DNA from: a virus | Lineage: Duplodnaviria; Heunggongvirae; Uroviricota; Caudoviricetes | Strand: one strand, 5' to 3' | Virus record (IMG/VR): IMGVR_UViG_3300028969_000089 | Length of the DNA stretch: 7,379 nucleotides | Part shown: piece by piece, positions 1 through 7,379 of the stretch | Layout of the letters: each line of letters begins with the position of its first letter | How positions within the stretch are numbered: the first letter of the stretch is position 1 | Notes under the pieces: model-generated | What the model was told of the DNA's origin: nothing | Databases searched by the model: none | What the model saw: the letters and a program-made list of their open reading frames with translations, nothing else | Made by a program: the position numbers and the translations under genes

Positions 1-82
1 AAATGTGGCCTGGCTGCACTCTGAAGTCACCGCATGGATGGCCGGGCGCATTGCCGGACGCAAACGGGGGTACGACGCATGA
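1..82 (+). CDS. 3' end of Vis/AlpA-family small DNA-binding regulator (5' truncated by window edge)
   Basis: Aligns base-for-base with 6744..6825, the 3' end of the complete 88-aa ORF 6559..6825. Reading frame ends at stop TGA 80..82, encoding ...[26 protein letters not shown]. Confidence 0.6.
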
Positions 83-117
83 TGATGCCCGCTCTGCAAA
101 AACTCCCTTTTTCTGGC

Positions 118-147
118 TTGCCTTTTTCCGGCATTTGCGGATATAGT
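118..147 (+). promoter_or_regulatory. Sigma70-like promoter, candidate early promoter of the left operon (P4 PLE equivalent)
   Basis: TTGCCT (118..123), 18-nt spacer, TATAGT (142..147), directly downstream of the vis stop. Identical hexamers at 6861..6866 and 6885..6890 in copy B. Confidence 0.4.
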
Positions 148-210
148 TTTTCCGCTGTCGCAAAATCGGCAGCCGGGCGTGAGAACCCGAGCAATTCACA
201 GGCGACATAT

Positions 211-232
211 GACGCGCCACGCGTCTTTTTTT
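211..232 (+). terminator. Intrinsic terminator-like hairpin in the leader
   Basis: GACGCG (211..216), loop CCA, CGCGTC (220..225), then seven T (226..232). Copy B keeps a GACGC/GCGTC stem plus T7 at 6954..6975. Confidence 0.45.
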
Positions 233-390
233 GTGTCGCAATCAATGCCACAGAGCGCCAGATTATGGTGTGGTGTGTGGTCAGTCGTGCAGATGGCATT
301 CCGTGCATCCTGCCCGCGTCCGCTCATTATGCCGCAGAGTCAATGGTAGCTCAGGCGGGGCAGCCTCCGGGCTGGCCGGTATCCTGTGAA

Positions 391-452
391 GCCGGTATTC
401 TCACCCCCGTCTGGGCTATCGCCATCGAGCGTGAGAACTCCGGCGATAGCGT
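391..452 (+). ncRNA. Candidate CI-like immunity RNA core (62-nt block identical in both repeat copies)
   Basis: The 62 nt at 391..452 are identical to 7125..7186 while the 10 nt immediately upstream and the sequence downstream differ. Contains a 9-bp stem GCTATCGCC (415..423) / GGCGATAGC (442..450) with an 18-nt loop exposing GTGAGAAC (431..438), and an upstream TTCTCAC (398..404) complementary to GTGAGAA. Confidence 0.35.
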
Positions 453-480
453 TATTTGCTATTCACAGGAGGCTGCCATC

Positions 481-678
481 ATGGCTACAACCCTTACCCC
501 CTCACACCCTGAATTTGTCTTTGTGTTTGCGGCTGTCCGTCGCGCAGACCGTCATCCCCGTATCTGTATGCTTCGCACCGTCGCCGGTGATGAACGCAGT
601 GCCCGCCGTTCCCTTGTCCGTGACTATGTGCTCTCCCTTGCTGCCCGTCTGCCGGTGGTGGAGGTGTCCCGTGCGTAA
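481..678 (+). CDS. Small conserved protein (65 aa) downstream of the CI-like block; function unknown (Kil/Eps position of a P4-type left operon)
   Basis: ATG 481 preceded by AGGAGG (467..472) with an 8-nt spacer. Copy B (7215..7379) differs at only three positions across the 55 aligned codons, all synonymous third-base changes (ACA/ACG, CCC/CCT, TGT/TGC). Confidence 0.55.
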
Positions 679-958
679 TAAAAAAGCCCCTCAGACCGTC
701 TCAGCGCGTCATGACGCCCGTGAACACCTCAGCATTGAGGCTTATCATAAGCTCAACCGTGCCAGCGCCGTATCCCAGTTTGTTGGGGGTGATTTGATTC
801 ACCGTGAACTCTCCGGCCTGCATCAGCTCTACATTCCGCATATTTTCAGCTACCTGAATGAAGATATTGATTTTGTGCTGAATGAGCTGAAAGCCAAAGG
901 CCTGTGCCGCGATTTTCTCGCCCAGCAGAAAGACCGGGGAGACAGGACGCATGTTTGA
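671..958 (+). CDS. Hypothetical small protein (95 aa), probably translationally coupled to the preceding ORF
   Basis: GTG 671 overlaps the upstream stop (GTGCGTAA) and is preceded by GGAGG (660..664). No in-frame ATG. The long 190-aa frame 386..958 would have to run through the conserved RNA block, so the short form is preferred. Confidence 0.4.
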
Positions 959-1011
959 TTTTCCCCAGCTCCACCACTTGCTCTTCCGGATACGTCCGGA
1001 GAAATCCTAAA

Positions 1012-1044
1012 AGCCCGCATGGCACAAGCTCTGCGGGCTTTTTT
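1012..1044 (+). terminator. Rho-independent terminator closing the upstream module
   Basis: Perfect 8-bp stem AGCCCGCA (1012..1019) / TGCGGGCT (1032..1039) with a 12-nt loop, followed by a T-run to 1044; A-run precedes the stem. Confidence 0.55.
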
Positions 1045-1088
1045 GTGTCTACCATTGTCCGAGGATATCCAGCTAAATCCAGTGATTA

Positions 1089-1140
1089 TTGGTATACGTT
1101 TAGGTATACGGTAGGATGTATACCTAAACGCGTATACCAA
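1089..1140. promoter_or_regulatory. Imperfect 21-bp inverted repeat with four GGTATAC/GTATACC heptamers upstream of int; candidate integrase or regulator binding region
   Basis: Left arm TTGGTATACGTTTAGGTATAC (1089..1109) and right arm GTATACCTAAACGCGTATACCAA (1118..1140) are reverse complements apart from one inserted base, separated by 8 bp, ending 20 bp before the int start. Confidence 0.4.
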
Positions 1141-1160
1141 TTCATGAAGGAGCGGCCACA

Positions 1161-2372
1161 GTGGCAAGAACGACACGCCCCCTGACCAACACAGAAGTTC
1201 TGCGCGCTAAAGCGTTAGAAAAGGATCTAACGTTACATGATGGCGATGGCCTTTTTCTGCTCGTTAAAACGAACGGTAAGAAGTTGTGGCGTTTCCGTTA
1301 TCAACGTCCAGCAACAAAACAGCGGACAATGATGGGGCTTGGTGCTTTCCCCGCCCTTTCACTTGCTGATGCTCGAAGGTTAAGAGCGGATTACCTTGCT
1401 TTGTTGGCTAATGGTATAGACCCACAAGTTCAAGCTGAATTTATCGAAGAACAACAACAGATAGCTCTAGACAGTATTTTTTCGACTGTTGCGACCAACT
1501 GGTTCCAGATAAAAAGCAAAAGCGTTACCCCTGATTACGCTAAAGATATATGGCGCTCACTGGAAAAAGACGTATTCCCTGCCATCGGGGAGATTCCTGT
1601 CCAGCAAATAAAAGCCCGAACACTAGTTGAAGCCCTTGAGCCAATCAAAGCTCGTGGAGCACTCGAGACAGTGCGCCGACTTGTACAGCGCATTAACGAG
1701 ATAATGATTTATGCCGTAAACACTGGTCTGATTGATGCCAATCCAGCATCAGGTGTTGGGATGGCCTTTGAAAAGCCCAGAAAACAAAACATGCCGACGC
1801 TGAGGCCAGAAGAATTACCAAAGCTGATGCGTTCTTTGTTCATGTCAAATCTGTCTGTTCCGACTCGCTGTCTCATTGAATGGCAGCTTCTGACTCTAGT
1901 GCGTCCTGCTGAAGCTTCCGGTGCTCGATGGGCAGAGATCGATCTCGATGCAAAGCTCTGGATGATTCCAGCCGAACGGATGAAGGCCAAACGAGAGCAC
2001 ATAGTTCCTTTATCCACGCAGGCATTAGAAATTCTAGAAGTGATGCAACCTATTAGCGCACATCGTGAGCATGTTTTCCCAAGCAGAAATGACCCTAAAC
2101 AACCAATGAATAGCCAGACTGCGAATGCCGCGCTTAAGCGCATTGGTTATGGTGGGAAGCTTGTTGCTCATGGATTACGTTCTATAGCAAGTACAGCACT
2201 AAATGAAGCTGGTTTTAATCCGGACGTAATTGAAGCGGCACTTGCTCACAGTGATAAAAATGAAGTTCGAAGAGCATACAATCGTTCAACTTACCTTGAA
2301 CAACGTATAGACTTGATGAATTGGTGGGGTGAATTTGTGCACAACCGCCACCGCCTCATGCAAGCGATTTAA
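1161..2372 (+). CDS. int: P4-type tyrosine integrase (site-specific recombinase)
   Basis: 403-aa ORF starting GTG 1161 with AAGGAG at 1147..1152. N-terminal arm-binding-type sequence (LHDGDGLFLLVKTNGKKLWRFRYQ) and C-terminal catalytic signature HGLRSIAS ... RAYNRSTY typical of P4-family integrases. Confidence 0.9.
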   Translation: MARTTRPLTNTEVLRAKALEKDLTLHDGDGLFLLVKTNGKKLWRFRYQRPATKQRTMMGLGAFPALSLADARRLRADYLALLANGIDPQVQAEFIEEQQQIALDSIFSTVATNWFQIKSKSVTPDYAKDIWRSLEKDVFPAIGEIPVQQIKARTLVEALEPIKARGALETVRRLVQRINEIMIYAVNTGLIDANPASGVGMAFEKPRKQNMPTLRPEELPKLMRSLFMSNLSVPTRCLIEWQLLTLVRPAEASGARWAEIDLDAKLWMIPAERMKAKREHIVPLSTQALEILEVMQPISAHREHVFPSRNDPKQPMNSQTANAALKRIGYGGKLVAHGLRSIASTALNEAGFNPDVIEAALAHSDKNEVRRAYNRSTYLEQRIDLMNWWGEFVHNRHRLMQAI

Positions 2373-2399
2373 TAAGATTGCACAGCAAAGGAGTCTTAA

Positions 2400-3758
2400 A
2401 TGCCAAATAACTACCATCAATACATCGAAGACGTTAGTGATGATATAAAGACATGTCTTGAAGGAATGGGATGCCAACCCATACTTTTTGTTGGATCGGG
2501 ATTAACCAAGAGATATCTTTCTGGCCCAAACTGGGAAGAACTTCTTCAGCAACTTGCTAATGAATGTCCTAACATCGATAAAAGATTTGCCTATTATAAA
2601 CAGAAATACCCCGAGTTGATTGATATCGGCAGTGTATTTTCTGATTCTTATAACGAGTGGGCATGGGGTGATGGAGAGAAAGAATTTCCAGCAGAGTTAT
2701 TTGATGCAGGCAATGAGCCAAGTATTTATTTTAAATACAAAGTATCTAGTATTTTCAACTCATTGTTACAAGAAAAAGAAATCGTAAACAACGGTGAAAT
2801 TGAACTTCTGAGAAAGATTCACCCTCATTCAATCATCACAACAAATTACGACAAATTACTTGAATCGATATATCCTGAGTTTACCCCCATTATAGGCCAA
2901 AAAATCCTTTACGCTAATCACGGTAGCATTGGTGAAATACTTAAAATACATGGTTGCTGCTCCACTCCTGAAAGCATAATAATAAACCGCGATGACTACG
3001 ATGACTTCATAAAGAAGAAGAAATATTTAAGCGCAAAACTGCTTACTTTCTTTGCTGAACACCCTCTTCTATTTATAGGTTACAGCGCAGAAGACTCGAA
3101 CATAAAAAACATACTATCTGATATTGATGAACTACTTTCAGAAAATGGAGATGTCATTCCAAATATATACATTTTAGAATGGACGAGCAAACAAAATGAA
3201 AGTGAATACCCACGCCGTGAACGGCTGATTCAAGTATCTGCAAACAAAAGCATTAGAATAAAAAGTATAGTAGCAAATGACTTCTCTTGGGTATTTTCAG
3301 CGTTTGGCGCGAACAGAGCACTTGATAACATAAATCCCAAATTATTGAGGGCACTTTTAGCTCGCACTTACGATCTCGTCAGAACTGATATACCTCGCAA
3401 TCCTGTCCAAGTTGATTACCGAGTTTTATCAAGCATTAGCGAGTCAGAAGGTGAATTAGCGAAATTATATGGTATCGCCACATCGTCAGATGGTATGGCA
3501 TTTAATGCCAGTTATCCTTTTACTTTAACCACGCTAGGGCAATCACTTGGTTTCAAAGGCTGGCATGATGCGAACAAACTATTAGAAGTAGTTAAAAACA
3601 TCACGAACGTAGACATCAAGACATTCGATAACAAATACCACTATGCAATAATGAACGGTGATGAGATTCAGTCCCATAGATATTCAAACTATCTTCGAGA
3701 ACTCCTCGAAAAGGTTAGGGATGGAGAGGAGTTTGAGTTAGGAATAAAGGCTCCATAA
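2400..3758 (+). CDS. SIR2-like (SIR2_2-type) putative NAD+-hydrolase, candidate standalone antiphage defence protein with an uncharacterised C-terminal domain
   Basis: 452-aa ORF with AAGGAG at 2388..2393. Motifs read directly: ILFVGSGLTKRYLSGPNWEELL (Gly-rich NAD pocket), ITTNYD (Asn149, codon 2844..2846), KIHG (His184, codon 2949..2951), LFIGYSAED. Gene is markedly AT-rich against GC-rich flanks and starts 25 bp after the int stop. Confidence 0.8.
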   Translation: MPNNYHQYIEDVSDDIKTCLEGMGCQPILFVGSGLTKRYLSGPNWEELLQQLANECPNIDKRFAYYKQKYPELIDIGSVFSDSYNEWAWGDGEKEFPAELFDAGNEPSIYFKYKVSSIFNSLLQEKEIVNNGEIELLRKIHPHSIITTNYDKLLESIYPEFTPIIGQKILYANHGSIGEILKIHGCCSTPESIIINRDDYDDFIKKKKYLSAKLLTFFAEHPLLFIGYSAEDSNIKNILSDIDELLSENGDVIPNIYILEWTSKQNESEYPRRERLIQVSANKSIRIKSIVANDFSWVFSAFGANRALDNINPKLLRALLARTYDLVRTDIPRNPVQVDYRVLSSISESEGELAKLYGIATSSDGMAFNASYPFTLTTLGQSLGFKGWHDANKLLEVVKNITNVDIKTFDNKYHYAIMNGDEIQSHRYSNYLRELLEKVRDGEEFELGIKAP

Positions 3759-3787
3759 TTATTCATATAGCCTTACTACTTTTTATG

Positions 3788-3809
3788 GCCGCTTTAATAG
3801 CGGCTTTTT
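3788..3809 (+). terminator. Rho-independent terminator after the SIR2-like gene
   Basis: Stem GCCGCT (3788..3793) / AGCGGC (3799..3804), loop TTAAT, then TTTTT (3805..3809), 30 bp past the stop codon. Confidence 0.55.
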
Positions 3810-3945
3810 CACAGCATTATTCATGCTTCTAGCACGATATGATGAACCGCAATAATCATAGCTAACAGGATTAATTTAAAGCATTACTCCTCGACTGAAG
3901 CGTGCTGTCATGCGAAAAAAATTTAAACTACCACGTTAGCGCGCA

Positions 3946-3964
3946 GTGCTTTCCCCGCCTCGCC
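3946..3964. other. Candidate cos site (P2/P4-type 19-nt cohesive end)
   Basis: GTGCTTTCCCCGCCTCGCC is the exact reverse complement of GGCGAGGCGGGGAAAGCAC, which I recall as the P2/P4 cohesive-end sequence. It lies between the cargo gene and psu, as cos does in P4. Confidence 0.6.
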
Positions 3965-4066
3965 CGCCCGCTTTGCGGGGCGGTTTTAATGCAGTTGCAC
4001 TGACACGCTCAGACCGCGCCGGGAATGGTGCGGTCTGCAGAAAATGAGGCAGGAAAACGCATGCAA

Positions 4067-4098
4067 AGCCATGCACCTTATCGATGCATGGCTTTTTT
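4067..4098 (+). terminator. Hairpin plus T-tract in the cos-to-psu spacer (terminator-like)
   Basis: 9-bp stem AGCCATGCA (4067..4075) / TGCATGGCT (4085..4093), 9-nt loop, T-run to 4098. It is oriented to stop plus-strand read-through into antisense psu. Confidence 0.35.
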
Positions 4099-4128
4099 CA
4101 GTAAAAACGGGCGGATTTTCGGGGAATT

Positions 4129-4701
4129 TTACACAGACTGACGTGATGCCAGTTGCGCACTTTTACGCGAAAAAATCATGTTCTGCGCAGGGGTGAATTT
4201 TTCACGGCTGTCATCCACCGAAGCCGCGTCAGGCCTGAATCCGATGGCCGTTAAAATGTCGCTATCCTGTGCGGAATAATTAATTTTTTCCCCCTTCGCA
4301 AGCCAGGACAGAAGGGCTTCACGCAGGGCATCTGTGGCACGCTGTATGGCACAGTTTCGGGCAATGACCGTCAGCTCACTGTAGCCCATCAGCTCCGGTG
4401 CCAGTGCCGCCGCCAGTGCTGTGCCGTGCTGCTGCATAAAATCATTCAGCCGGTCGCGGATGCTGATGTGCTGAACGGCTTCATGCGAACGAATATAACG
4501 ACCGGCGGCCTGATTCACCTGCCATTTTCTGACTTCGATAATATTGCGTAATTCGTCCAAGCGACTGACGTTTCTGCCTTCTCCTGACAGAAGCCGCAGA
4601 TATTCCTGTTCGGCCGCAGCCAGCTCATTTTTGCGTTGCAGCCATGCTGCTTTGTTATTCTGACAGGTGTCAAAGGCCTGCTGTAAGGCTGTGCTTTCCA
4701 T
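4129..4701 (-). CDS. psu: Polarity suppression protein Psu (P4 capsid decoration / Rho antagonist)
   Basis: 190-aa ORF whose sequence (MESTALQQAFDTCQNNKAAWLQRKNELAAAEQEY...) matches my recollection of P4 Psu in length and sequence. Last gene of the sid-delta-psu late operon. Confidence 0.85.
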   Translation of the reverse strand: MESTALQQAFDTCQNNKAAWLQRKNELAAAEQEYLRLLSGEGRNVSRLDELRNIIEVRKWQVNQAAGRYIRSHEAVQHISIRDRLNDFMQQHGTALAAALAPELMGYSELTVIARNCAIQRATDALREALLSWLAKGEKINYSAQDSDILTAIGFRPDAASVDDSREKFTPAQNMIFSRKSAQLASRQSV

Positions 4702-4774
4702 CGTTATCTCTTTCTCATCATGCTGAAGAATAAAAATACGGTGTGCGGCGACGGCCGGTGTTAACCGGCAGCCC

Positions 4775-5275
4775 TCATTCCAGACGCAGCGAATATGATT
4801 GTGTTTTTAACCGTACTGGCGGCAGTTCCTGTTTTTCATGCAGGCGTTCTGCCAGTTCGTCCGGTGTGACCGGGCGGACAATGAAGCGGTTGATGGTCTG
4901 AAGCGTTTTAAACACCAGACCACATCCCGGATCCGTGCACACATAAAAACGCTCGGTGACTTCCTGAGACAGACGCCGCGATGTTCTTGACAGTGCAAGG
5001 CCTTTACATCTCCGACAACAATATCCGGTAACAAGCATTCTTTTCGGGCGTTTCATACTGCCGGAGGCTGACGTCAGTGAATCGCGGTATCTCTGTTTGC
5101 CTGAAATGTATTCCATTCCTGAATCTTTACAGTCAGAGAAAAAGCTTTCACTCGCTTCAAATGTCGCAGAGCAATAAATATTCCGGCACTGTGCAATCAT
5201 TATCTTGGTGCCATCGTCCATGAAATGTGCGCGACGGGTGTGAGCAACATGTCCACACGACGGGCAGTAAATCAT
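4775..5275 (-). CDS. delta: Delta, Ogr/Delta-family zinc-finger late transcription activator
   Basis: 166 aa, the length of P4 Delta. Two Ogr-like halves each with Cys pairs (CPSC...CRNIYC and CCRRC...CTDPGC). Start overlaps the sid stop in an ATGA junction at 5272..5275. Confidence 0.85.
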   Translation of the reverse strand: MIYCPSCGHVAHTRRAHFMDDGTKIMIAQCRNIYCSATFEASESFFSDCKDSGMEYISGKQRYRDSLTSASGSMKRPKRMLVTGYCCRRCKGLALSRTSRRLSQEVTERFYVCTDPGCGLVFKTLQTINRFIVRPVTPDELAERLHEKQELPPVRLKTQSYSLRLE

Positions 5276-6006
5276 GACAGCAGTCCTCTGGCCTTAAGCT
5301 CTGCTCCCTGCTGGTCTATTTTGTCCTGCCACACCTTGCGCTGTGCCGGTGTGCCTGCCACCTCATAATCCATGTGCGGGAGTGTTGCCGCTGACAGTCC
5401 GGTCAGCCGGAGAACCGGCTCGCCGGTGAGGCTGATTTGCATCTGTTTAATTTTCTGTTCCAGCGATGATTTCACCTGCTGCATGACAGCCTTTTCCGGT
5501 GCGACGTAGCCCTGATGGCCGGTGGTGTTGGCGAGCGGATTTTCCTGTACCAGGATACTCAGATGCATTGCCCGGACAAGCGCCTCACAGGTTTCATTTA
5601 GGGCGTGTTCCAGCTCATGCTCTGCATACAGACTCAGAAGGTGATGATGTGCCTTCCGGTAGGCGGTGGCCGTGCTGTCACACGCCCCTTTCAGGCGTTC
5701 ACGTTCGAAATTCAGCACCACGGCCAGATTGTCATATTCCTGTACCAGCTCCCGGCGTGCCACGCGCTCAATGTGGCGCTGTTTCAGCTCGTCGCTCAGG
5801 ACACCACCGGCTGCACGAAAGGCCGTGCGCCAGTCGTCAGCGTCGTTTCCGTCGGCCTGCGCCAGCGCATTTTTTTCCTGCTCTGCCCGTTCAATGGCCG
5901 TGATGGTCTCATCCATCAGGCGGGCGTTCTCAAGATGAGCGGCTCTGGCCTTTTCCAGTTGTGCCAGCGCGGGTTGCAGATATTCAGGGATGGTGTTGTC
6001 AGACAT
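5272..6006 (-). CDS. sid: Sid, external scaffold / capsid size determination protein
   Basis: The ORF track extends to 6072, but the ATG at 6004..6006 (MSDNTIPEYL...) has a GGAG 6 nt upstream and gives 244 aa, matching P4 Sid as I recall it. The upstream ATG would overlap the predicted promoter dyads. Confidence 0.8.
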   Translation of the reverse strand: MSDNTIPEYLQPALAQLEKARAAHLENARLMDETITAIERAEQEKNALAQADGNDADDWRTAFRAAGGVLSDELKQRHIERVARRELVQEYDNLAVVLNFERERLKGACDSTATAYRKAHHHLLSLYAEHELEHALNETCEALVRAMHLSILVQENPLANTTGHQGYVAPEKAVMQQVKSSLEQKIKQMQISLTGEPVLRLTGLSAATLPHMDYEVAGTPAQRKVWQDKIDQQGAELKARGLLS

Positions 6007-6040
6007 TTTCCGGCTCCTCGTCACTTCAGGTTGAGAAAAT

Positions 6041-6096
6041 TGTGACGTACACCGGACAACAACACGACGCATTGCAGATGTGCCAGCCCTGACACA
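6041..6096 (-). promoter_or_regulatory. Candidate Psid late promoter with two Ogr/Delta-type TGT-N12-ACA dyads
   Basis: Dyads TGT-N12-ACA at 6041..6058 and 6079..6096, centres 38 bp apart. If the distal dyad is at -55 the start site falls near 6032, about 26 nt upstream of the sid ATG, and the proximal dyad near -17. Confidence 0.5.
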
Positions 6097-6175
6097 GGAG
6101 ACTCATCCTCAGACCGGCAAGCCAGGAAAAGGTCGCAGGAAAAACCGGCTTACTGTTTGTTTTTTTATATTTTAC

Positions 6176-6279
6176 TGTTCACCTCTGTTCACCATAAGAA
6201 AAAAGATAAGTAATACAGTAAGTTAAATGGTGAACAATCGCAGTAATGACTGTTCACCGTCTGTTCACCACTGTTCACC
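6176..6279. repeat. Iteron array: six TGTTCACC octamers (ori/crr-like replication element)
   Basis: Octamers at 6176, 6186, 6251, 6262, 6272 (direct) and 6229..6236 (inverted). Adjacent direct copies are spaced 10 to 11 bp, with an AT-rich stretch between the clusters. TGTTCACC is the repeat I recall as the P4 alpha-protein binding site in ori and crr. Confidence 0.55.
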
Positions 6280-6382
6280 CGCTCATGGACTTTTTGTGCT
6301 GTTTACTACTGTTTGTTTTTATTAATTCGCCGGGAATGAATAAGAAGAAACGATTTGTATTTCACTATAAAAATTACGAATT

Positions 6383-6412
6383 GCTTTAAGTGGCTTTAAA
6401 TGACTTTAAGTG
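6383..6412. repeat. Three tandem 10-bp repeats upstream of vis
   Basis: GCTTTAAGTG (6383..6392), GCTTTAAATG (6393..6402), ACTTTAAGTG (6403..6412): head-to-tail and helically phased. Confidence 0.4.
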
Positions 6413-6438
6413 GGAATGAACAAAAAACACACAGTCAT

Positions 6439-6456
6439 TGTAAGGCGGCCGGAACA
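6439..6456 (+). promoter_or_regulatory. Candidate activator dyad for the rightward late promoter upstream of vis (PLL equivalent)
   Basis: TGT (6439..6441), 12 nt, ACA (6454..6456). Placing it at -55 puts the start site near 6502, about 57 nt upstream of the vis ATG. No convincing -10 hexamer was identified. Confidence 0.25.
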
Positions 6457-6558
6457 AATCCCCCCTGTTGCGTCTGCCAAAAAGATTCACAAAATAAAGC
6501 GCTACCCGAAGCCGGACGGACTTATCCGGTGCTGTATGGACATTAACGAGGTAGCCCG

Positions 6559-6825
6559 ATGCAAGCTGTTTTTTCTTCCCCGTCTCCCTCCCCTGTGACG
6601 CCACTGATGCCGCTGCCGGACATCACGCAGGAGCGTTTTTTACGTCTGCCGGAAGTGATGCACCTGTGCGGCCTGTCACGTTCGACCATCTATGAACTCA
6701 TCCGTAAGGGGGAATTTCCGCCGCAGGTGAGTCTTGGCGGTAAAAATGTGGCCTGGCTGCACTCTGAAGTCACCGCATGGATGGCCGGGCGCATTGCCGG
6801 ACGCAAACGGGGGTACGACGCATGA
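6559..6825 (+). CDS. vis: Vis/AlpA-family small DNA-binding regulator / excisionase-like protein
   Basis: 88-aa ORF with an AlpA-type helix-turn-helix core ([43 protein letters not shown]). Position between the late promoter region and the early promoter matches P4 vis as I recall it. Confidence 0.75.
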
Positions 6826-6860
6826 TGATGCCTGTTCTGCAAAAACTCCCTTTTTCTGGC

Positions 6861-6890
6861 TTGCCTTTTTCCGGCATTTGCGGATATAGT
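6861..6890 (+). promoter_or_regulatory. Sigma70-like promoter, copy B of the candidate early promoter
   Basis: TTGCCT (6861..6866), 18-nt spacer, TATAGT (6885..6890); identical to copy A. Confidence 0.4.
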
Positions 6891-6953
6891 TTTTCCGTTG
6901 CCGCAAAATCGGCAGCCGGGCGTGAGAACCCGAGTATGTTATCGGCGACATAT

Positions 6954-6975
6954 GACGCGCCATGCGTCTTTTTTT
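6954..6975 (+). terminator. Leader hairpin plus T7, copy B
   Basis: GACGC (6954..6958) / GCGTC (6964..6968) with a 5-nt loop, then seven T (6969..6975). Confidence 0.4.
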
Positions 6976-7124
6976 GTGTCGCAATCAACGCCACAGAGCA
7001 CCAGATTATGGTGTGGCGTGTGGTTTGCCGTGCAGGTATGATCCTGTTCGCAATCGCATGTTATGCCTCTGAGTCAATGGTAGCTCAGGCGGGGCAGCCT
7101 CCGGGCTGGCCGGTTTCCGATAAC

Positions 7125-7186
7125 GCCGGTATTCTCACCCCCGTCTGGGCTATCGCCATCGAGCGTGAGAACTCCGGCGATAGCGT
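7125..7186 (+). ncRNA. Candidate CI-like immunity RNA core, copy B
   Basis: 62 nt identical to 391..452, flanked by diverged sequence. Confidence 0.35.
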
Positions 7187-7214
7187 CATTTACGCTGTTA
7201 TCGGAGGTTGCCTT

Positions 7215-7379
7215 ATGGCTACGACCCTTACCCCTTCACACCCTGAATTTGTCTTTGTGTTTGCGGCTGTCCGTCGCGCAGACCGTCATCCCCGTATCTG
7301 CATGCTTCGCACCGTCGCCGGTGATGAACGCAGTGCCCGCCGTTCCCTTGTCCGTGACTATGTGCTCTCCCTTGCTGCC
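7215..7379 (+). CDS. Small conserved protein, copy B (3' truncated by window end)
   Basis: ATG 7215 preceded by GGAGG. The 55 codons visible differ from 481..645 only at three synonymous sites. Confidence 0.5.

What the first reader, a model, noticed from the sequence alone, without database searches (positions are those of the whole stretch)
1..1160. Two diverged copies of the vis / early-promoter / leader module flank the int-to-sid unit; the upstream copy ends without a replication gene
1..645 and 6744..7379 are about 90% identical direct repeats, so they are not a recent duplication or an assembly wrap-around. In the upstream copy the small ORFs are followed by a strong terminator (1012..1044) and then, within about 120 bp, the integrase of the next unit. 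A P4-type left operon would normally continue into the alpha primase-helicase gene. This suggests either tandem P4-like satellites with a truncated upstream member, or an old recombination between related elements. No tRNA-like or att-core sequence was recognisable at the junction.
Basis: partly seen in the sequence, partly recalled or inferred. Interest (0 to 1): 0.6.

Follow-up and report, generated by a model that had tools for sequence, protein, structure and literature searches.

The report
Truncated P4-like satellite abutting another at ssrA
The window holds the control region of one P4-like phage satellite, cut off just before its replication genes and joined, exactly at the tmRNA-gene attachment core, to a second related satellite with a different immunity type. 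This is a tidy but fairly ordinary case of mobile elements piling up and decaying at an integration hotspot.

Summary
The repeat is real. Positions 1-645 and 6744-7379 are 91.5% identical, and homology to complete elements continues to 969; only the window end cuts the repeat. Each copy is a full P4-type immunity module: promoter, seqA/isrK leader, CI/C4 antisense RNA and seqC. The differences sit in the RNA loop and its two targets, which covary, so A and B are heteroimmune elements and not a wrap-around.

Copy A continues through a 65-aa ORF and an intact eps. It breaks 19 nt into the orf151-like gene (951-969), upstream of where cnr and alpha follow in all relatives.

Positions 965-976 (CCAGCTCCACCA) are the last 12 nt of ssrA (tmRNA). 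Positions 977-1160, including the "strong terminator", are what follows ssrA wherever this int-SIR2 satellite sits in E. coli and Salmonella.

The break lies in CCAGC, immediately 5' of T357, where CP4-57-type excision is reported to cross over. The A side (CCCCAGCCCGG) is a conserved pseudo-core.

Best reading: an integrase-type crossover between that pseudo-site and the att core, most likely deleting orf151-alpha from the upstream member of a tandem array. Nested insertion of B into A cannot be excluded without flanking sequence. This is a known kind, and the junction itself was found nowhere else.

The parts
1..82 (+). 3' end of vis/alpA, copy A
   Evidence: Identical for 89 nt to the 3' end of the complete vis at 6559-6825, which matches PF05930 Phage_AlpA at 7e-21.
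118..147 (+). PLE-like early promoter of copy A (TTGCCT-18-TATAGT)
   Evidence: Consensus scan. The identical 30-mer recurs at 6861-6890 in copy B. A promoter role is inferred from position relative to the P4 immunity RNAs.
141..231 (+). Leader of copy A: seqA-type target (TTCACAGG, 195-202) and isrK-like RNA ending in a hairpin plus T-run (211-231)
   Evidence: Rfam c4-a1b1 at 141-193 (45.1 bits, just under the gathering score of 46.7) and isrK at 154-231 (66.8 bits, gathering score 50). Terminator-like site. Target 8-mer positions.
339..426 (+). CI/C4-type antisense immunity RNA of copy A; specificity loop CCUGUGAA at 383-390
   Evidence: Rfam RF01695 C4, 74.9 bits (gathering score 45), full length. 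The loop is complementary to 195-202 and 462-469.
462..678 (+). seqC-type target (TTCACAGGA, overlapping the GGAGG ribosome-binding site) and the 65-aa ORF at 481-678. The annotated 199-aa 'Icd-like/Ash' ORF at 79-678 spans the RNA genes.
   Evidence: PF10554 on 79-678; phrog_6928/1743. RefSeq annotates the 65-aa version separately in L040.
671..958 (+). eps ('Derepression') gene of copy A, intact
   Evidence: PF25738, 7.7e-51, full length. The exact protein is on record in 57,061 blocks of the collection, and all ten places shown are complete P4-like elements.
951..969 (+). First 19 nt of the orf151-like gene of A (ATGTTTGATTTTCCCCAGC): the last A-derived sequence. The pseudo-core is CCCCAGC(CCGG in intact elements). 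The residual ORF at 951-1010 encodes 19 aa.
   Evidence: All 22 complete loci read ATGTTTGATTTTCCCCAGCCCGGTGAGATTTACC, as do 76 of 80 IMG/VR loci. The window reads ...CCCCAGCTCCACCACTTGCTC.
965..976 (+). att core: the 3'-terminal 12 nt of ssrA/tmRNA (CCAGCTCCACCA). 965-969 is shared with A; T970 corresponds to T357 of ssrA.
   Evidence: Identical to the end of the annotated or ARAGORN-called tmRNA gene in L001, L002, L014 and K-12. For T357, PMC10107115.
977..1160 (+). Left (int-proximal) att arm of element B: ssrA-terminator hairpin at 1009-1042 and four GGTATACG arm-type repeats at 1091-1138 (two direct, two inverted)
   Evidence: Window 965-1400 is 100% identical to the sequence directly 3' of ssrA in NZ_AP045833. 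Hairpin. Repeats. The same repeat occurs in the right arm of L001. Int binding is inferred.
1161..2372 (+). Integrase of element B (P4/CP4-57 type, ssrA-specific)
   Evidence: PF13356, PF22022 and PF00589. 63% identical to K-12 IntA over 393 aa. The exact protein lies next to ssrA or an ssrA fragment in all 10 places shown.
2400..3758 (+). SIR2-domain defence gene in the satellite hotspot (context, not part of the junction)
   Evidence: PF13289 SIR2_2. PADLOC PDC-S25, 2.1e-84.
4129..6006 (-). psu (4129-4701), delta (4775-5275) and sid (5272-6006) of element B
   Evidence: PF07455 and PF04606. sid by RefSeq annotation of the homologous gene. The 244-aa start was computed.
6176..6279 (.). Six TGTTCACC octamers (ori1-type alpha-binding iterons) between sid and vis of B
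   Evidence: 6 exact matches against 0.22 expected; 0/200 shuffles reach this. The same octamers cluster after alpha in L001. The iteron role rests on my own knowledge of P4 ori1/crr.
6559..6825 (+). vis/alpA of element B, complete
   Evidence: PF05930, 7.3e-21.
6861..7379 (+). Immunity module of copy B: promoter 6861-6890; seqA target GTTATCGG 6938-6945; isrK 6897-6974; C4/CI RNA 7073-7160 with loop CCGAUAAC 7117-7124; seqC target 7197-7204; ORF from 7215, cut by the window end

Best explanation
**What it is (shown).**
- Window 1-969 is the right-hand part of a P4-like satellite 'A': vis 3' end, PLE promoter, seqA/isrK leader, CI/C4 RNA, seqC, a 65-aa ORF, eps, and the first 19 nt of orf151.
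- At 965-969 (CCAGC) it is fused to the extreme 3' end of the tmRNA gene, followed by the left att arm and integrase of a second satellite 'B': int, SIR2, psu, delta, sid, vis, immunity module.
- A and B carry different immunity specificities. The antisense-RNA loop and both of its targets differ coordinately.
- A therefore lacks orf151, cnr, alpha, crr and its right att arm at the place where every relative has them.

**How it arose (inferred).** An ssrA-specific tyrosine integrase (CP4-57 IntA type) recombined a bona fide att site (...GCCAGC|TCCACCA plus the B left arm) with a pseudo-core at the start of A's orf151 (TTTTCCCCAGC|CCGG). The most likely setting is in cis within a tandem array, ssrA-A-[hybrid att]-B. 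That would excise about 3.8 kb carrying A's replication genes.

**Consequences (inferred).**
- A is left as a non-replicating remnant that is still immune and still encodes eps.
- A's left operon now runs into the hairpin that B supplies as the ssrA terminator, which insulates int of B.
- B keeps a usable core and its own arm sites.
For: **Break point mapped to the base.**
- Window 1-969 is colinear with complete elements, and 965-7379 is colinear with ssrA-integrated elements. The two overlap only in CCAGC.
- The ssrA side of the break is exactly the segment where attL (CTCCCGCCAGC|TCCACCA) and attR (ACTCCGCCAGC|CCACCAA, CCAATCATG and similar) of this element family stop being identical.
- Published work reports that CP4-57 excision removes T357, the base immediately 3' of CCAGC (PMC10107115).
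- B's Int is 63% identical to IntA and sits at the same position in ssrA.

**The A-side site.** It is invariant in 22/22 and 76/80 relatives. It shares 7 bp (CCAGCCC) with the T-less attB. There are only two such 7-mers in direct orientation in a 10.5-kb element.

**Tandem arrays at ssrA exist.**
- Arrays with B-type satellites as the downstream member occur in complete genomes, behind P2-like prophages.
- Arrays with a P4-like upstream member also occur.
- Tandem P4-likes and remnants next to complete ones are described in PMC8628076.

**Heteroimmunity.**
- Rfam C4 hits above the gathering score in both copies.
- Loop and targets covary in A and B.
- The same covariation holds across four major loop types (plus a 3-member variant of B's) in 94 of about 96 elements.

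**The event looks recent.** The retained A genes are intact: an exact Eps allele and 99.5-99.8% DNA identity to intact elements.
Against: - No flanking sequence is available. The existence of ssrA and an A-integrase upstream is not shown, and neither is the absence of A's orf151-alpha downstream of B.
- The junction was found nowhere else: 0 of 5426 complete E. coli genomes, IMG/VR, and one 20-mer scan each of the genome and metagenome collections, which gave chance hits only.
- No intact hybrid att (P4-like right arm plus core plus B left arm) was found in E. coli complete genomes either.
- Outside the 7-bp identity, the pseudo-site is a poor match to the core. It is not among the best 22-mer matches in the element.
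- A RecA-independent deletion at 5-nt microhomology would give the same sequence.
Confidence: 0.5

Rival explanations
1. Nested insertion. Element B integrated by its own Int into the pseudo-attB at the start of orf151 inside an otherwise complete satellite A, which could be at any att site. A's orf151-cnr-alpha would then lie beyond B, separated from its promoters. A would be interrupted, not truncated.
For: - It produces exactly the observed left junction: A-left + CCAGC + TCCACCA + B left arm.
- The pseudo-site shares 7 bp with the T-less attB and is conserved in nearly all P4-likes.
- A-type immunity modules occur in elements at other sites, for example selC, so A need not be at ssrA.
- Integrases that target other mobile elements are known (PMC10111431, listed).
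Against: - The primary ssrA site is normally available and reusable, as the tandem arrays show. Secondary-site use in trans should therefore be rare.
- The predicted reciprocal junction is absent from 5426 E. coli genomes and from IMG/VR.
- No other P4-like among more than 100 inspected is interrupted there.
Confidence: 0.2
2. The same tandem array and the same deletion, but produced by integrase-independent illegitimate recombination (replication slippage or microhomology-mediated deletion) between CCAGC in orf151 and CCAGC in the hybrid att.
For: The partners share only 5 contiguous nt (7 of 8), which is typical of microhomology deletions. The pseudo-site is not a good overall core match.
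Against: The att-side end point coincides to the base with the mapped crossover segment of this integrase family. For a random end point in a roughly 3.8-kb interval, this has a prior of well under 1% (my estimate).
Confidence: 0.12
3. Mixed-variant assembly. The eps|ssrA-tail junction is real, but the contig threads two alleles from different elements or strains. The true structure would be one element joined to itself: a 6.74-kb Int-generated circle, or a duplication by unequal sister exchange. The A-type module would belong to a normal satellite elsewhere.
For: - Both window ends lie inside the repeat.
- The 402-nt stretch 568-969 is 98.3-99.5% identical in all relatives and cannot link the junction to A or B.
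- The same int-SIR2 module occurs naturally with A-type immunity (L031, L002) and with B-type immunity (L014, L030).
- Two human-gut metagenome contigs (k127, k119) are A-type bubbles that start exactly k nt before position 90 and end exactly k nt after position 567.
Against: - The window ends (89 and 78 identical nt) do not fit one k-mer size.
- A circle without alpha and crr could not be maintained (my knowledge of P4 replication).
- The junction itself cannot be a k-mer chimera, because only 5 nt are shared.
Confidence: 0.13

Closest known systems
Tandem or decayed P4-like satellites adjacent to complete ones (Moura de Sousa & Rocha 2021, PMC8628076; SatelliteFinder paper PMC10085698)
   Same: Two P4-like gene sets lie side by side and one lacks core components. 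[quoted passage not shown]
   Different: Here the break is mapped to the base and coincides with the integrase crossover site. The two members are shown to be heteroimmune. In the passages of those papers I read, no junction is described at this resolution.
CP4-57 / IntA cryptic P4-like prophage at ssrA of E. coli K-12
   Same: It uses the same target gene and the same sublocation: the island supplies the last nucleotides and the terminator of ssrA. The integrase is 63% identical and an AlpA/Vis regulator is present. Excision removes T357, which places the crossover in GCCAGC.
   Different: CP4-57 is a decayed island without psu/delta/sid. Its left arm differs in sequence (AAATTCTCC... against CTTGCTC...).
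Tandem island arrays at tRNA/tmRNA genes (Islander/TIGER concept, PMC4383910; Williams 2003 'Traffic at the tmRNA gene', from memory, not readable here)
   Same: A displaced 3' fragment of the target gene sits between two integrative elements, with the downstream integrase next to it. Canonical examples with the same B-type satellite behind P2-like prophages appear.
   Different: Canonical junctions keep the upstream element's right arm plus the displaced fragment (45 nt). Here the right arm is missing and only 12 nt of ssrA remain, 7 of them unambiguous, fused to a coding sequence.
P4 / phiR73 RNA immunity (CI RNA with seqA and seqC; Rfam C4, c4-a1b1, isrK)
   Same: The layout is the same: promoter, seqA in an isrK-like leader with a terminator, processed antisense RNA, and seqC over the next ribosome-binding site. 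The mechanism is summarised in PMC4825925.
   Different: Nothing differs in kind. The window simply carries two specificity types (CCUGUGAA and CCGAUAAC) of the four major types seen among about 96 relatives.
Lambda-type secondary attachment sites and aberrant Int-mediated excision
   Same: A tyrosine integrase uses a site that matches only the overlap region (from my own knowledge).
   Different: Integrase involvement is not demonstrated here. It is inferred from the position of the break only.

Membership tests
P4-like satellite (seven core components: int, psu, delta, sid, alpA, eps/ash, alpha; PMC8628076): element B | int, psu, delta, sid and alpA present in the conserved order | tested here: met
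   Pfam hits for int, Psu, Ogr_Delta and Phage_AlpA. sid by RefSeq annotation of the homologue. Order is identical to 22 complete relatives.
P4-like satellite: element B | eps and the alpha primase-helicase present | not testable with these tools
   The window ends at 7379 inside B's immunity module. All relatives with the same int-SIR2 module have both genes.
P4-like satellite: element A | alpA and eps present | tested here: met
   vis 3' end at 1-82 and an intact eps at 671-958 (PF25738, 7.7e-51).
P4-like satellite: element A | alpha primase-helicase downstream of eps-orf151-cnr | tested here: not met
   orf151 is cut after 19 nt. The ssrA tail and B's integrase follow. Alpha could still lie beyond B (nested model), which is untestable here.
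P4-like satellite: element A | int, psu, delta and sid of A | not testable with these tools
   These would lie upstream of window position 1.
Canonical tandem array at a tRNA/tmRNA gene | A displaced 3' fragment of the target gene between the two elements, next to the downstream integrase | tested here: met
   CCAGCTCCACCA at 965-976; int starts at 1161.
Canonical tandem array at a tRNA/tmRNA gene | The upstream element ends with its own right att arm | tested here: not met
   The right arm seen in relatives (...GGTATACGATTAGGTATACG...TTATTCAAACTCCGCCAGC) is absent. orf151 coding sequence abuts the core.
Canonical tandem array at a tRNA/tmRNA gene | An intact target gene (ssrA) at the upstream end of the array | not testable with these tools
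   Outside the window. ARAGORN finds no tmRNA or tRNA in the window.
P4-type RNA immunity (CI/C4 antisense RNA with seqA and seqC) | Antisense RNA matching Rfam C4 above the gathering score | tested here: met
   74.9 and 76.2 bits against a gathering score of 45, full length, in both copies.
P4-type RNA immunity (CI/C4 antisense RNA with seqA and seqC) | The loop is complementary to one target upstream and one downstream, and covaries with them | tested here: met
   A: CCUGUGAA with TTCACAGG at 195-202 and 462-469. B: CCGAUAAC with GTTATCGG at 6938-6945 and 7197-7204. Four major loop types (plus a 3-member variant of B's) have matching targets in 94 of about 96 elements.
P4-type RNA immunity (CI/C4 antisense RNA with seqA and seqC) | RNA-dependent premature termination, and lack of cross-immunity between A and B | not testable with these tools
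   This needs expression or superinfection experiments.
CP4-57 IntA-type ssrA-specific integrase (B's Int) | Homology to IntA and insertion at the extreme 3' end of ssrA, with the island supplying TCCACCA and the terminator | tested here: met
   63% identity over 393 aa. Relatives with the identical Int sit at that position. The K-12 layout is comparable.

The most novel reading that the evidence does not exclude
The ssrA-type integrase of B may use the invariant start of orf151 (TTTTCCCCAGCCCGG) in OTHER P4-like satellites as a genuine secondary attachment site. One satellite would then insert into a heteroimmune rival and cut off its replication operon (orf151-cnr-alpha) from its promoters. 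That would be satellite-against-satellite interference, or a route to composite satellites.
Probability: 0.08. Interest if true: 0.6.

Novelty: new member of a known kind. Interest (0 to 1): 0.3.

Why it matters
**Practical value.**
- It corrects an annotation trap. A 12-nt tmRNA tail and a 'terminator' that belongs to the downstream element mark the true boundary between two satellites. Gene-content tools would merge or mis-delimit them.
- It shows how to type P4-like immunity from sequence: one loop plus its two targets.

**Biological value.** It gives a base-resolution example of how satellites at the ssrA hotspot lose their replication module, apparently through their own integrase acting on a conserved pseudo-site. 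It also shows that co-located satellites can be heteroimmune.

**Limits.** None of this changes current understanding of P4-like elements. It is a single, unreplicated junction.

Tried and rejected
**Wrap-around or recent duplication: rejected.** Identity is 91.5%, and the differences form coordinated immunity types.

**De Bruijn chimera at the junction: rejected.** The partners share only 5 nt.

**Homologous recombination between related elements as the source of the break: rejected** for the same reason.

**Searches for the source contig or a second instance all failed.**
- Junction query against 5426 E. coli genomes: 0 records cover at least 80%.
- 29-mer in IMG/VR: 0.
- 20-mer in genome contigs and metagenome contigs: 15 hits, none resembling the window.
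- Exact-protein look-ups: the A 'Icd-like' ORF gave only two sub-kb gut contigs. The eps and int look-ups showed only normal contexts in the places listed. Two ORFs spanning the junction are not on record.
- 80 IMG/VR eps loci: all have the normal eps-orf151 continuity.

**Reciprocal (nested-model) junction:** absent from E. coli genomes and IMG/VR.

**Intact hybrid attP-like junction:** absent from IMG/VR and E. coli. Partial hits turned out to be a P4-like followed by a CP4-57-type left arm.

**Ranking the pseudo-site as the best core match in an element: not supported.** It is only one of two CCAGCCC sites.

**Reading Williams 2003:** the paper is not held.

**tRNA/tmRNA scan and Rfam tmRNA models on the window:** nothing real.

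**Using the T/no-T state of attR to separate the nested and deletion models:** both models predict the same junction.
Full report
**1. The observation**

The window is a P4-like satellite region.
- On the + strand it encodes an integrase (1161-2372) and a SIR2-domain protein (2400-3758).
- On the - strand it encodes psu (4129-4701), delta (4775-5275) and sid (5272-6006).
- On the + strand again it encodes vis/alpA (6559-6825), followed by the early leader region up to the window end.

The stated repeat is real.
- 1-292/6744-7035 is 94% identical, 307-457/7041-7191 is 89%, and 481-645/7215-7379 is 98%.
- A global alignment gives 592/647 identical columns, 91.5%.
- The repeat stops at 645/7379 only because the window ends there. 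Window 1-969 aligns colinearly with complete elements at 94-99.5%.

**2. What the repeated module is**

Rfam finds the same three elements in both copies:
- the c4-a1b1 target (141-193 and 6884-6936);
- an isrK-like RNA (154-231 and 6897-6974);
- a full-length C4 antisense RNA (339-426 and 7073-7160; 74.9 and 76.2 bits against a gathering score of 45).

An identical 30-nt promoter-like sequence, TTGCCT-18-TATAGT, precedes each set at 118-147 and 6861-6890.

This is the P4 immunity layout. A processed CI RNA pairs with seqA upstream and seqC downstream and causes premature termination (summarised in PMC4825925).

The A/B differences are not spread evenly. They cluster at 192-201, 281-330, 381-392 and 453-478.
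- The loop of A's RNA (CCUGUGAA, 383-390) is complementary to TTCACAGG at 195-202 and 462-469.
- The loop of B's RNA (CCGAUAAC, 7117-7124) is complementary to GTTATCGG at 6938-6945 and 7197-7204.

In 94 of them the loop has a matching target on both sides.

A and B are therefore two different immunity types. This explains the roughly 8% divergence and rules out a wrap-around or a recent duplication.

**3. Where copy A ends**

After the RNA genes, A carries a 65-aa ORF (481-678) and an intact eps gene (671-958).
- The RefSeq-style 199-aa 'Icd-like/Ash' ORF at 79-678 runs across the RNA genes.
- eps matches PF25738 at 7.7e-51. Its protein is an exact match to an allele on record in 57,061 blocks of the collection, and all ten places shown are complete P4-like elements.

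In every complete relative the next gene starts ATGTTTGATTTTCCCCAGCCCGGTGAGATTTACC. It is followed by a DUF5375/cnr gene and a 777-aa primase-helicase.

The window instead reads ATGTTTGATTTTCCCCAGC|TCCACCACTTGCTCTTCCGG. So A is cut 19 nt into orf151.

**4. What it is joined to**

- CCAGCTCCACCA (965-976) is the 3' end of ssrA.
- Everything from 965 to 1400 is 100% identical to the sequence that ends ssrA and continues into the integrase in E. coli NZ_AP045833.
- The same arrangement holds in AP021894, CM149565 and Salmonella-type contigs.
- The 'strong terminator' at 1009-1042 (-22.2 kcal/mol, z = -4.9) is thus part of B's left arm. It is the counterpart of the ssrA terminator that CP4-57 supplies in K-12.
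- The left arm also carries four GGTATACG repeats at 1091-1138. These recur in the right arm of complete relatives, so they are presumably Int arm-type sites.
- ARAGORN and Rfam see no tmRNA because only 12 nt remain.

**5. The position of the break**

attL of relatives reads CTCCCGCCAGC|TCCACCA-CTTGCTC. Their attR reads AAACTCCGCCAGC| followed by CCACCAA, TCCACCAA, CCAATCATG or CCAAAATTC.

The segment common to both ends is GCCAGC. Published work states that CP4-57 excision deletes T357 of ssrA, the T directly after CCAGC (PMC10107115). The crossover therefore lies 5' of that T.

B's integrase is 63% identical to IntA. The window's junction lies in CCAGC with T970 on the B side, which is exactly at that crossover segment.

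On the A side, the intact sequence CCCCAGCCCGG shares 7 bp (CCAGCCC) with the T-less attB. This 7-mer occurs only twice in direct orientation in a 10.5-kb element. Beyond those 7 bp, the site is not a good core match.

**6. Interpretation**

I infer a site-specific, integrase-type crossover between a true att site and a pseudo-core in orf151. Three settings give the same left junction:
- (a) In cis, in a tandem array ssrA-A-hybrid att-B, deleting orf151-cnr-alpha-crr and the right arm of A.
- (b) In trans, with B's attP inserting into A (nested).
- (c) Unequal exchange or circle formation within one element, with the A/B difference introduced by a mixed assembly.

I favour (a) for three reasons.
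- ssrA arrays with this very satellite as the downstream member are present in complete genomes, behind P2-like prophages. Those arrays keep a 45-nt displaced ssrA fragment.
- P4-like elements also occur as upstream members.
- Tandem P4-likes and remnants next to complete elements are already described (PMC8628076).

Against (a), neither this junction nor an intact P4-like|B hybrid att was found in 5426 E. coli genomes.

Setting (b) predicts a reciprocal junction that was also not found.

Setting (c) is kept alive by three facts.
- The stretch 568-969 is 98.3-99.5% identical in all relatives.
- The same int-SIR2 module occurs with either immunity type.
- Two gut-metagenome contigs are exact A-type bubbles bounded at k nt from positions 90 and 567.

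The junction itself cannot be a k-mer artefact.

**7. Likely consequences (inferred)**

- A keeps its promoter, immunity RNA and eps, but not alpha or crr. It can still repress itself and possibly derepress a helper, but it cannot replicate.
- Read-through from A stops at B's ssrA-type terminator before int.
- B retains core and arm sites. Its excision would have to use the degenerate left core.

**8. Comparison and novelty**

The parts are all known kinds:
- P4-like satellites with a defence hotspot;
- P4/phiR73-type RNA immunity;
- CP4-57-type integration at the 3' end of ssrA;
- tandem and decayed satellites.

What is specific here is the base-level junction at the integrase crossover and the heteroimmune pairing. 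I rate it a new member of a known kind, of modest interest. The mechanism and the tandem-versus-nested question stay open until flanking sequence is available.

Noticed in passing
window 383-390 / 7117-7124 and their targets; loci L001-L121: P4-like elements fall into four major immunity types by the C4/CI loop, plus a few minor variants: UUCUUCGAG (30 elements), CCGAUAAC (26), CCGUUAGA (19) and CCUGUGAA (19). In 94 of about 96 elements the loop has perfectly complementary sites both upstream and downstream. The same int-SIR2 module is found with different types, so immunity modules are shuffled independently of the integrase.
   Followed up: partly
window 965-3758; L014, L030-L039: The int plus SIR2 (PADLOC PDC-S25, 2e-84) module is 99.7-100% identical between E. 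coli (smpB-ssrA context) and Salmonella-type contigs (fljA/fljB/hin context), both at ssrA. This points to very recent inter-genus spread.
   Followed up: partly
window 6176-6279: Six exact TGTTCACC octamers (0.22 expected) lie between sid and vis. The same octamers cluster downstream of alpha in L001 at 22030-22320. This looks like the P4 ori1/crr pair of alpha-binding iterons.
   Followed up: partly
window 79-678 (and 6822 onward): The commonly annotated 199-aa 'Icd-like/Ash' ORF overlaps the isrK-like and C4 RNA genes. Only its last 65 codons (481-678), preceded by GGAGG inside the seqC target, look like a translated gene. Some RefSeq records already split it (L040: a 198-bp Icd-like gene plus an 'ash' pseudogene).
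   Followed up: partly
attR of relatives: L001 22478-, L002 23678-, L030 20283-, L033 19970-, L036 20293-, L040 14179-, L106 8047-: The displaced ssrA tail at attR is polymorphic: TCCACCA, CCACCA, CCA or CA. Most copies lack T357, so excision would yield an ssrA without the G-U identity pair, as published for CP4-57. A few (L036, L106) keep the T.
   Followed up: partly
L123, L124, L125 (E. coli E47, HS4, SCU-172), locus positions about 1-6012: The same type of satellite sits directly behind a P2-like prophage (CI, integrase, Fil, gpA-like genes) that carries a 45-nt displaced ssrA fragment. Helper-like phage and satellite share one attachment gene in tandem.
   Followed up: partly
L003, L004 (human gut metagenomes ERZ918637, ERZ27239565): Two short contigs are 100% identical to window 1-694 and 1-686. 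They begin exactly k (127, 119) nt before position 90 and end k nt after position 567. They are assembly bubbles showing that an A-type and a B-like immunity variant co-occur in those samples.
   Followed up: yes
window 106-122, 6849-6865 versus 6116-6132: A 17-nt inverted repeat (16/17 complementary; CCTTTTTCTGGCTTGCC / GGCAAGCCAGGAAAAGG) links the -35 flank of the early promoter with a site just upstream of sid. It may be a shared operator.
   Followed up: no
window 912-1044: A weak Rfam match to IsrM (32.7 bits, far below the gathering score of 376; E = 2.4e-6) covers the junction and the terminator. It probably reflects homology of island left arms next to ssrA fragments and not an sRNA.
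   Followed up: no
L002 13538-14724; L034 13249-15551; L041 12065-14367; L040 14520-16321: IS elements (ISKpn26, IS21 family, IS100) repeatedly interrupt these satellites, in the SIR2 gene, in psu and in alpha. This is another route to alpha-less remnants.
   Followed up: no

What the first reader, a model, noticed from the sequence alone, without database searches (positions are those of the whole stretch)
171..452. Candidate CI-like immunity RNA with a GTGAGAAC / TTCTCAC complementarity triad
A 62-nt block (391..452) is identical in the two repeat copies although the 10 nt just upstream and the following leader are heavily substituted, which argues for constraint at the RNA level. The block holds TTCTCAC (398..404) and a 9-bp stem whose loop exposes GTGAGAAC (431..438). 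A second GTGAGAAC sits at 179..186 just downstream of the putative early promoter and is also conserved in copy B (6922..6929). The arrangement (target, complementary core, second target) resembles the seqA/seqB/seqC RNA immunity mechanism of P4 as I recall it. The leader hairpin at 211..232 may be the controlled terminator.
Basis: partly seen in the sequence, partly recalled or inferred. Interest (0 to 1): 0.6.

Follow-up and report, generated by a model that had tools for sequence, protein, structure and literature searches.

The report
Phage P4 RNA immunity locus, twice

Summary
Window 1-969 is 99.2% identical to phage P4 (NC_001609 8845-7877), so copy A is the canonical P4 immunity region. 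Copy B (6744-7379) is the same region of a P4-like prophage inserted at ssrA.

Rfam places C4 antisense RNA (the family that holds P4 CI RNA) at 339-426 and 7073-7160. It places IsrK/c4-a1b1 (the family that holds P4 seqA) at 141-232 and 6884-6975.

The GTGAGAA/TTCTCAC triad is half of the known seqA-seqB-seqC complementarity. The "heavily substituted" 10 nt (381-390) is the major loop of CI RNA. Its reverse complement recurs upstream (195-202) and on the Shine-Dalgarno sequence of kil (462-470). Copy B carries four compensatory changes at each of the three sites.

Across 29 distinct haplotypes from 86 related elements, both sub-sites covary with both targets: 97-100% of cells are paired, and 6 of 7 to 6 of 9 pairs per helix change on both sides. 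Five bulge alleles and eight loop alleles re-assort.

Mechanism, from the P4 literature: processed CI RNA pairs with seqA and seqC, blocks kil translation, and causes premature termination at t1 (211-232, from memory) and at Rho-dependent timm (481-637).

Verdict: already known, low interest.

The parts
1..82 (+). 3' end of vis/alpA (P4 orf88), copy A. The gene is cut by the window edge.
   Evidence: 99.2% identical to P4. Copy B's full ORF 6559-6825 matches PF05930 Phage_AlpA. P4 annotates it as excisionase and transcriptional regulator.
79..678 (+). Long ORF in frame with kil. Its ATG overlaps the vis stop (ATGA). I take it to be P4 eta, translated only from upstream (PLL) transcripts.
   Evidence: ORF list. 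The frame upstream of the kil ATG stays open for at least 118 codons in 84 of 86 related loci despite indels. RefSeq annotates it as a 600-nt 'Icd-like' CDS. The name eta comes from memory of Forti et al. 1999.
118..147 (+). Sigma-70 promoter TTGCCT-18-TATAGT. This is P4 PLE by position.
   Evidence: Promoter scan. The IsrK model starts at 154, 7 nt downstream. Identical in copy B at 6861-6890.
154..232 (+). Leader RNA homologous to IsrK: two hairpins, a linker and an intrinsic terminator. It carries seqA.
   Evidence: RF01394 at 66.8 bits against a gathering score of 50. RF03163 c4-a1b1 at 141-193 scores 45.1, just below its gathering score of 46.7.
179..202 (+). seqA. The bulge target GUGAGAA (179-185) lies in the loop of hairpin 174-189. 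The loop target UUCACAGG is at 195-202.
   Evidence: Covariation with seqB: 6 of 7 and 6 of 8 pairs change on both sides, with 99.5% and 97.0% of cells paired.
211..232 (+). Intrinsic terminator GACGCG-CCA-CGCGUC followed by U7. Probably P4 t1.
   Evidence: Terminator scan. It matches the terminator of the IsrK model. One compensatory pair, G-C to C-G, appears in 2 haplotypes.
339..426 (+). CI RNA gene (cI). The predicted mature RNA is about 345-424, which is P4 8501-8422. It has a 17-bp stalk, a minor hairpin 361-374, a major hairpin 375-396, a single-stranded bulge 397-404 and a 3' CCA at 422-424.
   Evidence: RF01695 at 74.9 bits. Minimum free energy -49.3 kcal/mol, z = -5.2. The stalk is 100% paired, with 3 pairs changed on both sides.
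382..404 (+). seqB, made of the loop sub-site UCCUGUGAA (382-390) and the bulge sub-site UUCUCAC (398-404).
415..450 (+). 9-bp hairpin that presents the seqC bulge target in its loop. Its 5' arm is also the 3' strand of the CI stalk.
   Evidence: Three pairs change on both sides and 98.5% of cells are paired.
431..470 (+). seqC. The bulge target GUGAGAA is at 431-437. The loop target UUCACAGGA is at 462-470 and overlaps the Shine-Dalgarno sequence AGGAGG at 467-472.
   Evidence: Covariation: 6 of 7 pairs (100% paired) and 6 of 9 pairs (98.4% paired).
481..678 (+). kil (65 aa, Icd-like). It is the first gene translated from PLE transcripts. The cloned timm fragment maps to 481-637.
   Evidence: NF033153 phage_ICD_like at 76.1 bits. 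timm is X51522 8365-8209 (PMC3177188), mapped with the alignment.
671..958 (+). epsilon, the helper derepression protein.
   Evidence: PF25738 Derepression at 170 bits. P4 annotation.
6559..6825 (+). vis/alpA of copy B.
   Evidence: PF05930.
6897..6975 (+). Copy B leader (IsrK-like). It carries seqA-B: GUGAGAA at 6922-6928 and GUUAUCGG at 6938-6945. Its terminator is at 6954-6975.
   Evidence: RF01394 at 67.5 bits, and RF03163 at 50.0 bits at 6884-6936..
7073..7160 (+). Copy B CI RNA. Its loop sub-site is CCGAUAAC (7117-7124). Its bulge UUCUCAC is at 7132-7138.
   Evidence: RF01695 at 76.2 bits. Minimum free energy -47.2 kcal/mol, z = -5.6..
7165..7205 (+). Copy B seqC. GUGAGAA is at 7165-7171. 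GUUAUCGGA is at 7197-7205 and overlaps the Shine-Dalgarno sequence GGAGG at 7203-7207. The kil ATG is at 7215.

Best explanation
The region is the RNA-based immunity module of satellite phage P4, present in two copies. Copy A is P4's own sequence. Copy B belongs to a P4-like prophage at ssrA.

The constitutive promoter at 118-147 (PLE) drives an untranslated leader. Part of that transcription stops at the intrinsic terminator 211-232 and gives a short IsrK-like RNA that carries seqA. Read-through transcripts contain a cloverleaf-like RNA of about 80 nt (CI RNA, about 345-424). According to the P4 literature, RNase P and PNPase cut this RNA out of the transcript.

CI RNA exposes two single-stranded elements, together called seqB: the major loop (382-390) and the bulge (398-404). 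Both pair with seqA (179-185 and 195-202) and with seqC (431-437 and 462-470) on nascent PLE transcripts. Pairing at seqC covers the Shine-Dalgarno sequence of kil. The leader is then left untranslated, and Rho terminates at timm (481-637). Pairing at seqA promotes termination at 211-232. As a result epsilon and the alpha replication genes stay silent in the lysogen, and a superinfecting element with the same specificity is repressed.

Copies A and B share the bulge sub-site but differ at 4 of 8 loop positions, with matched changes in both targets. They are therefore predicted to differ in immunity specificity, as P1 differs from P7.

Shown here: the identity with P4, the RNA family matches, the structures, the complementarity and its covariation, and the overlap with the Shine-Dalgarno sequence. 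Taken from the literature or inferred: processing of the RNA, action in trans, Rho dependence, and the actual degree of heteroimmunity.
For: Window 1-969 matches P4 8845-7877 at 99.2%, and window 3965-7379 matches P4 11624-8201 at 96.9%. Rfam gives C4, IsrK and c4-a1b1 hits in both copies and in divergent relatives from Kosakonia, Enterobacter and Mixta. CI folds score z = -5.2 and -5.6.

The motifs occur only at the predicted sites and above chance. On 29 distinct haplotypes, the seqA:seqB and seqB:seqC helices are 97-100% paired. Six pairs in each helix (of 7, 8 or 9) change on both sides. No shuffle out of 500 reaches the observed covariation score, and slid controls pair at 28-47%.

For the loop sub-site, cognate duplexes are -11.5 to -14.6 kcal/mol and non-cognate duplexes are -1.1 to -6.8 kcal/mol. 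The downstream genes are Icd-like kil and epsilon. Synteny with P4 and with RefSeq prophages agrees.

Literature: CI RNA pairs with seqA and seqC and causes premature termination (PMC4825925). IsrK corresponds to seqA and C4 to CI (PMC3632133). CI RNA is an RNase P substrate (PMC5499578). The timm coordinates come from PMC3177188.
Against: Nothing computed here contradicts this explanation. Four limits remain. There are no expression data for this particular source. Covariation cannot separate pairing in trans from pairing in cis within the primary transcript. c4-a1b1 in copy A scores 45.1, just below its gathering score of 46.7. Copy A's element is truncated after epsilon (junction near 965), so its immunity module may be a remnant with nothing left to repress in cis.
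Confidence: 0.95

Rival explanations
1. The complementarity works mainly in cis. In this reading seqA pairs with seqB inside the read-through transcript, and/or the short terminated leader (the IsrK homologue) acts in trans as a decoy that titrates CI RNA and activates kil translation. This is what was proposed for IsrK-orf45-anrP in Gifsy-1. The classical trans-repressor role would then be secondary.
For: The leader matches the IsrK model at 66.8 and 67.5 bits, terminator included. In Gifsy-1, IsrK supplied in trans activates translation of the downstream genes by pairing with the region that yields the C4-like STnc1160 RNA (PMC4825925). IsrK-like elements of P4-like prophages are required in S. 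Typhi TraDIS (PMC3632133). The covariation fits cis pairing as well as trans pairing.
Against: The sources read here state that CI RNA acts as an antisense RNA on seqA and seqC to cause premature termination (PMC4825925). That a cloned cI region alone confers immunity is my memory of that literature. In Gifsy-1, co-expression of STnc1160 did not relieve the IsrK effect. Copy A is P4 itself, the element in which the repressor role was established.
Confidence: 0.2
2. The conservation of 337-452 reflects protein coding (the long eta / 'cI 137-aa' / 'Icd-like 200-aa' ORF) and not an RNA.
For: An ORF spans the whole region (34/79-678). It stays open for at least 118 codons upstream of kil in 84 of 86 loci, and net indels are multiples of three. 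Databases annotate it as a protein.
Against: The variable positions change amino acids freely but keep base pairing with two distant sites. The region matches a structured-RNA covariance model with stalk covariation. The Icd-like profile matches only residues 12-59 of the 65-aa kil part. Pfam finds nothing in the kil part; the upstream part of the long ORF was not scanned. Both constraints can coexist: translation of eta from upstream transcripts and RNA function from PLE transcripts.
Confidence: 0.03
3. The triad is a chance recurrence of short words within a duplicated segment.
For: The motifs are only 7-8 nt long, and two of the four GTGAGAAC copies follow simply from the duplication.
Against: Within a single copy, each word occurs exactly at the three predicted sites. 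Five bulge alleles and eight loop alleles all keep matching targets in 86 elements.
Confidence: 0.01

Closest known systems
Phage P4 immunity: cI (CI RNA, seqB) with targets seqA and seqC, terminators t1/t4/timm, and the nested kil/eta genes (Ghisotti 1992; Deho 1992; Sabbattini 1995; Forti 1995, 1999, 2002; Briani 1996, 2000)
   Same: Copy A is 99.2% identical in sequence. The promoter, leader, CI cloverleaf, both complementarities, kil, the timm region and epsilon are all the same. Copy B has the same architecture at about 95% identity.
   Different: Copy B's major loop and both loop targets carry four compensatory substitutions, which predicts a different immunity specificity. I recall this being described for the P4 relative phiR73 (Sabbattini 1996, from memory). 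Copy A's element is truncated after epsilon and fused to the ssrA 3' end.
P1/P7 c4-icd-ant immunity (C4 antisense RNA, targets a1b1 and a2b2)
   Same: The RNA family is the same (RF01695). The targets lie upstream (RF03163) and downstream. The downstream target covers the ribosome-binding site of an Icd-like ORF. Specificity is set by a few loop nucleotides, as in P1 versus P7 (PMC12197685). Both RNAs are processed by RNase P.
   Different: The downstream effector is epsilon plus the alpha replication genes, not the Ant antirepressor. P4 additionally uses an intrinsic leader terminator. The bulge sequence differs from the family consensus, UUCUCAC here against UgCcAA, with a matching change in the target.
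IsrK / STnc1160 (orf45) / anrP of Salmonella prophage Gifsy-1
   Same: The leader matches the IsrK model, including its terminator. A processed RNA of about 80 nt lies downstream and is complementary to the leader.
   Different: In Gifsy-1 the short RNA is described as a trans activator of translation of a downstream antirepressor. In P4 the downstream small RNA is the repressor. The gene content downstream also differs.

Membership tests
P4 CI RNA / seqA-seqB-seqC immunity | Homology to the P4 immunity region | tested here: met
   Window 1-969 is 99.2% identical to NC_001609 8845-7877. Copy B's element is 96.9% identical to P4 over 3.4 kb.
P4 CI RNA / seqA-seqB-seqC immunity | A structured small RNA with a stalk, two hairpins and a bulge, matching the C4/CI covariance model | tested here: met
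   RF01695 scores 74.9 and 76.2 bits against a gathering score of 45. Fold z-scores are -5.2 and -5.6. Stalk covariation is seen.
P4 CI RNA / seqA-seqB-seqC immunity | seqB is complementary to one target upstream and one downstream of cI in the same leader | tested here: met
   Covariation is shown.
P4 CI RNA / seqA-seqB-seqC immunity | Position between vis/PLE and kil-epsilon-alpha of the left operon | tested here: met
   For copy A the operon is cut after epsilon.
P4 CI RNA / seqA-seqB-seqC immunity | Processing by RNase P and PNPase to a stable RNA of about 80 nt | not testable with these tools
   Only the 3' CCA (422-424) and the stalk are visible in the sequence.
P4 CI RNA / seqA-seqB-seqC immunity | CI-dependent premature termination (t1, and Rho-dependent timm) | not testable with these tools
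   An intrinsic terminator is present at 211-232. The published timm fragment maps to 481-637.
P1/P7 c4-icd-ant | An upstream a1b1 target element matching RF03163 | tested here: inconclusive
   Copy B scores 50.0, above the gathering score of 46.7. Copy A scores 45.1, just below it.
P1/P7 c4-icd-ant | The downstream target overlaps the ribosome-binding site of an icd-like gene | tested here: met
   The target at 462-470 overlaps AGGAGG at 467-472. NF033153 scores 76.1 bits.
P1/P7 c4-icd-ant | An ant antirepressor gene downstream of icd | tested here: not met
   The next gene is epsilon (PF25738 Derepression). No Ant family hit was found.
IsrK (RF01394) | A covariance-model match that includes the terminator | tested here: met
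   Scores of 66.8 and 67.5 bits against a gathering score of 50. Terminator scan.
IsrK (RF01394) | Hfq binding and trans activation of a downstream antirepressor | not testable with these tools
   No anrP or antQ homologue is in the window.

The most novel reading that the evidence does not exclude
P4-like satellites carry a two-part, re-assorting immunity code. The CI bulge (5 alleles seen) and the CI major loop (8 alleles seen) each co-evolve with matching words in both seqA and seqC, and recombination shuffles the two parts (14 combinations in 86 elements). The tandem pair in this window shares the bulge and differs only in the loop, which would make the loop alone the determinant that allows co-residence. 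Natural recombinants whose seqA no longer matches their own CI (L058, L072) would then be partly immunity-insensitive. The IsrK-like short leader might in addition titrate CI RNA.
Probability: 0.3. Interest if true: 0.35.

Novelty: already known. Interest (0 to 1): 0.12.

Why it matters
It matters little as a discovery. The locus is a textbook example of antisense-RNA-controlled transcription termination, and copy A is P4 itself. The result has three practical uses.

- It corrects database annotation. RefSeq calls the whole RNA region a 200-aa "Icd-like protein", and the P4 record calls it a "transcriptional repressor" protein.
- It gives exact coordinates for both specificity sub-sites.
- It shows, with natural compensatory variation across 86 elements, that P4-like satellites fall into many predicted immunity classes. 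This is relevant for predicting which satellites can co-reside with or exclude each other.

Tried and rejected
The species-level survey is therefore thin.

2. Column-based extraction of the loop:seqC pairing gave 21 false "1 mismatch" calls for copy-B-type sequences, caused by gap placement. An exact-string check then failed on G-U wobble alleles. I relied on the count of structure pairs on alignment A2 instead.

3. I tried to read Sabbattini et al. 1995 (PMC176756) for the published seqA/B/C coordinates, but it is not held. The sub-site coordinates here are derived from complementarity. The names t1 and eta, the size of CI RNA and the phiR73 comparison rest on my memory of the P4 literature.

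4. Two literature searches were too broad or malformed and gave nothing useful.

5. I looked for an anti-terminator alternative to the 211-232 hairpin in simple folds. The terminator forms in the minimum-free-energy structure of both copies without any constraint. How pairing at seqA would enhance termination is therefore not explained by these folds.

6. I searched for the 965 junction in complete E. coli genomes and found none.

7. Weak Rfam hits were dismissed as chance: IsrM at 912-1044 (32.7 bits against a gathering score of 376) and alpha_tmRNA at 3148-3342 (19.2 bits against 50).

Full report
OBSERVATION. The window holds two diverged copies of one module: copy A at 1 to about 970, and copy B at 6744-7379. 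They are 95% identical over 640 nt.
- 391-452 is identical between the copies, while 5 of the 10 positions 381-390 differ, and so does most of 453-480.
- TTCTCAC is at 398-404 and 7132-7138.
- GTGAGAAC is at 179-186, 431-438, 6922-6929 and 7165-7172. That is four copies against 0.21 expected, and no shuffle out of 200 reaches four.
- A 9-bp stem, 415-423 with 442-450, has GTGAGAAC in its loop.
- A terminator-like hairpin at 211-225 is followed by a T-run.

IDENTITY. BLAST against phage P4 (NC_001609) shows that window 1-969 equals P4 8845-7877 at 99.2%. Window 3965-7379 equals P4 11624-8201 at 96.9%, and 3935-3964 continues across cos. Over this stretch, P4 coordinate = 8846 minus window coordinate. 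Copy A is therefore the canonical P4 immunity region itself: the vis 3' end, PLE, the leader, cI, kil and epsilon.

Copy B is the same region of a P4-like prophage. That prophage's integrase (1161-2372) lies next to the 3' end of ssrA. Its hotspot between int and psu holds a SIR2-like gene. RefSeq E. coli genomes carry this element at ssrA with the order int, SIR2, psu, delta, sid, vis, "Icd-like", epsilon, and so on to the primase.

RNA FAMILIES. Rfam gave three sets of hits.
- C4 antisense RNA (RF01695) is at 339-426 (74.9 bits) and 7073-7160 (76.2 bits), against a gathering score of 45.
- IsrK (RF01394) is at 154-231 (66.8 bits) and 6897-6974 (67.5 bits), against a gathering score of 50.
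- c4-a1b1 (RF03163) is at 141-193 (45.1 bits) and 6884-6936 (50.0 bits), against a gathering score of 46.7.
Two open-access papers state that these families are the structural homologues of CI RNA (C4) and seqA (IsrK) of P4 (PMC3632133; PMC4825925). The C4-type fold consists of a 17-bp stalk, a minor hairpin, a major hairpin and an 8-nt single-stranded bulge. It is the minimum-free-energy structure of both copies, at -49.3 and -47.2 kcal/mol with z = -5.2 and -5.6.

- In copy A the loop is UAUCCUGUGAAG (380-391). Its complement TTCACAGG occurs in the window only at 195-202 and 462-469.
- In copy B the loop is UUUCCGAUAACG. Its complement GTTATCGG occurs only at 6938-6945 and 7197-7204.
The four substitutions in the loop are therefore matched by four substitutions at each of two targets.

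The downstream target overlaps the Shine-Dalgarno sequence of the first ORF: AGGAGG at 467-472 with ATG at 481 in copy A, and GGAGG at 7203-7207 with ATG at 7215 in copy B. Together with the bulge triad, this defines seqA (179-202), seqB (382-404) and seqC (431-470). Duplex prediction shows that the complementarity also runs partly through the 3' arm of the major hairpin.

For the loop sub-site, cognate duplexes are -11.5 to -14.6 kcal/mol and non-cognate duplexes are -1.1 to -6.8 kcal/mol.

COMPARATIVE TEST. I fetched 80 IMG/VR loci and 5 genome loci (Kosakonia, Enterobacter, Phytobacter, Kluyvera, Mixta) that encode the 65-aa protein. Apart from one locus cut short upstream, these gave 29 distinct haplotypes of the 350-nt leader. 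Divergent members still hit C4 and IsrK, and three of the five scanned also hit c4-a1b1.

Pair counts for the structures I specified:

| Helix | Pairs changed on both sides | Cells paired |
|---|---|---|
| bulge:seqA | 6 of 7 | 99.5% |
| loop:seqA | 6 of 8 | 97.0% |
| loop:seqC | 6 of 9 | 98.4% |
| bulge:seqC | 6 of 7 | 100% |

Sliding the 3' partners by 1-3 columns drops pairing to 28-47%. No shuffle out of 500 reaches the observed covariation score. The CI stalk has 3 pairs changed on both sides and is 100% paired. The 9-bp seqC hairpin has 3 such pairs and is 98.5% paired.

Five bulge alleles occur: TTCTCAC, TTTCCAC, TTCCTAC, ACGCCAA and CTGCAAA. Eight loop alleles occur. Together they form 14 combinations, so the two sub-sites re-assort.

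The few exceptions look like recombinants or decayed copies. In L058 and L072, seqA does not match the element's own CI while seqC does. In L017 and L062, the loop targets are degraded.

MECHANISM.
- Shown here: the promoter (TTGCCT-18-TATAGT, 118-147), the leader hairpins that present GUGAGAA in a loop, the intrinsic terminator, the CI fold with a 3' CCA at 422-424, the two-site complementarity to seqA and seqC, the overlap with the Shine-Dalgarno sequence, and the gene order kil (Icd-like) then epsilon.
- From the literature read here: CI RNA is processed from the untranslated leader and acts as an antisense RNA on seqA and seqC to cause premature termination. It is an RNase P substrate. The Rho-dependent terminator timm is X51522 8365-8209, which maps to window 481-637 inside kil.
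- From my memory of literature I could not open: the 211-232 hairpin is t1, whose efficiency depends on CI and seqA (Briani et al. 2000). CI RNA is about 79 nt with its 5' end at 8501 (Forti et al. 2002). The long ORF in frame with kil is eta, translated only from PLL transcripts, which makes those transcripts immunity-insensitive (Forti et al. 1999). phiR73 is a heteroimmune loop variant (Sabbattini et al. 1996).
One result fits the eta recollection: the frame upstream of the kil ATG stays open for at least 118 codons in 84 of 86 loci, despite indels.

RIVALS. Covariation cannot distinguish trans pairing from cis pairing. The Gifsy-1 work proposes that the short leader RNA acts in trans as an activator. 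A decoy role for the 154-232 RNA is therefore not excluded, and I give it about 0.2 as an additional function. A purely protein-coding explanation and a chance explanation are both rejected by the pattern of compensatory changes.

CONTEXT AND ODDITIES. Copy A's element ends abruptly. P4 ORF151 is cut at about its eighth codon and joined, through the shared letters CCAGC (965-969), to the last bases of ssrA (CCAGCTCCACCA, 966-977) and to the attL side of the second element. No complete E. coli genome contains this junction. It is either a strain-specific deletion within a tandem pair or an assembly chimera. Tandem and pseudogenised P4-like elements have been reported (PMC8628076). SIR2-domain genes in the P4 hotspot have also been reported (PMC9122126).

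VERDICT. The feature is already known; copy B is one more natural specificity variant of it. Interest is low, at 0.12. The modest added value is the precise map of both sub-sites, the comparative evidence for a re-assorting two-part specificity code, and the correction of protein annotations that cover an RNA gene.

Noticed in passing
window 951-977: The P4-type element of copy A stops about 8 codons into ORF151. It is fused through the shared letters CCAGC to the 3' end of ssrA (CCAGCTCCACCA) and to the attL side of the second element. None of 5,426 complete E. coli genomes contains this junction. It is either a strain-specific deletion in a tandem satellite pair or an assembly chimera.
   Followed up: partly
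window 79-678; L001 14857-15456; NC_001609 8168-8584: Public records annotate the RNA region as protein: RefSeq as a 200-aa 'host cell division inhibitor Icd-like protein', and the P4 record as 'transcriptional repressor, cI gene product AA 1-137'. The Icd-like profile matches only the last 65 aa (kil). Even so, the long frame stays open in 84 of 86 relatives, which fits translation of the nested eta ORF from upstream transcripts.
   Followed up: partly
L058 and L072 (about 1195-1225 and 1395-1425 in each locus): These are natural recombinants whose seqA targets do not match their own CI RNA, while seqC does. L058 has a P4-type seqA loop target with a CTTCGAG-type CI. L072 has both seqA sub-sites from another type. 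The breakpoint lies between seqA and cI. They may be partly immunity-insensitive.
   Followed up: no
L017 and L062, seqC region: The loop allele CCTATGAC has imperfect or deleted loop targets (3 mismatches in seqC). These may be decaying immunity modules.
   Followed up: no
window 2400-3758: A SIR2_2-domain protein of 452 aa (PF13289, 95 bits) with visibly lower G+C sits between int and psu. This is the known anti-phage hotspot of P4-like satellites, and here it replaces P4's gop, beta and cII. In strain MEI4BO-21 the same gene is interrupted by an IS5-like element.
   Followed up: partly
window 1088-1141: Nested perfect inverted repeats built on GGTATAC lie just upstream of the integrase start at 1161: ATTGGTATACG / CGTATACCAAT and CGTTTAGGTATAC / GTATACCTAAACG. 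They could be an operator or integrase arm sites. This stretch has no counterpart in P4.
   Followed up: no
window 6176-6279 and 6383-6412: There are six TGTTCACC iterons (0.22 expected) and three tandem 10-mers GCTTTAAGTG. They correspond to the type 1 and type 2 repeats of P4 ori.
   Followed up: partly
window 415-423: The 3' strand of the CI stalk is also the 5' arm of the seqC hairpin, and both pairings are supported by covariation. The two structures exclude each other in the primary transcript. This could couple CI processing to the presentation of seqC, or it could be the atypical terminator t4 of the P4 literature (from memory).
   Followed up: no
IMG/VR loci L027/L028 and L006/L076: Each pair of satellites comes from one source genome, judged by the shared UViG prefix. 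L027 and L028 have the same bulge and loop alleles. L006 and L076 have different ones. Co-residence therefore does not strictly require different predicted immunity types.
   Followed up: no

What the first reader, a model, noticed from the sequence alone, without database searches (positions are those of the whole stretch)
481..678. Small ORF under apparent purifying selection: every difference between the two copies is synonymous
Across the 55 codons visible in both copies (481..645 versus 7215..7379), the only three nucleotide differences are third-position synonymous changes, while neighbouring non-coding sequence carries many substitutions and indels. That supports a real 65-aa protein with a strong AGGAGG ribosome-binding site. 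Its function is unknown; by position it could be the Kil- or Eps-like early product of a P4-type left operon.
Basis: seen in the sequence. Interest (0 to 1): 0.5.

Follow-up and report, generated by a model that had tools for sequence, protein, structure and literature searches.

The report
Known kil gene of satellite phage P4
The small ORF is real and under purifying selection, but it is the already described kil gene of satellite phage P4 (100% identical protein), an Icd-like small toxic protein whose translation is gated by the satellite's antisense immunity RNA, so the finding is correct but ordinary.

Summary
481..645 and 7215..7379 differ at three sites (489, 501, 567), all third-position synonymous transitions. 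On its own this is weak evidence: P about 0.02-0.03, and the ORF's 1.8% divergence equals that of the conserved backbone around it.

Outside evidence settles it. The 65-aa product is 100% identical to phage P4 DNA, at the position of the published 65-aa kil gene. It scores 76 bits against NCBIfam NF033153, the host cell division inhibitor Icd-like family (cut-off 25). In 74 related loci from Enterobacterales the ORF is intact (63-66 aa) in 70. Median dN/dS is 0.17, against 1.5-1.8 in the shifted frames.

The ORF lies directly 3' of a C4/CI antisense RNA. The RNA's second loop co-varies with the bases just 5' of the kil Shine-Dalgarno, in about 10 specificity classes. The window's two copies belong to different classes, which explains the "noisy" flanks.

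kil is the 3' part of a longer in-frame ORF (eta, 79..678). Its stop overlaps the start of eps (671..958).

Novelty: already known.

The parts
481..678 (+). kil (copy 1): 65-aa Icd-like small protein. It is the 3'-terminal part of eta.
   Evidence: ORF. 100% identical to phage P4. NF033153 at 76.1 bits, E 1.6e-21. dN/dS 0.17 across 70 unique homologues.
7215..7379 (+). kil (copy 2): first 55 codons, cut by the window end.
   Evidence: Peptide identical to copy 1, with 3 synonymous differences. L003 carries the same immunity type and a full 65-aa ORF identical to P4 Kil.
462..477 (+). seqC-type target of the CI RNA (copy 1), overlapping the kil Shine-Dalgarno. TTCACAGGA (462..470) is complementary to CI loop 2. 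AGGAGG is at 467..472.
   Evidence: Read from the sequence. Loop/target covariation across 74 loci.
7197..7212 (+). seqC-type target (copy 2). GTTATCGGA (7197..7205) is complementary to the copy-2 CI loop 2. GGAGG is at 7203..7207.
339..426 (+). CI / C4 antisense immunity RNA, copy 1. Loop 2 is UCCUGUGAA at 382..390.
   Evidence: Rfam RF01695, 74.9 bits (gathering 45), E 9.9e-14. Same loop sequence as P4.
7073..7160 (+). CI / C4 antisense immunity RNA, copy 2. Loop 2 is UCCGAUAAC at 7116..7124, a different specificity.
   Evidence: Rfam RF01695, 76.2 bits, E 4.7e-14. Differences at 381, 385, 386, 388 and 390.
141..231 (+). seqA region, copy 1. It holds the upstream CI target (TTCACAGG at 193..200), an isrK-like leader RNA and an intrinsic terminator hairpin (211..225 plus a T run).
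   Evidence: Rfam isrK RF01394 at 66.8 bits, and c4-a1b1 RF03163 at 45.1 bits, just under its gathering score of 46.7. Terminator scan.
6884..6974 (+). seqA region, copy 2 (GTTATCGG at 6936..6943).
   Evidence: Rfam isrK at 67.5 bits and c4-a1b1 at 50.0 bits.
118..147 (+). Sigma-70-like promoter (TTGCCT, 18 nt, TATAGT) placed so that transcription would start near the isrK/seqA RNA. It is in the position expected for P4 PLE.
   Evidence: Consensus scan only. The assignment to PLE is an inference.
79..678 (+). eta-type long ORF (199 aa) in the kil frame. Its ATG 79..81 overlaps the alpA/vis stop TGA 80..82.
   Evidence: The frame is open for about 120 codons upstream of kil in nearly all loci. 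Described for P4 in PMC10111431.
671..958 (+). eps (helper derepression protein), 95 aa. Its GTG start overlaps the end of kil (GTGCGTAA).
   Evidence: Pfam PF25738 Derepression, 170.3 bits. P4 annotation.
6559..6825 (+). alpA / vis-type regulator that heads the left operon of the second element. The 3' end of the copy-1 equivalent is at 1..82.
   Evidence: Pfam Phage_AlpA, 74.2 bits.

Best explanation
ORF 481..678, and its partial second copy at 7215..7379, is the kil gene of a P4-type satellite phage. It is the first gene translated after the constitutive early promoter of the left operon.

Proposed mechanism:
1. The protein is a 65-aa member of the Icd-like family (predicted beta-hairpin plus helix). 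When made in quantity it most likely blocks host cell division, as P1 Icd does by binding FtsZ.
2. In the immune (lysogenic) state, the CI/C4 antisense RNA is cut out of the same transcript just upstream. Its second loop pairs with the bases immediately 5' of, and running into, the kil Shine-Dalgarno (seqC), and with a second copy of that site upstream (seqA).
3. kil is then not translated. Its C-rich, G-poor, unstructured 5' part is left bare, so transcription terminates and the downstream genes stay silent: eps, whose start overlaps the kil stop, and the replication genes beyond it.
4. When ribosomes do translate the region, termination is suppressed and the coupled downstream gene is expressed. 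Ribosomes reach it either from the kil start or from upstream as the long eta reading frame, which is coupled to alpA/vis.

What is shown here: the identity with P4 kil, family membership, purifying selection, the RNA gene, the loop/target covariation and the overlapping stop/start.

What is taken from the literature or inferred: killing, FtsZ as the target, and Rho-dependent termination inside kil.
For: - Identity: 65/65 aa identical to phage P4 (X51522 / NC_001609 8171..8365). There it is the last 65 codons of the old 'cI gene product (AA 1-137)' ORF and lies directly 5' of epsilon. Window 1..969 is 98% identical to P4.
- Family: NF033153 'host cell division inhibitor Icd-like' at 76.1 bits, cut-off 25. 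The P1-type Icd of phage D6 hits the same model at 50.3 bits. Pairwise BLASTP of Kil against D6 Icd gives 35% identity over 40 aa, E 2e-07. RefSeq annotates the same DNA in hundreds of E. coli genomes as Icd-like.
- Coding selection: 70 of 74 loci are intact at 63-66 aa. Median dN/dS is 0.17, against 1.5 and 1.8 in the shifted frames. 22 residues are invariant in the alignment of database homologues, and in the locus alignment the invariant residues still vary at third positions, for example codons 14-21.
- No RNA explanation: no Rfam hit lies inside the ORF at E <= 1. The ORF RNA folds worse than shuffled sequence, z = +1.46.
- Regulation: C4 RNA RF01695 at 339..426 and 7073..7160. There are 18 loop-2 variants in about 10 classes. 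Each is complementary to the 7-10 nt just 5' of its own kil SD. The mean exact match is 8.5 nt for cognate pairs and 2.7 nt for non-cognate pairs, and the same octamer is present in seqA.
- Coupling: the next gene's start overlaps the kil stop in nearly all loci, as GTGCGTAA, ATGCATAA or ATGA, whichever gene family follows.
- Composition: 470..520 is 42-47% C and 10-12% G.
- Literature: Kil is a truncated Eta that kills cells, eta is coupled to alpA, and its translation prevents termination (PMC10111431 citing Forti 1999). CI pairs with seqA and seqC to cause termination (PMC4825925). P1 Icd binds FtsZ, with its core at residues 12-51 (PMC11897509). That core corresponds to the NF033153 domain, which covers Kil 12-59.
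Against: - The primary P4 kil paper (PMC94026) could not be read here. The 65-aa length and the killing phenotype rest on a secondary summary and on my memory of its abstract.
- FtsZ targeting has been shown only for P1 Icd, which is about 35% identical over the N-terminal 40 residues. It has not been tested for P4 Kil.
- The fold search gave no significant match. The best Icd-like hit had E 0.48 and probability 0.96.
- The complementarity of CI loop 1 to the SD, seen in this window, is not conserved in loci with a different hairpin 1. Only the loop-2 pairing is supported by covariation.
- Four of the 74 loci have a broken or shortened ORF (L054, L072, L073, L076), so the gene is dispensable in some decaying elements.
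Confidence: 0.93

Rival explanations
1. The ORF matters only as a translated leader. Ribosome passage across it prevents Rho-dependent termination and delivers ribosomes to the overlapping downstream start, and the peptide itself has no function.
For: - The stop/start overlap with the next gene is conserved whichever gene follows.
- The 5' region is C-rich and unstructured.
- The literature states that translation of this region prevents termination.
Against: - A pure leader would not hold its amino-acid sequence. Median dN/dS is 0.17, 22 residues are invariant in the alignment of database homologues, and third positions vary about three times more than first or second positions.
- The peptide belongs to a family (NF033153) that includes P1-type Icd, a protein with a demonstrated toxic activity.
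- Both roles can coexist. This rival fails only as the sole explanation.
Confidence: 0.05
2. The biologically relevant product is the long Eta protein (79..678, 199 aa). The internal 65-aa start is incidental.
For: - The kil frame stays open for about 120 codons upstream in nearly all loci.
- The eta ATG overlaps the alpA stop (ATGA at 79..82).
- The 9-nt indel between the two copies keeps the frame.
- The upstream part matches Pfam Phage_ASH at 83.9 bits.
Against: - All 74 loci keep an ATG at the kil start. Nearly all keep a GGAG-type SD 7-9 nt upstream of it, the exception being L030, which has GGAA.
- The immunity RNA's target sits exactly on that SD and co-varies with the RNA. That makes sense only if initiation there is being controlled.
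- The upstream part of eta overlaps RNA genes, which by themselves constrain the sequence.
- The literature describes both products as nested genes, so this reading complements the best explanation and does not exclude it.
Confidence: 0.02
3. It is a chance ORF or a conserved RNA element. The three synonymous differences are a coincidence.
For: The in-window evidence alone is weak: P is 0.02-0.03, and the ORF's divergence equals that of the backbone.
Against: - The frame-specific dN/dS signal across 70 unique sequences.
- A curated HMM hit.
- No Rfam family and no excess RNA structure in the ORF.
Confidence: 0.005

Closest known systems
Phage P4 kil (nested in eta), left operon (Forti et al. 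1999, J Bacteriol 181:5225)
   Same: - Identical 65-aa sequence.
- Same position: after the CI RNA and before eps.
- Same nesting in a longer in-frame ORF coupled to alpA/vis.
- Copy 1 also has P4's own CI loop sequence.
   Different: Nothing in copy 1. Copy 2 encodes the same protein behind an immunity module of a different specificity: the CI loop 2, seqA and seqC all differ.
Phage P1 / P7 / D6 Icd of the immI operon (c4 - icd - ant)
   Same: - Same NCBIfam family, NF033153.
- Same architecture: an antisense RNA processed from the transcript, whose loop is complementary to the ribosome-binding region of a small toxic ORF, which in turn overlaps and is coupled to an anti-repressor-type gene.
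- As in P1 versus P7, specificity changes through paired changes in the RNA loop and its targets (from my knowledge of that literature).
   Different: - Only about 35% identity over the N-terminal 40 residues.
- The downstream gene is eps or a 75-aa gene, not ant.
- In P4 the RNA is reported to act through transcription termination as well as translation.
- FtsZ binding has been shown only for P1 Icd.
N15 gp32/cA, PY54 Icd and related telomere-phage 'secondary immunity' ORFs
   Same: 42-50% identity to Kil over about 55 residues. They are annotated as Icd or secondary immunity repressor, next to C4-like RNAs.
   Different: They sit in full temperate phages, not satellites. The 'repressor' annotations there probably repeat the old P4 mistake of reading the RNA gene as a protein (inference).
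Gifsy-1 isrK - orf45 - anrP locus of Salmonella
   Same: An isrK-type leader RNA (Rfam hits at 154..231 and 6897..6974). A small upstream ORF whose stop overlaps the start of an anti-repressor gene, and whose translation is needed for the downstream gene (PMC4825925).
   Different: There the orf45 peptide sequence is reported to be not conserved (nucleotide conservation only), whereas Kil is conserved as a protein. There the sRNA activates translation.
Lambda Kil / Rac KilR (FtsZ-directed prophage division inhibitors)
   Same: Small prophage-encoded proteins that are toxic on expression.
   Different: No sequence relationship was detected: the ORF matched no Pfam family at all at E <= 0.01. 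They share a name and a phenotype only.

Membership tests
P4 Kil | Amino-acid sequence of the P4 ORF that ends just before epsilon | tested here: met
   65/65 identical to X51522 / NC_001609 8171..8365. Annotated neighbours are shown.
P4 Kil | Position as the first ORF with its own SD downstream of the CI RNA gene in the left operon, upstream of eps | tested here: met
   C4/CI at 339..426, SD at 467..472, ATG at 481, eps at 671..958.
P4 Kil | Nested as the 3' end of a longer in-frame ORF (eta) that starts upstream of the early promoter | tested here: met
   The frame is open from ATG 79 (ATGA overlap with the alpA stop) to 678. The frame is open in nearly all of the 74 loci.
P4 Kil | Overexpression kills the host cell | not testable with these tools
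   Literature only (PMC10111431).
P4 Kil | Translation of the region suppresses the immunity-specific Rho-dependent terminator | not testable with these tools
   Consistent features only: a C-rich, G-poor, unstructured 5' part.
Icd-like host cell division inhibitor (NCBIfam NF033153) | Score above the curated cut-off of the family HMM | tested here: met
   76.1 bits against a cut-off of 25, covering profile positions 1-48 of 48. D6 (P1-type) Icd scores 50.3 bits.
Icd-like host cell division inhibitor (NCBIfam NF033153) | Located 3' of a C4-type antisense RNA whose loop is complementary to the ORF's ribosome-binding region | tested here: met
   RF01695 hits. Loop-2/seqC covariation across loci.
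Icd-like host cell division inhibitor (NCBIfam NF033153) | Stop overlaps the start of the downstream anti-repressor / derepressor gene (translational coupling) | tested here: met
   GTGCGTAA in the window. ATGA or ATGCATAA in nearly all loci. The coupling itself was not measured.
Icd-like host cell division inhibitor (NCBIfam NF033153) | Binds FtsZ and blocks Z-ring formation | not testable with these tools
   Shown for P1 Icd only (PMC11897509).
P4 Eps / Derepression protein (Pfam PF25738) | Match to the family HMM | tested here: not met
   The 65-aa ORF has no Pfam hit. The neighbouring ORF 671..958 scores 170.3 bits.
Lambda Kil-type division inhibitors | Sequence similarity to a Pfam family | tested here: not met
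   No Pfam family at E <= 0.01 for the ORF.

The most novel reading that the evidence does not exclude
P4-family Kil proteins are true functional homologues of P1 Icd, that is, FtsZ-binding division inhibitors. Their synthesis across Enterobacterales is gated by about ten mutually orthogonal CI-loop/seqC 'address codes'. The window would then show two heteroimmune satellite immunity modules side by side, encoding the same toxin behind different RNA locks. Neither the FtsZ target of P4 Kil nor the orthogonality of the classes has been tested, as far as I could find.
Probability: 0.5. Interest if true: 0.3.

Novelty: already known. Interest (0 to 1): 0.1.

Why it matters
It matters little as a discovery: the gene, its nesting in eta and its control by the CI RNA were described for P4 in the 1990s, and NCBI already names the family.

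It has three practical uses:
- It corrects a persistent annotation problem. The P4 reference records still call the overlapping 137-aa ORF 'cI gene product' or 'transcriptional repressor', and Pfam Phage_ASH models the RNA-overlapping part.
- It explains the patchy divergence between the two copies as co-varying immunity specificity, not as neutral noise.
- It provides a clean comparative data set (74 loci, about 10 loop/target classes) for anyone who wants to engineer orthogonal antisense switches or to test whether Kil acts on FtsZ.

Tried and rejected
- The primary paper on P4 kil/eta (PMC94026) is not held. I relied on the summary in PMC10111431 and on memory.
- The Pfam scan of the 65-aa ORF gave no family.
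- AlphaFold2 with 30 sequences gave a usable small model: pLDDT 77.8, strands at 12-20 and 27-35, helix at 38-56. Foldseek against viral predicted structures gave nothing significant. The best Icd-like hit had E 0.48, so no structural inference was drawn.
- I tested for an RNA element inside the ORF. There was no Rfam match and no excess folding energy, z +1.46. Rejected.
- I first read CI loop 1 (GGCAGCCUCC) as pairing with the SD (GGAGGCUGCC). This complementarity is lost in loci with a different hairpin 1, so I do not claim it as a general feature.
- I looked for the 880..1060 junction in complete E. coli genomes. None holds it in one piece, so the origin of the tandem arrangement is unresolved.
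- ARAGORN finds no tRNA or tmRNA gene in the window. Only the last ~12 nt of ssrA are present.

Full report
**What is in the window**

The window is a P4-type satellite region.
- On the + strand: a P4-family integrase (1161..2372) and a SIR2_2 protein (2400..3758).
- On the - strand: psu (4129..4701), delta (4775..5275) and a sid-like gene (5272..6072).
- Back on the + strand: alpA/vis (6559..6825).

These assignments come from the ORF list and the Pfam/NCBIfam scans.

The first 645 bases repeat the last 636 (1..645 against 6744..7379). The window therefore holds two copies of the start of the P4 'left operon'. One belongs to the complete element. The other (1..~969) belongs to an element that breaks off right after eps.

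**Checking the observation**

The alignment confirms three differences in 481..645 against 7215..7379, at 489, 501 and 567. All are third-position synonymous transitions. The ORF runs from ATG 481 to TAA 676..678. AGGAGG sits 8 nt upstream in copy 1, and GGAGG in copy 2.

The statistical weight is small. 27% of all possible single changes in these 55 codons are synonymous, and 32% of transitions are. Three out of three therefore has P = 0.019-0.033.

The contrast with the flanks is also misleading. The 53 upstream substitutions and the 9-nt indel are packed into four patches (192..200, 274..336, 381..390, 453..480). The other 370 nt differ at 1.9%, the same as the ORF's 1.8%. The in-window evidence is a hint only.

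**Identity**

A translated search of the phage collection finds the 65-aa product 100% identical to phage P4 (X02534, X51522, NC_001609 8171..8365).

In the P4 records it is the last 65 codons of the ORF once called 'ash' or 'cI gene product (AA 1-137)', and its end overlaps the start of epsilon. Window 1..969 is 98% identical to P4 (961 matches, 19 mismatches or gaps).

The published description of P4 says the following (PMC10111431 summarising Forti et al. 1999):
- Kil is a truncated form of Eta that functions in cell killing.
- Translation of eta prevents termination.

From memory of the 1999 abstract, Kil is a 65-amino-acid polypeptide and is the first gene translated from PLE. I could not open that paper.

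The window shows the same nesting. The kil frame is open back to ATG 79..81, which overlaps the alpA stop at 80..82.

**Family**

The ORF scores 76.1 bits (E 1.6e-21, cut-off 25) against NCBIfam NF033153, 'host cell division inhibitor Icd-like protein'. The P1-type Icd of phage D6 hits the same model at 50.3 bits. The two proteins align directly at 35% identity over their N-terminal 40 residues (E 2e-07).

RefSeq uses the same name for this DNA in E. coli. 1,306 of 5,426 complete genomes hold a match to 1..1160. The protein database search returned 239 relatives, mostly 64-66 aa, or about 110 aa when gene callers extended them into eta.

P1 Icd was recently shown to bind FtsZ and block Z-ring formation. 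Its active core is residues 12-51 (PMC11897509). That is the part covered by the HMM, which spans Kil 12-59.

**Purifying selection, tested properly**

One scan of species-representative genomes gave 74 loci, from Escherichia-like sequences out to Pantoea, Erwinia, Rosenbergiella, Edwardsiella and Serratia.
- Every locus has ATG at the expected place. 70 have an intact 63-66-aa ORF.
- L054 has a premature stop and L072 a frameshift. L076 and L073 carry in-frame deletions.
- Over 70 unique coding sequences, Nei-Gojobori counts give pooled pN/pS of 0.29 and median pairwise dN/dS of 0.17.
- The same alignment read in the +1 and +2 frames gives pooled pN/pS of 1.4 and 1.6, with median dN/dS of 1.5 and 1.8.
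- Summed column entropy is 24.6, 20.5 and 64.3 for codon positions 1, 2 and 3.
- Runs such as F-V-F-A-A-V-R-R (codons 14-21) are invariant or nearly so as protein while their third positions vary freely.

Those were frameshifts in homologues, non-synonymous saturation, and an overlapping RNA element.

**No hidden RNA in the ORF**

Rfam finds nothing inside 481..678 even at E <= 1. The ORF RNA is less stable than its shuffles (-48.3 against -53.7 kcal/mol, z = +1.46).

Its 5' part (470..520) is 42-47% C and 10-12% G. That composition is expected of a Rho loading region. It fits the reported immunity terminator, but I did not test this.

**How expression is controlled**

Directly upstream lie the following Rfam hits, all:
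- A C4 antisense RNA: RF01695 at 339..426 (74.9 bits) and 7073..7160 (76.2 bits).
- An isrK-like leader with an intrinsic terminator: 154..231 and 6897..6974.
- The a1/b1 target motif: RF03163 at 6884..6936 (50.0 bits) and 141..193 (45.1 bits, just below the gathering score).

In P4 terms these are the CI RNA and seqA.

The divergent patches between the two copies are coordinated. CI loop 2 is UCCUGUGAA in copy 1 and UCCGAUAAC in copy 2. The exact complements occur just 5' of the kil SD, running into it: TTCACAGGA at 462..470 and GTTATCGGA at 7197..7205. They occur again in seqA: TTCACAGG at 193..200 and GTTATCGG at 6936..6943.

Across the 74 loci there are 18 loop-2 variants, falling into about ten classes. 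The longest exact complement between a loop and the 26 nt before its own kil ATG averages 8.5 nt. For loops paired with non-cognate targets it averages 2.7 nt.

This is strong comparative support for the published model that CI pairs with seqA and seqC (PMC4825925). It places seqC on the kil ribosome-binding site.

It also means the two copies in this window are of different immunity specificity. Copy 1 is P4's own type.

One caution. In this window loop 1 (GGCAGCCUCC) is also complementary to the SD region. That does not hold in loci with a different first hairpin, so I do not generalise it.

**Downstream coupling**

The kil stop overlaps the next start in almost every locus.
- GTGCGTAA or ATGCATAA is used where an Eps-type gene follows (Pfam Derepression).
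- ATGA is used where an unrelated ~75-aa gene follows (no Pfam hit).

Conservation of the overlap across different downstream genes argues that ribosomes finishing kil/eta feed the next cistron. The same has been shown for icd-ant in P1 (my knowledge) and for orf45-anrP in Gifsy-1.

**Structure**

AlphaFold2 on a 30-sequence alignment gives a beta-hairpin (12-20, 27-35) followed by a helix (38-56), with pLDDT 77.8. Foldseek against viral models returned no significant hit. Nothing is concluded from it.

**Verdict**

The object is the textbook gene itself, not a new relative, so the novelty is nil. The remaining open points are experimental: whether P4 Kil acts on FtsZ as P1 Icd does, and whether the loop/target classes are truly orthogonal.

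Noticed in passing
window 382..390 / 193..200 / 462..470 versus 7116..7124 / 6936..6943 / 7197..7205: The two copies carry different CI (C4) loop-2 sequences, with matching changes in both target sites (seqA and seqC). They are two heteroimmune P4-type immunity modules. Across 74 loci about ten such classes exist, each with cognate complementarity.
   Followed up: yes
window 958..1160: The copy-1 element stops right after eps, inside the start of P4 orf151. It abuts the last ~12 nt of ssrA (CCAGCTCCACCA) followed by the integrase of the second element. In complete E. coli genomes the integrase side is preceded by intact ssrA. None of the 998 matching genomes holds 880..1060 in one piece. This is either a rare rearrangement or truncated tandem element, or an assembly chimera.
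   Followed up: partly
window 79..480 (the eta-specific part); P4 NC_001609 8168..8584: Pfam Phage_ASH (PF10554) matches the translated region that overlaps the CI RNA gene and seqA, not Eps (PF25738). P4 reference records still label the overlapping 137-aa ORF 'cI gene product / transcriptional repressor'. A P4-like satellite survey used PF10554 as its 'epsilon' marker (PMC8628076).
   Followed up: partly
loci L009-L076, immediately 3' of kil: In most non-P4-type loci kil is followed, through an ATGA overlap, by a conserved ~75-aa gene with no Pfam match, not by eps. It is probably the '75 aa protein absent from P4' noted in PMC8628076. Whether it replaces Eps functionally is unknown.
   Followed up: partly
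window 2400..3758 (+): A 452-aa SIR2_2-domain protein (Pfam 95.4 bits) sits between int and psu, the known defence-system hotspot of P4-like satellites.
   Followed up: no
window 6130..6420: The sid-alpA intergenic region holds repeated CTGTTCACC / TGTTCACC motifs and repeated 'ctttaagtgg' / 'ctttaaatg' motifs. It corresponds to the region the P4 record annotates as origin of replication, with type 1 and type 2 repeats.
   Followed up: no
window 912..1044: A weak Rfam match to IsrM (32.7 bits against a listed gathering score of 376). The same stretch (965..1119) is 85% identical to a Salmonella houtenae record in the phage collection. It probably reflects shared sequence at the ssrA-adjacent att region and not an IsrM gene.
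   Followed up: no

What the first reader, a model, noticed from the sequence alone, without database searches (positions are those of the whole stretch)
1089..1140. Large imperfect palindrome of GGTATAC heptamers ending 20 bp before the integrase start
Two 21 to 23-bp arms that are near-perfect reverse complements, each holding two GGTATAC heptamers, are separated by 8 bp. The position overlaps where the int promoter or the attachment-site arm sequences would be expected. It could be an Int autoregulatory operator, arm-type recombination sites, or the binding site of a repressor controlling both int and the downstream cargo gene.
Basis: seen in the sequence. Interest (0 to 1): 0.45.

Follow-up and report, generated by a model that had tools for sequence, protein, structure and literature searches.

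The report
Integrase arm sites overlapping int promoter
The "palindrome" is a cluster of short repeats that most likely bind the mobile element's own integrase, lying on top of the integrase gene's promoter. This arrangement has long been known from satellite phage P4, so it is an ordinary feature, though clearly laid out here.

Summary
Four GGTATAC heptamers lie at 1091, 1103 (+) and 1118, 1132 (-). They are the only ones in the window (0.28 expected) and end 20 bp before the int GTG at 1161.

The window is a P4-like satellite inserted at the 3' end of ssrA (core at 965-976).

In 73 distinct relatives across Enterobacterales, the whole palindrome is not what is conserved. Three 11-bp sites are conserved: ATTGGTAYACG (S1), WWGGTAYACG (S2) and inverted CGTRTACCAAT (S4). 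A fourth site (S3) is optional. A sigma-70 promoter is embedded in them: TTGGTA, a 17-bp spacer, then TAnnAT.

The sites occur in two classes, TATAC and TACAC, and all sites in an element change together. The class tracks the integrase N-terminal arm-binding domain. It does not track the catalytic domain or AlpA/Vis.

A tandem pair of the same motif and class lies 60 nt before the attR core at the far end of the element. The layout matches the "attP arm sequence repeats" annotated in phage P4 almost base for base. K-12 CP4-57 has the same layout with a different motif.

Best reading: these are P'-arm Int-binding sites that also act as an autoregulatory operator of Pint. It is a new member of a known kind and of low interest.

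The parts
965..976 (+). CCAGCTCCACCA, the last 12 nt of ssrA (tmRNA); right part of the att core and the left boundary of this element
   Evidence: In 404 of 5426 complete E. coli genomes, window 965-1260 follows directly on a full ssrA gene (L001 annotation). ARAGORN finds no complete tRNA or tmRNA gene in the window.
1009..1042 (+). Hairpin plus T-run: element-borne terminator that replaces the ssrA terminator
   Evidence: Inverted repeat 1009-1019/1032-1042; terminator-like site 1026-1040 plus T-run; conserved in relatives.
1056..1087 (+). Conserved block GTCCG..ATCC.gCT.AATCC.G with unassigned function; candidate site for Vis/AlpA or IHF
   Evidence: Columns conserved at 80-95% or more in 73 sequences. 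A similar string occurs in P4 and CP4-57. The IHF-like match at 1076-1088 has one mismatch and such matches occur at chance frequency in the window.
1088..1098 (+). S1 (P'1) arm-type site ATTGGTATACG; contains the -35 hexamer TTGGTA (1089-1094)
   Evidence: ATTGGTAYACG in 64 of 73 distinct sequences; TTGGTA in 70 of 73.
1100..1110 (+). S2 (P'2) arm-type site TTAGGTATACG, direct repeat of S1 at 12-bp spacing; lies in the promoter spacer
   Evidence: WWGGTAYACG in 67 of 73 sequences. Its class (T or C) is concerted with S1 and S4 in 68 of the 70 loci that could be classified.
1112..1117 (+). -10 hexamer TAGGAT of the inferred int promoter, 17 bp after TTGGTA
   Evidence: TAnnAT in 67 of 73 sequences and a 17-bp spacer in 71 of 73. 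The promoter scan calls TTGGTA-17-TATAAT in L035 and TTGGTA-17-TAAAAT in L050 at the homologous place. The window's own 8/12 match is below the scan threshold.
1118..1127 (-). S3, optional fourth site (GTATACCTAA, inverted copy of S2); would cover the inferred transcription start
   Evidence: Full inner-arm complementarity in only 5 of 73 sequences. The commonest variants are GTATGCCA, GTGGTCCA and similar. Where S3 is present it follows the class of the other sites.
1131..1141 (-). S4 arm-type site CGTATACCAAT, inverted copy of S1; at about +7 to +17 of the inferred transcript
   Evidence: CGTRTACCAAT in 69 of 73 sequences. The outer arms are fully complementary in 62 of 73.
1146..1152 (+). 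Shine-Dalgarno sequence GAAGGAG of int
   Evidence: Read from the sequence; 8 nt before the GTG.
1161..2372 (+). int: tyrosine integrase with an N-terminal arm-DNA-binding domain
   Evidence: PF13356 Arm-DNA-bind_3 (residues 8-91, 4.5e-23), PF22022 and PF00589. 63% identical to K-12 IntA and 36% to P4 Int. The N-domain matches PDB 3JU0 and 3JTZ, 'CP4-like integrase'.

Best explanation
The four heptamers are the cores of arm-type binding sites for the N-terminal domain of the adjacent integrase. They form the P' arm of the attachment site of a P4-like satellite that integrates at the 3' end of ssrA. The layout is two direct sites (S1, S2), then one conserved inverted site (S4), plus an optional inverted site (S3) that happens to be intact in this lineage and creates the near-perfect palindrome. 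With a tandem pair of the same motif on the other arm (60 nt before the core, outside this window), they would let Int bridge arm and core DNA to build the recombination complex. The int promoter lies inside the cluster: -35 TTGGTA within S1, a 17-bp spacer holding S2, -10 TAGGAT, and S3/S4 over the start site and early leader. Int bound there would therefore also shut off its own transcription, as reported for P4 Int and KplE1 IntS. What is shown: the repeat anatomy, its conservation, its presence on both arms, the concerted class change, the tracking of the Int N-domain, the conserved promoter geometry, and the match to P4's annotated arms. What is inferred: that Int is the protein that binds, that the promoter fires where predicted, and that binding represses it.
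For: 1. The motif is non-random: 4 copies against 0.28 expected.

2. It is conserved upstream of 71-100% identical integrases in about 75 loci from Escherichia to Yersinia, Serratia and Rahnella, nearly all next to ssrA. Conservation peaks on S1, S2, TAnnAT and S4.

3. There are two classes, GGTATAC (44 loci) and GGTACAC (24 loci), with only 2 mixed loci. S1, S2, S4, and S3 when present, change together.

4. 19 of the 21 Int columns that separate the classes lie in residues 1-100 and none in 161-403. N-domain identity is 0.80 for T-T, 0.88 for C-C and 0.65 for T-C. For the rest of the protein it is 0.81, 0.85 and 0.81.

5. No AlpA/Vis column separates the classes; the lowest overlap is 0.41, and T-C identity (0.75) is not below T-T (0.72).

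6. At the far end of the element a tandem pair TTGGTAYACG-nn-TAGGTAYAC sits 60-62 nt before the attR core ACTCCGCCAGC. It has the same class as the int-proximal sites in 14 of 15 loci where both are seen.

7. The P4 record annotates 'attP arm sequence repeat' features with the same layout: two tandem 12-bp repeats, the core, two tandem repeats, then one inverted repeat at the int start. The distance from the CCA end to the first P' site is 113 in P4 and 112 here.

8. K-12 CP4-57 (IntA at ssrA) has the same layout with TAGGCCCA.

9. The promoter elements are conserved: TTGGTA in 70/73, a 17-bp spacer in 71/73, TAnnAT in 67/73, and the scan calls a promoter in L035 and L050.

10. Precedent in the literature: P4 Int and Vis repress Pint, and KplE1 IntS arm sites overlap and repress PintS (PMC2951348; PMC7286903).
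Against: No binding, transcription-start or reporter data exist for this element.

The co-variation with the Int N-domain could be plain linkage. The sites lie 20-70 bp from the 5' end of int. In the excised circle the P-arm pair is only about 220 bp from S1, so the whole att-plus-N-domain region could be one co-inherited block. The class change may reflect very few evolutionary events.

The window's own promoter match is weak (8/12) and was not called by the scan.

The window itself contains no P-arm copies. Its left junction is aberrant, so the two-arm argument rests on relatives.

Part of the conservation of S1 could be due to its role as the -35 element alone.
Confidence: 0.8

Rival explanations
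1. The repeats are the operator of the element's AlpA/Vis protein (the excisionase and transcription regulator encoded at 6559-6825), which would activate or repress int from these sites.
For: AlpA is annotated as an activator of intA in K-12 CP4-57. P4 Vis represses Pint. An alpA homologue is present in most related loci.
Against: No AlpA column separates the two site classes, and between-class AlpA identity is not lower than within-class identity. In P4 the equivalent repeats are annotated as att arm repeats, not Vis sites. Directionality factors usually bind direct repeats about one helical turn apart (PMC7498355 abstract). That pattern fits the conserved ATCC block at 1056-1087 better than a direct-plus-inverted set. 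AlpA binding to the invariant part of the sites is not excluded.
Confidence: 0.08
2. The palindrome works as a nucleic-acid structure: a cruciform in DNA, or a hairpin in a read-through transcript from ssrA that attenuates or stabilises int mRNA.
For: The predicted fold in this window is strong, -18.4 kcal/mol with z = -8.4. The outer arms S1:S4 stay complementary, with a two-sided T>C / A>G change, in 62 of 73 sequences.
Against: The inner 13-bp stem is fully complementary in only 5 of 73 relatives, with a median of about 7 of 13 pairs, while its left half (S2) is conserved without a partner. The same motif and the same class change occur in a tandem, non-palindromic pair at the far att arm. 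With the inferred start near 1124 only the right arm would be transcribed, and a terminator at 1009-1042 precedes the region.
Confidence: 0.04
3. The repeats are the operator of a separate, host- or element-encoded repressor that co-regulates int and the downstream SIR2 cargo gene.
For: The SIR2 gene starts 27 nt after the int stop and could be co-transcribed.
Against: The cargo downstream of int varies among relatives, and SIR2 is found at that position in only a few loci, yet the sites are constant. No other regulator gene is conserved beside the sites. The motif class tracks the Int N-domain.
Confidence: 0.03

Closest known systems
attP arm repeats and Pint of satellite phage P4 (annotated in NC_001609; Pierson & Kahn 1987 and Piazzolla et al. 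2006, cited from my own knowledge and via PMC2951348 and PMC7286903)
   Same: The element type is the same (psu, delta, sid, alpA/vis, epsilon-like gene; alpha primase in relatives). The integrase domain architecture is the same. Both have two tandem 12-bp-spaced repeats on each arm plus an inverted repeat just before int. The distance from the CCA end to the first P' site is 113 in P4 and 112 here, and P2-to-core is about 54 versus 60. The sites lie over the int regulatory region.
   Different: The motif differs (ATTGGGGGCAT in P4, ATTGGTAYACG here), as does the target (leuX tRNA versus ssrA). Int is only 36% identical. In P4 the inverted site overlaps the int start codon and there are about 12 more bp between S2 and the inverted site. 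An extra inverted site (S3) is present here.
CP4-57 cryptic prophage of E. coli K-12 (IntA/AlpA at ssrA)
   Same: It has the same target (ssrA 3' end), an integrase 63% identical, the same ssrA-terminator replacement, and the same layout: two direct repeats plus one inverted repeat before intA, and a tandem pair before the attR core.
   Different: The motif is TAGGCCCA (TAGGACCA / TGGGACCA on the far arm). CP4-57 is a 22-kb island, not a P4-type satellite.
KplE1 prophage IntS/TorI attL-PintS overlap (Panis et al. 2010, PMC2951348)
   Same: The int promoter lies inside attL, and arm-type P' sites overlap the -10 and the start region. Negative autoregulation by Int and by the directionality factor was shown experimentally.
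   Different: The integrase lineage and motif differ and the target is argW. Here the function is inferred, not measured.
Lambda attP arm-type sites (P1, P2, P'1-P'3)
   Same: It shares the heterobivalent integrase logic: an N-domain binds arm repeats on both sides of a core bound by the C-terminal domains (established knowledge; summarised in PMC2951348).
   Different: Lambda int is not transcribed from within att, so its arm sites are not a promoter operator. The N-domain family and site arrangement also differ.

Membership tests
Arm-type integrase binding sites of a P4-family attachment site | The adjacent recombinase is a tyrosine integrase with an N-terminal arm-DNA-binding domain | tested here: met
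   PF13356 at residues 8-91 (4.5e-23), plus PF22022 and PF00589. The N-domain matches PDB 3JU0/3JTZ.
Arm-type integrase binding sites of a P4-family attachment site | Repeats lie next to a core that is the 3' end of a tRNA or tmRNA gene and differ in sequence from the core | tested here: met
   The core CCAGCTCCACCA at 965-976 is the ssrA end. S1 starts 112 nt after it. The motif GGTATAC is unrelated to the core.
Arm-type integrase binding sites of a P4-family attachment site | Copies of the same motif occur on both arms (P and P') of the att site | tested here: met
   Met in relatives: a tandem pair lies 60-62 nt before the attR core in L001, L004, L008, L023, L030, L033, L045, L058, L061, L065 and L070. 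It is not visible in the window itself, whose P arm lies outside or has been deleted.
Arm-type integrase binding sites of a P4-family attachment site | Number, orientation and spacing of sites match the annotated P4 attP arms | tested here: met
   The P4 features at 4174-4151, 4097-4078, 3965-3942 and 3926-3915 compare with the window and L001 layout to within a few bp. The extra S3 site and a shorter S2-to-inverted-site distance are the differences.
Arm-type integrase binding sites of a P4-family attachment site | Site sequence co-varies with the integrase arm-binding domain | tested here: met
   19 of 21 class-separating columns lie in residues 1-100 and none in 161-403. On a wider scale, P4, CP4-57 and this family each have their own motif. 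Caveat: physical linkage and few independent events.
Arm-type integrase binding sites of a P4-family attachment site | The Int N-domain physically binds the sites, and they are needed for recombination | not testable with these tools
   This needs gel shift or footprinting and att-mutant recombination assays.
Autoregulated int promoter overlapping attL (the P4 Pint and KplE1 PintS type) | A sigma-70 promoter for int lies within the arm-site cluster | tested here: met
   TTGGTA in 70/73, a 17-bp spacer in 71/73 and TAnnAT in 67/73. The scan calls it in L035 (10/12) and L050 (9/12). The window's own hexamers score 8/12 and were not called. This is in silico only.
Autoregulated int promoter overlapping attL (the P4 Pint and KplE1 PintS type) | Int, and/or the directionality factor, represses the promoter | not testable with these tools
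   This is inferred from the site positions (-35, spacer, +1, +7 to +17) and from the P4 and KplE1 precedents.

The most novel reading that the evidence does not exclude
The two site classes (GGTATAC and GGTACAC), each tied to its own Int N-terminal domain but sharing one catalytic domain and one ssrA core, could be orthogonal arm-specificity groups. These would let two P4-like satellites sit in tandem at ssrA without each other's integrase assembling on the neighbour's arms. Arm specificity would then act as a co-residence or incompatibility determinant. The only two clean tandem arrays seen (L004: T then C; L045: C then T) pair unlike classes, but n = 2 and cross-binding is untested.
Probability: 0.12. 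Interest if true: 0.5.

Novelty: new member of a known kind. Interest (0 to 1): 0.2.

Why it matters
The finding gives a well-defined att-site anatomy for a widespread family of P4-like satellites and islands that occupy ssrA in Enterobacterales and carry defence genes such as the SIR2 gene here. The anatomy covers the core, P and P' arm sites, the embedded int promoter, and two specificity classes. That helps to delimit such elements, to predict which integrase acts on which ends in tandem arrays, and to design excision or integration assays. It does not change the understanding of how heterobivalent integrases or their autoregulation work.

Tried and rejected
1. Hairpin or cruciform as the functional unit. 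The fold in this window is strong, but the inner stem is not conserved, so this was rejected.

2. AlpA/Vis as the binding partner. No co-variation was found, so this was down-weighted but not excluded.

3. An IHF site beside S1. There is a one-mismatch match at 1076-1088, but such matches occur at chance frequency in the window, so no claim is made.

4. Known RNA families. Rfam gives nothing in 960-1160, only C4/isrK-type hits in the immunity regions.

5. Literature search for the motif strings (TTGGTATAC and related) returned only unrelated primer hits. I found no prior description of this particular arm motif in the held library.

6. Piazzolla et al. 2006 could not be read because it is not held. 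Its content is cited second-hand from PMC2951348 and PMC7286903.

7. I searched for the window's odd left junction. It is absent from complete E. coli genomes, where all 408 hits start at window 965. It is also absent from IMG/VR, from JGI metagenome contigs and from phage records.

8. The promoter scan on the window itself found nothing. The promoter was recognised only through the alignment and through relatives with better -10 hexamers.

Full report
**Observation**

The window contains GGTATAC exactly four times: at 1091 and 1103 on the + strand, and at 1118 and 1132 on the - strand. Chance expectation is 0.28, and none of 200 shuffles reached four. The repeat finder reports perfect inverted pairs 1097-1109/1118-1130 (8-nt spacer) and 1088-1098/1131-1141. 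It also reports a direct repeat GGTATACG at 1091 and 1103, 12 bp apart. The two long arms differ by a 2-nt insertion. The integrase ORF begins with GTG at 1161, 20 nt after the last repeat base and 8 nt after GAAGGAG.

**Context**

The window is a P4-like satellite. Its genes are:
- int at 1161-2372, with Arm-DNA-bind_3, Phage_int_M and Phage_integrase domains;
- a SIR2_2 gene at 2400-3758;
- psu, an ogr/delta gene and a sid-like gene on the minus strand;
- an AlpA/Vis gene at 6559-6825;
- an Ash-family gene and an epsilon-like derepression gene.

Window 965-976 (CCAGCTCCACCA) is the 3' end of ssrA. In 404 of 5426 complete E. coli genomes, the stretch 965-1260 follows directly on a full tmRNA gene (annotation of L001). 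The palindrome therefore lies in the P' arm of an attachment site. It is 112 nt beyond the CCA end, after an element-borne terminator hairpin at 1009-1042.

**Conservation**

A scan of one genome per species returned 79 loci with integrases 71-100% identical. They come from Escherichia, Kluyvera, Enterobacter, Erwinia, Pantoea, Serratia, Rahnella, Yersinia and others, and nearly all lie the same distance from the ssrA end. An alignment of 73 distinct upstream regions shows conservation concentrated on:
- S1, ATTGGTAYACG, in 64 of 73;
- S2, WWGGTAYACG, in 67 of 73;
- a hexamer TAnnAT, in 67 of 73;
- S4, CGTRTACCAAT, in 69 of 73.

The inner right arm (S3) is poorly conserved. The 13-bp inner stem is fully complementary in only 5 of 73 sequences, whereas the outer pair is complementary in 62 of 73. 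The large palindrome is thus a peculiarity of this lineage. The conserved unit is a set of 11-bp sites, two direct and one inverted, with an optional fourth.

**Two classes and what they track**

The sites come as GGTATAC (44 loci) or GGTACAC (24 loci), with only two mixed loci. S1, S2, S4, and S3 where present, change together. A concerted change of dispersed copies is what one expects of sites read by one protein.

I split the integrases by class and looked for alignment columns that separate the classes. Nineteen of the 21 separating columns lie in residues 1-100 (the arm-binding domain), two lie in 101-160 and none lie in 161-403.

| Region of Int | T-T identity | C-C identity | T-C identity |
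|---|---|---|---|
| N-domain (1-100) | 0.80 | 0.88 | 0.65 |
| Rest of protein | 0.81 | 0.85 | 0.81 |

AlpA/Vis, tested the same way in 44 loci, has no separating column. Its between-class identity (0.75) is not below its within-class identity (0.72 and 0.82).

The caveat is linkage. The sites abut the 5' end of int, so they and the N-domain could simply be inherited as one block.

**The other arm**

In L001 the int-SIR2 region is essentially identical to the window. At its far end, after the alpha primase gene, lies ATTGGTATACGATTAGGTATACG. Sixty nt further on comes ACTCCGCCAGC, the attR copy of the core. The same tandem pair, 60-62 nt before the core, occurs in every locus where the far end was captured. 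Its class equals the int-proximal class in 14 of 15 cases. The exception, L049, has psu fused to alpha and looks like a recombinant of two elements. Motif copies on both sides of the core are the hallmark of arm-type sites.

**Comparison with P4 and CP4-57**

The GenBank record of P4 annotates seven "attP arm sequence repeat" features. Read in the int direction they are:
- two tandem 12-bp repeats (GGGGGCA core);
- 54 bp further on, the 20-bp core ending in the tRNA CCA;
- 113 bp further on, two tandem repeats ATTGGGGGCATA and ATTGGGGGCATC;
- an inverted copy at the int start;
- one further copy inside the int coding region.

The window has the same order and orientation. The spacings match almost to the base: 112 nt from CCA to S1, 12-bp tandem spacing, and 60 nt from the P-arm pair to the core. 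The flanking strings (GTCCG ... AAATCCGG) are recognisably homologous.

K-12 CP4-57, whose IntA is 63% identical to this integrase, shows the same layout at ssrA with TAGGCCCA. So three integrase lineages have three different motifs in one shared architecture.

**Promoter**

Within the cluster, TTGGTA (1089-1094, inside S1) is followed after exactly 17 bp by TAGGAT (1112-1117). Across the family, TTGGTA is present in 70 of 73 sequences and the spacer is 17 bp in 71 of 73. The second hexamer is TAAGAT, TATAAT, TAGGAT, TATACT, TAAAAT or TAGAAT, so the A at position 2 and the T at position 6 are kept. The consensus scan calls TTGGTA-17-TATAAT (10/12) in L035 and TTGGTA-17-TAAAAT in L050 at the homologous place. 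The window's own 8/12 match falls below the scan's threshold.

With a start near 1124 (inferred), the sites would be placed as follows:
- S1 covers the -35;
- S2 covers the spacer;
- S3 covers the start;
- S4 covers +7 to +17.

Occupancy by Int should therefore exclude RNA polymerase. This is the arrangement reported for P4, where Int and Vis repress Pint. It is also the arrangement shown experimentally for KplE1 IntS (PMC2951348; PMC7286903).

**Rivals**

- A structural hairpin is contradicted by the loss of the inner stem in most relatives, by conservation of S2 without a partner, and by the non-palindromic far-arm pair.
- An AlpA/Vis operator is not excluded, but it has no co-variation support. 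The conserved ATCC-repeat block at 1056-1087 is a more natural candidate for a directionality factor or IHF. Its IHF-like match is at chance level.
- A dedicated repressor for int plus cargo has no candidate gene, and the cargo varies while the sites stay.

**Verdict**

The feature is the ssrA-family counterpart of the long-known P4 attP arm repeats overlapping Pint. It is a new member of a known kind. I found no description of this particular motif in the held literature. Binding and repression remain inferences. Interest is low (0.2). The one mildly new observation is that the two site classes travel with the arm-binding domain as a module separate from the catalytic domain.

Noticed in passing
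window 945-980 (junction at 958/965): The left junction is not a normal att junction. Window 1-969 matches the interior of a P4-type element up to the end of the epsilon-like gene (L001 14779-15747; 98.5% identical to P4 itself over 700-969). Window 965 onward matches the ssrA-end/int side (L001 9001 onward). The two overlap by 5 bp (CCAGC). ORF151, the alpha primase and the P arm are all missing. This could be an Int-mediated or microhomology deletion between a pseudo-core and the hybrid core of two tandem satellites. The junction was not found in complete E. coli genomes, IMG/VR, JGI metagenome contigs or phage records.
   Followed up: partly
window 1-645 versus 6744-7379: The two ends of the window are 91% identical copies of the same alpA-ash region. 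The window therefore spans parts of two different P4-like satellites in tandem, about 6.7 kb apart. It is not a circular-assembly overlap.
   Followed up: partly
window 2400-3758 (+): A 452-aa SIR2_2-domain gene starts 27 nt after the int stop, in the int-psu interval where P4-like satellites carry variable cargo. It is a likely anti-phage defence gene and possibly co-transcribed with int. Homologues at 88-91% identity sit at the same position in L019 and L072 only.
   Followed up: no
window 154-231, 339-426, 6884-6974, 7073-7160 (+): Rfam hits above gathering score to isrK, C4 antisense RNA and its a1/b1 targets, once in each of the two satellite copies. These presumably mark the P4-type RNA immunity region. 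They overlap the ORFs called Ash/Icd-like.
   Followed up: no
window 1056-1087 (+): A conserved block GTCCGaggatATCCagctaAATCCag with ATCC-type repeats about 10 bp apart lies immediately upstream of S1. It is recognisable also in P4 and CP4-57. It is a candidate Vis/AlpA or IHF site. The IHF-consensus match at 1076-1088 has one mismatch and is not above chance.
   Followed up: partly
window about 6170-6295: There are many copies of TGTTCACC / GGTGAACA in both orientations between sid and alpA. They resemble the 'ori type 1 repeat' octamers annotated in the P4 record. L001 has similar clusters after the alpha gene.
   Followed up: no
L004 20338-20560; L045 20927-21170: These are natural tandem arrays at ssrA. 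The P-arm pair of one satellite is followed about 220 bp later by the P' cluster of the next. In both cases the neighbours belong to different site classes: T then C, and C then T.
   Followed up: partly
L074 and L076, about 100 nt upstream of int: A 12-bp deletion removes exactly one of the tandem sites S1/S2. In the same loci the integrase reading frame is broken, at 87 and 116 aa. These look like decaying elements.
   Followed up: no

What the first reader, a model, noticed from the sequence alone, without database searches (positions are those of the whole stretch)
2373..3945. AT-rich cargo island between int and cos replaces the gop/beta/cII position of P4
The SIR2-like gene and the roughly 190 bp after it are visibly AT-rich (about one third G+C by eye), whereas psu/delta/sid and the leader modules are GC-rich and int is intermediate. 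Only 25 bp separate the int stop from the cargo ATG, suggesting read-through from the int promoter or a promoter inside the int 3' end. This is the signature of a swappable accessory cassette in an otherwise conserved satellite backbone.
Basis: partly seen in the sequence, partly recalled or inferred. Interest (0 to 1): 0.55.

Follow-up and report, generated by a model that had tools for sequence, protein, structure and literature searches.

The report
Known P4 satellite defence hotspot, SIR2 cargo
The AT-rich stretch is real. It is the already-described swappable "defence hotspot" of P4-like phage satellites, here holding one SIR2 gene that has been catalogued and cloned before, so the finding is correct but ordinary.

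Summary
Observation confirmed. Window 2373-3945 is 37.4% G+C against 51.9% for the rest of the window (z about 10). It is the lowest 1573-nt stretch in the window. It ends one base before the P2/P4 cohesive end (cos, 3946-3964).

Interpretation supported. Many E. coli genomes carry the same backbone at ssrA at 95-98% identity. In four such elements with other cargo, homology breaks inside the int 3' end (about 2329-2338) and resumes at 3936-3940. Unrelated genes lie in between, and P4 itself has gop/beta/cII there. Every int-cos interval I measured is AT-rich (30.5-37.4%).

This is the psu-int hotspot next to cos described by Rousset et al. 2022. Their Table S1A lists this exact protein (WP_001133507, "SIR2_2"). 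Their plasmid pFR88 starts with the same sequence as window 2279 onward. pFR88 is listed among "additional tested systems", not among the validated defences.

The cargo is an intact 452-aa stand-alone SIR2 protein. Its closest known relatives are the NADase domains of ThsA, DSR2 and KomC, and the aligned Asn149 and His184 are invariant. It matches the PADLOC candidate PDC-S25. It has a small winged-helix-like C-terminal domain and no conserved partner gene. Homologues sit on satellites, a Pf prophage, plasmids and islands.

It is probably an NAD+-depleting abortive-infection gene read with int, but neither point is demonstrated. Novelty: already known.

The parts
965..1160 (.). Attachment-site side of the element. 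It holds the last 12 nt of ssrA (965-976) and the int upstream region.
   Evidence: Window 965 onward aligns to L001 9001 onward. In L001, ssrA ends at 9012 and int starts at 9197.
1161..2372 (+). Tyrosine integrase, 403 aa. It belongs to the type found in ssrA-integrated relatives and is 36% identical to P4 Int. It serves as the left homology arm of the hotspot.
   Evidence: Pfam Arm-DNA-bind_3, Phage_int_M and Phage_integrase. BLASTP against P4 Int. Identity to elements with other cargo falls from about 99% at the 5' end to about 80% in the 3' half.
2329..2338 (.). Left homology breakpoint, just after the codons for the conserved LMNWWG motif. The last ~12 Int residues and the stop codon change with the cargo.
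   Evidence: BLAST end points 2329, 2329 and 2338 in three elements with other cargo. Alignment and Int C-termini.
2373..2399 (+). 27-nt int-cargo spacer with an AAGGAG Shine-Dalgarno sequence at 2388-2393. It contains no terminator.
   Evidence: Sequence. Terminator scan.
2400..3758 (+). Cargo gene: a 452-aa stand-alone SIR2 protein. The N-terminal ~300 aa form a SIR2 NADase-type fold. Residues 306-366 are invariant but poorly modelled. Residues 365-445 form a small winged-helix-like domain.
3787..3809 (+). Intrinsic-terminator-like hairpin (stem 3787-3793 / 3799-3805) followed by a T-run to 3809. It marks the end of the int-SIR2 block.
   Evidence: RNA fold of 3756-3830: -15.1 kcal/mol for the whole stretch, z -3.0. 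Homology to the Enterobacter kobei element stops exactly at 3809.
3810..3935 (.). 126-bp AT-rich orphan spacer with no ORF. In E. coli it is found only in the SIR2-carrying elements. It is absent from the E. kobei element, which has another gene there. Probably recombination debris.
3936..3945 (.). Right homology breakpoint, 6-10 nt before the cohesive end. It is sharp, with no identity gradient.
   Evidence: BLAST start points 3936, 3939, 3939 and 3940. Identity is 96.5-98.5% in the first 200-nt bin after the breakpoint. P4 bases 1-30 match window 3935-3964.
3946..3964 (-). cos 19-nt cohesive-end sequence, the reverse complement of P4 bases 1-19. The conserved cos region continues up to psu.
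   Evidence: P2-like phages match 3938 to about 4005.
4129..6072 (-). psu (4129-4701), delta (4775-5275) and sid (5272-6072). This GC-rich helper-exploitation operon is the right homology arm.
   Evidence: Pfam Psu and Ogr_Delta. 97.5% identity to P4.

Best explanation
Window 2373-3945 is the current occupant of the known defence hotspot of P4-like satellites, which lies between the integrase gene and cos/psu.

Shown here:
- The interval is a compositional island.
- It is bounded by a diffuse homology break inside the int 3' end and by a sharp break 6-10 nt from the cohesive end.
- Near-identical backbones carry unrelated genes there.
- The occupant is one intact gene with a Shine-Dalgarno sequence and an intrinsic terminator, followed by 126 bp of orphan spacer.

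Inferred:
- Cassettes are exchanged by recombination that uses int on one side and cos-psu on the other as homology arms. Between genera, the whole att-int-SIR2-terminator block moves as a unit.
- The AT-richness reflects a promiscuous mobile gene that stays AT-rich in every host.
- The protein is a self-contained NAD+-depleting abortive-infection effector. Its N-terminal domain is a SIR2 NADase with the aligned Asn149/His184 pair. It is held inactive until the C-terminal part senses infection. That part comprises the invariant 306-366 segment and a MerR/excisionase-like winged-helix domain.
- The gene is transcribed mainly as the distal gene of the int transcript.
For: Composition.

Swapping:
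- The backbone occurs in 2470 of 5426 complete E. coli genomes. The SIR2 cargo occurs in 7, all at this position.
- Other occupants are unknown proteins, a STAND-like ATPase and an ABC-3C/PDC-M68-like operon.
- Breakpoints.
- Six int-cos intervals, including P4 gop/beta/cII, are 30.5-37.4% G+C. The cos-to-sid backbone next to them is 49-54%.

Module mobility:
- The E. kobei att-int-SIR2-terminator block is 88% identical, whereas psu, sid and vis are 67-70%.
- 14 E. coli genomes keep only the first 70 nt of the ORF as a scar.
- The window is 100% identical to L001 across the 200-nt bins covering 1565-3964, and 97.5-99.5% from there to about 6165.

Literature: the hotspot is described in PMC9122126 and PMC13586616. 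WP_001133507 is in Table S1A, and pFR88 begins with the same sequence as window 2279 onward.

Protein:
- SIR2_2, PDC-S25, and the SIR2 parts of the ThsA and LmuA models.
- Sequence matches to the SIR2 NADases of ThsA, DSR2 and KomC. His184 aligns with the His mutated in the inactive DSR2(H171A) entries.
- Foldseek top hits are ThsA, DSR2 and KomBC.
- N149, H184 and 86 other positions are invariant in 32 sequences that go down to 52% identity.
- No conserved neighbour gene across six contexts.
- The gene is AT-rich relative to its flanks in E. kobei, P. aeruginosa, Ewingella, Vibrio and Cohnella.

Expression: a 27-nt spacer with a Shine-Dalgarno sequence, no terminator before the ATG, and no consensus promoter. 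Sister cargos start 18 nt after the int stop or overlap it. A terminator follows the gene.
Against: - No defence phenotype is known. The same cassette, cloned as pFR88 with 121 bp upstream and relying on its native promoter, is listed only among the "additional tested systems" and not among the seven that protected against an eight-phage panel.
- NADase activity is inferred from homology alone.
- Co-transcription with int is not demonstrated. The simple promoter scan also fails to find any promoter upstream of int, so its silence is weak evidence.
- The PDC-S25 profile (517 positions) matches only up to residue 376, so the C-terminus may differ from that candidate family.
Confidence: 0.75

Rival explanations
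1. The SIR2 protein works for the satellite life cycle or host physiology rather than against phages. It might be a true protein deacylase or ADP-ribosyltransferase that modifies a host or helper factor.
For: RefSeq names some copies "NAD-dependent protein deacylase". No anti-phage phenotype was reported for pFR88. The gene is appended to int.
Against: The nearest sequence and fold relatives are all defence NADases, namely ThsA, DSR2 and KomC, not deacetylase sirtuins. The gene sits in a locus where most tested occupants are defences. The family rides on unrelated mobile elements that share no life cycle: a Pf prophage, plasmids and islands next to a restriction-modification system.
Confidence: 0.1
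2. The AT-richness is a local property of the cos-adjacent position, caused by mutational bias or by selection for bendable or H-NS-bound DNA near cos. It is not a mark of foreign origin.
For: Every occupant of the interval examined is AT-rich, whatever its genes. The 126-bp non-coding spacer is AT-rich too.
Against: The same gene family is 34-42% G+C in P. aeruginosa (flanks 62%), Cohnella (about 50%) and Vibrio (about 42%), far from any cos site. The composition step coincides with the homology breakpoints. H-NS silencing could well be a consequence, but it does not explain the origin.
Confidence: 0.08
3. The cargo is an inert or decaying passenger left by past recombination.
For: Scars of this gene exist in 14 genomes. 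One copy is interrupted by an IS5 element. The Ewingella elements are decayed, with a fragmented or uncalled int and only a delta remnant in one of them.
Against: The ORF is intact. It is 99.6-100% identical in the 7 E. coli genomes that carry it. It is conserved over its full length down to 52% identity, with 88 invariant positions including the catalytic pair. In Ewingella the SIR2 ORF stays intact while the satellite around it decays.
Confidence: 0.03
4. The cargo has its own promoter inside the int 3' end and is expressed independently of int.
For: Rousset et al. cloned hotspot systems "with their native promoters", and most of those that worked did so from them. A weak candidate exists: ATAAAA, 17 nt, TACAAT with the -10 at 2277-2282. 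The P. aeruginosa homologue has a 470-nt upstream intergenic region, so it must have its own promoter.
Against: The candidate matches only 8 of 12 positions, and relaxed hits occur at 1.6 per 100 nt across the window. Nothing passes the consensus scan between position 900 and the cargo ATG. The spacing to int is 26-28 nt in three genera, and sister cargos overlap the int stop. The pFR88 insert starts at 2279, inside that candidate -10, and gave no phenotype.
Confidence: 0.3

Closest known systems
P4-like satellite defence hotspot between psu and int, next to cos (Rousset et al. 2022, PMC9122126; 2026 follow-up PMC13586616)
   Same: Same locus, same flanking genes, same adjacency to cos, and the same variability between otherwise conserved elements. 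The exact protein (WP_001133507, "SIR2_2") is in their Table S1A. The cassette was cloned as pFR88.
   Different: Nothing essential. Details added here: the left breakpoint lies inside int after the LMNWWG motif, the right breakpoint lies 6-10 nt from the cohesive end, and an int-SIR2-terminator block is shared between genera.
P4 gop-beta-cII (the occupant of this position in P4, NC_001609)
   Same: Same position between the int stop and cos. AT-rich (36.2%). Non-essential. Reported to protect against lambda and P1.
   Different: Three genes on two strands with no sequence relation to the SIR2 gene. P4 Int is only 36% identical to this Int.
ThsA of type I Thoeris (SIR2-SLOG NADase)
   Same: Best PDB sequence match and best PDB fold match for residues ~130-300. 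The Asn and His of the TTNYD and HG motifs are conserved. The PADLOC ThsA model hits at 1e-20.
   Different: Only the SIR2 part matches, profile positions 81-217 of 478. No SLOG domain and no ThsB/TIR gene in the locus. The activator therefore cannot be assumed to be gcADPR.
DSR2 / DSR1 (single-protein SIR2 defences)
   Same: Single-gene architecture with an N-terminal SIR2 NADase and a C-terminal sensor. Sequence match E 5e-9 over residues 82-246.
   Different: DSR proteins are 1000-1200 aa with large helical sensor domains. This protein is 452 aa. The NCBIfam Dsr2 score is 14.6 bits against a cut-off of 1400.
PADLOC candidate system PDC-S25
   Same: Strong profile match, 2.1e-84, residues 12-376. 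A single-gene candidate.
   Different: It is a candidate only. I found no experimental paper. The last ~75 residues of this protein and the last ~160 profile positions do not align.

Membership tests
P4-like satellite psu-int defence hotspot | Lies between int and psu of an element with the P4 helper-exploitation genes (psu, delta, sid) | tested here: met
   Pfam Psu, Ogr_Delta and integrase. 97.5% DNA identity to P4 from cos through sid, vis and cI.
P4-like satellite psu-int defence hotspot | Directly adjacent to the cos packaging site | tested here: met
   The variable region ends at 3936-3940. The cohesive end is 3946-3964.
P4-like satellite psu-int defence hotspot | Different gene content in otherwise near-identical elements | tested here: met
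   Five E. coli elements, E. kobei and P4 carry different occupants. The SIR2 cargo is in 7 of the 2470 genomes that have the backbone.
P4-like satellite psu-int defence hotspot | The occupant protects against phage | not testable with these tools
   The published clone pFR88 is not among the validated systems (eight phages, native promoter, 121 bp upstream). A "single ThsA" P4 cargo was tested in PMC13586616, but I could not establish whether it is this gene.
SIR2 NADase defence effectors (general) | SIR2 fold with the catalytic Asn and His | tested here: met
   SIR2_2 4e-27. N149 and H184 are invariant and align with the TTNYD and HG motifs of ThsA and DSR2. Foldseek probability 1.0 to ThsA, DSR2 and KomC.
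SIR2 NADase defence effectors (general) | Infection-triggered NAD+ hydrolysis | not testable with these tools
   This needs biochemistry or metabolite measurement.
Thoeris ThsA | C-terminal SLOG domain that binds the TIR-made signal | tested here: not met
   The ThsA profile matches only positions 81-217 of 478. Pfam finds only SIR2_2. The C-terminal model resembles winged-helix DNA binders.
Thoeris ThsA | Adjacent thsB (TIR) gene | tested here: not met
   The only gene between int and cos is the SIR2 gene. No TIR gene appears in any of six homologue contexts.
DSR2 | Protein of ~1000 aa that reaches the NCBIfam equivalog score | tested here: not met
   452 aa. 14.6 bits against a cut-off of 1400.
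SIR2-HerA (Nezha) | Adjacent HerA-type ATPase gene | tested here: not met
   No second gene in the interval. No HerA or DUF87 gene next to homologues.
PADLOC PDC-S25 (candidate) | Match to the PDC-S25 profile | tested here: met
   2.1e-84 over residues 12-376 against profile positions 10-358 of 517. The C-terminal part is unmatched.

The most novel reading that the evidence does not exclude
The 452-aa SIR2 protein is a working, minimal one-protein NADase defence. Its sensor is the invariant 306-366 segment together with a MerR/excisionase-like winged-helix domain, which may read phage DNA or a DNA-bound state directly. In satellites it is wired into the int transcript, so its level follows the satellite's own Int/Vis regulation. 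The published negative test would then be an expression artefact: the clone had only 121 bp upstream, and judging from the primer overhangs the vector's Ptet side faces the antisense end.
Probability: 0.25. Interest if true: 0.45.

Novelty: already known. Interest (0 to 1): 0.2.

Why it matters
As a locus it adds nothing new. It is a textbook example of the P4 hotspot, and the cassette has already been catalogued and cloned. The value of this check is to stop the finding from being taken for a discovery.

Three small points may be useful:
- The cassette brings its own Int C-terminal tail, because the left crossover lies inside int. The right crossover is pinned within 10 bp of the cohesive end.
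- The att-int-SIR2-terminator block moves as a unit between P4-like backbones that are only ~68% identical.
- The SIR2 family (PADLOC PDC-S25) is widespread, strongly conserved and still without a demonstrated function. The one published negative test may not have expressed it.

Tried and rejected
- **Chi-site idea.** I asked whether RecBCD entering at cos and a Chi site could set the left breakpoint. There is no exact Chi in the window, and one-mismatch hits are at chance level (6 found, 5.7 expected). Dropped.
- **Own promoter.** The consensus sigma-70 scan finds nothing between position 900 and the cargo ATG, and fewer sites across 900-4200 than in shuffles (3 against 6.8). A relaxed scan gives only 8-of-12 candidates. 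This is uninformative rather than negative.
- **Terminator scan.** The simple scan missed the hairpin after the cargo. The RNA fold shows it.
- **Membership in ThsA, DSR2 or SIR2-HerA.** Tested and not met.
- **Conserved partner gene.** None across E. kobei, Ewingella, P. aeruginosa, Pseudomonas sp. MH10, Vibrio and Cohnella. The 256-aa ORF downstream in P. aeruginosa and the 297-aa ORF in E. kobei have no Pfam or PADLOC match.
- **The \"single ThsA\" system of the 2026 NAR paper.** I could not establish whether it is this gene. No supplements are held, and the preprint text adds nothing.
- **Literature on PDC-S25.** One listed paper (two held the term) mentions it once, in an unrelated study.
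- **The junction at window 965-969.** It is absent from all 5426 complete E. coli genomes, so the source of the tandem arrangement is unresolved.
Full report
**What is in the window.** It is a P4-like phage satellite.
- A tyrosine integrase is at 1161-2372 (+).
- A 452-aa SIR2_2 ORF is at 2400-3758 (+).
- psu (4129-4701), delta (4775-5275) and sid (5272-6072) are on the minus strand.
- vis/AlpA is at 6559-6825 (+), followed by the immunity region.

From about 3946 to the end, and again in 1-969, the window is 97.5% identical to P4 itself. Window 3946-3964 (GTGCTTTCCCCGCCTCGCC) is the reverse complement of the first 19 bases of the linear P4 genome, the cohesive end. Window 3965-4000 matches the right end of P4 perfectly. 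P2-like helper phages match only 3938 to about 4005.

**Check of the observation.** The interval 2373-3945 is 37.4% G+C against 51.9% for the rest of the window.
- It is the lowest 1573-nt stretch in the window (minimum at 2358).
- The best two-change-point segment is 2161-3930, z = 10.7.
- GC3 is 33.6% for the cargo, against 55-63% for psu, sid and vis. int is intermediate, at 46.7% overall and 39.6% GC3.
- Two small corrections apply: G+C is 37% rather than one third, and the spacer between the int stop and the cargo ATG is 27 nt, not 25.
- The spacer contains AAGGAG six bases before the ATG.

**Is it a swappable cassette?** Yes, and this can be seen directly.
- The backbone occurs in 2470 of 5426 complete E. 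coli genomes. Only 13 genomes cover at least 80% of the window.
- The cargo DNA occurs full-length in just 7 genomes, all inside this backbone at the same place.
- In the elements I opened, all integrated next to ssrA, the int-psu interval holds different genes: the SIR2 gene; a 57-aa remnant plus a 293-aa unknown protein on the other strand; a 545-aa unknown protein; a 908-aa STAND-like ATPase; or a four-gene ABC-3C/PDC-M68-like operon.
- P4 has gop, beta and cII there.
- Homology between the window and the four elements with other cargo ends at 2329, 2329, 2338 and, in one case, 2469. It resumes at 3936-3940.
- All six intervals measured, including P4's, are 30.5-37.4% G+C. The cos-to-sid backbone next to them is 49-54%.

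AT-richness is thus the norm for this position.

**Anatomy of the boundaries.**
- The left boundary is diffuse. Identity to elements with other cargo is about 99% at the 5' end of int. It falls to about 80% in the 3' half and vanishes right after the codons for the conserved LMNWWG motif. Each cargo therefore brings its own last 5-14 Int residues and its own stop codon.
- The right boundary is sharp. Identity is already 96.5-98.5% in the first 200-nt bin after 3939, which is 6-10 nt from the cohesive end.
- Against the SIR2-carrying strain 2018-10-1CC, the window is 100% identical in the 200-nt bins covering 1565-3964. It is 97.5-99.5% from there to about 6165 and 83-91% in the sid-vis intergenic region. 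A mosaic junction therefore lies at cos.
- In Enterobacter kobei the block from att through int and SIR2 to the terminator is 88% identical to the window (965-3809), while psu, sid and vis are only 67-70%. Homology stops exactly at the end of the terminator T-run, at 3809. A different gene then fills the space up to cos.
- The SIR2 unit proper is therefore about 2330-3809. Window 3810-3935 is a 126-bp orphan AT-rich spacer.
- Fourteen E. coli genomes retain only the spacer and the first 70 nt of the SIR2 ORF (85-87% identity), followed by another cargo. This is a scar of a past replacement.

**Already known.**
- Rousset et al. 2022 (PMC9122126) described exactly this. P4-like satellites carry a hotspot between psu and int, next to cos, with more than 300 gene arrangements in 5,251 loci. 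P4's gop-beta-cII is one occupant.
- Their Table S1A lists \"SIR2_2 WP_001133507\" repeatedly. This is the accession annotated on the gene whose DNA is 100% identical to the window's cargo.
- Their Table S2B (\"additional tested systems\") lists pFR88, \"SIR2, P4, 1 gene, E. coli M605\". The displayed portion of its cloned sequence (about 400 nt) is identical to window 2279 onward, and the primer pair spans from there to the psu 3' end.
- Seven P4 systems gave resistance against an eight-phage panel, and pFR88 is not among them.
- The 2026 follow-up (PMC13586616) confirms rapid swapping at this hotspot. [quoted passage not shown] I could not establish whether that is this gene.

**The cargo protein.**
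- Pfam finds only SIR2_2, at residues 144-266.
- PADLOC gives the candidate PDC-S25 at 2e-84, covering residues 12-376. It also gives the SIR2 parts of ThsA, LmuA, Dsr1 and Dsr2.
- NCBIfam gives nothing above cut-off.
- The best solved relatives by sequence are Streptococcus equi ThsA, DSR2, Bacillus ThsA and KomC. The TTNYD Asn (N149) and the KIHG His (H184) align with their catalytic motifs. The His is the residue mutated in the DSR2(H171A) and KomC(H146N) entries.
- An AlphaFold model (pLDDT 74) gives ThsA, DSR2 and KomBC as top Foldseek hits.
- The family is large, with 1747 hits below 1e-5, and is uniformly 450-460 aa. It is conserved end to end, with 88 invariant positions among 32 sequences down to 52% identity. 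These include N149, H184, the GSG loop and a striking LLRALLARTY.LVR.DIP segment.
- It is not ThsA, because it has no SLOG domain and no TIR partner. It is not DSR2, and it is not SIR2-HerA.

**Context elsewhere.** The closest homologues are in the same position of P4-like elements at ssrA.
- E. kobei (96% protein identity) has an intact element.
- Ewingella (91%) has a decayed satellite around an intact SIR2 gene.

More distant homologues sit in other mobile contexts.
- At the end of a Pf filamentous prophage in P. aeruginosa (73%).
- In an integrase/AlpA island beside a type IIG restriction enzyme in Pseudomonas sp. MH10.
- In islands in Vibrio mangrovi and Cohnella.
- On plasmids, about half of them predicted conjugative, of Vibrio, Photobacterium, Bacillus and E. 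coli (44-48%).
- Distantly, in temperate phages of Gram-positive bacteria (PHROG 2695).

No neighbour gene is shared, so the protein is self-contained. The gene is much more AT-rich than its surroundings in nearly every host, for example 41.8% against 62% in P. aeruginosa. This argues that the composition belongs to the mobile gene and not to the cos-adjacent position.

**How it most likely works.**
- Shown: it is a swappable cassette in a conserved backbone, with breakpoints in the int 3' end and at cos.
- Inferred, exchange: cassettes move by recombination that uses int and cos-psu as arms, and sometimes the whole att-int-cargo arm is carried along.
- Inferred, function: the protein is an NAD+-depleting abortive-infection effector, activated through its C-terminal part.
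- Inferred, expression: the evidence leans towards co-transcription with int.
  - There is a 27-nt gap with a Shine-Dalgarno sequence and no hairpin before the ATG.
  - No consensus promoter lies between position 900 and the cargo ATG.
  - The same 26-28-nt spacing is found in three genera.
  - Sister cargos start 18 nt after the int stop or overlap it as ATGA.
  - A clear intrinsic terminator follows the gene at 3787-3809.
- If that is right, pFR88 may not have expressed the gene. Its insert begins only 121 nt before the ATG, inside the best weak -10 candidate (TACAAT, 2277-2282). Judging by the primer overhangs, the vector's Ptet/RBS side faces the psu end, which is antisense to SIR2. The orientation is my inference.

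**Verdict.** What remains open is whether this widespread SIR2 family (PDC-S25) is an active defence, what triggers it, and how it is expressed. Interest is low for the finding as stated.

Noticed in passing
window 1-969 (junction at 965-969): The window starts inside a second, truncated P4-like copy. It holds the vis 3' end, isrK, the C4 RNA, an Icd/Ash ORF (34-678) and epsilon (671-958), and is 89-98% identical to 6744-7379. It breaks off about 10 nt after the epsilon stop and is fused directly to the ssrA-3'-end/att-int of the SIR2 element. orf151, orf106, the alpha primase and crr are missing. None of 5426 complete E. coli genomes contains this junction.
   Followed up: partly
window 154-231, 339-426, 6884-6936, 6897-6974, 7073-7160: Rfam finds the P4 immunity RNAs twice each: the C4 antisense RNA (the P4 CI RNA) and isrK. 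It also finds one c4-a1b1 target.
   Followed up: yes
L002 2936-3005 (E. coli LSN03-016011/A) and 13 other genomes; window 2374-2469: Fourteen E. coli genomes keep only the int-cargo spacer and the first 70 nt of the SIR2 ORF (85-87% identity). It is annotated as a 57-aa hypothetical protein and is followed by an unrelated cargo. This is a scar of cassette replacement with a crossover inside the SIR2 gene.
   Followed up: partly
L007 6567-9408 (Enterobacter kobei) against window 965-3809: The att-int-SIR2-terminator block is 88% identical between the E. coli-type window and E. kobei, while psu, sid and vis are only 67-70%. The integrase therefore travels with the cargo between divergent satellite backbones. 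Homology ends exactly at the terminator T-run (3809).
   Followed up: yes
L003 2899-2902; L004 2884-2903: In sister elements the cargo on the int strand either overlaps the int stop codon (ATGA) or starts 18 nt after it. This suggests that hotspot genes in this orientation are generally read as the distal part of an int operon.
   Followed up: partly
L008-L010 (P. aeruginosa), gene at 8001-9353 of L008: A 73%-identical homologue sits at the regulatory end of a Pf filamentous prophage (Zot, DUF2523, integrase). It is followed 34 nt later by a 256-aa ORF with no Pfam or PADLOC match. That ORF could be an accessory or partner gene specific to that lineage.
   Followed up: partly
SIR2 protein residues 306-366 (window 3315-3497): This is one of the most conserved stretches of the protein (LLRALLARTY.LVR.DIP, with many invariant residues). 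AlphaFold nevertheless models it at pLDDT below 50, both in the full-length run and in the C-terminal run. It may be an interaction or switch segment that needs a partner or an oligomer.
   Followed up: no
window 6101-6500: This is the second AT-rich patch (34-41% G+C), in the sid-vis divergent intergenic region. It carries CTGTTCACC-type direct repeats at 6175-6193 and 6261-6279. The region aligns with the annotated P4 ori region, which carries its own ori repeats. It is also the most divergent backbone segment against strain 2018-10-1CC (83-91%).
   Followed up: no
window 5272-6072: The mechanical ORF for sid is 266 aa. P4 and RefSeq annotate 244 aa (735 nt), so the real start is probably the downstream ATG at 6006.
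   Followed up: no
H1/H32, E. coli MEI4BO-21 (NZ_CM149565.1 1180315-1183087): In one of the seven E. coli genomes with this cargo, an IS5-like ISKpn26 element lies within the matched int-cos interval. Insertion sequences are reported to be rare in these hotspots.
   Followed up: no

What the first reader, a model, noticed from the sequence alone, without database searches (positions are those of the whole stretch)
2400..3758. Standalone SIR2-like gene in the satellite cargo slot: candidate undescribed antiphage system
The 452-aa protein has the defence-type SIR2 hallmarks in the right order and spacing: the Gly-rich loop ILFVGSGLT...NWEELL, ITTNYD with Asn149, K-I-H-G with His184 35 residues later, and LFIGYS. 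No partner gene exists in the window: no TIR protein (Thoeris), HerA helicase or Argonaute, and it is far shorter than DSR1/DSR2-type proteins as I recall them. It is bracketed by the integrase and cos/psu, where P4 itself carries gop/beta/cII, a position reported as a defence hotspot in P4-like satellites. The protein is therefore most likely a single-gene NAD+-depleting abortive-infection effector with its own sensor domain.
Basis: partly seen in the sequence, partly recalled or inferred. Interest (0 to 1): 0.85.

Follow-up and report, generated by a model that had tools for sequence, protein, structure and literature searches.

The report
Known SIR2 cargo of P4-like satellite
This is a real, standalone SIR2-type (predicted NAD+-destroying) gene in the defence hotspot of an E. 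coli P4-like satellite, but it is already catalogued, and this exact allele was cloned and tested in 2022 without showing phage protection.

Summary
Window 2400-3758 (+) encodes a 452-aa protein with a defence-type SIR2 domain (Pfam SIR2_2, 95 bits). N149 and H184 are invariant and align to ThsA N112/H152 and DSR2 H171. The gene lies between the integrase and cos/psu of a P4-like satellite and has its own RBS and terminator. No partner gene is present in the window or conserved across 80 loci from 80 species.

"Undescribed" is wrong. The protein is 100% identical to WP_001133507.1, listed as a single-gene "SIR2_2" P4-hotspot cargo by Rousset et al. 2022. Their plasmid pFR88 carries this allele and sits among the tested but not validated systems. 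PADLOC-DB models the family as candidate PDC-S25 (E = 2e-84).

What remains open is function. The fold is closest to the NADases ThsA, KomC, DSR2 and FAM118B. The C-terminal third (a conserved linker plus a small winged-helix-like domain) is exclusive to this family: 215 representatives among 1.84 billion proteins. The 2022 negative may reflect poor expression, because the insert starts only 121 nt upstream of the ATG, inside int.

Verdict: an already-known candidate, most likely a self-contained NADase abortive-infection protein, still unproven. Interest is low to moderate.

The parts
1161..2372 (+). P4-type tyrosine integrase. It forms the left boundary of the satellite's variable hotspot and is the likely source of transcription into the SIR2 gene.
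   Evidence: Pfam Arm-DNA-bind_3, Phage_int_M and Phage_integrase. RefSeq annotates an integrase next to ssrA in NZ_AP021894.
2388..2393 (+). Shine-Dalgarno sequence AAGGAG, 6 nt upstream of the ATG
   Evidence: Read directly from the sequence.
2400..3758 (+). SIR2-family gene encoding 452 aa, identical to WP_001133507.1 and to the gene cloned in pFR88
2472..3314 (+). SIR2 (NADase-type Rossmann) domain, aa ~25-305. It includes the G-rich loop (aa 28-36) and the predicted catalytic residues N149 (nt 2844-2846) and H184 (nt 2949-2951).
   Evidence: The AlphaFold2 model is confident over aa 1-305. Foldseek matches ThsA, KomC, DSR2 and FAM118B. HMM alignments map N149 and H184 to ThsA N112 and H152 and to DSR2 H171.
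3324..3503 (+). Highly conserved Arg-rich linker, aa 309-368 (LRALLARTYxLVRxDIPRNP...), which AlphaFold2 cannot place (pLDDT below 50). It is a candidate oligomerisation or regulatory interface.
   Evidence: Mean column conservation is 0.71, as high as the SIR2 domain. Confidence is low in both models. This stretch is still covered by the PDC-S25 and PHROG 2695 profiles.
3504..3746 (+). Small family-specific C-terminal domain, aa ~369-449 (H-S-H-H-beta hairpin-H). It has a winged-helix-like topology and is the candidate sensor or regulatory module.
3787..3810 (+). Intrinsic terminator (GGCCGCU-UUAAU-AGCGGCU followed by UUUUU) that ends the SIR2 transcription unit
   Evidence: RNA fold gives -15.1 kcal/mol with z = -3.0 against shuffles. 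The sequence was read.
3940..4070 (.). Conserved cos-proximal region of P4-like satellites, forming the right boundary of the hotspot
   Evidence: Window 3940-4070 is the reverse complement of the conserved psu-proximal sequence present in the P4 and P4-like inserts printed in Rousset Table S2.
4129..4701 (-). psu (polarity suppression / capsid decoration protein), a conserved satellite gene flanking the hotspot
   Evidence: Pfam Psu, 295 bits.

Best explanation
The gene is the single-gene cargo of the int-psu/cos variable hotspot of an E. coli P4-like satellite integrated at ssrA. It encodes a self-contained member of the defence (NADase) branch of the SIR2 superfamily, in the family PADLOC calls PDC-S25.

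Shown: a SIR2 NADase-type fold; invariant catalytic-type Asn and His; no partner gene; residence in mobile elements and defence islands across bacteria and archaea; strong purifying selection over the full length.

Inferred: the protein is held inactive until a phage-derived cue is sensed through its family-specific C-terminal third (conserved linker plus small winged-helix-like domain). It then switches on, probably by oligomerising or forming filaments as ThsA, KomC, Avs5 and FAM118B do. It would then hydrolyse NAD+ and abort the infection.

Not shown: any anti-phage phenotype. The only published test of this allele found none.
For: SIR2_2 scores 95 bits. PADLOC PDC-S25 matches at E = 2e-84, and the next-best hits are the SIR2 parts of ThsA, LmuA, Dsr1 and Dsr2. 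The top Foldseek PDB matches are all NADases: BcThsA 8bto at 6e-10, KomC 9v0g, SeThsA 7uxt, DSR2 and the FAM118B filament 9r0p. N149 and H184 are invariant and align to ThsA N112 and H152; in the DSR2(H171A) chain the column under H184 reads Ala. There are no CxxC motifs, so the zinc ribbon of sirtuin deacylases is absent.

Standalone status: no neighbour family occurs in more than 8 of 80 loci from 80 species, and no Pfam family is shared by more than 5 of 142 nearest neighbours. The gene has its own RBS and terminator.

Defence and mobile-element context: the P4 hotspot, a Pf-type prophage, an integrative element and an Eco57I/Mrr island. Neighbours include type I and IIG restriction enzymes, DruE, dGTPase, ShosA, MADS genes, NADAR/DarT1 and other PDCs.

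The whole length is conserved, including the C-terminal third, and that module is found only in this architecture. A different or related standalone ~440-aa Sir2, 'sole-Sir2', is an NADase in vitro, and a homolog protects against T2 and T4. This shows that single-protein Sir2 defence of this size exists.
Confidence: 0.6

Rival explanations
1. The gene is not a defence gene but a satellite- or host-manipulating enzyme. In this reading it is a SIR2-type ADP-ribosyltransferase or deacylase, or an NAD-consuming regulator. It would modify a host or helper-phage target to favour satellite maintenance, induction or packaging, perhaps directed by the winged-helix-like C-terminal domain.
For: No anti-phage phenotype was seen for this allele against 8 coliphages plus P2-like helpers. 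The C-terminal domain resembles Xis, AlpA, MerR and small-terminase DNA-binding folds that are typical of mobile-element regulators. The gene appears to be co-transcribed with int.
Against: Homologs occur in many unrelated mobile elements and chromosomal islands in bacteria and archaea that share no satellite biology. The nearest structural relatives are all NADases, not transferases or deacylases. There is no Zn-ribbon. The hotspot is swapped among satellites like other defence cargo. The C-terminal domain is not basic.
Confidence: 0.14
2. The protein is an orphan effector that needs a signal made in trans. Like ThsA or KomC, it would be switched on by a small-molecule messenger produced by a TIR protein or other synthase encoded elsewhere in the genome. 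Alone in MG1655 it would therefore be inert.
For: The closest solved relatives, ThsA and KomC, are both ligand-activated, filament-forming NADases. The C-terminal invariant residues are polar or aromatic (W388, H389, K407, D410, N411, Y413, H414, Y428, S429), which fits a pocket better than a DNA-binding surface. The test in a heterologous host was negative.
Against: No SLOG/STALD or Macro domain is present: the PADLOC ThsA hits cover only profile positions 81-217, and Pfam finds nothing in the C-terminal part. No TIR or other partner is conserved near the gene in 80 species. Spread as single-gene cargo on satellites and prophages argues that the gene works on its own.
Confidence: 0.08
3. The gene is a selfish or decaying passenger. 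It would be a toxic NADase retained as an addiction-like module, or a gene with no current function in E. coli.
For: It is very rare in E. coli (7 of 5,426 genomes), its copies are nearly clonal (at least 99.5% identical), and one copy is disrupted by an IS. No phenotype was reported.
Against: The family is conserved over its full length from 43 to 96% identity across phyla, with uniform length and invariant catalytic and C-terminal residues. This indicates selection for function. No antitoxin-like partner is present.
Confidence: 0.08

Closest known systems
Rousset et al. 2022 P4-hotspot single-gene 'SIR2' system (plasmid pFR88, E. coli M605; WP_001133507)
   Same: It is the identical gene: 452/452 aa and 1359/1359 nt match WP_001133507.1, and 399/399 nt of the printed pFR88 insert match the window. 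The position, between int and cos/psu of a P4-like satellite, is also the same.
   Different: There is no difference in the gene itself. The window's left flank differs from every complete E. coli genome, because a partial second satellite copy is joined to the att site.
PADLOC phage-defence candidate PDC-S25 (single-gene; untested candidate class)
   Same: There is a strong HMM match (PDLC04968, E = 2.1e-84) over aa 12-376, covering the SIR2 domain plus the conserved linker. Both are single-gene. PHROG 2695, of unknown function, matches similarly.
   Different: Only positions 10-358 of the 517-position profile are matched. The last ~80 aa here form a different, family-exclusive C-terminal domain. 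PDC systems have no experimental validation.
Thoeris type I effector ThsA (SIR2-SLOG NADase)
   Same: ThsA is the best structural match for the SIR2 domain (8bto, 7uxt, 6lhx). The catalytic Asn and His are conserved (N112/H152 correspond to N149/H184), and the overall size is similar at ~470 aa.
   Different: This protein has no SLOG/STALD ligand-binding domain and no ThsB/TIR partner.
DSR2 / DSR1 (defence-associated sirtuins; single-protein NADases that sense phage proteins)
   Same: Both follow single-protein logic, with an N-terminal SIR2 NADase followed by a sensor region. The catalytic His aligns with DSR2 H171.
   Different: DSR1 and DSR2 are ~1000-1200 aa with large helical or HEAT-like sensor domains. 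NCBIfam Dsr2 scores 14.6 bits against a 1400-bit cut-off, and the PADLOC Dsr1 and Dsr2 hits are marginal and confined to the SIR2 core.
KomC (Kongming) and human FAM118B: small SIR2 NADases activated by filament formation
   Same: The SIR2 core fold is comparable (Foldseek 1e-9 to 3e-7), and these solved structures are helical filaments. This suggests an oligomerisation-based on-switch.
   Different: KomC is 264-278 aa and depends on KomA/KomB and a dITP signal. FAM118B is vertebrate. Neither has this C-terminal module.
'sole-Sir2' (CRISPR-supervised immune systems preprint, bioRxiv 10.1101/2024.12.27.630466)
   Same: It is a standalone Sir2 protein of ~440 aa. It has NADase activity in vitro, and a homolog protects E. 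coli against T2 and T4.
   Different: It is described as having a C-terminal Sir2 domain and an unrelated N-terminal part, which is the opposite order. No sequence or accession is available in the held text, so identity with this family could not be tested.

Membership tests
SIR2 superfamily, SIR2_2 (PF13289) defence-type branch | Profile match above the curated cut-off | tested here: met
   95.4 bits against a 24.5-bit cut-off, aa 144-266.
SIR2 superfamily, SIR2_2 (PF13289) defence-type branch | Conserved catalytic Asn and His and the Gly-rich NAD loop | tested here: met
   G32, G34, N149, D151 and H184 are invariant in 26 sequences. They align to ThsA N112 and H152 and to DSR2 H171.
SIR2 superfamily, SIR2_2 (PF13289) defence-type branch | NAD+ hydrolase activity | not testable with these tools
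   This needs an enzyme assay. No published assay was found for this family.
PADLOC PDC-S25 | Match to the PDC-S25 HMM as a single-gene system | tested here: met
   PDLC04968 matches at E = 2.1e-84 and PDLC04967 at E = 2.1e-33. There is no conserved neighbour.
PADLOC PDC-S25 | Full-length agreement with the profile | tested here: not met
   Only profile positions 10-358 of 517 align, and the C-terminal domain differs.
P4-like satellite hotspot cargo (Rousset 2022) | Located between int and psu, adjacent to cos, in a P4-like element, with alternative cargo in sister elements | tested here: met
   The gene order is ssrA-int-SIR2-psu-delta-sid-alpA-icd...alpha in NZ_AP021894. Sister satellites carry other genes at the same site. 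The accession is listed in Rousset Table S1A.
Validated anti-phage defence system | Experimental protection against at least one phage | tested here: not met
   This rests on a literature check, not a computation. pFR88 is in Table S2B ('additional tested systems') and is absent from the validated list in S2A. Caveat: the insert begins 121 nt upstream of the ATG and contains only a 7/12 promoter-like match.
Thoeris (ThsA/ThsB) | SLOG/STALD (or Macro) signal-binding domain fused to SIR2 | tested here: not met
   ThsA HMM hits cover only the SIR2 part (profile positions 81-217 of 478). There is no Pfam hit in aa 300-452 even at E = 10.
Thoeris (ThsA/ThsB) | Adjacent TIR-domain ThsB gene | tested here: not met
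   None is present in the window, and none is conserved across 80 loci.
DSR1 / DSR2 | A ~1000-1200-aa protein matching the equivalog model | tested here: not met
   NCBIfam NF041819 Dsr2 scores 14.6 bits against a 1400-bit cut-off. PADLOC gives Dsr1 1e-5 and Dsr2 2e-3 over ~115 aa only. The protein is 452 aa.
SIR2-HerA (Nezha), SPARSA (SIR2-APAZ/pAgo), Avs5 (SIR2-STAND), Lamassu LmuA-SIR2 | An obligatory partner or fused domain: HerA, short pAgo, STAND NTPase, or LmuB/LmuC SMC | tested here: not met
   No such gene or domain is in the window. None recurs next to homologs.
Canonical sirtuin protein deacylases (Pfam SIR2, PF02146) | PF02146 match and a Cys4 zinc-ribbon module | tested here: not met
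   Only PF13289 is hit. There are no CxxC motifs: the Cys residues are at 19, 25, 56, 186 and 187. The structural neighbours are NADases.
sole-Sir2 (CRISIS preprint) | Sequence homology to the published sole-Sir2 proteins, or location inside type I-C cas operons | not testable with these tools
   No sequences or accessions are held. The domain order described differs.

The most novel reading that the evidence does not exclude
The family is a genuine one-protein abortive-infection system. In this reading its family-exclusive C-terminal third (an Arg-rich conserved linker plus a small acidic-to-neutral winged-helix-like domain) is a previously uncharacterised phage sensor that switches a ThsA/KomC-like SIR2 NADase on by oligomerisation. 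The 2022 negative result would then be an artefact of weak expression (promoter left behind in int) or of a narrow phage panel.
Probability: 0.45. Interest if true: 0.5.

Novelty: already known. Interest (0 to 1): 0.28.

Why it matters
SIR2 NADases are a recurrent effector of bacterial immunity and have eukaryotic relatives such as FAM118. Each new sensor-effector pairing shows how infection is recognised. If this compact 452-aa protein is functional, it would be one of the smallest self-contained SIR2 defence proteins, and its sensor module is found nowhere else.

The locus, the gene and the candidate status are already in the literature and in PADLOC, and the only experiment so far was negative. 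The finding therefore does not open a new question. It re-identifies a known, unvalidated candidate. The one practically useful addition is that the published construct probably lacked the native promoter, so the negative result should not be taken as final.

Tried and rejected
1. A partner gene in the window. ORFs of at least 20 aa between the SIR2 stop codon and psu are only short frames overlapping the cos region. An Rfam scan finds no RNA there. Rejected.

2. A conserved partner elsewhere. All-vs-all clustering of about 2,000 flanking ORFs from 80 loci gave a maximum of 8 of 80 loci, and that cluster is the integrases of related satellites. Pfam and PADLOC scans of the 142 nearest neighbours gave a maximum of 5 of 142. 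Rejected.

3. ThsA membership. No SLOG domain and no TIR neighbour. Rejected.

4. DSR1 or DSR2 membership. Rejected on length and model scores.

5. A sirtuin deacylase. No PF02146 match and no Zn-ribbon. Rejected.

6. The C-terminal module as a shuffled sensor shared with other effectors. A profile search of 1.84 billion representatives found 215 hits, all with the same architecture or fragments of it. Rejected.

8. Sequence-level annotation of the C-terminal part. Pfam at E = 10 and a PDB profile search gave nothing meaningful.

9. Equating the family with 'sole-Sir2'. No sequences are available.

10. An AFDB50 fold search. The library was not available.

11. Later validation in the DefensePredictor, guilt-by-embedding, E. 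coli defence-island and human-SIR2 papers. None mentions this family.
Full report
**1. Observation**

An AAGGAG ribosome-binding site lies 6 nt upstream of the ATG, and only 28 nt separate the gene from the integrase stop codon. An intrinsic terminator follows at 3787-3810: a 7-bp GC-rich stem plus U5, -15.1 kcal/mol, z = -3.0.

Pfam SIR2_2 (PF13289) scores 95.4 bits against a cut-off of 24.5. About 40 further positions are also invariant, many of them in the C-terminal third. GC content falls to 35-40% across the gene against 45-58% in the flanks.

The neighbours are a P4-type integrase (1161-2372, +), psu (4129-4701, -), ogr/delta (4775-5275, -), a sid-like gene (5272-6072, -) and an AlpA-type HTH gene (6559-6825, +).

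**2. Context**

The window is an E. coli P4-like satellite. In NZ_AP021894 the gene order is ssrA (tmRNA), int, SIR2, psu, delta, sid, alpA, icd-like, then the alpha primase-helicase. Sister satellites at the same ssrA site are about 95% identical in the backbone but carry unrelated genes between int and psu. This is the behaviour of the int-psu/cos hotspot described by Rousset et al. 2022.

The gene occurs in 7 of 5,426 complete E. coli genomes. All copies are chromosomal and at least 99.5% identical, and one is interrupted by an IS5-family element.

**3. It is already described and was already tested**

- The window's protein is 452/452 aa and 1359/1359 nt identical to WP_001133507.1.
- That accession appears at least 21 times, as a one-gene 'SIR2_2' arrangement, in the stored part of Rousset's Table S1A.
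- Their plasmid pFR88 is listed as 'SIR2; P4; 1 gene; E. coli M605; GCA_000176555'. The 399 nt of its insert printed in the paper match window 2279-2677 at 399/399, and the listed protein is the same sequence.
[quoted passage not shown] The paper states that validated systems are in S2A and the other tested ones in S2B.
- Nineteen P4 constructs were challenged with eight coliphages in MG1655, and seven protected. Of the 18 P4-encoded systems re-tested in E. coli C against P2 and four P2-like phages, only TIR-NLR protected.
- PADLOC-DB models the family as phage-defence candidate PDC-S25, with E = 2.1e-84 over aa 12-376. PDC systems are 145 explicitly untested candidates derived by guilt-by-embedding.
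- The Domainator survey lists a one-gene 'Sir2-like (likely a NADase)' P4-hotspot cluster equated with Rousset's system 9.

So 'undescribed' does not hold.

**4. What the protein is**

*SIR2 domain (aa ~25-305).* AlphaFold2 with the 26-sequence alignment gives a mean pLDDT of 76, and aa 1-305 are confident. The best Foldseek PDB matches are all NAD+-hydrolysing SIR2 proteins:
- BcThsA 8bto, E = 6e-10
- KomC in the KomBC filament, 9v0g
- SeThsA 7uxt
- DSR2
- the human FAM118B filament

Sequence searches of the PDB return the same set. In the HMM alignments N149 and H184 fall on ThsA N112 and H152, counted in 6lhx. H184 falls on DSR2 H171, and in the deposited H171A chain that column reads Ala. 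There are no CxxC motifs and no PF02146 hit, so the protein is not a zinc-ribbon sirtuin deacylase.

*Linker (aa 309-368).* This stretch is as conserved as the catalytic domain, with a mean column conservation of 0.71. AlphaFold2 nevertheless models it at pLDDT below 50 in both runs. That pattern fits a segment that becomes ordered only in an oligomer or a complex. This is an inference.

Foldseek finds nothing significant. The domain is acidic to neutral, with pI 5.5 here and a family median of 7.1. I therefore treat 'winged-helix-like' as topology only, not as evidence of DNA binding. Pfam and PDB profile searches of this region are empty.

A profile of aa 296-452, searched against 1.84 billion representative proteins, finds only 215 hits. 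Every full-length hit has the module at about residues 300-455 of a 440-500-aa protein, and the rest are fragments. The module is therefore exclusive to this family and is not a shuffled sensor. The PDC-S25 profile (517 positions) and the PHROG 2695 profile (531 positions) align only up to aa ~346-376. This family is thus a sub-branch with its own C-terminus. Distant N-terminal relatives at about 30% identity occur in temperate phages of Bacillus, Streptococcus, Lactococcus and Mycolicibacterium.

**5. Is it really standalone?**

Within the window, nothing credible is encoded between the stop codon and psu, and no Rfam family lies there.

Across 80 loci from 80 species (Enterobacterales, Pseudomonas, Vibrio, alpha- and beta-proteobacteria, Bacillota, cyanobacteria, Planctomycetes and methanogenic archaea), I clustered about 2,000 flanking ORFs within 4 kb. 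The most widespread neighbour cluster is present in 8 of 80 loci, and it is the integrase of related enterobacterial satellites.

Among the 142 nearest neighbours, no Pfam family is shared by more than 5. These neighbours are enriched in two kinds of genes:
- Mobile-element genes: integrases and rve transposases.
- Defence genes: type I and type IIG restriction enzymes, DruE-like helicases, dGTPase, ShosA, MADS mad2/3/8, NADAR/DarT1, Schlafen-AlbA2 and PDC-S13/14/15.

Individual look-ups show three different settings:
- a Cohnella integrative element;
- a Thioalkalivibrio island next to an Eco57I-type enzyme and Mrr;
- the accessory end of a P. aeruginosa Pf-type filamentous prophage.

The gene is therefore a self-sufficient cargo that travels among mobile elements and defence islands.

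**6. Mechanism**

Most likely (confidence about 0.6) this is a one-protein NADase abortive-infection module. Its SIR2 domain would be kept off until the C-terminal third perceives an infection cue. Activation would probably involve oligomerisation or filament formation, as in ThsA, KomC, Avs5 and FAM118B.

- Shown: the fold, the catalytic residues, standalone status, defence and mobile-element context, and full-length purifying selection.
- Inferred: NADase activity, the trigger, the role of the C-terminal third, and abortive infection.

A preprint shows that a standalone ~440-aa 'sole-Sir2' hydrolyses NAD+ in vitro and that a homolog protects against T2 and T4. It is described with the opposite domain order, and no sequences are held, so I cannot say whether it is the same family.

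**7. Caveat on the published negative**

The pFR88 insert begins at window 2279, inside int and 121 nt upstream of the ATG. The best sigma-70-like match in that stretch is 7/12 (TTCAAC-17-TAGACT). The standard scan finds no promoter-like site on the + strand between 2100 and 2400. With only 28 nt and no terminator after int, the gene is plausibly co-transcribed with int, so the construct may have been poorly expressed. In the same paper PARIS-1 was silent from its native promoter and active only from Ptet. The negative result therefore lowers the defence hypothesis but does not eliminate it.

**8. Rivals**

- A satellite- or host-manipulating enzyme rather than a defence gene (0.14).
- An orphan effector needing a messenger made in trans (0.08).
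- A selfish or decaying passenger (0.08).

The evidence for and against each is given in the structured fields.

**9. Novelty and score**

The gene, its location, its candidate status and even an experimental test are all in the literature and in PADLOC-DB, so I rate it 'already known'. The residual interest lies in the uncharacterised, family-exclusive C-terminal module and in the possibility that the 2022 negative was an expression artefact. Interest is 0.28.

**10. Side observations**

The left end of the window is odd. Window 1-969 is 97.6% identical to the alpA-icd-hyp segment of a satellite. At 965-969 it is joined to the ssrA-3'/att sequence that precedes int. Positions 1-645 and 6744-7379 are 89-98% identical direct copies, and each carries the isrK and C4 immunity RNAs. 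No complete E. coli genome contains this junction. It may be a tandem or degenerate satellite, a recombinant, or an assembly chimera. This remains unresolved.

Noticed in passing
window 1-969 versus 6744-7379; junction at 965-969: The left end of the window is a diverged second copy (89-98% identical) of the satellite's alpA-3'/icd-like/hyp region, joined head-to-tail to the ssrA-3'/att sequence in front of int. A junction-spanning query (700-1250) has no place covering at least 80% in 5,426 complete E. coli genomes. It could be a tandem or degenerate satellite, a recombinant, or an assembly chimera.
   Followed up: partly
window 154-231, 339-426, 6884-6936, 6897-6974, 7073-7160 (+): Rfam finds isrK and C4 antisense RNA (the P4 immunity RNA) twice each, plus one c4-a1b1 target. 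The duplicated ends therefore each carry a P4-type immunity region.
   Followed up: no
window 2279-2400 (upstream part of the published pFR88 insert): The published 'native promoter' clone of this gene includes only 121 nt upstream of the ATG, all of it inside int. The best sigma-70-like match there is 7/12. The gene is probably co-transcribed with int, so the published negative phenotype may be an expression artefact.
   Followed up: partly
NZ_CM149565.1 1180502-1183060 (E. coli MEI4BO-21): In one of the seven E. coli genomes that carry the gene, it is split by an IS5-like ISKpn26 insertion.
   Followed up: no
L007-L009 (P. aeruginosa), gene at 6001-7353, next ORF at 7387-8157: A 73%-identical homolog sits at the accessory end of a Pf-type filamentous prophage (Zot, DUF2523). 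A 256-aa ORF with no Pfam hit follows 34 nt later. That ORF is not conserved next to homologs in other species.
   Followed up: partly
L030, L039, L040, L050, L056, L059 (Bacillaceae and one Methylomicrobium): A subset of loci shares a block of upstream same-strand genes (about 1031-1035, 244, 215 and 242 aa). PADLOC mad2/mad3/mad8 (MADS) models hit neighbours in the 80-locus neighbour set. This suggests the SIR2 gene is adjacent to or embedded in MADS-type islands there.
   Followed up: partly
L003, L019, L020 (Cohnella and Paenibacillus): The homolog is preceded on the same strand by a 762-aa gene and a 333-aa gene without Pfam hits, with an integrase beyond them. This may be a lineage-specific three-gene cassette.
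   Followed up: no
window 5272-6072 (-): The sid-like gene has no Pfam hit. RefSeq calls it 'glycoprotein 3' or 'capsid size-determining scaffold Sid', while PHROG 6165 labels it 'polarity suppression Psu-like'. The public annotations are inconsistent.
   Followed up: no

What the first reader, a model, noticed from the sequence alone, without database searches (positions are those of the whole stretch)
3190..3758. C-terminal ~190 residues of the SIR2-like protein have no recognisable fold and may be the phage sensor
After the SIR2 core ends (around residue 265), the remainder (SIRIKSIVANDFSWVFSAF ... NKYHYAIMNGDEIQSHRYSNYLRELLEKVRDGEEFELGIKAP) shows no Rossmann/SLOG-like Gly-rich motif, TIR motif or nucleotide-binding loop that I can recognise. 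Defence SIR2 effectors are usually gated by a fused or separate sensor, so this region is the likeliest determinant of trigger specificity.
Basis: inference. Interest (0 to 1): 0.6.

Follow-up and report, generated by a model that had tools for sequence, protein, structure and literature searches.

The report
SIR2 NADase tail: neck plus winged-helix
The unannotated tail of this satellite-phage SIR2 (NAD-degrading) protein is the end of the SIR2 fold, then a very conserved helical neck, then a small domain that looks like a winged helix; it is a plausible regulator or sensor with no function shown, in a gene already catalogued as a candidate defence gene.

Summary
The window is an E. coli P4-like satellite. 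A 452-aa SIR2 gene (2400-3758) sits alone in the int-psu defence hotspot, next to cos.

Residues 265-452 match no Pfam, NCBIfam or PDB-sequence family, but the region is not fold-less:
- The SIR2 fold runs on to about residue 303.
- Residues 304-366 form a helical neck, the most conserved part of the tail.
- Residues 367-445 form a confidently modelled compact domain (pLDDT 85-92) with winged-helix topology. Its link to the LexA DNA-binding domain is weak but in register (hhalign P 1.4e-4; 0 of 900 control ORFs score as high).

The tail domain was found only behind SIR2_2, in bacteria and archaea. It is under strong purifying selection. No conserved partner gene appears in 80 loci, and there is no SLOG domain. 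A haloarchaeal sister subfamily keeps SIR2 plus neck but has an unrelated tail, so only the last ~85 aa behave as a swappable module.

The sensor reading is plausible for that module and unproven. This exact gene (pFR88, Rousset 2022) was tested against eight coliphages and is not among the validated systems.

Verdict: an uncharacterised variant of known SIR2 effectors, of moderate interest.

The parts
2400..3758 (+). SIR2-family ORF, 452 aa (WP_001133507-type), the only cargo gene of the P4 int-psu hotspot
   Evidence: listed as a single-gene 'SIR2_2' system in Rousset 2022 Table S1A
2400..3308 (+). SIR2 catalytic domain, residues 1-303. It includes the helical insertion and three strands plus a helix beyond the Pfam envelope.
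2844..2846 (+). Asn149 codon (TTNYD motif), predicted catalytic Asn
   Evidence: Invariant in 62 sequences, at least 90% in the 55 more divergent ones; lies in the TTNYD motif that aligns with the identical motif of DSR2
2949..2951 (+). His184 codon (KIHG motif), predicted catalytic His
   Evidence: Invariant in both alignments; aligns with the KVHG motif of DSR2. That this is the His changed in the H171A and KomC H146N entries is inferred from entry names, not checked by residue number.
3309..3497 (+). Conserved helical 'neck', residues 304-366: helix 313-333 carrying LRALLARTYDLVRTDIP, then a low-confidence segment 334-366
   Evidence: Lowest entropy of the tail (0.69 bits for residues 321-340); 0/63 and 2/63 amino-acid changes against relatives that are 95% and 91% identical overall; pLDDT 41-68; covered by PADLOC PDC-S25 model PDLC04968 and retained in haloarchaeal relatives
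3498..3755 (+). Terminal compact domain, residues 367-452, winged-helix-like: H365-371, bridge 374, H376-382, H389-402, hairpin 414-419/422-428, H430-440. Conserved W388, D410, N411, Y413, H414, Y428, S429.
   Evidence: pLDDT 85-92; hhalign to LexA prob 53%, P 1.4e-4, HTH in register; 0 of 900 control ORFs reach that score; Foldseek BFVD 'Antirepressor', 83 columns, prob 0.96, E 0.23; conservation
1161..2372 (+). P4-type integrase, left border of the hotspot
3946..3964 (-). P2/P4 cos 19-mer GGCGAGGCGGGGAAAGCAC, right border of the cargo
   Evidence: Exact match. The same string occurs in the cloned P4 sequence of Rousset Table S2A. That it is the cos 19-mer rests on my own knowledge.
4129..4701 (-). 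psu (polarity suppression protein), right flank of the hotspot

Best explanation
The protein is a stand-alone, mobile-element-borne SIR2 NADase of the candidate-defence type. It has three parts.
1. A catalytically intact SIR2 domain, residues 1-303.
2. A strongly conserved helical neck, residues 304-366.
3. A small winged-helix-like terminal domain, residues 367-445.

Proposed mechanism (inferred). The neck and winged-helix module keep the enzyme inactive. When the terminal domain binds a conserved ligand on its recognition-helix/wing face (W388-H389, D410-N411-x-Y413-H414, Y428-S429), the protein changes its oligomeric state. The ligand is more likely a nucleic-acid or nucleotide-like feature than a variable phage protein. 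The neck would form the interface, and the SIR2 domains would switch on, deplete NAD+ and abort infection.

Shown here: the domain layout, conserved catalytic residues, exclusive pairing of the tail with SIR2, absence of a partner gene, mobile-element context and purifying selection.

Inferred only: NADase activity, gating, the ligand, oligomerisation and defence.
For: Context. The gene is the sole cargo between int and cos/psu of a P4-like satellite, the hotspot described in PMC9122126. GC is 0.35-0.39 against 0.50-0.59 in the flanks. The P. aeruginosa homologue lies in a Pf-like prophage and the Cohnella one next to integrases.

Tail. Only 173 clusters among 1.84 billion representatives carry it. 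The full-length ones are mostly ~450-490 aa with the tail in the same position, and all 10 scanned, including the atypically long ones, have SIR2_2 in front. Full-length homologues of 31-55% identity occur across Proteobacteria, Firmicutes, Planctomycetes, Cyanobacteria and archaea. The tail is 60% identical on average against 64% for residues 1-264, and dN/dS is 0.03-0.06.

Terminal domain. Confident compact model with winged-helix topology. LexA hhalign P 1.4e-4 with helix 2-turn-helix 3 in register, above all 900 control ORFs. BirA and CRP align in the same register but weakly. Weak member hits to LexA_DNA_bind, HTH_AraC, HTH_30, MerR_1 and PadR.

Modularity. Haloarchaeal relatives keep SIR2 plus neck and swap the terminal domain. 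The PADLOC PDC-S25 model covers only profile positions 10-358 of 517 in every member tested.

No partner gene.
Against: The same gene under its native promoter (pFR88) is listed only among the 'additional tested systems' of Rousset 2022, not among the systems validated against eight coliphages. Defence is therefore unproven.

The winged-helix assignment is below any curated threshold. There is no Pfam hit at gathering score, the PDB profile search is negative, and the Foldseek E-value is 0.23. It rests partly on a hypothesis-driven hhalign test, one of seven targeted comparisons.

The terminal domain is about neutral in charge (mean +1), not basic as in typical DNA binders.

The neck is poorly modelled (pLDDT 41-68), so its role as an interface is a guess.
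Confidence: 0.45

Rival explanations
1. The tail is structural and autoinhibitory only. Neck and terminal domain mediate oligomerisation or cap the SIR2 active site, and the trigger is sensed elsewhere, for example by the N-terminal helical insertion of the SIR2 domain or through a drop in a host metabolite.
For: The neck is the best conserved part of the tail and is shared by subfamilies with different tails. The conserved residues of the terminal domain are aromatic and polar rather than basic, which would suit an intramolecular interface. The closest SIR2 relatives are regulated through assembly.
Against: A purely structural cap would not need to be exchanged for unrelated tails between subfamilies. 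The conserved residues fall on the segments that correspond to the recognition helix and wing of a winged helix, the usual ligand face.
Confidence: 0.25
2. The terminal winged-helix domain is a DNA-binding autoregulator, as in the BirA or NadR type of enzyme-plus-repressor. It controls expression of the gene or of satellite genes and is not an infection sensor.
For: LexA-like HTH register. Weak hits to transcriptional-repressor families (phrog_362 in 4 of 43 members; HTH families). Enzyme-repressor fusions are known (my own knowledge).
Against: No conserved upstream region or operator can be expected, because the gene sits in unrelated contexts across phyla. The domain has neutral charge. It never occurs as a separate regulator or with other partners.
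Confidence: 0.1
3. The gene is not an anti-phage system in E. coli. It could be an inactive passenger, a satellite-helper interference factor, or an NAD-dependent protein-modifying enzyme whose tail recruits a substrate.
Against: The hotspot location, the presence in prophages and integrative elements, the patchy distribution across phyla and the strong purifying selection are typical of defence cargo. The nearest relatives by sequence and fold are defence NADases, not deacetylases. Eight phages is a small panel.
Confidence: 0.2

Closest known systems
PADLOC candidate system PDC-S25 (single-gene SIR2 'phage defence candidate', model PDLC04968)
   Same: Best HMM match, E 2.1e-84, covering residues 12-376, that is SIR2 plus neck. 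Single-gene architecture.
   Different: Only profile positions 10-358 of 517 are matched, in this protein and in the six relatives tested whose match ends between positions 340 and 370; P0254 reaches 437. The last third of the model is absent, and an ~85-aa winged-helix-like domain stands in its place. PDC-S25 itself has no demonstrated function that I could find.
Thoeris ThsA (SIR2-SLOG NADase)
   Different: No SLOG domain: the ThsA models align only to the SIR2 part, there is no LOG/DprA/SLOG Pfam hit, and the tail is mostly helical with one hairpin. No ThsB/TIR partner gene.
Kongming KomC (SIR2 effector activated by dITP in the KomBC filament)
   Different: KomC is SIR2 only (264-277 aa) and needs KomA and KomB. 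Here there are no partner genes and there is an extra 150-aa tail.
DSR2/DSR1 and Avs5 (single-protein SIR2 defence NADases with fused sensors)
   Different: Those proteins are ~770-1230 aa, judged from the PDB chain and PADLOC profile lengths; their repeat or STAND-NTPase sensor domains are from my own knowledge. This protein is 452 aa with an ~85-aa winged-helix-like end. The NCBIfam Dsr2 score is 14.6 against a cut-off of 1400.
LexA-type winged helix-turn-helix DNA-binding domain (Pfam LexA_DNA_bind)
   Same: Helix 2-turn-helix 3 aligns in register (hhalign prob 53%, P 1.4e-4). The model has alpha-beta-alpha-alpha-beta-beta topology. 2 of 43 members hit LexA_DNA_bind weakly.
   Different: No hit at Pfam threshold. 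The hairpin is longer than the LexA wing (an 11-column gap on the LexA side). There is an extra C-terminal helix, neutral charge, and a conserved aromatic/His motif not seen in LexA.

Membership tests
SIR2_2 (Pfam PF13289) defence-type sirtuin fold | HMM match above the gathering score | tested here: met
   95.4 bits against a cut-off of 24.5, E 4.3e-27, residues 144-266
SIR2_2 (Pfam PF13289) defence-type sirtuin fold | Conserved catalytic Asn and His | tested here: met
   N149 (TTNYD) and H184 (KIHG) are conserved and lie in motifs that align with the same motifs of DSR2
SIR2_2 (Pfam PF13289) defence-type sirtuin fold | NAD+ hydrolase activity | not testable with these tools
   Needs an enzyme assay
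PADLOC PDC-S25 | Match to the PDC-S25 HMM over most of its length | tested here: inconclusive
   E 2.1e-84, but only profile positions 10-358 of 517 are covered; the last third is unmatched
PADLOC PDC-S25 | Single-gene system | tested here: met
   No other ORF between int and cos; no conserved neighbour in 80 loci
Thoeris ThsA | C-terminal SLOG domain that binds cyclic ADPR isomers | tested here: not met
   ThsA models align only to residues 117-251 and 221-291. The tail alone hits only PDC-S25. No SLOG/LOG/DprA Pfam hit in 43 members. The tail model is helical with one hairpin, not a Rossmann-like sheet.
Thoeris ThsA | Adjacent TIR-domain ThsB gene | tested here: not met
DSR2 / DSR1 | Long C-terminal sensor region in a protein of 1000 aa or more; NCBIfam equivalog score | tested here: not met
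   452 aa in all; NF041819 gives 14.6 bits against a cut-off of 1400
Kongming KomC | Operon with KomA and KomB | tested here: not met
   No neighbouring genes of any conserved kind
Winged helix-turn-helix (LexA_DNA_bind-like) | alpha1-beta1-alpha2-T-alpha3-beta2-W-beta3 topology | tested here: inconclusive
   The AF2 secondary-structure string fits, but no tail-only model could be compared with structure libraries. One Foldseek hit of 83 columns has prob 0.96 and E 0.23.
Winged helix-turn-helix (LexA_DNA_bind-like) | Significant sequence-profile match | tested here: inconclusive
   hhalign P 1.4e-4, prob 53%, above 900 of 900 control ORFs, but no Pfam or PDB HMM hit below E 0.01
Winged helix-turn-helix (LexA_DNA_bind-like) | Nucleic-acid binding | not testable with these tools
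   Needs EMSA or a structure with ligand

The most novel reading that the evidence does not exclude
The terminal domain is a previously undescribed winged-helix sensor. Through an invariant aromatic/His face (W388, N411, Y413, H414, Y428, S429) it would recognise a conserved infection-associated nucleic-acid or nucleotide feature, for example single-stranded, modified or end-containing DNA. Binding would drive neck-mediated filament assembly of the SIR2 NADase. That would make this the smallest self-contained SIR2 immune sensor-effector, spread by satellites, filamentous prophages and islands across bacteria and archaea.
Probability: 0.15. Interest if true: 0.6.

Novelty: new variant of a known kind. 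Interest (0 to 1): 0.35.

Why it matters
SIR2 NADases are a major effector class in bacterial immunity. For each characterised one, how it is switched on has been the informative part: SLOG and cyclic ADPR for ThsA, tail-tube binding for DSR2, dITP for KomBC, STAND sensors for Avs5.

This family is widespread across bacteria and archaea and rides on P4 satellites and Pf prophages. It carries all of its regulation in about 150 residues with no partner gene. If the tail is shown to gate the enzyme, the family would be a compact model for SIR2 activation, and the trigger could be found with a short list of constructs.

As it stands, it is an uncharacterised variant of a known theme whose defence role has not been demonstrated.

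Tried and rejected
1. SLOG, TIR or another known ligand domain in the tail: rejected.

2. A partner gene: rejected. Window ORFs, three individual contexts, clustering of neighbours in 80 loci, and Pfam on the recurrent neighbours, which are a dehydrogenase, an IS transposase, an integrase and LepA.

3. My recollection that the last 85 aa resemble the KilAC/ANT antirepressor domain. P22 Ant turned out to carry P22_AR_N and P22_AR_C instead. hhalign to P22 Ant and Rha gave nothing. PHROGs gave only weak, scattered hits. The one 'Antirepressor' Foldseek hit remains unexplained. KilAC itself was never tested.

4. Phage mimicry: tblastn of the last 88 aa against 50,697 phage records found no match.

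5. A profile search of the 86-aa domain with the search for homologous proteins returned only 5 fragments of the same family, which was uninformative.

6. Fold searches with the full-length model were dominated by SIR2 and Rossmann-like hits. Both structure-prediction jobs went to the full-length protein, so no tail-only model was available. This is a planning error on my side.

7. Homology between this tail and the haloarchaeal tails: none.

8. Diversifying selection in the tail: not seen.

Full report
**What the window is**

The window is a P4-like satellite of E. coli. The order is integrase (1161-2372, +), a 452-aa ORF (2400-3758, +), psu (4129-4701, -), delta (4775-5275, -) and sid (5272-6072, -). 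The ORF is 99.5-100% identical at DNA level in 7 of 5426 complete E. coli genomes, where it is annotated 'SIR2 family protein'.

No other credible ORF lies between the integrase stop and psu. The P2/P4 cos 19-mer sits at 3946-3964. The gene has 35-39% GC against 50-59% in the flanks. This is the int-psu defence hotspot of P4-like satellites (PMC9122126).

**The observation**

Coordinates 3190-3758 correspond to residues 264-452 plus the stop codon, one base out of frame.

- Pfam gives only SIR2_2 at residues 144-266 and nothing for 265-452.
- NCBIfam gives nothing.
- PADLOC gives only the candidate model PDC-S25.
- Forty-three diverse tails scanned one by one gave scattered sub-threshold hits.
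- A tail profile found nothing significant among PDB sequences.

Two parts of the observation do not hold.

Second, the remainder is not fold-less.
- Residues 304-366 form a helical neck. Helix 313-333 carries the motif LRALLARTYDLVRTDIP, followed by a low-confidence segment.
- Residues 367-445 form a compact domain with pLDDT 85-92. Its layout is helix 365-371, a beta bridge at 374, helices 376-382 and 389-402, a hairpin at 414-419 and 422-428, and helix 430-440. This is the winged-helix order of elements plus one extra helix.

**What the terminal domain resembles**

Noticing an HTH-like pattern (TLTxVAxxLG...WHxANxLIxxI), I compared the 86-aa profile (A4) with E. coli LexA. hhalign gave probability 53% and P 1.4e-4, with helix 2-turn-helix 3 in register.

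None of 900 control ORFs from the fetched loci reached that score; the highest was 23.2 against 29.5. BirA and CRP align in the same register, but weakly.

In BFVD, the one short match (under 130 alignment columns) with probability above 0.9 was a 102-aa 'Antirepressor' (83 columns, prob 0.96, E 0.23). Weak member hits go to LexA_DNA_bind, HTH_AraC, HTH_30, MerR_1 and PadR.

The assignment is therefore suggestive, not established. The domain is about neutral in charge. Its conserved residues are aromatic or polar: W388, D410, N411, Y413, H414, Y428 and S429.

**Distribution and evolution**

- A full-sensitivity search with residues 265-452 against 1.84 billion representatives found only 173 clusters. 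The full-length ones are mostly ~450-490 aa with the tail in the same position, and all ten scanned, including the atypically long ones, carry SIR2_2 in front of it.
- Full-length homologues of 31-55% identity occur in Proteobacteria, Firmicutes, Planctomycetes, Cyanobacteria, Bacteroidota and archaea.
- The tail is 60% identical on average against 64% for residues 1-264, and 19 tail columns are invariant in 62 sequences.
- Against relatives of 95% and 91% identity, dN/dS is 0.025-0.06 wherever it could be computed. The neck shows 0/63 and 2/63 amino-acid changes; its dS against the 91% relative was saturated.
- The haloarchaeal relatives P0254 and P0255 (the latter encoded in Halovenus salina) share residues 1 to ~365-384 at 37-42% identity and then carry an unrelated acidic tail.
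- In six of the seven relatives tested, as in the query, the PADLOC PDC-S25 match ends between profile positions 340 and 370 of 517; P0254 reaches 437.

The conserved unit is therefore SIR2 plus neck. Only the last ~85 aa behave as an exchangeable module.

**Partners**

None were found. In P. aeruginosa the gene lies in a Pf-like filamentous prophage. In Cohnella it lies beside integrases. In Vibrio it stands alone. Across 80 loci from different species, no neighbour family occurs in more than 6, and those are a short-chain dehydrogenase, an IS transposase, an integrase and LepA.

**Literature**

- WP_001133507, the accession annotated on the 100% identical E. coli E47 copy, is listed as a single-gene 'SIR2_2' system in Table S1A of Rousset 2022.
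- The Domainator paper lists a single-gene P4-hotspot cluster as 'Sir2-like (Likely a NADase)', system 9 of Rousset. That this cluster is the present gene is my inference.
- Plasmid pFR88 ('SIR2', E. coli M605) matches window 2279-2475 without a mismatch. It appears in Table S2B, 'additional tested systems', not in the table of validated systems. Seven of the tested P4 systems protected against the eight-phage panel, and this one is not among them.
- PDC-S25 is only a 'phage defence candidate'. I found no paper that characterises the family.

**Mechanism**

Best reading, confidence 0.45: a self-contained SIR2 NADase in which the neck and the winged-helix-like domain gate activity. The most likely route is ligand binding to the conserved face of the terminal domain, followed by a change of assembly state through the neck. 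This is by analogy with the closest structural relatives (ThsA, KomC, Avs5, FAM118B), which the abstracts describe as filament-forming.

The conservation of the putative binding face across bacteria and archaea argues for one conserved ligand, not for a fast-evolving determinant of phage specificity.

Rivals:
- The tail is only autoinhibitory or structural (0.25).
- The gene is not a defence system, or acts only in a niche (0.20).
- The terminal domain is a transcriptional autoregulator (0.10).

**Verdict**

This is an uncharacterised variant of known SIR2 effectors, already catalogued as a candidate, with a previously undescribed but only tentatively assigned winged-helix-like end. Interest is moderate.

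Noticed in passing
window 1-645 and 6744-7379: The first ~645 bases are a direct repeat (89-98% identity, spacing ~6.74 kb) of the last ~636 bases. That repeated region spans the 3' end of the AlpA-like HTH gene (6559-6825) and the sequence downstream of it. This part of a P4-like element therefore also lies just upstream of the integrase, which suggests tandem or remnant satellites. In E. coli E47 a different gene (a dCTP deaminase) precedes the same integrase, and a second integrase follows the element.
   Followed up: partly
window 3946-3964 (-): Exact copy of the 19-mer GGCGAGGCGGGGAAAGCAC, which I know as the P2/P4 cos site, between the SIR2 stop and psu. A terminator-like hairpin lies directly beside it at 3964-3983.
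   Followed up: partly
window 2279-2475: Identical to the start of the insert of plasmid pFR88 ('SIR2', E. coli M605) of Rousset et al. 2022. That plasmid is listed among tested systems that were not reported as protective.
   Followed up: yes
L002-L004 (P. aeruginosa), gene at 6001-7353 in L002 and L003, 2567-3919 in L004: A 73%-identical homologue lies inside a Pf-like filamentous prophage (Zot, DUF2523) beside an excisionase-like HTH_17 gene. A 256-aa ORF with no Pfam domain starts 34 bp downstream. It was not among the neighbour families that recur across the 80 loci of other species, and is absent from the window.
   Followed up: partly
L080 5001-6782 (Halovenus salina) = P0255; also P0254: A haloarchaeal sister subfamily (593 and 613 aa) shares SIR2 plus neck with this protein and replaces the winged-helix-like end with an unrelated acidic tail of roughly 200-240 aa that has no Pfam domain.
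   Followed up: partly
P0150 (598 aa) and P0232 (755 aa): In these two relatives the PDC-S25 match starts only at residues 138 and 168, so they carry an N-terminal extension of ~130-170 aa with no Pfam domain in front of the same SIR2-plus-tail architecture.
   Followed up: no
L001 5604-7337 (E. coli E47): In strain E47 an 'anti-phage dCTP deaminase' gene lies immediately upstream of the same P4-like integrase, next to a P2-like prophage. Several defence cargos are therefore clustered at this site.
   Followed up: no

What the first reader, a model, noticed from the sequence alone, without database searches (positions are those of the whole stretch)
3946..3964. Exact 19-nt P2/P4-type cohesive-end sequence between the cargo gene and psu
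GTGCTTTCCCCGCCTCGCC is the reverse complement of the cohesive-end sequence I recall for P2 and P4. Together with psu, delta and sid it indicates the element can still be packaged by a P2-like helper, so the cargo gene is mobilisable at high frequency. GC-rich hairpins flank it at about 3963..3983 and 4067..4098.
Basis: partly seen in the sequence, partly recalled or inferred. Interest (0 to 1): 0.45.

Follow-up and report, generated by a model that had tools for sequence, protein, structure and literature searches.

The report
Packaging (cos) site of P4-like satellite
The 19 bases are the known cut-and-package signal (cos) of a P4-like satellite prophage, lying where the literature places it, between the psu gene and the satellite's variable defence-gene slot; this is ordinary and already described.

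Summary
Window 3946-3964 is the exact reverse complement of GGCGAGGCGGGGAAAGCAC. That sequence is the first 19 nt of the P4 record and the annotated cosL/cosR of P2.

The match is not chance, because the flanks are conserved too. The whole 55-bp P2/P4 cos core (3939-3993) is 54/55 identical to P4 and 53/55 to P2. Across 37 cos sites, conservation runs from 3939 to 3999 and collapses at 3938, where the variable hotspot begins.

To the right lies 96.9% P4-identical DNA with intact psu, delta, sid and vis. To the left lie a single SIR2-family cargo gene and a non-P4, ssrA-type integrase. The cargo protein is identical to WP_001133507. Rousset et al. 2022 catalogued it, cloned it and found no activity against their phage panel.

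This arrangement, a cos-adjacent hotspot between psu and int, is published, so the finding is already known.

The claim that the element can still be packaged is plausible but not shown for this copy:
- The primase (alpha) lies outside the window.
- The left attachment site keeps only 12 nt of the ssrA repeat, fused to a truncated second P4-like copy.

The cos-adjacent "hairpin" (3964-3983) shows no excess stability and no covariation. It reads as conserved cos sequence, not as a conserved fold.

The parts
3946..3964 (.). 19-bp cohesive-end segment of cos. The inferred staggered nicks lie between 3945/3946 on the + strand and between 3965/3964 on the - strand, giving 5'-protruding 19-nt ends.
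   Evidence: Exact match to P4 bases 1-19 and to P2 cosL/cosR. The nick polarity is inferred from the 186 record note 'top strand cut at 5' end and bottom strand cut at 3' end', and from the P4 record ending at the base that corresponds to window 3965.
3939..3999 (.). Conserved cos core. The published 55-bp P2/P4 homology is 3939-3993. Conservation in 37 cos sites extends to 3999 (the TGCAnnTGCAT motif). The boundary with the variable hotspot is at 3938/3939.
   Evidence: Anchored alignment of window, P4, P2, 186 and 33 genome loci: at least 90% conservation at most positions from 3939 to 3999 and 57% or less from 3938 leftwards. The same holds for 15 P4-like and 58 P2-like viral contigs. E. 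coli matches start at window about 3938-3941. The 55-bp figure comes from PMC2231350 and PMC9594776.
3964..3983 (.). Imperfect GC-rich inverted repeat inside the cos core, followed by TTTTAAT on the + strand. It is a conserved sequence, not a supported fold.
   Evidence: Found. z = 0.0 and -0.45 against shuffles. Pairs 3982-3965, 3980-3967 and 3976-3970 are unpaired in 27, 16 and 23 of 36 cos sites. The nick-proximal arm is nearly invariant while the distal arm varies uncompensated.
4010..4037 (.). Inverted repeat CAGACCGCaCC-N6-GGcGCGGTCTG between cos and the psu terminator. It may be an accessory recognition element.
   Evidence: z = -3.3. The right arm GGCGCGG is 76-84% conserved in P4-like and 186-like cos regions and is absent from P2.
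4065..4095 (-). Terminator-like hairpin just downstream of psu, with a 13-bp stem. U-rich tracts lie on both sides, so it may act in both directions.
   Evidence: z = -3.7 on the - strand, -2.3 on the + strand. The P4 sequence is identical.
4129..4701 (-). psu (polarity suppression and capsid decoration protein)
   Evidence: Pfam Psu, E = 2e-88. 98.4% identical to P4 Psu over 190/190 aa.
4775..5275 (-). delta (Ogr/Delta transactivator of helper late genes)
   Evidence: Pfam Ogr_Delta with two stretches. 98.2% identical to P4 Delta over 166/166 aa.
5272..6006 (-). sid (capsid size-determining scaffold). The mechanical ORF runs on to 6072; the start equivalent to P4's is at 6006.
   Evidence: 99.2% identical to P4 Sid over 244/244 aa.
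6559..6825 (+). orf88/vis (AlpA-family excisionase and regulator)
   Evidence: Pfam Phage_AlpA. 97.7% identical to P4 ORF88.
2400..3758 (+). Hotspot cargo: a single SIR2_2-domain protein of 452 aa, with its own terminator-like hairpin at 3787-3805.
   Evidence: Pfam SIR2_2, E = 4e-27. PADLOC PDC-S25, E = 2e-84. 100% identical to the CDS annotated WP_001133507, which Rousset 2022 list in Table S1A and in Table S2B as pFR88. Hairpin z = -3.6.
1161..2372 (+). Tyrosine integrase of the ssrA-inserting type, not P4's own integrase.
   Evidence: Pfam Phage_integrase, Phage_int_M and Arm-DNA-bind_3. 35.6% identical to P4 Int. It lies next to ssrA in related genomes.
965..976 (+). Remnant of the left attachment site: the last 12 nt of ssrA (CCAGCTCCACCA).
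   Evidence: The full 23-nt repeat flanks the same satellite in strain E47.

Best explanation
This is the cos site of a P4-like satellite prophage of the ssrA-inserting lineage.

Mechanism, taken from what is established for P2 and P4:
1. After excision the element is a closed circle.
2. The terminase of a P2-like helper recognises the roughly 55-60-bp core (window 3939-3999).
3. It makes two nicks 19 bp apart, on either side of 3946-3964.
4. It packages the resulting linear DNA, with 5'-protruding 19-nt ends, into capsids that Sid makes small.
5. After injection the ends anneal and the circle is resealed.

In the linear virion DNA the SIR2 cargo gene would lie at the end that begins GGCGAGG..., and psu at the other end.

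The cos core also marks the fixed right-hand border of the satellite's variable defence hotspot, which runs from 3938 leftwards to int.

Shown here: sequence identity, flank conservation, gene context and the hotspot boundary. Inferred: cleavage, packaging and transfer of this particular copy.
For: - The 19-mer is exact and matches P4 bases 1-19 and the annotated P2 cosL/cosR.
- The 55-bp core is 54/55 identical to P4 and 53/55 to P2 (sequences).
- The core is conserved in 33 genome loci and 79 viral contigs, and conservation stops abruptly at 3938.
- Window 3965-7379 is 96.9% identical to P4 11624-8201, with full-length Sid, Delta, Psu and Vis.
- The same int-SIR2-cos-psu...alpha element exists complete in other E. 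coli. In strain E47 it is 10.4 kb between ssrA repeats, a P4-sized genome, and sits beside a P2-like prophage.
- Literature: a 55-bp cos, 19-bp ends and packaging from closed circles (PMC2231350); the hotspot between psu and int next to cos (PMC9122126).
Against: - Nothing contradicts the identification.
- Function of this copy is untested.
- The overall identity to P4 is so high (97-99%) that conservation within this one element does not by itself show selection.
- alpha and attR are outside the window.
- attL is reduced to 12 nt and abuts a truncated second P4-like copy.
Confidence: 0.93

Rival explanations
1. The sequence is a true cos site, but it sits in a stranded element. This copy cannot excise or replicate, because its attL is damaged and its primase may be lost as in its neighbour. 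The cos is then a recent relic and the cargo is not mobilisable as a satellite.
For: - Only 12 nt of the 23-nt ssrA repeat remain upstream of int, fused to a P4-like copy deleted from orf151 onwards.
- The junction is found in none of 5,426 complete E. coli genomes.
- In L004, no attR copy is detectable after alpha.
Against: - All genes visible in the window are intact and nearly identical to P4.
- The attL side of an integrated element is mostly bacterial sequence, so 12 nt of core may be enough. This is inference.
- The unusual junction could be an assembly artefact at a repeat.
Confidence: 0.25
2. The 19-mer is a chance GC-rich match with no relation to packaging.
For: The exact 19-mer does occur by chance. 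Five of 38 hits in the 596-Gb genome collection lack any flank conservation and lie in GC-rich genomes. About 4.3 chance hits are expected (expectation is my arithmetic).
Against: Here 36 further flanking positions match P4 or P2, and the P4 late operon sits next to it. The chance expectation in this window is about 5e-8.
Confidence: 0.01
3. The GC-rich inverted repeats around the 19-mer act mainly as transcription terminators that insulate the cargo gene and psu from each other, and packaging is incidental.
For: - On the + strand, 3964-3983 is followed by TTTTAAT and scores as terminator-like.
- 4065-4095 is a strong hairpin with U tracts on both strands.
Against: - The cargo gene has its own terminator-like hairpin at 3787-3805.
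- The 3964-3983 stem has no excess stability and is broken in most cos sites.
- The same sequence is conserved in P2-like phages, where the flanking genes differ.
- A terminator role for 4065-4095 is compatible with the main explanation and does not compete with it.
Confidence: 0.1

Closest known systems
cos site of satellite phage P4 (NC_001609; Ziermann & Calendar 1990, as cited in PMC2231350 and PMC9594776)
   Same: The 19-bp cohesive-end sequence is identical and 54 of the 55 core bases match. The following 166 bp towards and into psu are 98.8% identical. The position downstream of psu is the same.
   Different: The first base beyond the 19-mer on the hotspot side is T here, as in P2 and 97% of cos sites, but C in P4. 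Everything beyond 3938 is unrelated: SIR2 here, against gop-beta-cII in P4.
cos site of helper phage P2 (NC_001895; cosL 1-19, cosR 33575-33593)
   Same: The 19-mer is identical and 53 of the 55 core bases match, including the TGCGCGC flank.
   Different: Two bases differ in the centre of the inverted repeat (CAAA here, TGAA in P2). P2 lacks the 4010-4037 inverted repeat. Its flanking genes are Q (portal) and old, not psu and a satellite hotspot.
P4-like satellite defence hotspot between psu and int, next to cos (Rousset et al. 2022, PMC9122126; de Sousa et al. 2026, PMC13586616)
   Same: The architecture is the same. The cargo protein WP_001133507 ('SIR2_2') is listed 21 times in their Table S1A. 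The same system was cloned from E. coli M605 as pFR88, and that insert starts at window 2279.
   Different: Nothing differs in kind. pFR88 is among the 'additional tested systems' (Table S2B), not the validated ones, so a defence function for this cargo remains unshown.

Membership tests
P2/P4-type cos site | The 19-nt cohesive-end sequence GGCGAGGCGGGGAAAGCAC | tested here: met
   Exact at 3946-3964 on the - strand sense. Identical to P4 1-19 and to P2 cosL/cosR.
P2/P4-type cos site | The conserved 55-bp core shared by P2 and P4: 29 bp on the right-end side, the 19 bp, and 7 bp on the left-end side | tested here: met
   Window 3939-3993 is 54/55 identical to P4 and 53/55 to P2. Each position is conserved in 37 sites and in 79 viral contigs. 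The 55-bp figure is from PMC2231350 and PMC9594776.
P2/P4-type cos site | Cleavage by P2-family terminase into 19-nt 5' overhangs, and packaging from closed circular monomers | not testable with these tools
   Needs virion DNA end mapping or a cosmid transduction assay.
P4-like satellite | Late operon sid-delta-psu, ending at cos | tested here: met
   Full-length proteins 99.2, 98.2 and 98.4% identical to P4. Pfam Psu and Ogr_Delta.
P4-like satellite | Integrase and AlpA/Vis-type excisionase | tested here: met
   int at 1161-2372 and AlpA at 6559-6825. The integrase is only 35.6% identical to P4 Int, so it is of a different type that inserts at ssrA.
P4-like satellite | Primase-helicase alpha with ori/crr | not tested
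   It would lie beyond window position 7379. It is present in the closest complete relatives (L004 16655-18988, L009 20610-22943).
P4-like satellite | Intact attL and attR direct repeats, with a total size near 10-12 kb | tested here: inconclusive
   Only 12 nt of the ssrA repeat remain at 965-976, and attR is outside the window. The same satellite in strain E47 is 10.4 kb between 23-nt repeats.
Validated anti-phage defence system (the cargo) | Experimental protection against phage | not testable with these tools
   The literature lists the identical system (pFR88) among tested but unvalidated systems. PADLOC PDC-S25 is, from my own knowledge, a candidate class only.

The most novel reading that the evidence does not exclude
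The window holds two direct repeats of the vis-cI region, at 1-645 and 6744-7379. They are 91% identical and 6743 bp apart, and they bracket int, the SIR2 gene, cos, psu, delta, sid and vis.

Homologous recombination between them would release a 6.7-kb circle without a primase that still carries cos and the cargo. P4 cosmids of 5-10 kb are packaged into P4 capsids (PMC2231350). Such a 'mini-satellite' could therefore be transduced without the integrase or the damaged attL.

Nothing here shows that this happens. The junction that creates the repeat might also be an assembly artefact.
Probability: 0.05. Interest if true: 0.35.

Novelty: already known. Interest (0 to 1): 0.1.

Why it matters
It matters for annotation, not for discovery. 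The cos core pins down the right-hand border of the satellite's defence hotspot to the base (3938/3939). It identifies the element as a P4-type satellite that depends on P2-family terminase. It also predicts the exact ends of the virion DNA. The biology is published: a shared cos in helper and satellite, with a defence hotspot beside it.

Tried and rejected
- **A conserved hairpin at 3964-3983.** Rejected. It has no excess folding energy, and three of its eight pairs are unpaired in most of 36 cos sites, with no compensation apart from one case in phage 186.
- **The 4010-4037 inverted repeat as a universal cos element.** Rejected. It is absent in P2 and several P2-like phages, and its left arm is degenerate in the Klebsiella and Raoultella satellites.
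- **Exchange between a P2-like helper and the satellite at cos.** Not supported. The window's first bases left of the core look more P2-like than P4-like. However, BLAST similarity to any phage record stops by 3930, no P2-like phage carries a close relative of the SIR2 gene, and the literature reports that P2 and P4 almost never exchange defence genes.
- **A search for the eps/ssrA junction in 5,426 complete E. coli genomes.** None was found.
- **A search for attR in L004.** None was found within 3 mismatches.
- **tRNA and tmRNA scan of the window.** None was found, because only 12 nt of ssrA are present.

Full report
**Observation**

The 19-mer GTGCTTTCCCCGCCTCGCC is present once, at 3946-3964 on the + strand, with no mismatch. 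Its reverse complement, GGCGAGGCGGGGAAAGCAC, is the first 19 nt of the linear P4 record NC_001609. It is also the first 19 nt of P2 NC_001895. There it is annotated 'cosL; left cohesive end', and it recurs as 'cosR' at the right end of the record. Phage 186 has GGCGTGGCGGGGAAAGCAT, which differs at two bases, annotated as the cohesive end.

**Is it more than chance?**

In a 7.4-kb window an exact 19-mer is expected about 5e-8 times (my arithmetic).

The 19-mer alone is not fully diagnostic in very large databases. A scan of 596 Gb of genomes gave 38 exact hits. Five of them, in GC-rich genomes and bins (Sphingomonas, Phycisphaerales, Fretibacterium, Chloroflexales, Verrucomicrobiia), have no conserved flanks. 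That is close to the roughly 4.3 chance hits expected.

The flanks make the call here. Read in P4 orientation, the window has TGCATTAAAACCGCCCCGCAAAGCGGGCG | 19-mer | TGCGCGC. This stretch is identical to P4 at 54 of 55 positions and to P2 at 53 of 55. It corresponds to the '55-bp cos sequence' that the literature gives as the only homology between P2 and P4 (PMC2231350 and PMC9594776, citing Ziermann & Calendar 1990).

**Extent of the conserved element**

I anchored 37 cos regions on the 19-mer: the window, P4, P2, 186 and 33 genome loci from Escherichia, Salmonella, Klebsiella, Raoultella, Kosakonia, Phytobacter, Dickeya, Yokenella and others.
- Conservation is at least 90% at most positions from window 3939 to 3999.
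- It falls to 57% or less at 3938 and stays low further left.

The same picture holds for IMG/VR contigs carrying the 19-mer.
- 15 P4-like contigs, with psu next to cos, match the window throughout the psu side and then diverge into 12 different left flanks.
- 58 P2-like contigs match only over about 3939-3999.

In complete E. coli genomes, 2,271 of 5,426 have a match to this region. The alignments begin at window about 3938-3941, or at 3915-3925 in a minority.

The cos core is therefore 3939-3999, and 3938/3939 is the border of the variable region.

**Context**

Window 3965-7379 is 96.9% identical to P4 11624-8201. It encodes full-length Psu, Delta, Sid and ORF88/Vis at 98.4, 98.2, 99.2 and 97.7% identity to P4. 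The mechanical sid ORF is 22 codons longer than P4's annotated start.

Left of cos lie a single SIR2_2-domain gene (2400-3758) and a tyrosine integrase (1161-2372). The integrase is only 35.6% identical to P4 Int.

In E. coli 2018-10-1CC the same module sits at ssrA, in this order: ssrA, int, SIR2, cos, psu, delta, sid, vis, icd, eps, orf151, orf106, alpha. In strain E47 the same element is 10.4 kb between two copies of the ssrA 3' end, and it lies directly after a P2-like prophage. That size fits a P4-type capsid, whose own genome is 11.6 kb.

**How it most likely works**

The following is established knowledge for P2 and P4, as summarised in PMC2231350 and PMC9122126.
1. The satellite has no terminase or structural genes.
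2. The helper's terminase recognises cos on covalently closed circles.
3. It cuts to leave 19-nt cohesive ends and fills capsids that Sid has made small.
4. The ends anneal after injection.

Applied to this window, the nicks would fall between 3945/3946 on the + strand and between 3965/3964 on the - strand. This is inferred from the record ends and from the 186 annotation. The SIR2 gene would then be at the GGCGAGG... end of the virion DNA. These steps are inferred for this copy; none could be tested here.

**The hairpins**

*3964-3983.* This inverted repeat is real. However, it is no more stable than shuffled sequence (z = 0.0 and -0.45). Across 36 cos sites, three of its eight pairs are unpaired in most sequences. 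The nick-proximal arm (AAGCGGGC) is almost invariant, while the distal arm varies without compensation. It is best read as part of a protein-recognised sequence.

It is significantly stable (z = -3.3). Its right arm, GGCGCGG, recurs in P4-like and 186-like cos regions but not in P2. It may be an accessory recognition element. In line with this, longer cos flanks raised cosmid transduction greatly in PMC9594776.

*4065-4095.* This hairpin (13 bp, z = -3.7) lies about 34 nt after the psu stop codon and is identical in P4. It is most simply the psu terminator.

*3787-3805.* The cargo gene has its own terminator-like hairpin here (z = -3.6).

**Comparison with what is known**

The arrangement is the P4 defence hotspot of Rousset et al. 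[quoted passage not shown]

The cargo protein is 100% identical to the CDS annotated WP_001133507. That accession appears 21 times in their Table S1A as 'SIR2_2'. They cloned this system from E. coli M605 as pFR88. The first 64 bases shown for that insert match window 2279-2342 exactly. It is listed in Table S2B ('additional tested systems') and not among the validated ones.

PADLOC assigns the protein to PDC-S25 (E = 2e-84). From my own knowledge, that is a candidate class only.

No P2-like phage record carries a close relative of the gene. This fits the 2026 report that P2 and P4 almost never exchange defence genes.

**Caveat on mobilisation**

Window 1-969 is a second P4-like segment: the C-terminus of vis, isrK, the C4/CI RNA, the cI ORF and eps. 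It is 99.2% identical to P4 8845-7877, and its first 645 bp are 91% identical to window 6744-7379. It stops five codons into orf151 and is fused to the last 12 nt of ssrA at 965-976.

The satellite that carries the cos site therefore has only half of the 23-nt repeat on its left. Its neighbour has lost its replication genes. No complete E. coli genome shows this junction. It could be a real deletion in a tandem array or an assembly artefact.

Together with alpha and attR lying outside the window, this leaves 'still packageable' plausible but unproven for this copy.

**Verdict**

The identification as a P2/P4-type cos site is correct. The mobilisation inference is reasonable but untested. The finding is already known biology and useful mainly for precise annotation. 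Interest is low.

Noticed in passing
window 1-976: A truncated second P4-like copy (vis C-terminus, isrK, C4/CI RNA, cI ORF, eps). It is 99.2% identical to P4, closer to P4 than the main element is. It is cut five codons into orf151 and fused to the last 12 nt of ssrA. No complete E. coli genome has this junction. It is either a deletion in a tandem array or an assembly artefact.
   Followed up: partly
window 1-645 and 6744-7379: A direct repeat, 91% identical and 6743 bp apart, brackets int, the SIR2 gene, cos, psu, delta, sid and vis. Recombination between the copies would release a 6.7-kb circle that carries cos.
   Followed up: no
window 154-231, 339-426, 6884-6974, 7073-7160: Rfam hits above the gathering score: isrK twice, the C4 antisense RNA (the P4 CI immunity RNA family) twice, and one c4-a1b1 target element. 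There is one set in each of the two P4-like copies.
   Followed up: no
window 2400-3758: The SIR2_2 cargo protein is identical to WP_001133507. Rousset et al. 2022 cloned it as pFR88 from E. coli M605 and list it among the tested but unvalidated systems. PADLOC assigns it to PDC-S25, with weaker similarity to ThsA and LmuA SIR2 domains.
   Followed up: partly
L009 (E. coli E47, NZ_CP121151) 1-23459: The same SIR2-bearing satellite lies in tandem directly after a P2-like prophage that carries an anti-phage dCTP deaminase, at the ssrA site. A potential helper and its satellite are therefore neighbours.
   Followed up: no
window 3901-3938: The first bases left of the cos core (TAACGTGGTAG...ATTTTTTTCGC) resemble the P2-like cosL flank (TGACGGTGGTG...ATTTTTTCAGC) more than they resemble other P4-like flanks. 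The similarity is short and T-rich, and BLAST support ends by 3930.
   Followed up: partly
L015, L021, L031, L038, L040 (genome contigs): Genuine P2/P4-type cos sites with enterobacterial flanks occur in assemblies or bins labelled Bacillota, Vagococcus, Clostridiales and Lachnospiraceae. The likely cause is contamination or misbinning.
   Followed up: no

What the first reader, a model, noticed from the sequence alone, without database searches (positions are those of the whole stretch)
6041..6096. Paired TGT-N12-ACA dyads 38 bp apart upstream of sid fit an Ogr/Delta-activated late promoter
Two perfect TGT-N12-ACA dyads (6041..6058 and 6079..6096) lie immediately upstream of the sid ATG. P2/P4 late promoters are recalled to carry such a dyad centred near -55, with P4 Psid having a second Delta site near -18. 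A 38-bp centre-to-centre spacing matches that pattern and predicts a start site near 6032. The dyads also argue that the annotated upstream ATG at 6072 is not the true sid start.
Basis: partly seen in the sequence, partly recalled or inferred. Interest (0 to 1): 0.45.

Follow-up and report, generated by a model that had tools for sequence, protein, structure and literature searches.

The report
Known P4 sid late promoter (Psid)
The two dyads are the activator-binding sites of the well-studied late promoter Psid of satellite phage P4, here in a P4-like prophage whose promoter differs from P4's at one base, so the finding is correct but already known.

Summary
Exact TGT-N12-ACA dyads lie at 6041-6058 and 6079-6096, centres 38 bp apart, upstream of sid on the minus strand.

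The window is a P4-like prophage, 97.5% identical to P4. The 124 bp upstream of sid differ from P4 at one base, so this is P4's Psid promoter.

On the sid strand a -10-like CACAAT sits at 6044-6039 and there is no -35 match. An A at 6032 is the predicted start, which puts the dyad centres at -55.5 and -17.5. In the P2 GenBank record, the activator site shared by PO and PP lies exactly 55.5 bp from both annotated start sites.

Across 16 distinct Psid sequences from other Enterobacteriaceae satellites (Sid 57-67% identical) there are no indels from the distal dyad to +1. The distal TGT and ACA, the -10 and the +1 A never vary.

The proximal dyad is exact only in the P4 lineage. It reads TGT-N12-AGA in all 14 cores outside that lineage.

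The ATG at 6072 lies upstream of the predicted start, has no Shine-Dalgarno sequence and is not conserved. P4 records and RefSeq start sid at 6006 (244 aa).

The start site and binding by Delta were not tested here, and I could not retrieve the paper reporting the -18 Delta site. Verdict: interpretation supported, already known, low interest.

The parts
6079..6096 (-). Distal TGT-N12-ACA dyad, the Ogr/Delta activator site. Its centre is at -55.5 from the predicted start. On the sid strand it reads TGTGTCAGGGCTGGCACA.
   Evidence: Exact match and identical in P4. TGT and ACA are invariant in 16 distinct lineage sequences, while the central 5 bases vary. It is the top hit in the window (22.1 bits, next best 10.4) for a PWM built only from non-P4-lineage orthologues.
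6041..6058 (-). Proximal TGT-N12-ACA dyad, centred at -17.5 and overlapping the -10 hexamer. On the sid strand it reads TGTCCGGTGTACGTCACA. I take it to be the second Delta site.
   Evidence: Exact match and identical in P4. It lies 38 bp from the distal dyad in every lineage. The TGT is invariant, but ACA becomes AGA in all 14 cores outside the P4 lineage (14 of 16 in total). Binding by Delta is recalled from the literature and was not verified here.
6059..6078 (-). The 20-bp spacer between the dyads (-46..-27). It holds conserved blocks GCAA (-43..-40), TCG (-35..-33) and TGTTGT (-29..-24, running into the proximal TGT), and has no -35 consensus.
   Evidence: Invariant columns. The sigma-70 scan finds no promoter between 5900 and 6700.
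6039..6044 (-). The -10-like hexamer CACAAT (-12..-7).
   Evidence: Read from the sequence. It is CA[C/G]AAT in all 16 lineage sequences, in a fixed register.
6032..6032 (-). Predicted transcription start (A). It gives a 26-nt 5' UTR.
   Evidence: Inferred from the -10 position and the -55.5 geometry calibrated on P2 PO/PP. The A is invariant, with CT at -3/-2. It was not mapped here.
6070..6072 (-). Upstream in-frame ATG that opens the 266-aa ORF. It is not the sid start.
   Evidence: It lies at about -40 of the promoter and has no Shine-Dalgarno sequence upstream. It is absent in lineages L010, L011, L012, L014, L015, L020 and L021. Full-length Sid homologues are nearly all 243-245 aa.
6014..6019 (-). 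Shine-Dalgarno sequence GAGGAG, 7 nt upstream of the sid ATG.
   Evidence: Every related locus has a purine-rich Shine-Dalgarno-like sequence at this position (GAGGAG, GAGGAA, TAGGAG, AGAGGA or GAGAG), not always GAGGAG itself.
5272..6006 (-). sid, the capsid size determination gene (244 aa).
   Evidence: 242 of 244 residues identical to P4 Sid. Annotated at these limits in P4 and in RefSeq.
4775..5275 (-). delta, the activator gene. It encodes two fused Ogr-like zinc-finger domains and is transcribed from this promoter.
   Evidence: Pfam Ogr_Delta with two matched stretches. 163 of 166 residues identical to P4 Delta, with two CX2CX22CX4C motifs.
4129..4701 (-). psu, the last gene of the late operon.
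   Evidence: Pfam Psu at 2e-88. 187 of 190 residues identical to P4 Psu.
6439..6456 (+). Third exact dyad, upstream of vis (ORF88). I take it to be the activator site of the divergent late promoter PLL.
   Evidence: It starts 120 nt before the vis ATG and is exact in P4-lineage sequences but degenerate in other lineages. A CACAAAAT box 31 nt downstream is invariant.

Best explanation
The region 6032-6096 on the minus strand is Psid, the activator-dependent late promoter of the sid-delta-psu operon of a P4-type satellite prophage.

RNA polymerase with sigma-70 finds only a weak -10 (CACAAT, 6044-6039) and no -35, so the promoter is silent on its own. A zinc-finger activator binds the distal dyad (6079-6096, centre about -55.5) and recruits polymerase. 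The activator is Ogr from a P2-type helper, or the satellite's own Delta, which is two Ogr-like domains fused in one chain. Established work on P2 says recruitment goes through the C-terminal domain of the alpha subunit.

Transcription starts at about 6032 and sid is translated from the ATG at 6006. Because delta lies in the same operon, the circuit reinforces itself once triggered.

The proximal dyad (6041-6058, centre about -17.5) is a second, lineage-specific Delta site that overlaps the -10. Its contribution is the least certain step.

Shown here:
- the anatomy;
- near-identity to P4 Psid;
- fixed spacing and conservation across lineages;
- presence of the activator gene.

Inferred or taken from the literature:
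- the start site;
- binding by Ogr and Delta;
- contact with the alpha subunit.
For: Exact dyads at the stated coordinates.

The window is 97.5% identical to P4, and the 124 nt upstream of sid differ from P4 at one base, at position -1.

Sid, Delta, Psu and Vis are 98-99% identical to the P4 proteins, and Delta has two CX2CX22CX4C zinc fingers.

No sigma-70 consensus promoter is found in 5900-6700, as expected for an activator-dependent promoter.

The P2 GenBank record annotates start sites and activator sites. The shared PO/PP site TGTGTCAGTGATAAGCCA is centred 55.5 bp from both starts. The same distance here gives 6032, which is 7 nt past the -10-like hexamer.

In 16 distinct Psid cores from Scandinavium, Enterobacter, Citrobacter, Kluyvera, Klebsiella, Raoultella, Atlantibacter and others (Sid 57-67% identical), there is not one indel over the 66 columns from the distal TGT to +1. 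Predicted 5' UTR lengths vary from 21 to 27 nt. The distal TGT and ACA, the -10 and the +1 A are invariant, while the centre of the dyad varies freely.

The 73-bp core occurs in 978 of 5426 complete E. coli genomes, always at 95% identity or more. The surrounding 601 bp drop to 80-95% in more than half of the records.

Literature: TGT-N12-ACA is the consensus of P2 late promoters (PMC3931495). Ogr binds inverted repeats centred near -55 and needs the alpha subunit; that paper cites the mutational analysis of a P4 late promoter (PMC3152322).
Against: No transcript 5' end and no protein-DNA binding was measured here, so the start at 6032 is a prediction good to about 2 nt.

The primary papers on Psid are not held (Dale 1986, Van Bokkelen 1991, Julien & Calendar 1995). 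The -18 Delta site therefore rests on recollection.

The proximal dyad is exact only in the P4 lineage. Beyond the six core bases it shares nothing with the distal site: 0.3 bits on the distal-site PWM.

A site at -18 lies inside the polymerase footprint, which is an odd place for an activator.

P2's own late promoters contain no exact TGT-N12-ACA, so the consensus is loose, and one-mismatch matches are frequent by chance.
Confidence: 0.9

Rival explanations
1. Only the distal dyad is a working activator site. The proximal 'dyad' is a by-product: its TGT belongs to a conserved TGTTGT block, and its ACA is just the P4-lineage spelling of the -10 hexamer (CACAAT instead of CAGAAT). Any Delta binding there does little or nothing for activation.
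For: ACA is AGA in all 14 cores outside the P4 lineage, while the -10 register is unchanged. The proximal site scores 0.3 bits on a PWM of distal sites. The two sites are 38 bp, or 3.6 helical turns, apart and so not on the same face of the helix. A position at -18 lies inside the polymerase footprint.
Against: Two exact dyads 18-60 bp apart arise in only 1.7% of shuffles, and exactly 38 bp apart in 0.04%. The proximal TGT and the 38-bp spacing are invariant in all lineages. I recall a published Delta footprint at -18 at both P4 late promoters, but could not verify it here.
Confidence: 0.3
2. The dyads are operators for a different protein, such as Vis (ORF88), P2 Cox or the alpha replication protein, since the region borders the P4 origin.
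For: The P4 records include this region in the annotated rep_origin (9086-9809). Cox-box-like TTAAAG repeats and alpha-type TGTTCACC repeats lie within 350 bp.
Against: The alpha repeats (TGTTCACC) and the Cox boxes (TTAAAG/CNCA) are different sequences at different places, 6176-6290 and 6385-6415. The dyads match the published Ogr consensus, and their distance to the -10 is fixed in every lineage.
Confidence: 0.04
3. The dyads are chance matches lying inside the coding region of a longer Sid (266 aa) that starts at the ATG at 6072.
For: The longest ORF does run from 6072. The total number of exact dyads in the window is not above chance.
Against: There is no Shine-Dalgarno sequence before 6072, while GAGGAG precedes 6006. 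The ATG is absent in seven related loci. Full-length Sid homologues are nearly all 243-245 aa. P4 and RefSeq annotate 244 aa. The conservation pattern upstream of 6006 is that of a binding site with a variable centre, not of codons.
Confidence: 0.01

Closest known systems
Psid, the late promoter of the sid-delta-psu operon of satellite phage P4 (X51522 / NC_001609, upstream of sid at 9583)
   Same: The sequence is the same apart from one base at -1 (C in the window, T in P4) across the 124 nt upstream of sid. The downstream genes are the same, at 98-99% protein identity.
   Different: Nothing of substance differs. The copy sits in a prophage whose integrase (403 aa) and cargo gene (a SIR2-domain protein) are not those of P4.
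PLL, the second Delta/Ogr- and Cox-activated late promoter of P4, upstream of vis/ORF88
   Same: It has an exact TGT-N12-ACA (6439-6456), followed at a similar distance by a CACAA-type -10 region. It diverges from Psid across the origin.
   Different: I found no recognisable second dyad. The distance from the end of the dyad to the CACAA box is 31 nt, against 34 nt at Psid. The dyad is degenerate (N11 or N13) in non-P4 lineages.
Phage P2 late promoters PP, PO, PV and PF (AF063097)
   Same: The activator site is centred about 55 bp upstream of the start, there is a weak -10 and no -35, and the same family of zinc-finger activators acts on them.
   Different: The P2 sites are imperfect (TGT-N12-CCA at PO/PP and at PF). 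None is an exact TGT-N12-ACA, and there is a single site per promoter. Psid carries two exact dyads.

Membership tests
Ogr/Delta-dependent late promoter of P2/P4 type | Inverted repeat TGT-N12-ACA upstream of the core promoter | tested here: met
   Exact at 6079-6096. TGT and ACA are invariant in 16 lineage sequences. The consensus is as cited in PMC3931495.
Ogr/Delta-dependent late promoter of P2/P4 type | Repeat centred about -55 from the mapped transcription start | not testable with these tools
   The start was not mapped here. With the -10-like CACAAT at 6044-6039 the predicted start is 6032, which places the centre at -55.5. That equals the distance at P2 PO/PP computed from the annotated starts.
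Ogr/Delta-dependent late promoter of P2/P4 type | Recognisable -10 but no -35 consensus (activator dependence) | tested here: met
   The sigma-70 scan of 5900-6700 finds nothing. The hexamer 17 bp upstream of CACAAT is TCGTGT, which matches TTGACA at 2 of 6 positions (read).
Ogr/Delta-dependent late promoter of P2/P4 type | Cognate Ogr/Delta zinc-finger activator present in the element or its helper | tested here: met
   delta at 4775-5275 matches Pfam Ogr_Delta twice, carries two CX2CX22CX4C motifs and is 163/166 identical to P4 Delta.
Ogr/Delta-dependent late promoter of P2/P4 type | Transcription requires Ogr or Delta, and the protein binds the repeat | not testable with these tools
   This needs reporter assays and footprinting. 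It is inferred from near-identity to P4 Psid and from the literature summaries.
P4 Psid specifically | Orthologous position and sequence: immediately upstream of sid, between sid and the P4 origin repeats | tested here: met
   One mismatch in 124 nt against X51522. The ori type-1 repeats and vis are in the same order as in P4.
P4 Psid specifically | Second Delta site centred near -18 | tested here: inconclusive
   An exact dyad is present with its centre at -17.5. Binding cannot be tested here, the source paper is not held, and the exact dyad is confined to the P4 lineage.

The most novel reading that the evidence does not exclude
The only new element is comparative. In every P4-like satellite sampled, a second element sits exactly 38 bp from the activator site. 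It has an invariant TGT half and a -10-overlapping half that is AGA in all 14 cores outside the P4 lineage and ACA only in the P4 lineage.

This could mean the -18 site is an ancestral weak Delta site that the P4 lineage 'perfected'. That change would tune how strongly the satellite's own Delta, as opposed to the helper's Ogr, drives or limits the self-reinforcing sid-delta-psu operon.
Probability: 0.2. Interest if true: 0.3.

Novelty: already known. Interest (0 to 1): 0.1.

Why it matters
It adds little for discovery. Psid and its activator sites were characterised in P4 in the 1980s and 1990s, and this copy is essentially the same sequence.

It has some practical value:
- It fixes the sid start at 6006 rather than 6072.
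- It predicts a 26-nt leader.
- It shows that promoter geometry is frozen across Enterobacteriaceae satellites whose Sid proteins are only about 60% identical: no indels from -64 to +1. That could help annotate late promoters in the many P4-like elements found in genomes.

Tried and rejected
1. Primary papers. Look-ups for Julien & Calendar 1995 and 1996, Van Bokkelen 1991, Lindqvist 1993, Halling 1990 and two Christie reviews all failed because none is held. Full-text searches found only secondary statements. The -18 Delta site and the mapped Psid start therefore remain unverified here.

2. Pattern scan of IMG/VR with TGTGYCA-N5-TGSCACA-N3-GCAA. It returned 13 hits, none followed by a Psid-like sequence, so they look like chance matches.

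3. PWM built from non-P4-lineage distal sites. It finds the window's distal dyad as the top hit, but gives no useful score to the proximal dyad (0.3 bits), the PLL dyad (-9.5 bits) or the P2 late promoters. It captures lineage-specific flanks rather than activator specificity.

4. One-mismatch dyad count. It is close to chance (44 against 34.6), so it is uninformative.

5. The 1984-era GenBank record X02534 marks a 'consensus -10' at a place that maps into the distal dyad. I treated this as an early guess made before the promoter was characterised.

6. I first took the TGTTCACC repeats for P4 crr. The P4 annotation shows they are the ori type-1 repeats.

Full report
**Observation.** The window contains exactly three TGT-N12-ACA matches: 6041-6058, 6079-6096 and 6439-6456. 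The first two are the reported pair, with centres 38 bp apart. The total count is no more than chance (1.99 expected), and one-mismatch versions are common (44 against 34.6 expected). The arrangement is unusual, however. In 5000 dinucleotide shuffles, two separate dyads 18-60 bp apart appeared in 1.7%, a spacing of exactly 38 bp in 0.04%, and three dyads within 420 bp in 0.9%.

**Context.** The window is a P4-type satellite prophage. It matches phage P4 (X51522) at 97.5% identity over 59% of its length. Going down the minus strand it encodes:
- sid at 6006-5272 (244 aa);
- delta at 5275-4775 (166 aa, two Ogr_Delta domains);
- psu at 4701-4129.

A P2-type cos region follows near 3936-4011. On the plus strand lie the origin repeats, vis/ORF88 (6559-6825) and the isrK and C4 immunity RNAs. 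Sid, Delta, Psu and Vis are 242/244, 163/166, 187/190 and 86/88 identical to the P4 proteins, and Delta has two CX2CX22CX4C motifs. The 124 nt upstream of the sid ATG differ from P4 at a single base, C6033 against T in P4. So the reported pair of dyads is P4's Psid promoter region.

**Anatomy on the sid strand.** The sequence reads TGTGTCAGGGCTGGCACA (6096-6079), then 20 nt, then TGTCCGGTGTACGTCACA (6058-6041), then ATTTTCTCAAC. After a short leader come the Shine-Dalgarno GAGGAG (6019-6014) and the ATG at 6006.
- The only -10-like hexamer is CACAAT (6044-6039).
- Seventeen base pairs upstream of it is TCGTGT, a 2-of-6 match to TTGACA.
- The sigma-70 scan finds no promoter anywhere in 5900-6700.
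- A start 7 nt past the -10 falls on the A at 6032.
- That start puts the dyad centres at -55.5 and -17.5 and gives a 26-nt leader.

**Calibration on P2.** The GenBank record of P2 (AF063097) annotates late transcription starts and activator sites. The site shared by the divergent PO and PP promoters, TGTGTCAGTGATAAGCCA, is centred 55.5 bp from both annotated starts. The PF site is centred about 57.5 bp from the middle of its annotated start range. No P2 late promoter has an exact TGT-N12-ACA, and the five exact matches in P2 lie elsewhere. The consensus is therefore an idealisation, and the P4 sites are unusually good matches to it.

**Literature support.** Two held papers give the background. 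One states that TGT-N12-ACA is the consensus of the four P2 late promoters, which depend on the zinc-finger protein Ogr (PMC3931495). The other states that Ogr binds conserved inverted repeats centred at about -55 and needs contact with the RNA polymerase alpha subunit; it cites the mutational analysis of a P4 late promoter (PMC3152322).

**Comparative test.** A Sid alignment (A2) retrieved 19 loci from other species: Scandinavium, Enterobacter, Citrobacter, Kluyvera, Atlantibacter, Klebsiella, Raoultella, Superficieibacter, Pseudescherichia and a record labelled Vagococcus. One locus is 99% identical to the window's Sid; the others are 57-67% identical. Together with P4 and the window they give 16 distinct promoter cores.
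- Over the 66 columns from the first T of the distal dyad to +1 there is no indel in any of them.
- Predicted leader lengths range from 21 to 27 nt.
- Invariant positions are the distal TGTG.CA and CACA, GCAA at -43..-40, TCG at -35..-33, TGTTGT at -29..-24 (which includes the proximal TGT), the -10 as CA[C/G]AAT, CT at -3/-2, and the A at +1.
- The five central bases of the distal dyad vary freely (GGGCT, TTTTT, TGACT, GACCT, GAACT and others).

This is the signature of a dimeric binding site held at a fixed distance from the core promoter.

Within E. coli, the 73-bp core is present in 978 of 5426 complete genomes, always at 95% identity or more. The surrounding 601 bp fall to 80-95% in more than half of the records. 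Three E. coli relatives that are 92-99.8% identical over those 601 bp have the same Psid sequence, apart from the C/T at -1.

**The proximal dyad.** Its register is fixed in every lineage, but it is exact only in the P4 lineage. All 14 cores outside the P4 lineage read TGT-N12-AGA, because their -10 is CAGAAT rather than CACAAT. A PWM built from non-P4 distal sites scores the window's distal dyad at 22.1 bits (next best 10.4) but the proximal dyad at 0.3 bits. The two sites therefore share only the six core bases. I recall that Julien & Calendar (J Bacteriol 1995) footprinted Delta at about -55 on all six P2 and P4 late promoters, and additionally at about -18 on Psid and PLL. That paper is not held, so this remains recollection. 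The sequence evidence is compatible with a weaker, lineage-tuned second site. It is also compatible with a by-product of the -10 spelling.

**The ATG at 6072.** It opens the longest ORF (266 aa), but several things rule it out as the sid start:
- It lies at about -40 of the promoter.
- It has no Shine-Dalgarno sequence upstream, whereas GAGGAG precedes the ATG at 6006.
- It is missing in seven related loci.
- Full-length Sid homologues are nearly all 243-245 aa.
- P4 records and RefSeq annotate the 244-aa gene.

**The third dyad.** The dyad at 6439-6456 starts 120 nt upstream of the vis ATG. It is exact in P4-lineage sequences, and an invariant CACAAAAT box follows 31 nt after it. This fits PLL, the divergent late promoter. 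PMC3936717 describes PLL as activated by P2 Cox through cox-boxes (TTAAAG/CNCA) upstream of it. Such repeats are visible at 6385-6415.

**Mechanism.** The chain is: helper Ogr or satellite Delta binds the -55 dyad; polymerase is recruited to a promoter lacking a -35; transcription starts at about 6032; sid, delta and psu are expressed, with positive feedback through delta. The anatomy, the orthology and the conservation are shown here. The start site, the binding and the alpha-subunit contact are inferred from P4/P2 literature and from geometry.

**Verdict.** The feature is the already-known P4 Psid promoter, so interest is low. The only modestly new points are the indel-free geometry across distant satellites and the lineage-restricted perfection of the -18 dyad.

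Noticed in passing
window 1-645 versus 6744-7379: The two ends of the window are direct repeats, 89-98% identical. Each carries isrK and the C4/CI immunity RNA (154-231 and 339-426; 6897-6974 and 7073-7160). The left copy continues into an Ash-family ORF and an epsilon-like derepression gene that ends at 958. This looks like a truncated second P4-like element sitting in tandem just upstream of the complete one.
   Followed up: partly
window 960-1160: Right after the truncated copy comes CCAGCTCCACCA (966-977). From memory, this matches the 3' end of tmRNA (ssrA). A terminator-like hairpin follows at about 1009-1038, and then an integrase gene (1161-2372, 403 aa, not the 440-aa P4 Int). A Salmonella record matches 965-1119 under a feature noted only as 'Rfam score 247.52'. 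This suggests an ssrA-type attachment site between the two tandem satellites. ARAGORN finds no intact tRNA or tmRNA.
   Followed up: partly
window 2400-3758 (+): A 452-aa SIR2_2-domain protein sits between the integrase and cos/psu, where P4 has gop-beta-cII. Its best PADLOC match is the candidate defence family PDC-S25 (2e-84), with weaker ThsA matches. It looks like anti-phage cargo in the known P4 hotspot.
   Followed up: partly
window 6439-6456 and 6485-6500: The third exact TGT-N12-ACA lies upstream of vis, with an invariant CACAAAAT box downstream. I take it to be the PLL late promoter. In non-P4 lineages the dyad becomes TGT-N11/N13-ACA, and I saw no convincing second dyad.
   Followed up: partly
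window 6385-6415: Three tandem 10-bp repeats (CTTTAAGTGG / CTTTAAATGA / CTTTAAGTGG) correspond to the P4 'ori type 2 repeats' and resemble the P2 Cox-box consensus TTAAAG/CNCA. They are replaced by unrelated sequence in two E. coli relatives whose Psid and PLL cores are unchanged (L024 and L025).
   Followed up: no
window 6100-6135 (minus strand: GGTTTTTCCTGCGACCTTTTCCTGGCTTGCCGG): A block just upstream of the distal dyad is strongly conserved across all satellite lineages (TTTCCTG..GACCTTT.TCTGGC..GCC). It contains a short direct repeat, TTTCCTG / TTTCCTGG. Its function is unknown. It could belong to the origin, or be a site for a DNA-bending or regulatory protein.
   Followed up: no
L022 (P2, AF063097) 3057-3087, 10239-10266, 17555-17583: None of the annotated P2 activator sites is an exact TGT-N12-ACA. 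The five exact matches in the P2 genome lie outside the late promoters. Exact-pattern scans would therefore miss the real sites in helper phages.
   Followed up: yes
NC_001609.1 (RefSeq P4), sid CDS: RefSeq labels the P4 sid product as 'polarity suppression Psu-like by overcoming Rho', and many genomes label Sid as 'glycoprotein 3'. Both product names are misleading for the capsid size determination protein.
   Followed up: no

What the first reader, a model, noticed from the sequence alone, without database searches (positions are those of the whole stretch)
6176..6279. Helically phased TGTTCACC iteron array between the divergent late promoters
There are six copies of the octamer, five direct and one inverted, with adjacent direct copies 10 to 11 bp apart and an AT-rich stretch between clusters. 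As I recall, TGTTCACC is the iteron bound by P4 alpha protein in ori and crr. The element therefore appears to keep a cis replication site, implying an alpha-type primase-helicase encoded outside this window.
Basis: partly seen in the sequence, partly recalled or inferred. Interest (0 to 1): 0.5.

Follow-up and report, generated by a model that had tools for sequence, protein, structure and literature searches.

The report
Phage P4 replication origin iterons
This is the long-known replication origin (ori) of a P4-type satellite prophage of E. coli, whose six TGTTCACC repeats are the binding sites for the satellite's own alpha primase-helicase; it is ordinary and is already annotated repeat by repeat in the P4 reference genome.

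Summary
There are six exact TGTTCACC octamers at 6176-6279, five direct and one inverted, with 10, 11 and 10 bp between adjacent direct copies. Chance would give 0.22 copies in the window.

Window 6000-6600 is 96.8% identical to phage P4 (X51522 8989-9589). All six octamers and their spacings match P4 exactly. The P4 GenBank record annotates the six homologous sites as "ori type 1 repeat" inside "origin of DNA replication", and uses the same label for the octamers in crr, downstream of alpha.

The array is therefore P4 ori itself, not crr. It lies between sid (leftward) and orf88/vis (rightward), flanked by the window's only three TGT-N12-ACA sites. It is followed by the three "ori type 2" 10-mers at 6383-6413.

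The alpha gene is not in the window. In all 17 related E. coli loci fetched, a 777-aa alpha follows; in the two closest relatives measured it starts 1.2 kb past the point where the window ends. One was 99% identical to P4 alpha and matched the solved P4 origin-binding domain, PDB 1KA8. In the ten loci checked, a second octamer cluster (crr) follows alpha.

The same array occurs in 1051 of 5426 complete E. coli genomes. It is already known and of low interest.

The parts
6176..6183 (+). type 1 iteron TGTTCACC, copy 1
   Evidence: Exact match. Homologous to P4 'ori type 1 repeat' 9406-9413.
6186..6193 (+). type 1 iteron, copy 2 (10 bp after copy 1)
   Evidence: Exact match. Homologous to P4 9396-9403.
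6194..6228 (.). A+T-rich spacer (83% A+T) between the left iteron pair and the inverted iteron
   Evidence: Composition computed. Nearly identical to P4.
6229..6236 (-). type 1 iteron, inverted copy. With copy 4 it forms the inverted repeat GGTGAACA-N14-TGTTCACC.
   Evidence: Exact match. Homologous to P4 9353-9360. The inverted repeat was picked up as a stem.
6251..6258 (+). type 1 iteron, copy 4
   Evidence: Exact match. Homologous to P4 9331-9338.
6262..6269 (+). type 1 iteron, copy 5 (11 bp after copy 4)
   Evidence: Exact match. Homologous to P4 9320-9327.
6272..6279 (+). type 1 iteron, copy 6 (10 bp after copy 5)
   Evidence: Exact match. Homologous to P4 9310-9317.
6150..6175 (.). A+T-rich flank (85% A+T) to the left of the array; candidate unwinding region (inferred)
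   Evidence: Composition. All but one position invariant across the seven aligned P4-like sequences.
6383..6413 (.). three tandem 10-mers (GCTTTAAGTG GCTTTAAATG ACTTTAAGTG), the 'ori type 2 repeats' of P4
   Evidence: P4 record features 9176-9205. Identical in window and P4. This block differs in other P4-like lineages.
6041..6096 (.). two TGT-N12-ACA sites (6041-6058, 6079-6096) upstream of sid; presumed delta/Ogr activator sites of the leftward late promoter Psid
   Evidence: Pattern search. The assignment rests on prior knowledge of P2/P4 late promoters (inference).
6439..6456 (.). TGT-N12-ACA site upstream of orf88/vis; presumed activator site of the rightward late promoter PLL
   Evidence: Pattern search. 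The assignment is an inference.
5272..6006 (-). sid (244 aa), the left neighbour of ori
   Evidence: Homology to P4 sid. The exact protein is found in many P4-like elements.
6559..6825 (+). orf88/vis (AlpA-family, 88 aa), the right neighbour of ori
   Evidence: P4 ORF88. Pfam Phage_AlpA on the 88-aa homologues encoded at this position in the related loci. Translation.

Best explanation
The array is the core of ori, the vegetative and plasmid-mode replication origin of a P4-type satellite prophage. The six TGTTCACC octamers (type 1 iterons) are the recognition sites of the satellite's alpha protein. Alpha is a single 777-aa polypeptide with an N-terminal zinc-ribbon/Toprim primase, a central superfamily-3 helicase and a C-terminal winged-helix origin-binding domain. 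Alpha binds the iterons at ori and at a second iteron cluster, crr, which lies just downstream of the alpha gene. It then opens adjacent A+T-rich DNA, lays down primers and hands over to the host polymerase for theta-type replication of the excised 11-kb circle. What is shown here is sequence identity with the annotated P4 ori, the gene context, the presence of alpha and crr in relatives, and the match of a relative's alpha C-terminus to the solved P4 origin-binding domain. What is taken from the literature or inferred is binding, looping, unwinding and priming.
For: Six exact octamers against 0.22 expected. Window 6000-6600 is 96.8% identical over 100% of its length to P4 X51522 8989-9589. 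In the pairwise alignment of 6100-6560 every octamer and every spacing is identical to P4. The P4 record annotates those six sites as 'ori type 1 repeat' within 'origin of DNA replication', three 'ori type 2 repeat' at the positions homologous to 6384-6413, and ten more 'ori type 1 repeat' inside crr next to alpha. The gene order psu-delta-sid-[array]-orf88 is the P4 order. All 17 related loci carry a 777-aa protein with Zn_Ribbon_Prim/Toprim/D5_N/Pox_D5 domains, or annotated as primase-helicase, downstream. The alpha of relative L009 is 99% identical to P4 alpha, and its residues 671-770 match PDB 1KA8 at E=1e-63. Exact octamers cluster only at ori and within about 310 bp after the alpha stop in 10 relatives. 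In a diverged Klebsiella-like element (L020) the flanks have drifted, yet the octamer and the 2 + 1 inverted + 3 layout are kept (one copy has a single mismatch). PMC4234260 states that P4 alpha binds with its winged-helix domain at the repeats of the P4 origin and then unwinds and primes.
Against: The alpha gene and crr of this particular element are not in the window, and the source contig could not be found. Functionality of this copy is therefore inferred from relatives. The window's left end carries a truncated, alpha-less P4-like remnant, which shows that such elements do decay at this locus. The primary papers giving the alpha footprint on TGTTCACC could not be read in the held library. 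The binding statement therefore rests on the GenBank annotation, a secondary citation and my own recall.
Confidence: 0.93

Rival explanations
1. Relic origin. The iterons are intact in sequence, but the element has lost alpha and/or crr to the right of the window, so the array no longer fires and is only carried passively in the chromosome.
For: The window ends before alpha. The left 969 bases of the window are a P4-like fragment that breaks off about 6 codons into orf151 and lacks alpha. The survey of P4-like satellites reports variants lacking alpha (PMC8628076).
Against: All six octamers are exact and all spacings are P4-like. All 17 relatives fetched have a full-length alpha. These include the relatives sharing the identical SIR2 or Sid protein, and L019, whose ori-vis-cI region is 99.6-99.8% identical to the window.
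Confidence: 0.05
2. The octamers are chiefly operator sites for a transcription regulator of the divergent late promoters Psid and PLL (for example Vis or delta), rather than origin iterons.
For: The array sits between two divergent activator-dependent promoters, and no sigma-70 consensus promoter is present. An alpha-iteron complex there could plausibly also affect late transcription (speculation).
Against: The activator-type TGT-N12-ACA sites are separate sequences flanking the array. The same octamer recurs as a second cluster downstream of the alpha stop, where no promoter is annotated in the P4 record. The P4 record labels the sites as ori repeats.
Confidence: 0.02
3. The repetition is a chance or low-complexity artefact.
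For: None.
Against: 0 of 200 shuffles reach 6 copies. The array is conserved in 1051 of 5426 complete E. coli genomes.
Confidence: 0

Closest known systems
ori of satellite phage P4 (X51522 / NC_001609, rep_origin 9086-9809; type 1 repeats 9310-9413, type 2 repeats 9176-9205)
   Same: It has the same six octamers, the same orientations (2 direct, 1 inverted, 3 direct) and the same 10/43/22/11/10-bp spacings. It has the same three type 2 10-mers and the same neighbours (sid, orf88). Identity is 96.8% over 601 bp, and 98% mean column identity in the 461-column alignment of window 6100-6560.
   Different: There are only a few point substitutions in the spacers (for example ATAAGA against TTAATA after copy 2, and AAATGG against AAAGGG before the inverted copy). 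The element sits at ssrA with a different integrase and a SIR2 gene in the int-psu hotspot, in place of P4's int/cII/beta/gop.
crr (cis replication region) of P4, X51522 4291-4590
   Same: It uses the same TGTTCACC octamer, which the P4 record also labels 'ori type 1 repeat'.
   Different: crr is two 120-bp direct repeats 60 bp apart, immediately downstream of alpha. The window array has no such 120-bp duplication and lies between sid and orf88, so it is ori and not crr. crr is outside the window.
Iteron origins of theta plasmids (for example RK2, R6K, pPS10) bound by winged-helix Rep proteins
   Same: Both have short direct repeats at helical spacing next to an A+T-rich stretch, recognised by a winged-helix domain of the element's own initiator. 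The general principle is stated in PMC2777425 and PMC4234260.
   Different: The P4 iterons are only 8 bp long. The initiator is itself the helicase and the primase. From prior knowledge, a second distant iteron cluster (crr) is required in cis.

Membership tests
P4 ori (type 1 iteron origin of P4-like satellites) | Cluster of TGTTCACC octamers in the P4 arrangement (2 direct, 1 inverted, 3 direct) | tested here: met
   six exact copies, with positions and spacings identical to the annotated P4 repeats.
P4 ori (type 1 iteron origin of P4-like satellites) | Nucleotide homology to the P4 ori region | tested here: met
   96.8% identity over 601 bp with 100% coverage; 98% mean column identity over 461 columns.
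P4 ori (type 1 iteron origin of P4-like satellites) | Location between sid and orf88/vis, within the psu-delta-sid / vis-cI-epsilon gene order | tested here: met
P4 ori (type 1 iteron origin of P4-like satellites) | Accompanying type 2 repeats (3 x 10 bp) | tested here: met
   6383-6413 is identical to P4. This block is not conserved in all P4-like lineages.
P4 ori (type 1 iteron origin of P4-like satellites) | Cognate alpha primase-helicase with a C-terminal winged-helix origin-binding domain, encoded by the same element | tested here: inconclusive
   Not in the window, and the source contig was not found. Present as a 777-aa protein in all 17 related loci. The L009 alpha is 99% identical to P4 alpha and matches PDB 1KA8 at E=1e-63.
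P4 ori (type 1 iteron origin of P4-like satellites) | Second iteron cluster (crr) downstream of alpha, required in cis | tested here: inconclusive
   Outside the window. Present in L002, L004-L011 and L020 as 3-5 exact octamers within about 310 bp after the alpha stop. L010 shows 3 copies because the locus ends about 90 bp after the third. Where both halves are present, pairs of copies recur at about 180-bp spacing.
P4 ori (type 1 iteron origin of P4-like satellites) | Alpha binding to the octamers and alpha-dependent replication | not testable with these tools
   This is biochemistry. It is known for P4 from the literature, cited second-hand in PMC4234260.
P4 crr | Two 120-bp direct repeats separated by 60 bp, immediately downstream of alpha | tested here: not met
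   No 120-bp direct repeat is found in the window's intergenic region (one search lists only the three long end duplications). The position is between sid and vis, not after alpha.

The most novel reading that the evidence does not exclude
The evidence does not exclude that the part of ori next to the invariant type 1 iterons, the 'type 2 repeat' block at 6383-6413, is a swappable specificity cassette. At least four unrelated sequences occupy that slot among 20 P4-like elements; two of the three alternatives look like short tandem repeats by eye. The type 1 iterons are constant in all of them, and alpha and Vis are nearly constant across the E. coli elements. The cassette might be read by an unidentified lineage-specific factor that sets replication or late-promoter control or incompatibility between co-resident satellites, such as the tandem pair seen in this window.
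Probability: 0.07. Interest if true: 0.35.

Novelty: already known. Interest (0 to 1): 0.05.

Why it matters
It matters little beyond annotation. The result identifies the window as a P4-type satellite prophage and places its replication origin. It also shows that RefSeq annotation leaves this feature unlabelled: in all 20 records sampled across the ranking, out of 1051 E. coli genomes that carry the array, no feature is annotated under the match. The biology, in which alpha binds TGTTCACC at ori and crr, was worked out for P4 decades ago.

Tried and rejected
1. Finding the source contig, to see alpha and crr directly. Exact searches with the unusual junction at about 940-990 found nothing in the GTDB representative genomes, IMG/VR or the JGI metagenomes. 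No complete E. coli genome holds window 760-1180 contiguously. Exact-protein look-ups with the SIR2 and Sid proteins returned 14 related loci, but none is identical to the window; the best is 98.7% over 965-7379.

2. Reading the primary P4 replication papers (Ziegelin 1993, Tocchetti 1999, Lindqvist 1993). They are not held in the library. A full-text search for TGTTCACC returned only unrelated primer sequences among the 15 papers listed, out of 2,174 that hold the string.

3. Testing whether the variable type 2 block covaries with Vis. It does not. Vis is essentially identical across the three block variants found in the E. coli elements.

4. Considering that the array is crr rather than ori. 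Rejected on position and on the absence of the 120-bp duplication.

5. Considering that the GGTGAACA-N14-TGTTCACC stem is a terminator. Rejected: it is simply the inverted iteron pair, and the T-run is poor.

Full report
**Observation.** An exact search finds six TGTTCACC octamers in the 7379-base window, all between 6176 and 6279. Five are on the + strand (6176, 6186, 6251, 6262, 6272) and one is on the - strand (6229-6236). Dinucleotide-preserving shuffles give 0.22 on average and never more than 2. Allowing one mismatch adds only three scattered sites elsewhere, which is within chance. Adjacent direct copies are 10, 11 and 10 bp apart. The inverted copy lies 43 bp from copy 2 and 22 bp from copy 4.

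**Identity.** Window 6000-6600 matches phage P4 (X51522 and NC_001609, 8989-9589) over its full length at 96.8% identity.
- The P4 record carries a 'rep_origin' feature (9086-9809). Inside it are six 'ori type 1 repeat' features and three 'ori type 2 repeat' features.
- In a pairwise alignment of window 6100-6560 with P4, all six octamers, their orientations and all their spacings are identical. So are the three type 2 10-mers at 6383-6413. The differences are a few point substitutions in spacers.
- The full P4 feature table uses the same 'ori type 1 repeat' label ten times inside 'crr (cis required region for replication)', 4291-4590. That region is two 120-bp direct repeats immediately downstream of the alpha gene.
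The array in the window is ori, not crr.

**Context.** The window has the P4 late region in P4 order:
- psu (4129-4701, -), delta (4775-5275, -) and sid (5272-6006, -);
- the 552-bp intergenic region holding the array;
- orf88/vis (6559-6825, +), followed by the immunity region, with Rfam hits to isrK, C4 antisense RNA and its a1b1 targets.

The window's only three TGT-N12-ACA sites lie in the same intergenic region: two on the sid side (6041, 6079) and one on the vis side (6439). From prior knowledge this is the Ogr/delta activator consensus of P2/P4 late promoters. No sigma-70 consensus promoter is found there. The promoter assignments themselves are inference.

**Alpha and crr.** The window ends in the cI/epsilon region, so alpha is not visible. 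I could not find the source. The distinctive junction near 965 has no exact match in the GTDB representative genomes, IMG/VR or the JGI metagenomes, and no complete E. coli genome has it contiguously. Relatives fill the gap.
- In NZ_AP021894 (L002) the homologous prophage sits at ssrA. Its order is int, SIR2, psu, delta, sid, ori, vis, icd-like, epsilon, orf151, DUF5375 (cnr) and a 777-aa primase-helicase.
- Eight loci encoding the identical SIR2 protein all carry a 777-aa protein with Zn_Ribbon_Prim, Toprim, D5_N and Pox_D5 domains. So do six loci encoding the identical Sid protein.
- The element whose ori-vis-cI region is 99.6-99.8% identical to the window (L019) has a primase-helicase gene of the same length (2334 bp) at that position. 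A diverged Klebsiella-like element (L020) has one too.
- The L009 alpha is 99% identical to P4 alpha. Its residues 671-770 match the solved P4 origin-binding domain 1KA8 at E=1e-63.
- Mapping the window onto L002 and L009 puts the start of alpha about 1.2 kb beyond the window's right end.
- Exact octamers in these loci cluster in two places only. One is ori (5-7 copies). The other is a stretch within about 310 bp after the alpha stop (5 copies where the locus reaches far enough). In that second cluster, pairs of copies recur at about 180-bp spacing, which is the crr geometry.
- In L020 the flanks have diverged, but the octamer and the 2 + 1 inverted + 3 layout persist in ori, and the octamer recurs after alpha.

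**Mechanism.** Shown here: sequence identity with the annotated P4 origin, conserved synteny, and the co-occurrence of ori, alpha and crr in relatives. From the literature: P4 alpha binds the origin repeats through its winged-helix domain and then unwinds and primes (PMC4234260, citing Ziegelin and Lanka 1995 and Yeo et al. 2002). Alpha combines primase, SF3 helicase and winged-helix domains (PMC2777425) and is essential for P4 replication (PMC8628076). From my own recall, not verified here: alpha loops ori to crr, and Cnr modulates alpha binding. I could not open the primary papers.

**How common it is.** The 161-bp array region is found in 1051 of 5426 complete E. coli genomes (1254 places). 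Most matches are at 95-99% identity, and no feature was annotated under the match in any of the 20 records listed.

**Rivals.**
- A relic origin, with alpha lost, cannot be formally excluded because the flank is missing. The window's left end does hold an alpha-less P4-like fragment. Against this, all 17 relatives have alpha, and the iterons here are perfect.
- A purely transcriptional role is unlikely. The activator sites are separate sequences, and the octamer recurs after alpha, where no promoter is annotated.
- Chance is excluded.

**Verdict.** The feature is the textbook P4 ori, already annotated repeat by repeat in the reference record. It is already known, and interest is low.

**Side observations.**
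- The window is a mosaic. Bases 965-3960 are 99.9% identical to the elements integrated at ssrA, and 6007-7379 are 99.6-99.8% identical to an element at tRNA-Leu.
- Its first 969 bases are a second, diverged copy of the vis-3'/isrK/C4/cI/epsilon segment, fused to the last 12 nt of ssrA.
- The int-psu hotspot holds a SIR2_2 protein that matches the PADLOC candidate system PDC-S25.
- The type 2 repeat block is a variable cassette across lineages and does not covary with Vis.
- The type 1 copy number in ori ranges from 5 to 7 among close relatives.

Noticed in passing
window 1-969 (junction at 965-969): A second, diverged copy of the P4 vis-3'end / isrK / C4 (CI RNA) / cI-orf / epsilon segment. 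It is 99.2% identical to P4 7877-8845 and 89-98% identical to window 6744-7379. It breaks off about 6 codons into orf151 and is joined, through a 5-nt overlap (CCAGC), to the last 12 nt of ssrA, which is the attL of the next element. It looks like a truncated, alpha-less satellite lying in tandem with an intact one. The junction was not found in the GTDB representative genomes, IMG/VR, the JGI metagenomes or 5426 complete E. coli genomes, so an assembly chimera cannot be excluded.
   Followed up: partly
window 2400-3758 (+): A 452-aa SIR2_2 protein lies directly after the integrase (1161-2372), in the int-psu defence hotspot of P4-like satellites. It matches the PADLOC candidate system PDC-S25 at E=2e-84 and has weaker ThsA/LmuA/Dsr1 SIR2-domain hits. 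The exact protein is indexed in 1523 blocks of the assembly collection.
   Followed up: partly
window 6383-6413, compared with L002, L004-L011 and L013-L020: The 'ori type 2 repeat' block is a variable cassette. At least four unrelated sequences occupy this slot among 20 P4-like elements, while the type 1 octamers stay the same. Two of the three alternatives look like short tandem repeats by eye: CCTTCAGAAC-like x3 in L002 and TTGCCA every 10-11 bp in L020. The variant does not covary with the Vis protein, which is nearly identical across the three block variants of the E. coli elements. I found no explanation.
   Followed up: partly
ori of L005, L007, L008, L010 and L011, compared with window 6176-6279: The number of exact type 1 octamers in ori varies from 5 to 7 among close relatives. 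L010 has an extra 10-bp unit in the right-hand cluster. L005/L008 and L007/L011 each have one copy with a point change.
   Followed up: no
window 6041-6058, 6079-6096 and 6439-6456: All three TGT-N12-ACA sites of the window fall in the 552-bp sid-vis intergenic region and flank the iterons. They are presumably the delta/Ogr activator sites of Psid (two) and PLL (one). No sigma-70 consensus promoter is found there.
   Followed up: partly
window 3936-4011: This short stretch is 91-93% identical to phage P2 and pro147. The end of the linear P4 record (11624) aligns to window 3965. It is therefore the cos site shared with the helper phage.
   Followed up: no
window 154-426 and 6884-7160: Rfam finds isrK and C4 antisense RNA twice, once in each copy of the immunity region. 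The c4-a1b1 target element is found only in the right-hand copy.
   Followed up: no
window 965-7379: The element is a recombinational mosaic. The att-int-SIR2 part (965-3960) is 99.9% identical to prophages integrated at ssrA. The ori-vis-cI part (6007-7379) is 99.6-99.8% identical to an element at tRNA-Leu that carries a Kiwa (KwaB-like) defence gene in its hotspot (L019, strain STEC2017-197).
   Followed up: partly

What the first reader, a model, noticed from the sequence alone, without database searches (positions are those of the whole stretch)
6383..6456. Three tandem 10-bp repeats and a further TGT-N12-ACA dyad upstream of vis
GCTTTAAGTG / GCTTTAAATG / ACTTTAAGTG form a head-to-tail, helically phased triplet (6383..6412), followed by a TGT-N12-ACA dyad (6439..6456) about 110 bp before the vis ATG. 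These could be the rightward late promoter with an auxiliary binding array (Vis autoregulation or a host factor). Neither is explained by coding sequence.
Basis: inference. Interest (0 to 1): 0.4.

Follow-up and report, generated by a model that had tools for sequence, protein, structure and literature searches.

The report
Helper-phage Cox boxes upstream of P4 late promoter
The three 10-bp repeats are the known binding boxes through which helper phage P2's Cox protein switches on the late promoter of satellite phage P4, and the nearby dyad is that promoter's known activator site, so the finding is real but already described.

Summary
The window is a P4-like satellite prophage. Its sid-vis intergenic region is 98% identical to phage P4.

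The triplet (6383-6412) is identical to the three repeats that the P4 GenBank record labels 'ori type 2 repeat'. Read on the minus strand, it gives TTAAAGTCA, TTAAAGCCA and TTAAAGCAA at 10-bp spacing. These fit the published P2 Cox-box consensus TTAAA(G/C)NC(A/C). [quoted passage not shown]

The TGT-N12-ACA dyad (6439-6456) fits the Ogr/Delta activator site of PLL. It would lie near -55 of an inferred start at about 6503.

The proposed ligands, Vis or a host factor, are not supported: related satellites with an invariant Vis helix-turn-helix carry quite different arrays, and E. coli alone holds several array types.

One unplanned result may be new. In relatives the same slot holds other phased repeat arrays. 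Some match phage 186 Apl operators (TTGCCA) and some match the Wphi C-cox intergenic DNA. This suggests a swappable module that recognises the helper phage. I found no description of this in the searchable literature.

The parts
6381..6409 (-). Three strong P2-type Cox boxes at 10-bp spacing: TTAAAGTCA (6409-6401), TTAAAGCCA (6399-6391) and TTAAAGCAA (6389-6381). They point away from PLL.
   Evidence: Pattern scan gives 8/8, 8/8 and 7/8 specified positions. They are identical to P4 9176-9205, which is annotated 'ori type 2 repeat'. The consensus, the 10-11 bp spacing and binding upstream of PLL come from PMC3936717 and PMC5009727.
6362..6370 (-). Candidate weak Cox box TTATAGTGA (6 of 8), about two helical turns beyond the third strong box.
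   Evidence: This is inference only. Published footprints span at least 70 nt with at least 6 boxes.
6412..6420 (-). Candidate weak Cox box TTCATTCCC (5 of 8), 11 bp before the first strong box.
   Evidence: Inference only.
6439..6456 (.). TGT-N12-ACA dyad (TGTAAGGCGGCCGGAACA), taken to be the Delta/Ogr activator site of PLL.
   Evidence: The TGT and ACA arms are kept while 3 spacer bases differ from P4. The consensus is cited in PMC3931495. The activator sites annotated in the P2 record are centred 55-58 nt from the annotated start sites.
6466..6503 (+). Inferred PLL core promoter: a weak -35-like TTGCGT (6468-6473), a -10-like CAAAAT/AAAATA (6490-6496), and a start near 6503.
   Evidence: This block is conserved across 38 related loci. 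No sigma-70 consensus promoter is present, as expected for an activator-dependent promoter. The start is inferred from the dyad geometry. It lies about 394 nt upstream of the PLE transcript, which is marked by the isrK and c4-a1b1 hits at 6884-6897.
6503..6558 (+). Conserved vis leader with a hairpin (CCGGA 6512-6516 pairing with TCCGG 6525-6529) and a Shine-Dalgarno GAGG (6548-6551).
   Evidence: Read directly from the sequence. Nearly invariant across relatives.
6559..6825 (+). vis (AlpA-family excisionase and regulator, 88 aa), the first gene of the PLL transcript.
   Evidence: Pfam PF05930, E = 7e-21. Corresponds to P4 ORF88.
6176..6279 (.). P4-type ori1: six type I iterons TGTTCACC at 6176-6183, 6186-6193, 6229-6236 (inverted), 6251-6258, 6262-6269 and 6272-6279.
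6041..6096 (-). Two further TGT-N12-ACA dyads (6041-6058 and 6079-6096), 38 bp apart, upstream of sid. These are taken to be the Psid activator sites.
   Evidence: The outer dyad is conserved at about -465 to -500 from vis in most relatives.
4775..5275 (-). delta, the Ogr/Delta zinc-finger activator expected to bind the dyads.
   Evidence: Pfam PF04606, E = 7e-22, two zinc-finger stretches.

Best explanation
The interval is the upstream control region of the P4-type late promoter PLL, and it integrates two inputs.

1. **Helper-sensing array.** Three phased Cox boxes lie at about -122 to -94 from the inferred start. When a P2-type helper phage expresses its excisionase/repressor Cox, Cox binds the boxes cooperatively, one protomer per helical turn. 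It is proposed to extend as a filament away from the promoter and to wrap the DNA. This activates PLL and so turns on vis and the downstream replication genes of the repressed satellite.

2. **Late activator site.** The TGT-N12-ACA dyad is centred near -55. It is the site for the zinc-finger activators: the satellite's own Delta or the helper's Ogr. These drive PLL late in infection, in the same way as at Psid and the P2 late promoters.

**Shown here:** sequence identity with P4, the match to the Cox-box consensus, the phasing, the orientation, and the dyad geometry.

**Taken from the literature:** Cox binding and PLL activation.

**Inferred:** the exact transcription start, the weak flanking boxes, and the mechanism of activation.
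For: - The sid-vis intergenic region is 98% identical to P4, and the triplet is identical.
- The P4 record annotates these exact decamers.
- The P2 record describes Cox as an activator of a P4 promoter, written 'P11' in the record, which I take to mean PLL.
- PMC3936717 and PMC5009727 give the consensus TTAAA(G/C)NC(A/C), boxes 10-11 bp apart, a binding site upstream of PLL, and boxes facing away from the -10/-35.
- The window has only three exact matches to that consensus. Two are adjacent here, and a one-mismatch box follows in phase.
- The array shares 8-mers with P2's own Cox sites (18 observed against 4.5 expected). It does not do so with Wphi or 186 operator DNA.
- All three TGT-N12-ACA dyads of the window lie in this intergenic region.
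- The activator sites annotated in P2 sit 55-58 nt from the start sites. The same spacing places the PLL start at about 6503, behind a conserved -10-like block.
- That start is about 394 nt upstream of the PLE transcript marked by Rfam hits. This fits my recollection that PLL lies about 400 nt upstream of PLE.
- delta is encoded in the element.
Against: - I could not read the primary footprinting papers (Saha et al. 1989; Julien and Calendar 1995; Polo et al. 1996). The assignment of these particular boxes and of the start site rests on consensus matching, on secondary sources, and on my own recollection.
- Only three boxes are strong, whereas published Cox footprints contain at least six. The flanking candidates score 5-6 of 8.
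- The GenBank record calls the repeats origin elements, so a replication role is not excluded.
- Vis is reported (from memory) to repress PLL, and I could not locate its site.
Confidence: 0.88

Rival explanations
1. The triplet is an origin element (a type II iteron) needed for alpha-dependent replication from ori1, not a transcriptional element.
For: The P4 record annotates the repeats as 'ori type 2 repeat' inside the rep_origin feature. They lie about 100 bp from the six type I iterons.
Against: Type I iterons (TGTTCACC) are kept in most relatives, while the type II slot changes completely. The variants match operators of helper-phage proteins rather than one another. From memory, and unverified here, Tocchetti et al. 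1999 limited the minimal ori1 to 123 bp containing the six type I iterons and an AT-rich stretch, and alpha binds only type I iterons.
Confidence: 0.07
2. The triplet is a Vis operator. Vis, an excisionase-type protein, would bind the helically phased direct repeats to autoregulate PLL.
For: Recombination directionality factors typically bind direct repeats spaced one helical turn apart (PMC7498355). Vis is both such a factor and a regulator of P4 late promoters. Three adjacent sites is the minimum reported for efficient binding by the related factor Apl.
Against: The Vis helix-turn-helix ([21 protein letters not shown]) is invariant across about 38 loci whose arrays differ, and identical Vis proteins sit next to different arrays. 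L054 and L055 differ from the window's Vis by one residue yet have a different triplet. No copy of the repeat occurs in the P4 int-attP region, where Vis boxes are reported. There is also no significant shared motif between that region and PLL (11 observed against 7.2 expected).
Confidence: 0.04
3. The triplet binds a host architectural protein, or is only bent AT-rich DNA with no specific ligand.
For: The region is AT-rich and phased. Activator-dependent promoters often use upstream bends.
Against: Within E. coli alone, 441 genomes carry this array and 247 carry a different one in an otherwise about 90% identical backbone. Others carry TTGCCA arrays. A single host factor would not explain this. 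The units are sequence-specific matches to helper operators.
Confidence: 0.02

Closest known systems
Cox-binding region upstream of PLL in satellite phage P4 (Saha, Haggard-Ljungquist and Nordstrom 1989, as cited in PMC3936717)
   Same: The DNA is essentially the same: 98% identical across the intergenic region, with identical boxes. Position and orientation relative to PLL and vis are also the same.
   Different: There are three substitutions in the dyad spacer and a few elsewhere. This element sits at ssrA with a different integrase, and it carries a SIR2 gene instead of P4's gop-beta-cII.
P2 Cox boxes at the P2 Pe-Pc switch and at attP
   Same: They share the 9-bp consensus and the 10-11 bp phasing, with cooperative filament-like binding.
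   Different: In P2 the boxes overlap Pc and repress it, or they organise the excision complex. Here they lie upstream of the promoter and face away from it, and the reported outcome is activation.
P2/P4 late promoters dependent on Ogr or Delta (PP, PO, PV, PF, Psid)
   Same: They share a TGT-N12-ACA-type dyad about 55 nt upstream of the start, a poor -35, and a zinc-finger activator.
   Different: PLL additionally carries the Cox array upstream. It transcribes regulatory and replication genes rather than morphogenetic genes.
Phage 186 Apl operators (TTGCCA hexamers at pR-pL and attP)
   Same: They have the same architecture: direct repeats one helical turn apart, bound by a helper-encoded excisionase/repressor.
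   Different: The recognition sequence differs, and the window's array does not match it. Arrays of this type occur in the same slot of other P4-like satellites.

Membership tests
P2 Cox-box array (Cox-responsive element of P4 PLL) | Units match TTAAA(G/C)NC(A/C) | tested here: met
   The three units match 8/8, 8/8 and 7/8 specified positions at 6409-6381 on the minus strand.
P2 Cox-box array (Cox-responsive element of P4 PLL) | Boxes are direct repeats, 10-11 bp from start to start | tested here: met
   Spacing is 10 and 10 bp.
P2 Cox-box array (Cox-responsive element of P4 PLL) | At least about six boxes within a footprint of at least 70 nt | tested here: inconclusive
   There are three strong boxes and only weak in-phase candidates (5-6 of 8) at 6362-6370, 6412-6420 and 6435-6443.
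P2 Cox-box array (Cox-responsive element of P4 PLL) | Located upstream of PLL with boxes facing away from the -10/-35 | tested here: met
   The boxes are on the minus strand, about 94-122 nt upstream of the inferred start at about 6503.
P2 Cox-box array (Cox-responsive element of P4 PLL) | Cox binds the array and activates transcription | not testable with these tools
   This is reported for P4 in the literature. The DNA here is identical across the boxes.
Ogr/Delta-dependent late promoter | TGT-N12-ACA-type dyad | tested here: met
   Dyad at 6439-6456.
Ogr/Delta-dependent late promoter | Dyad centred about 55 nt upstream of the transcription start | tested here: inconclusive
   The start was not mapped here. 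The P2 spacing places it at about 6503, behind a conserved -10-like block and about 394 nt upstream of the PLE transcript.
Ogr/Delta-dependent late promoter | A cognate zinc-finger activator is encoded by the element or its helper | tested here: met
   delta at 4775-5275, PF04606.
Ogr/Delta-dependent late promoter | No good sigma-70 -35/-10 pair (activator dependence) | tested here: met
   No promoter-like site was found in 6000-6600.
P4 ori1 type II repeats | Identity with the repeats annotated in the P4 record | tested here: met
P4 ori1 type II repeats | Required in cis for replication | not testable with these tools
   From memory, the minimal ori1 excludes them (Tocchetti et al. 1999). The paper is not held in the library.
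Vis (AlpA-family) operator | Site sequence covaries with the Vis recognition helix, or is conserved where Vis is conserved | tested here: not met
   The helix-turn-helix is invariant while the arrays differ.
Vis (AlpA-family) operator | Related sites occur in the int-attP region where Vis boxes are reported | tested here: not met
   No cluster was found in P4 3927-4077, and the shared-motif count is not above shuffles. The test is weak because such sites are degenerate.

The most novel reading that the evidence does not exclude
The 30-60 bp slot just upstream of the PLL activator dyad may be an exchangeable helper-recognition module. Each P4-like lineage would carry there a phased array that copies the operator of the excisionase/repressor (Cox or Apl) of the helper phage it exploits.

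**Array types seen so far**
- P2-type boxes: this window, P4, and 441 E. coli genomes.
- A CCCTT-type triplet resembling Wphi C-cox intergenic DNA: 247 E. coli genomes and a Kosakonia element.
- TTGCCA arrays resembling 186 Apl operators: most other Enterobacterales elements and some E. coli.
- At least three arrays with no known match.

**Prediction.** The array would determine which helper can wake the satellite. Satellites with the CCCTT type should respond to Wphi-type Cox, which is reported not to activate P4.
Probability: 0.5. Interest if true: 0.55.

Novelty: already known. Interest (0 to 1): 0.2.

Why it matters
For this window the result is an annotation. The repeats and the dyad are the helper-responsive (Cox) and late-activator (Delta/Ogr) inputs of the promoter that reactivates a dormant satellite prophage. 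They are not a new element. This corrects the 'Vis or host factor' reading and reconciles the old 'ori type 2 repeat' label with a transcriptional role.

The comparative by-product could matter more. If the array is a swappable copy of the helper's own operator, it offers a sequence-level predictor of which helper phage induces which satellite. That question is left open by genome surveys of P4-like elements. The large survey I checked (PMC8628076) does not mention Cox at all.

Tried and rejected
**Vis as the ligand.** Rejected on lack of covariation. Also, no related sites are found near P4 attP.

**Host factor.** Rejected because several array types coexist in E. coli.

**Coding explanation.** Mechanical ORFs overlap the interval (6386-6604 minus strand, 6400-6546 and 6410-6598 plus strand). 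None is annotated in P4, and the region is not conserved as coding sequence in relatives.

**Locating the Vis site.** A shared-motif search between the P4 int-attP region and PLL gave 11 matches against 7.2 expected, which is not significant.

**Exact dyad in relatives.** An exact TGT-N12-ACA is absent at PLL in relatives whose Vis is about 70% identical. On alignment they carry a form like P2 pV, TGT-N12-CAA, at the same position. I therefore do not count the absence as evidence against function.

**Literature.**
- Primary P4 papers (Tocchetti 1999, Julien and Calendar 1995, Saha 1989, Lindqvist 1993, Christie and Dokland 2012, Christie and Calendar 2016) are not held in the library.
- Two searches returned nothing.
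- One was swamped by unrelated uses of 'PLL'.
- Two searches and two paper-reading look-ups failed on the three-character term limit.

**Degenerate Wphi pattern.** The pattern CCYTTMTWR with one mismatch was too permissive to classify arrays. I replaced it with the 8-mer cross-matrix.

Full report
**1. What the window is**

Pfam assignments and BLAST show a P4-like satellite prophage:
- integrase, 1161-2372
- a SIR2-domain gene in the variable hotspot, 2400-3758
- psu, 4129-4701 (minus strand)
- delta, 4775-5275 (minus strand)
- sid, 5272-6006 (minus strand)
- an AlpA-family vis, 6559-6825 (plus strand)

The sid-vis stretch is present in 1026-1068 of 5426 complete E. coli genomes. Window 5900-6900 is 97% identical to phage P4. 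The intergenic alignment is 98% identical.

**2.

The three decamers are at 6383-6412. A triple decamer this similar never arose in 1000 composition-matched resamples.

The dyad TGTAAGGCGGCCGGAACA is at 6439-6456. The bare pattern is expected about twice per window. However, all three occurrences lie within the 486-bp intergenic region.

**3. Identity of the triplet**

The P4 GenBank record annotates exactly these decamers (P4 9176-9205) as three 'ori type 2 repeats'. They sit next to six 'ori type 1 repeats' (TGTTCACC), which are also all present in the window at 6176-6279.

On the minus strand the triplet reads TTAAAGTCA-T-TTAAAGCCA-C-TTAAAGCAA. Two papers on the P2 Cox protein state the following (PMC3936717; PMC5009727):
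- The Cox-box consensus is TTAAA(G/C)NC(A/C).
- Boxes recur every 10-11 bases, one protomer per helical turn.
- Derepression of P4 lysogens needs P2 cox.
- The Cox site lies upstream of P4 PLL.
- The boxes there face away from the -10/-35, so Cox filament growth leaves the promoter free.

The P2 record itself describes Cox as an activator of a P4 promoter, written 'P11' in the record, which I take to mean PLL.

The window contains only three exact matches to the consensus. Two are adjacent here, and a one-mismatch box follows in phase. Weaker in-phase candidates flank them. This would be compatible with the published footprint of at least 70 nt, but it remains inference.

The array shares 8-mers with P2's own Cox sites (18 observed against 4.5 expected). 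It does not do so with Wphi or 186 operator DNA.

**4. Identity of the dyad**

TGT-N12-ACA is the consensus of the Ogr-dependent P2 late promoters (PMC3931495). In the P2 record the annotated activator sites are centred 55-58 nt from the annotated start sites. Laid out at the same scale, the PO site occupies the same positions as the window dyad if PLL starts at about 6503.

Four further points support that start:
- It lies behind a -10-like CAAAAT/AAAATA and a weak -35-like TTGCGT, inside a block that is almost invariant across 38 related loci.
- No sigma-70 consensus promoter exists in the region, as expected for an activator-dependent promoter.
- Rfam places the PLE transcript (isrK, c4-a1b1) at 6884-6897. 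The inferred PLL start is therefore about 394 nt upstream, matching my recollection that PLL lies about 400 nt upstream of PLE.
- Compared with P4, the three substitutions inside the dyad all fall in the N12 spacer.

The other two dyads (6041-6058 and 6079-6096) are 38 bp apart, upstream of sid. This fits my recollection that Delta binds at -55 and -18 of Psid.

**5.

I fetched 42 loci encoding Vis relatives from other Enterobacterales and aligned the vis-upstream regions.
- The core promoter and leader are conserved.
- A dyad is kept at the same place, often in the form seen at P2 pV (TGT-N12-CAA).
- The slot occupied by the triplet always holds some array of 3-5 direct repeats with a 10-11 bp period.
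- The repeat sequences differ between lineages.

Vis cannot explain this. Its helix-turn-helix is invariant. L021, L027 and L028 have identical Vis, and L022 differs by one residue, yet they carry three different arrays. The E. coli elements L054 and L055 share a backbone about 90-92% identical to the window and differ in Vis by one residue. In them the triplet is replaced by TCCTTCAGAA / CCCTTTGAGA / CCCTTCCAGT.

The repeat also has no counterpart in the P4 int-attP region, where Vis boxes are reported. A host factor is unlikely because E. coli alone carries several array types.

**6. An unplanned result**

The annotated Apl sites of phage 186 are TTGCCA-type hexamers every 10-11 bp (PMC7498355). 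Most non-P4 relatives carry TTTGCCA, GGCCA or TTACCA arrays in the slot. Apl-type hexamers number 3-8 there against about 0.7 in a control stretch of the same length. In most of those loci three or more of the hexamers are in helical phase.

A cross-comparison of arrays with helper operator DNA gave a nearly diagonal matrix:

| Array | Matches | z |
|---|---|---|
| Window | P2 Cox sites only | 4.7 |
| L054 and L015 | Wphi C-cox intergenic region only | 5.4 and 7.2 |
| L053, L052, L021, L038, L032 | 186 Apl sites only | 6.5 to 13.6 |
| L051 | P2 and Wphi (mixed) | 3.5 and 2.8 |
| L022, L039, L006 | none of the three | - |

The L054 matches concentrate on and beside one copy of a 12-nt direct repeat in Wphi, CCTAGAA(A/G)GGAC. 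That repeat is my candidate for the '12-nucleotide direct repeat' that Wphi Cox is said to recognise.

There are caveats:
- Repeated units inflate the z-scores. The off-diagonal values are the real control.
- The Wphi repeat assignment is mine.
- The box spacing differs: about 20 bp in Wphi against 10 bp in the satellites.

Among 5426 E. coli genomes, 441 carry the window-type array and 247 the CCCTT type. Wphi Cox is reported not to activate P4. That is the behaviour expected if the array sets helper specificity.

I found no description of this pattern in the searchable literature. The library lacks most of the older P4 and P2 papers.

**7. Verdict**

- The array's ligand is the helper's Cox, not Vis or a host factor.
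- The features themselves are already known from P4.
- The lineage-specific array swapping is a lead worth following separately.

Noticed in passing
L005-L044 (about 235-125 nt upstream of vis); L051-L055: In related P4-like satellites, the slot that holds the Cox boxes here holds other phased 10-11 bp arrays. TTGCCA-type arrays match phage 186 Apl operators. CCCTT-type arrays match Wphi C-cox intergenic DNA. Three types have no known match: GGATGTGCGA in L022 and L042, TTGCAC in L039, and GCTTCTAAAG in L006. In E. coli the swap occurs within an otherwise about 90% identical backbone.
   Followed up: partly
window 1-645 versus 6744-7379; att core near 962-978: The left end of the window is 93% identical to the region right of vis, with second copies of the isrK (154-231) and C4 (339-426) RNAs, an Ash-family ORF and a Derepression-family ORF. 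A copy of the ssrA 3' end (CCCCAGCTCCACCA) follows, and then the integrase. No alpha gene lies between the Derepression ORF and the att copy. This suggests two P4-like elements, or an element plus a remnant, in tandem at ssrA. In other E. coli genomes the intact ssrA gene abuts this integrase.
   Followed up: partly
window 2400-3758 (+): A 452-aa SIR2_2-domain protein occupies the variable hotspot between int and psu, where P4 has gop-beta-cII. It is probably an anti-phage defence gene.
   Followed up: no
window 1078-1142: A long imperfect palindrome built from GGTATAC units (TTGGTATACGTTTAGGTATAC...GTATACCTAAACGCGTATACCAA) lies immediately upstream of the integrase start. It may be an arm-type or operator site for Int or Vis.
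   Followed up: no
window 6503-6558: The vis leader, including a CCGGA/TCCGG hairpin (6512-6529), is almost invariant across about 38 loci whose upstream arrays differ. Vis is equally invariant and is reported to repress PLL and to bind RNA. This conserved block, together with the core promoter, is therefore a better candidate for the Vis target than the repeats.
   Followed up: no
window 6041-6058 and 6079-6096: Two more TGT-N12-ACA dyads lie 38 bp apart upstream of sid. They fit the two Delta sites recalled for Psid. The outer one is conserved as TGTGGCA-N4-TGGCACA in most relatives.
   Followed up: partly
window 5272-6072 (-): The mechanical ORF for sid (266 aa) is longer than the sid annotated in P4 (244 aa). 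The P4 start maps to 6006. The extra 22 codons would run into the Psid region and are probably not translated.
   Followed up: no
window 6884-7160: Rfam finds the P4 immunity RNAs downstream of vis: c4-a1b1 targets (6884-6936), isrK (6897-6974) and C4 antisense RNA (7073-7160). These mark the PLE transcript and the CI RNA of this element.
   Followed up: no
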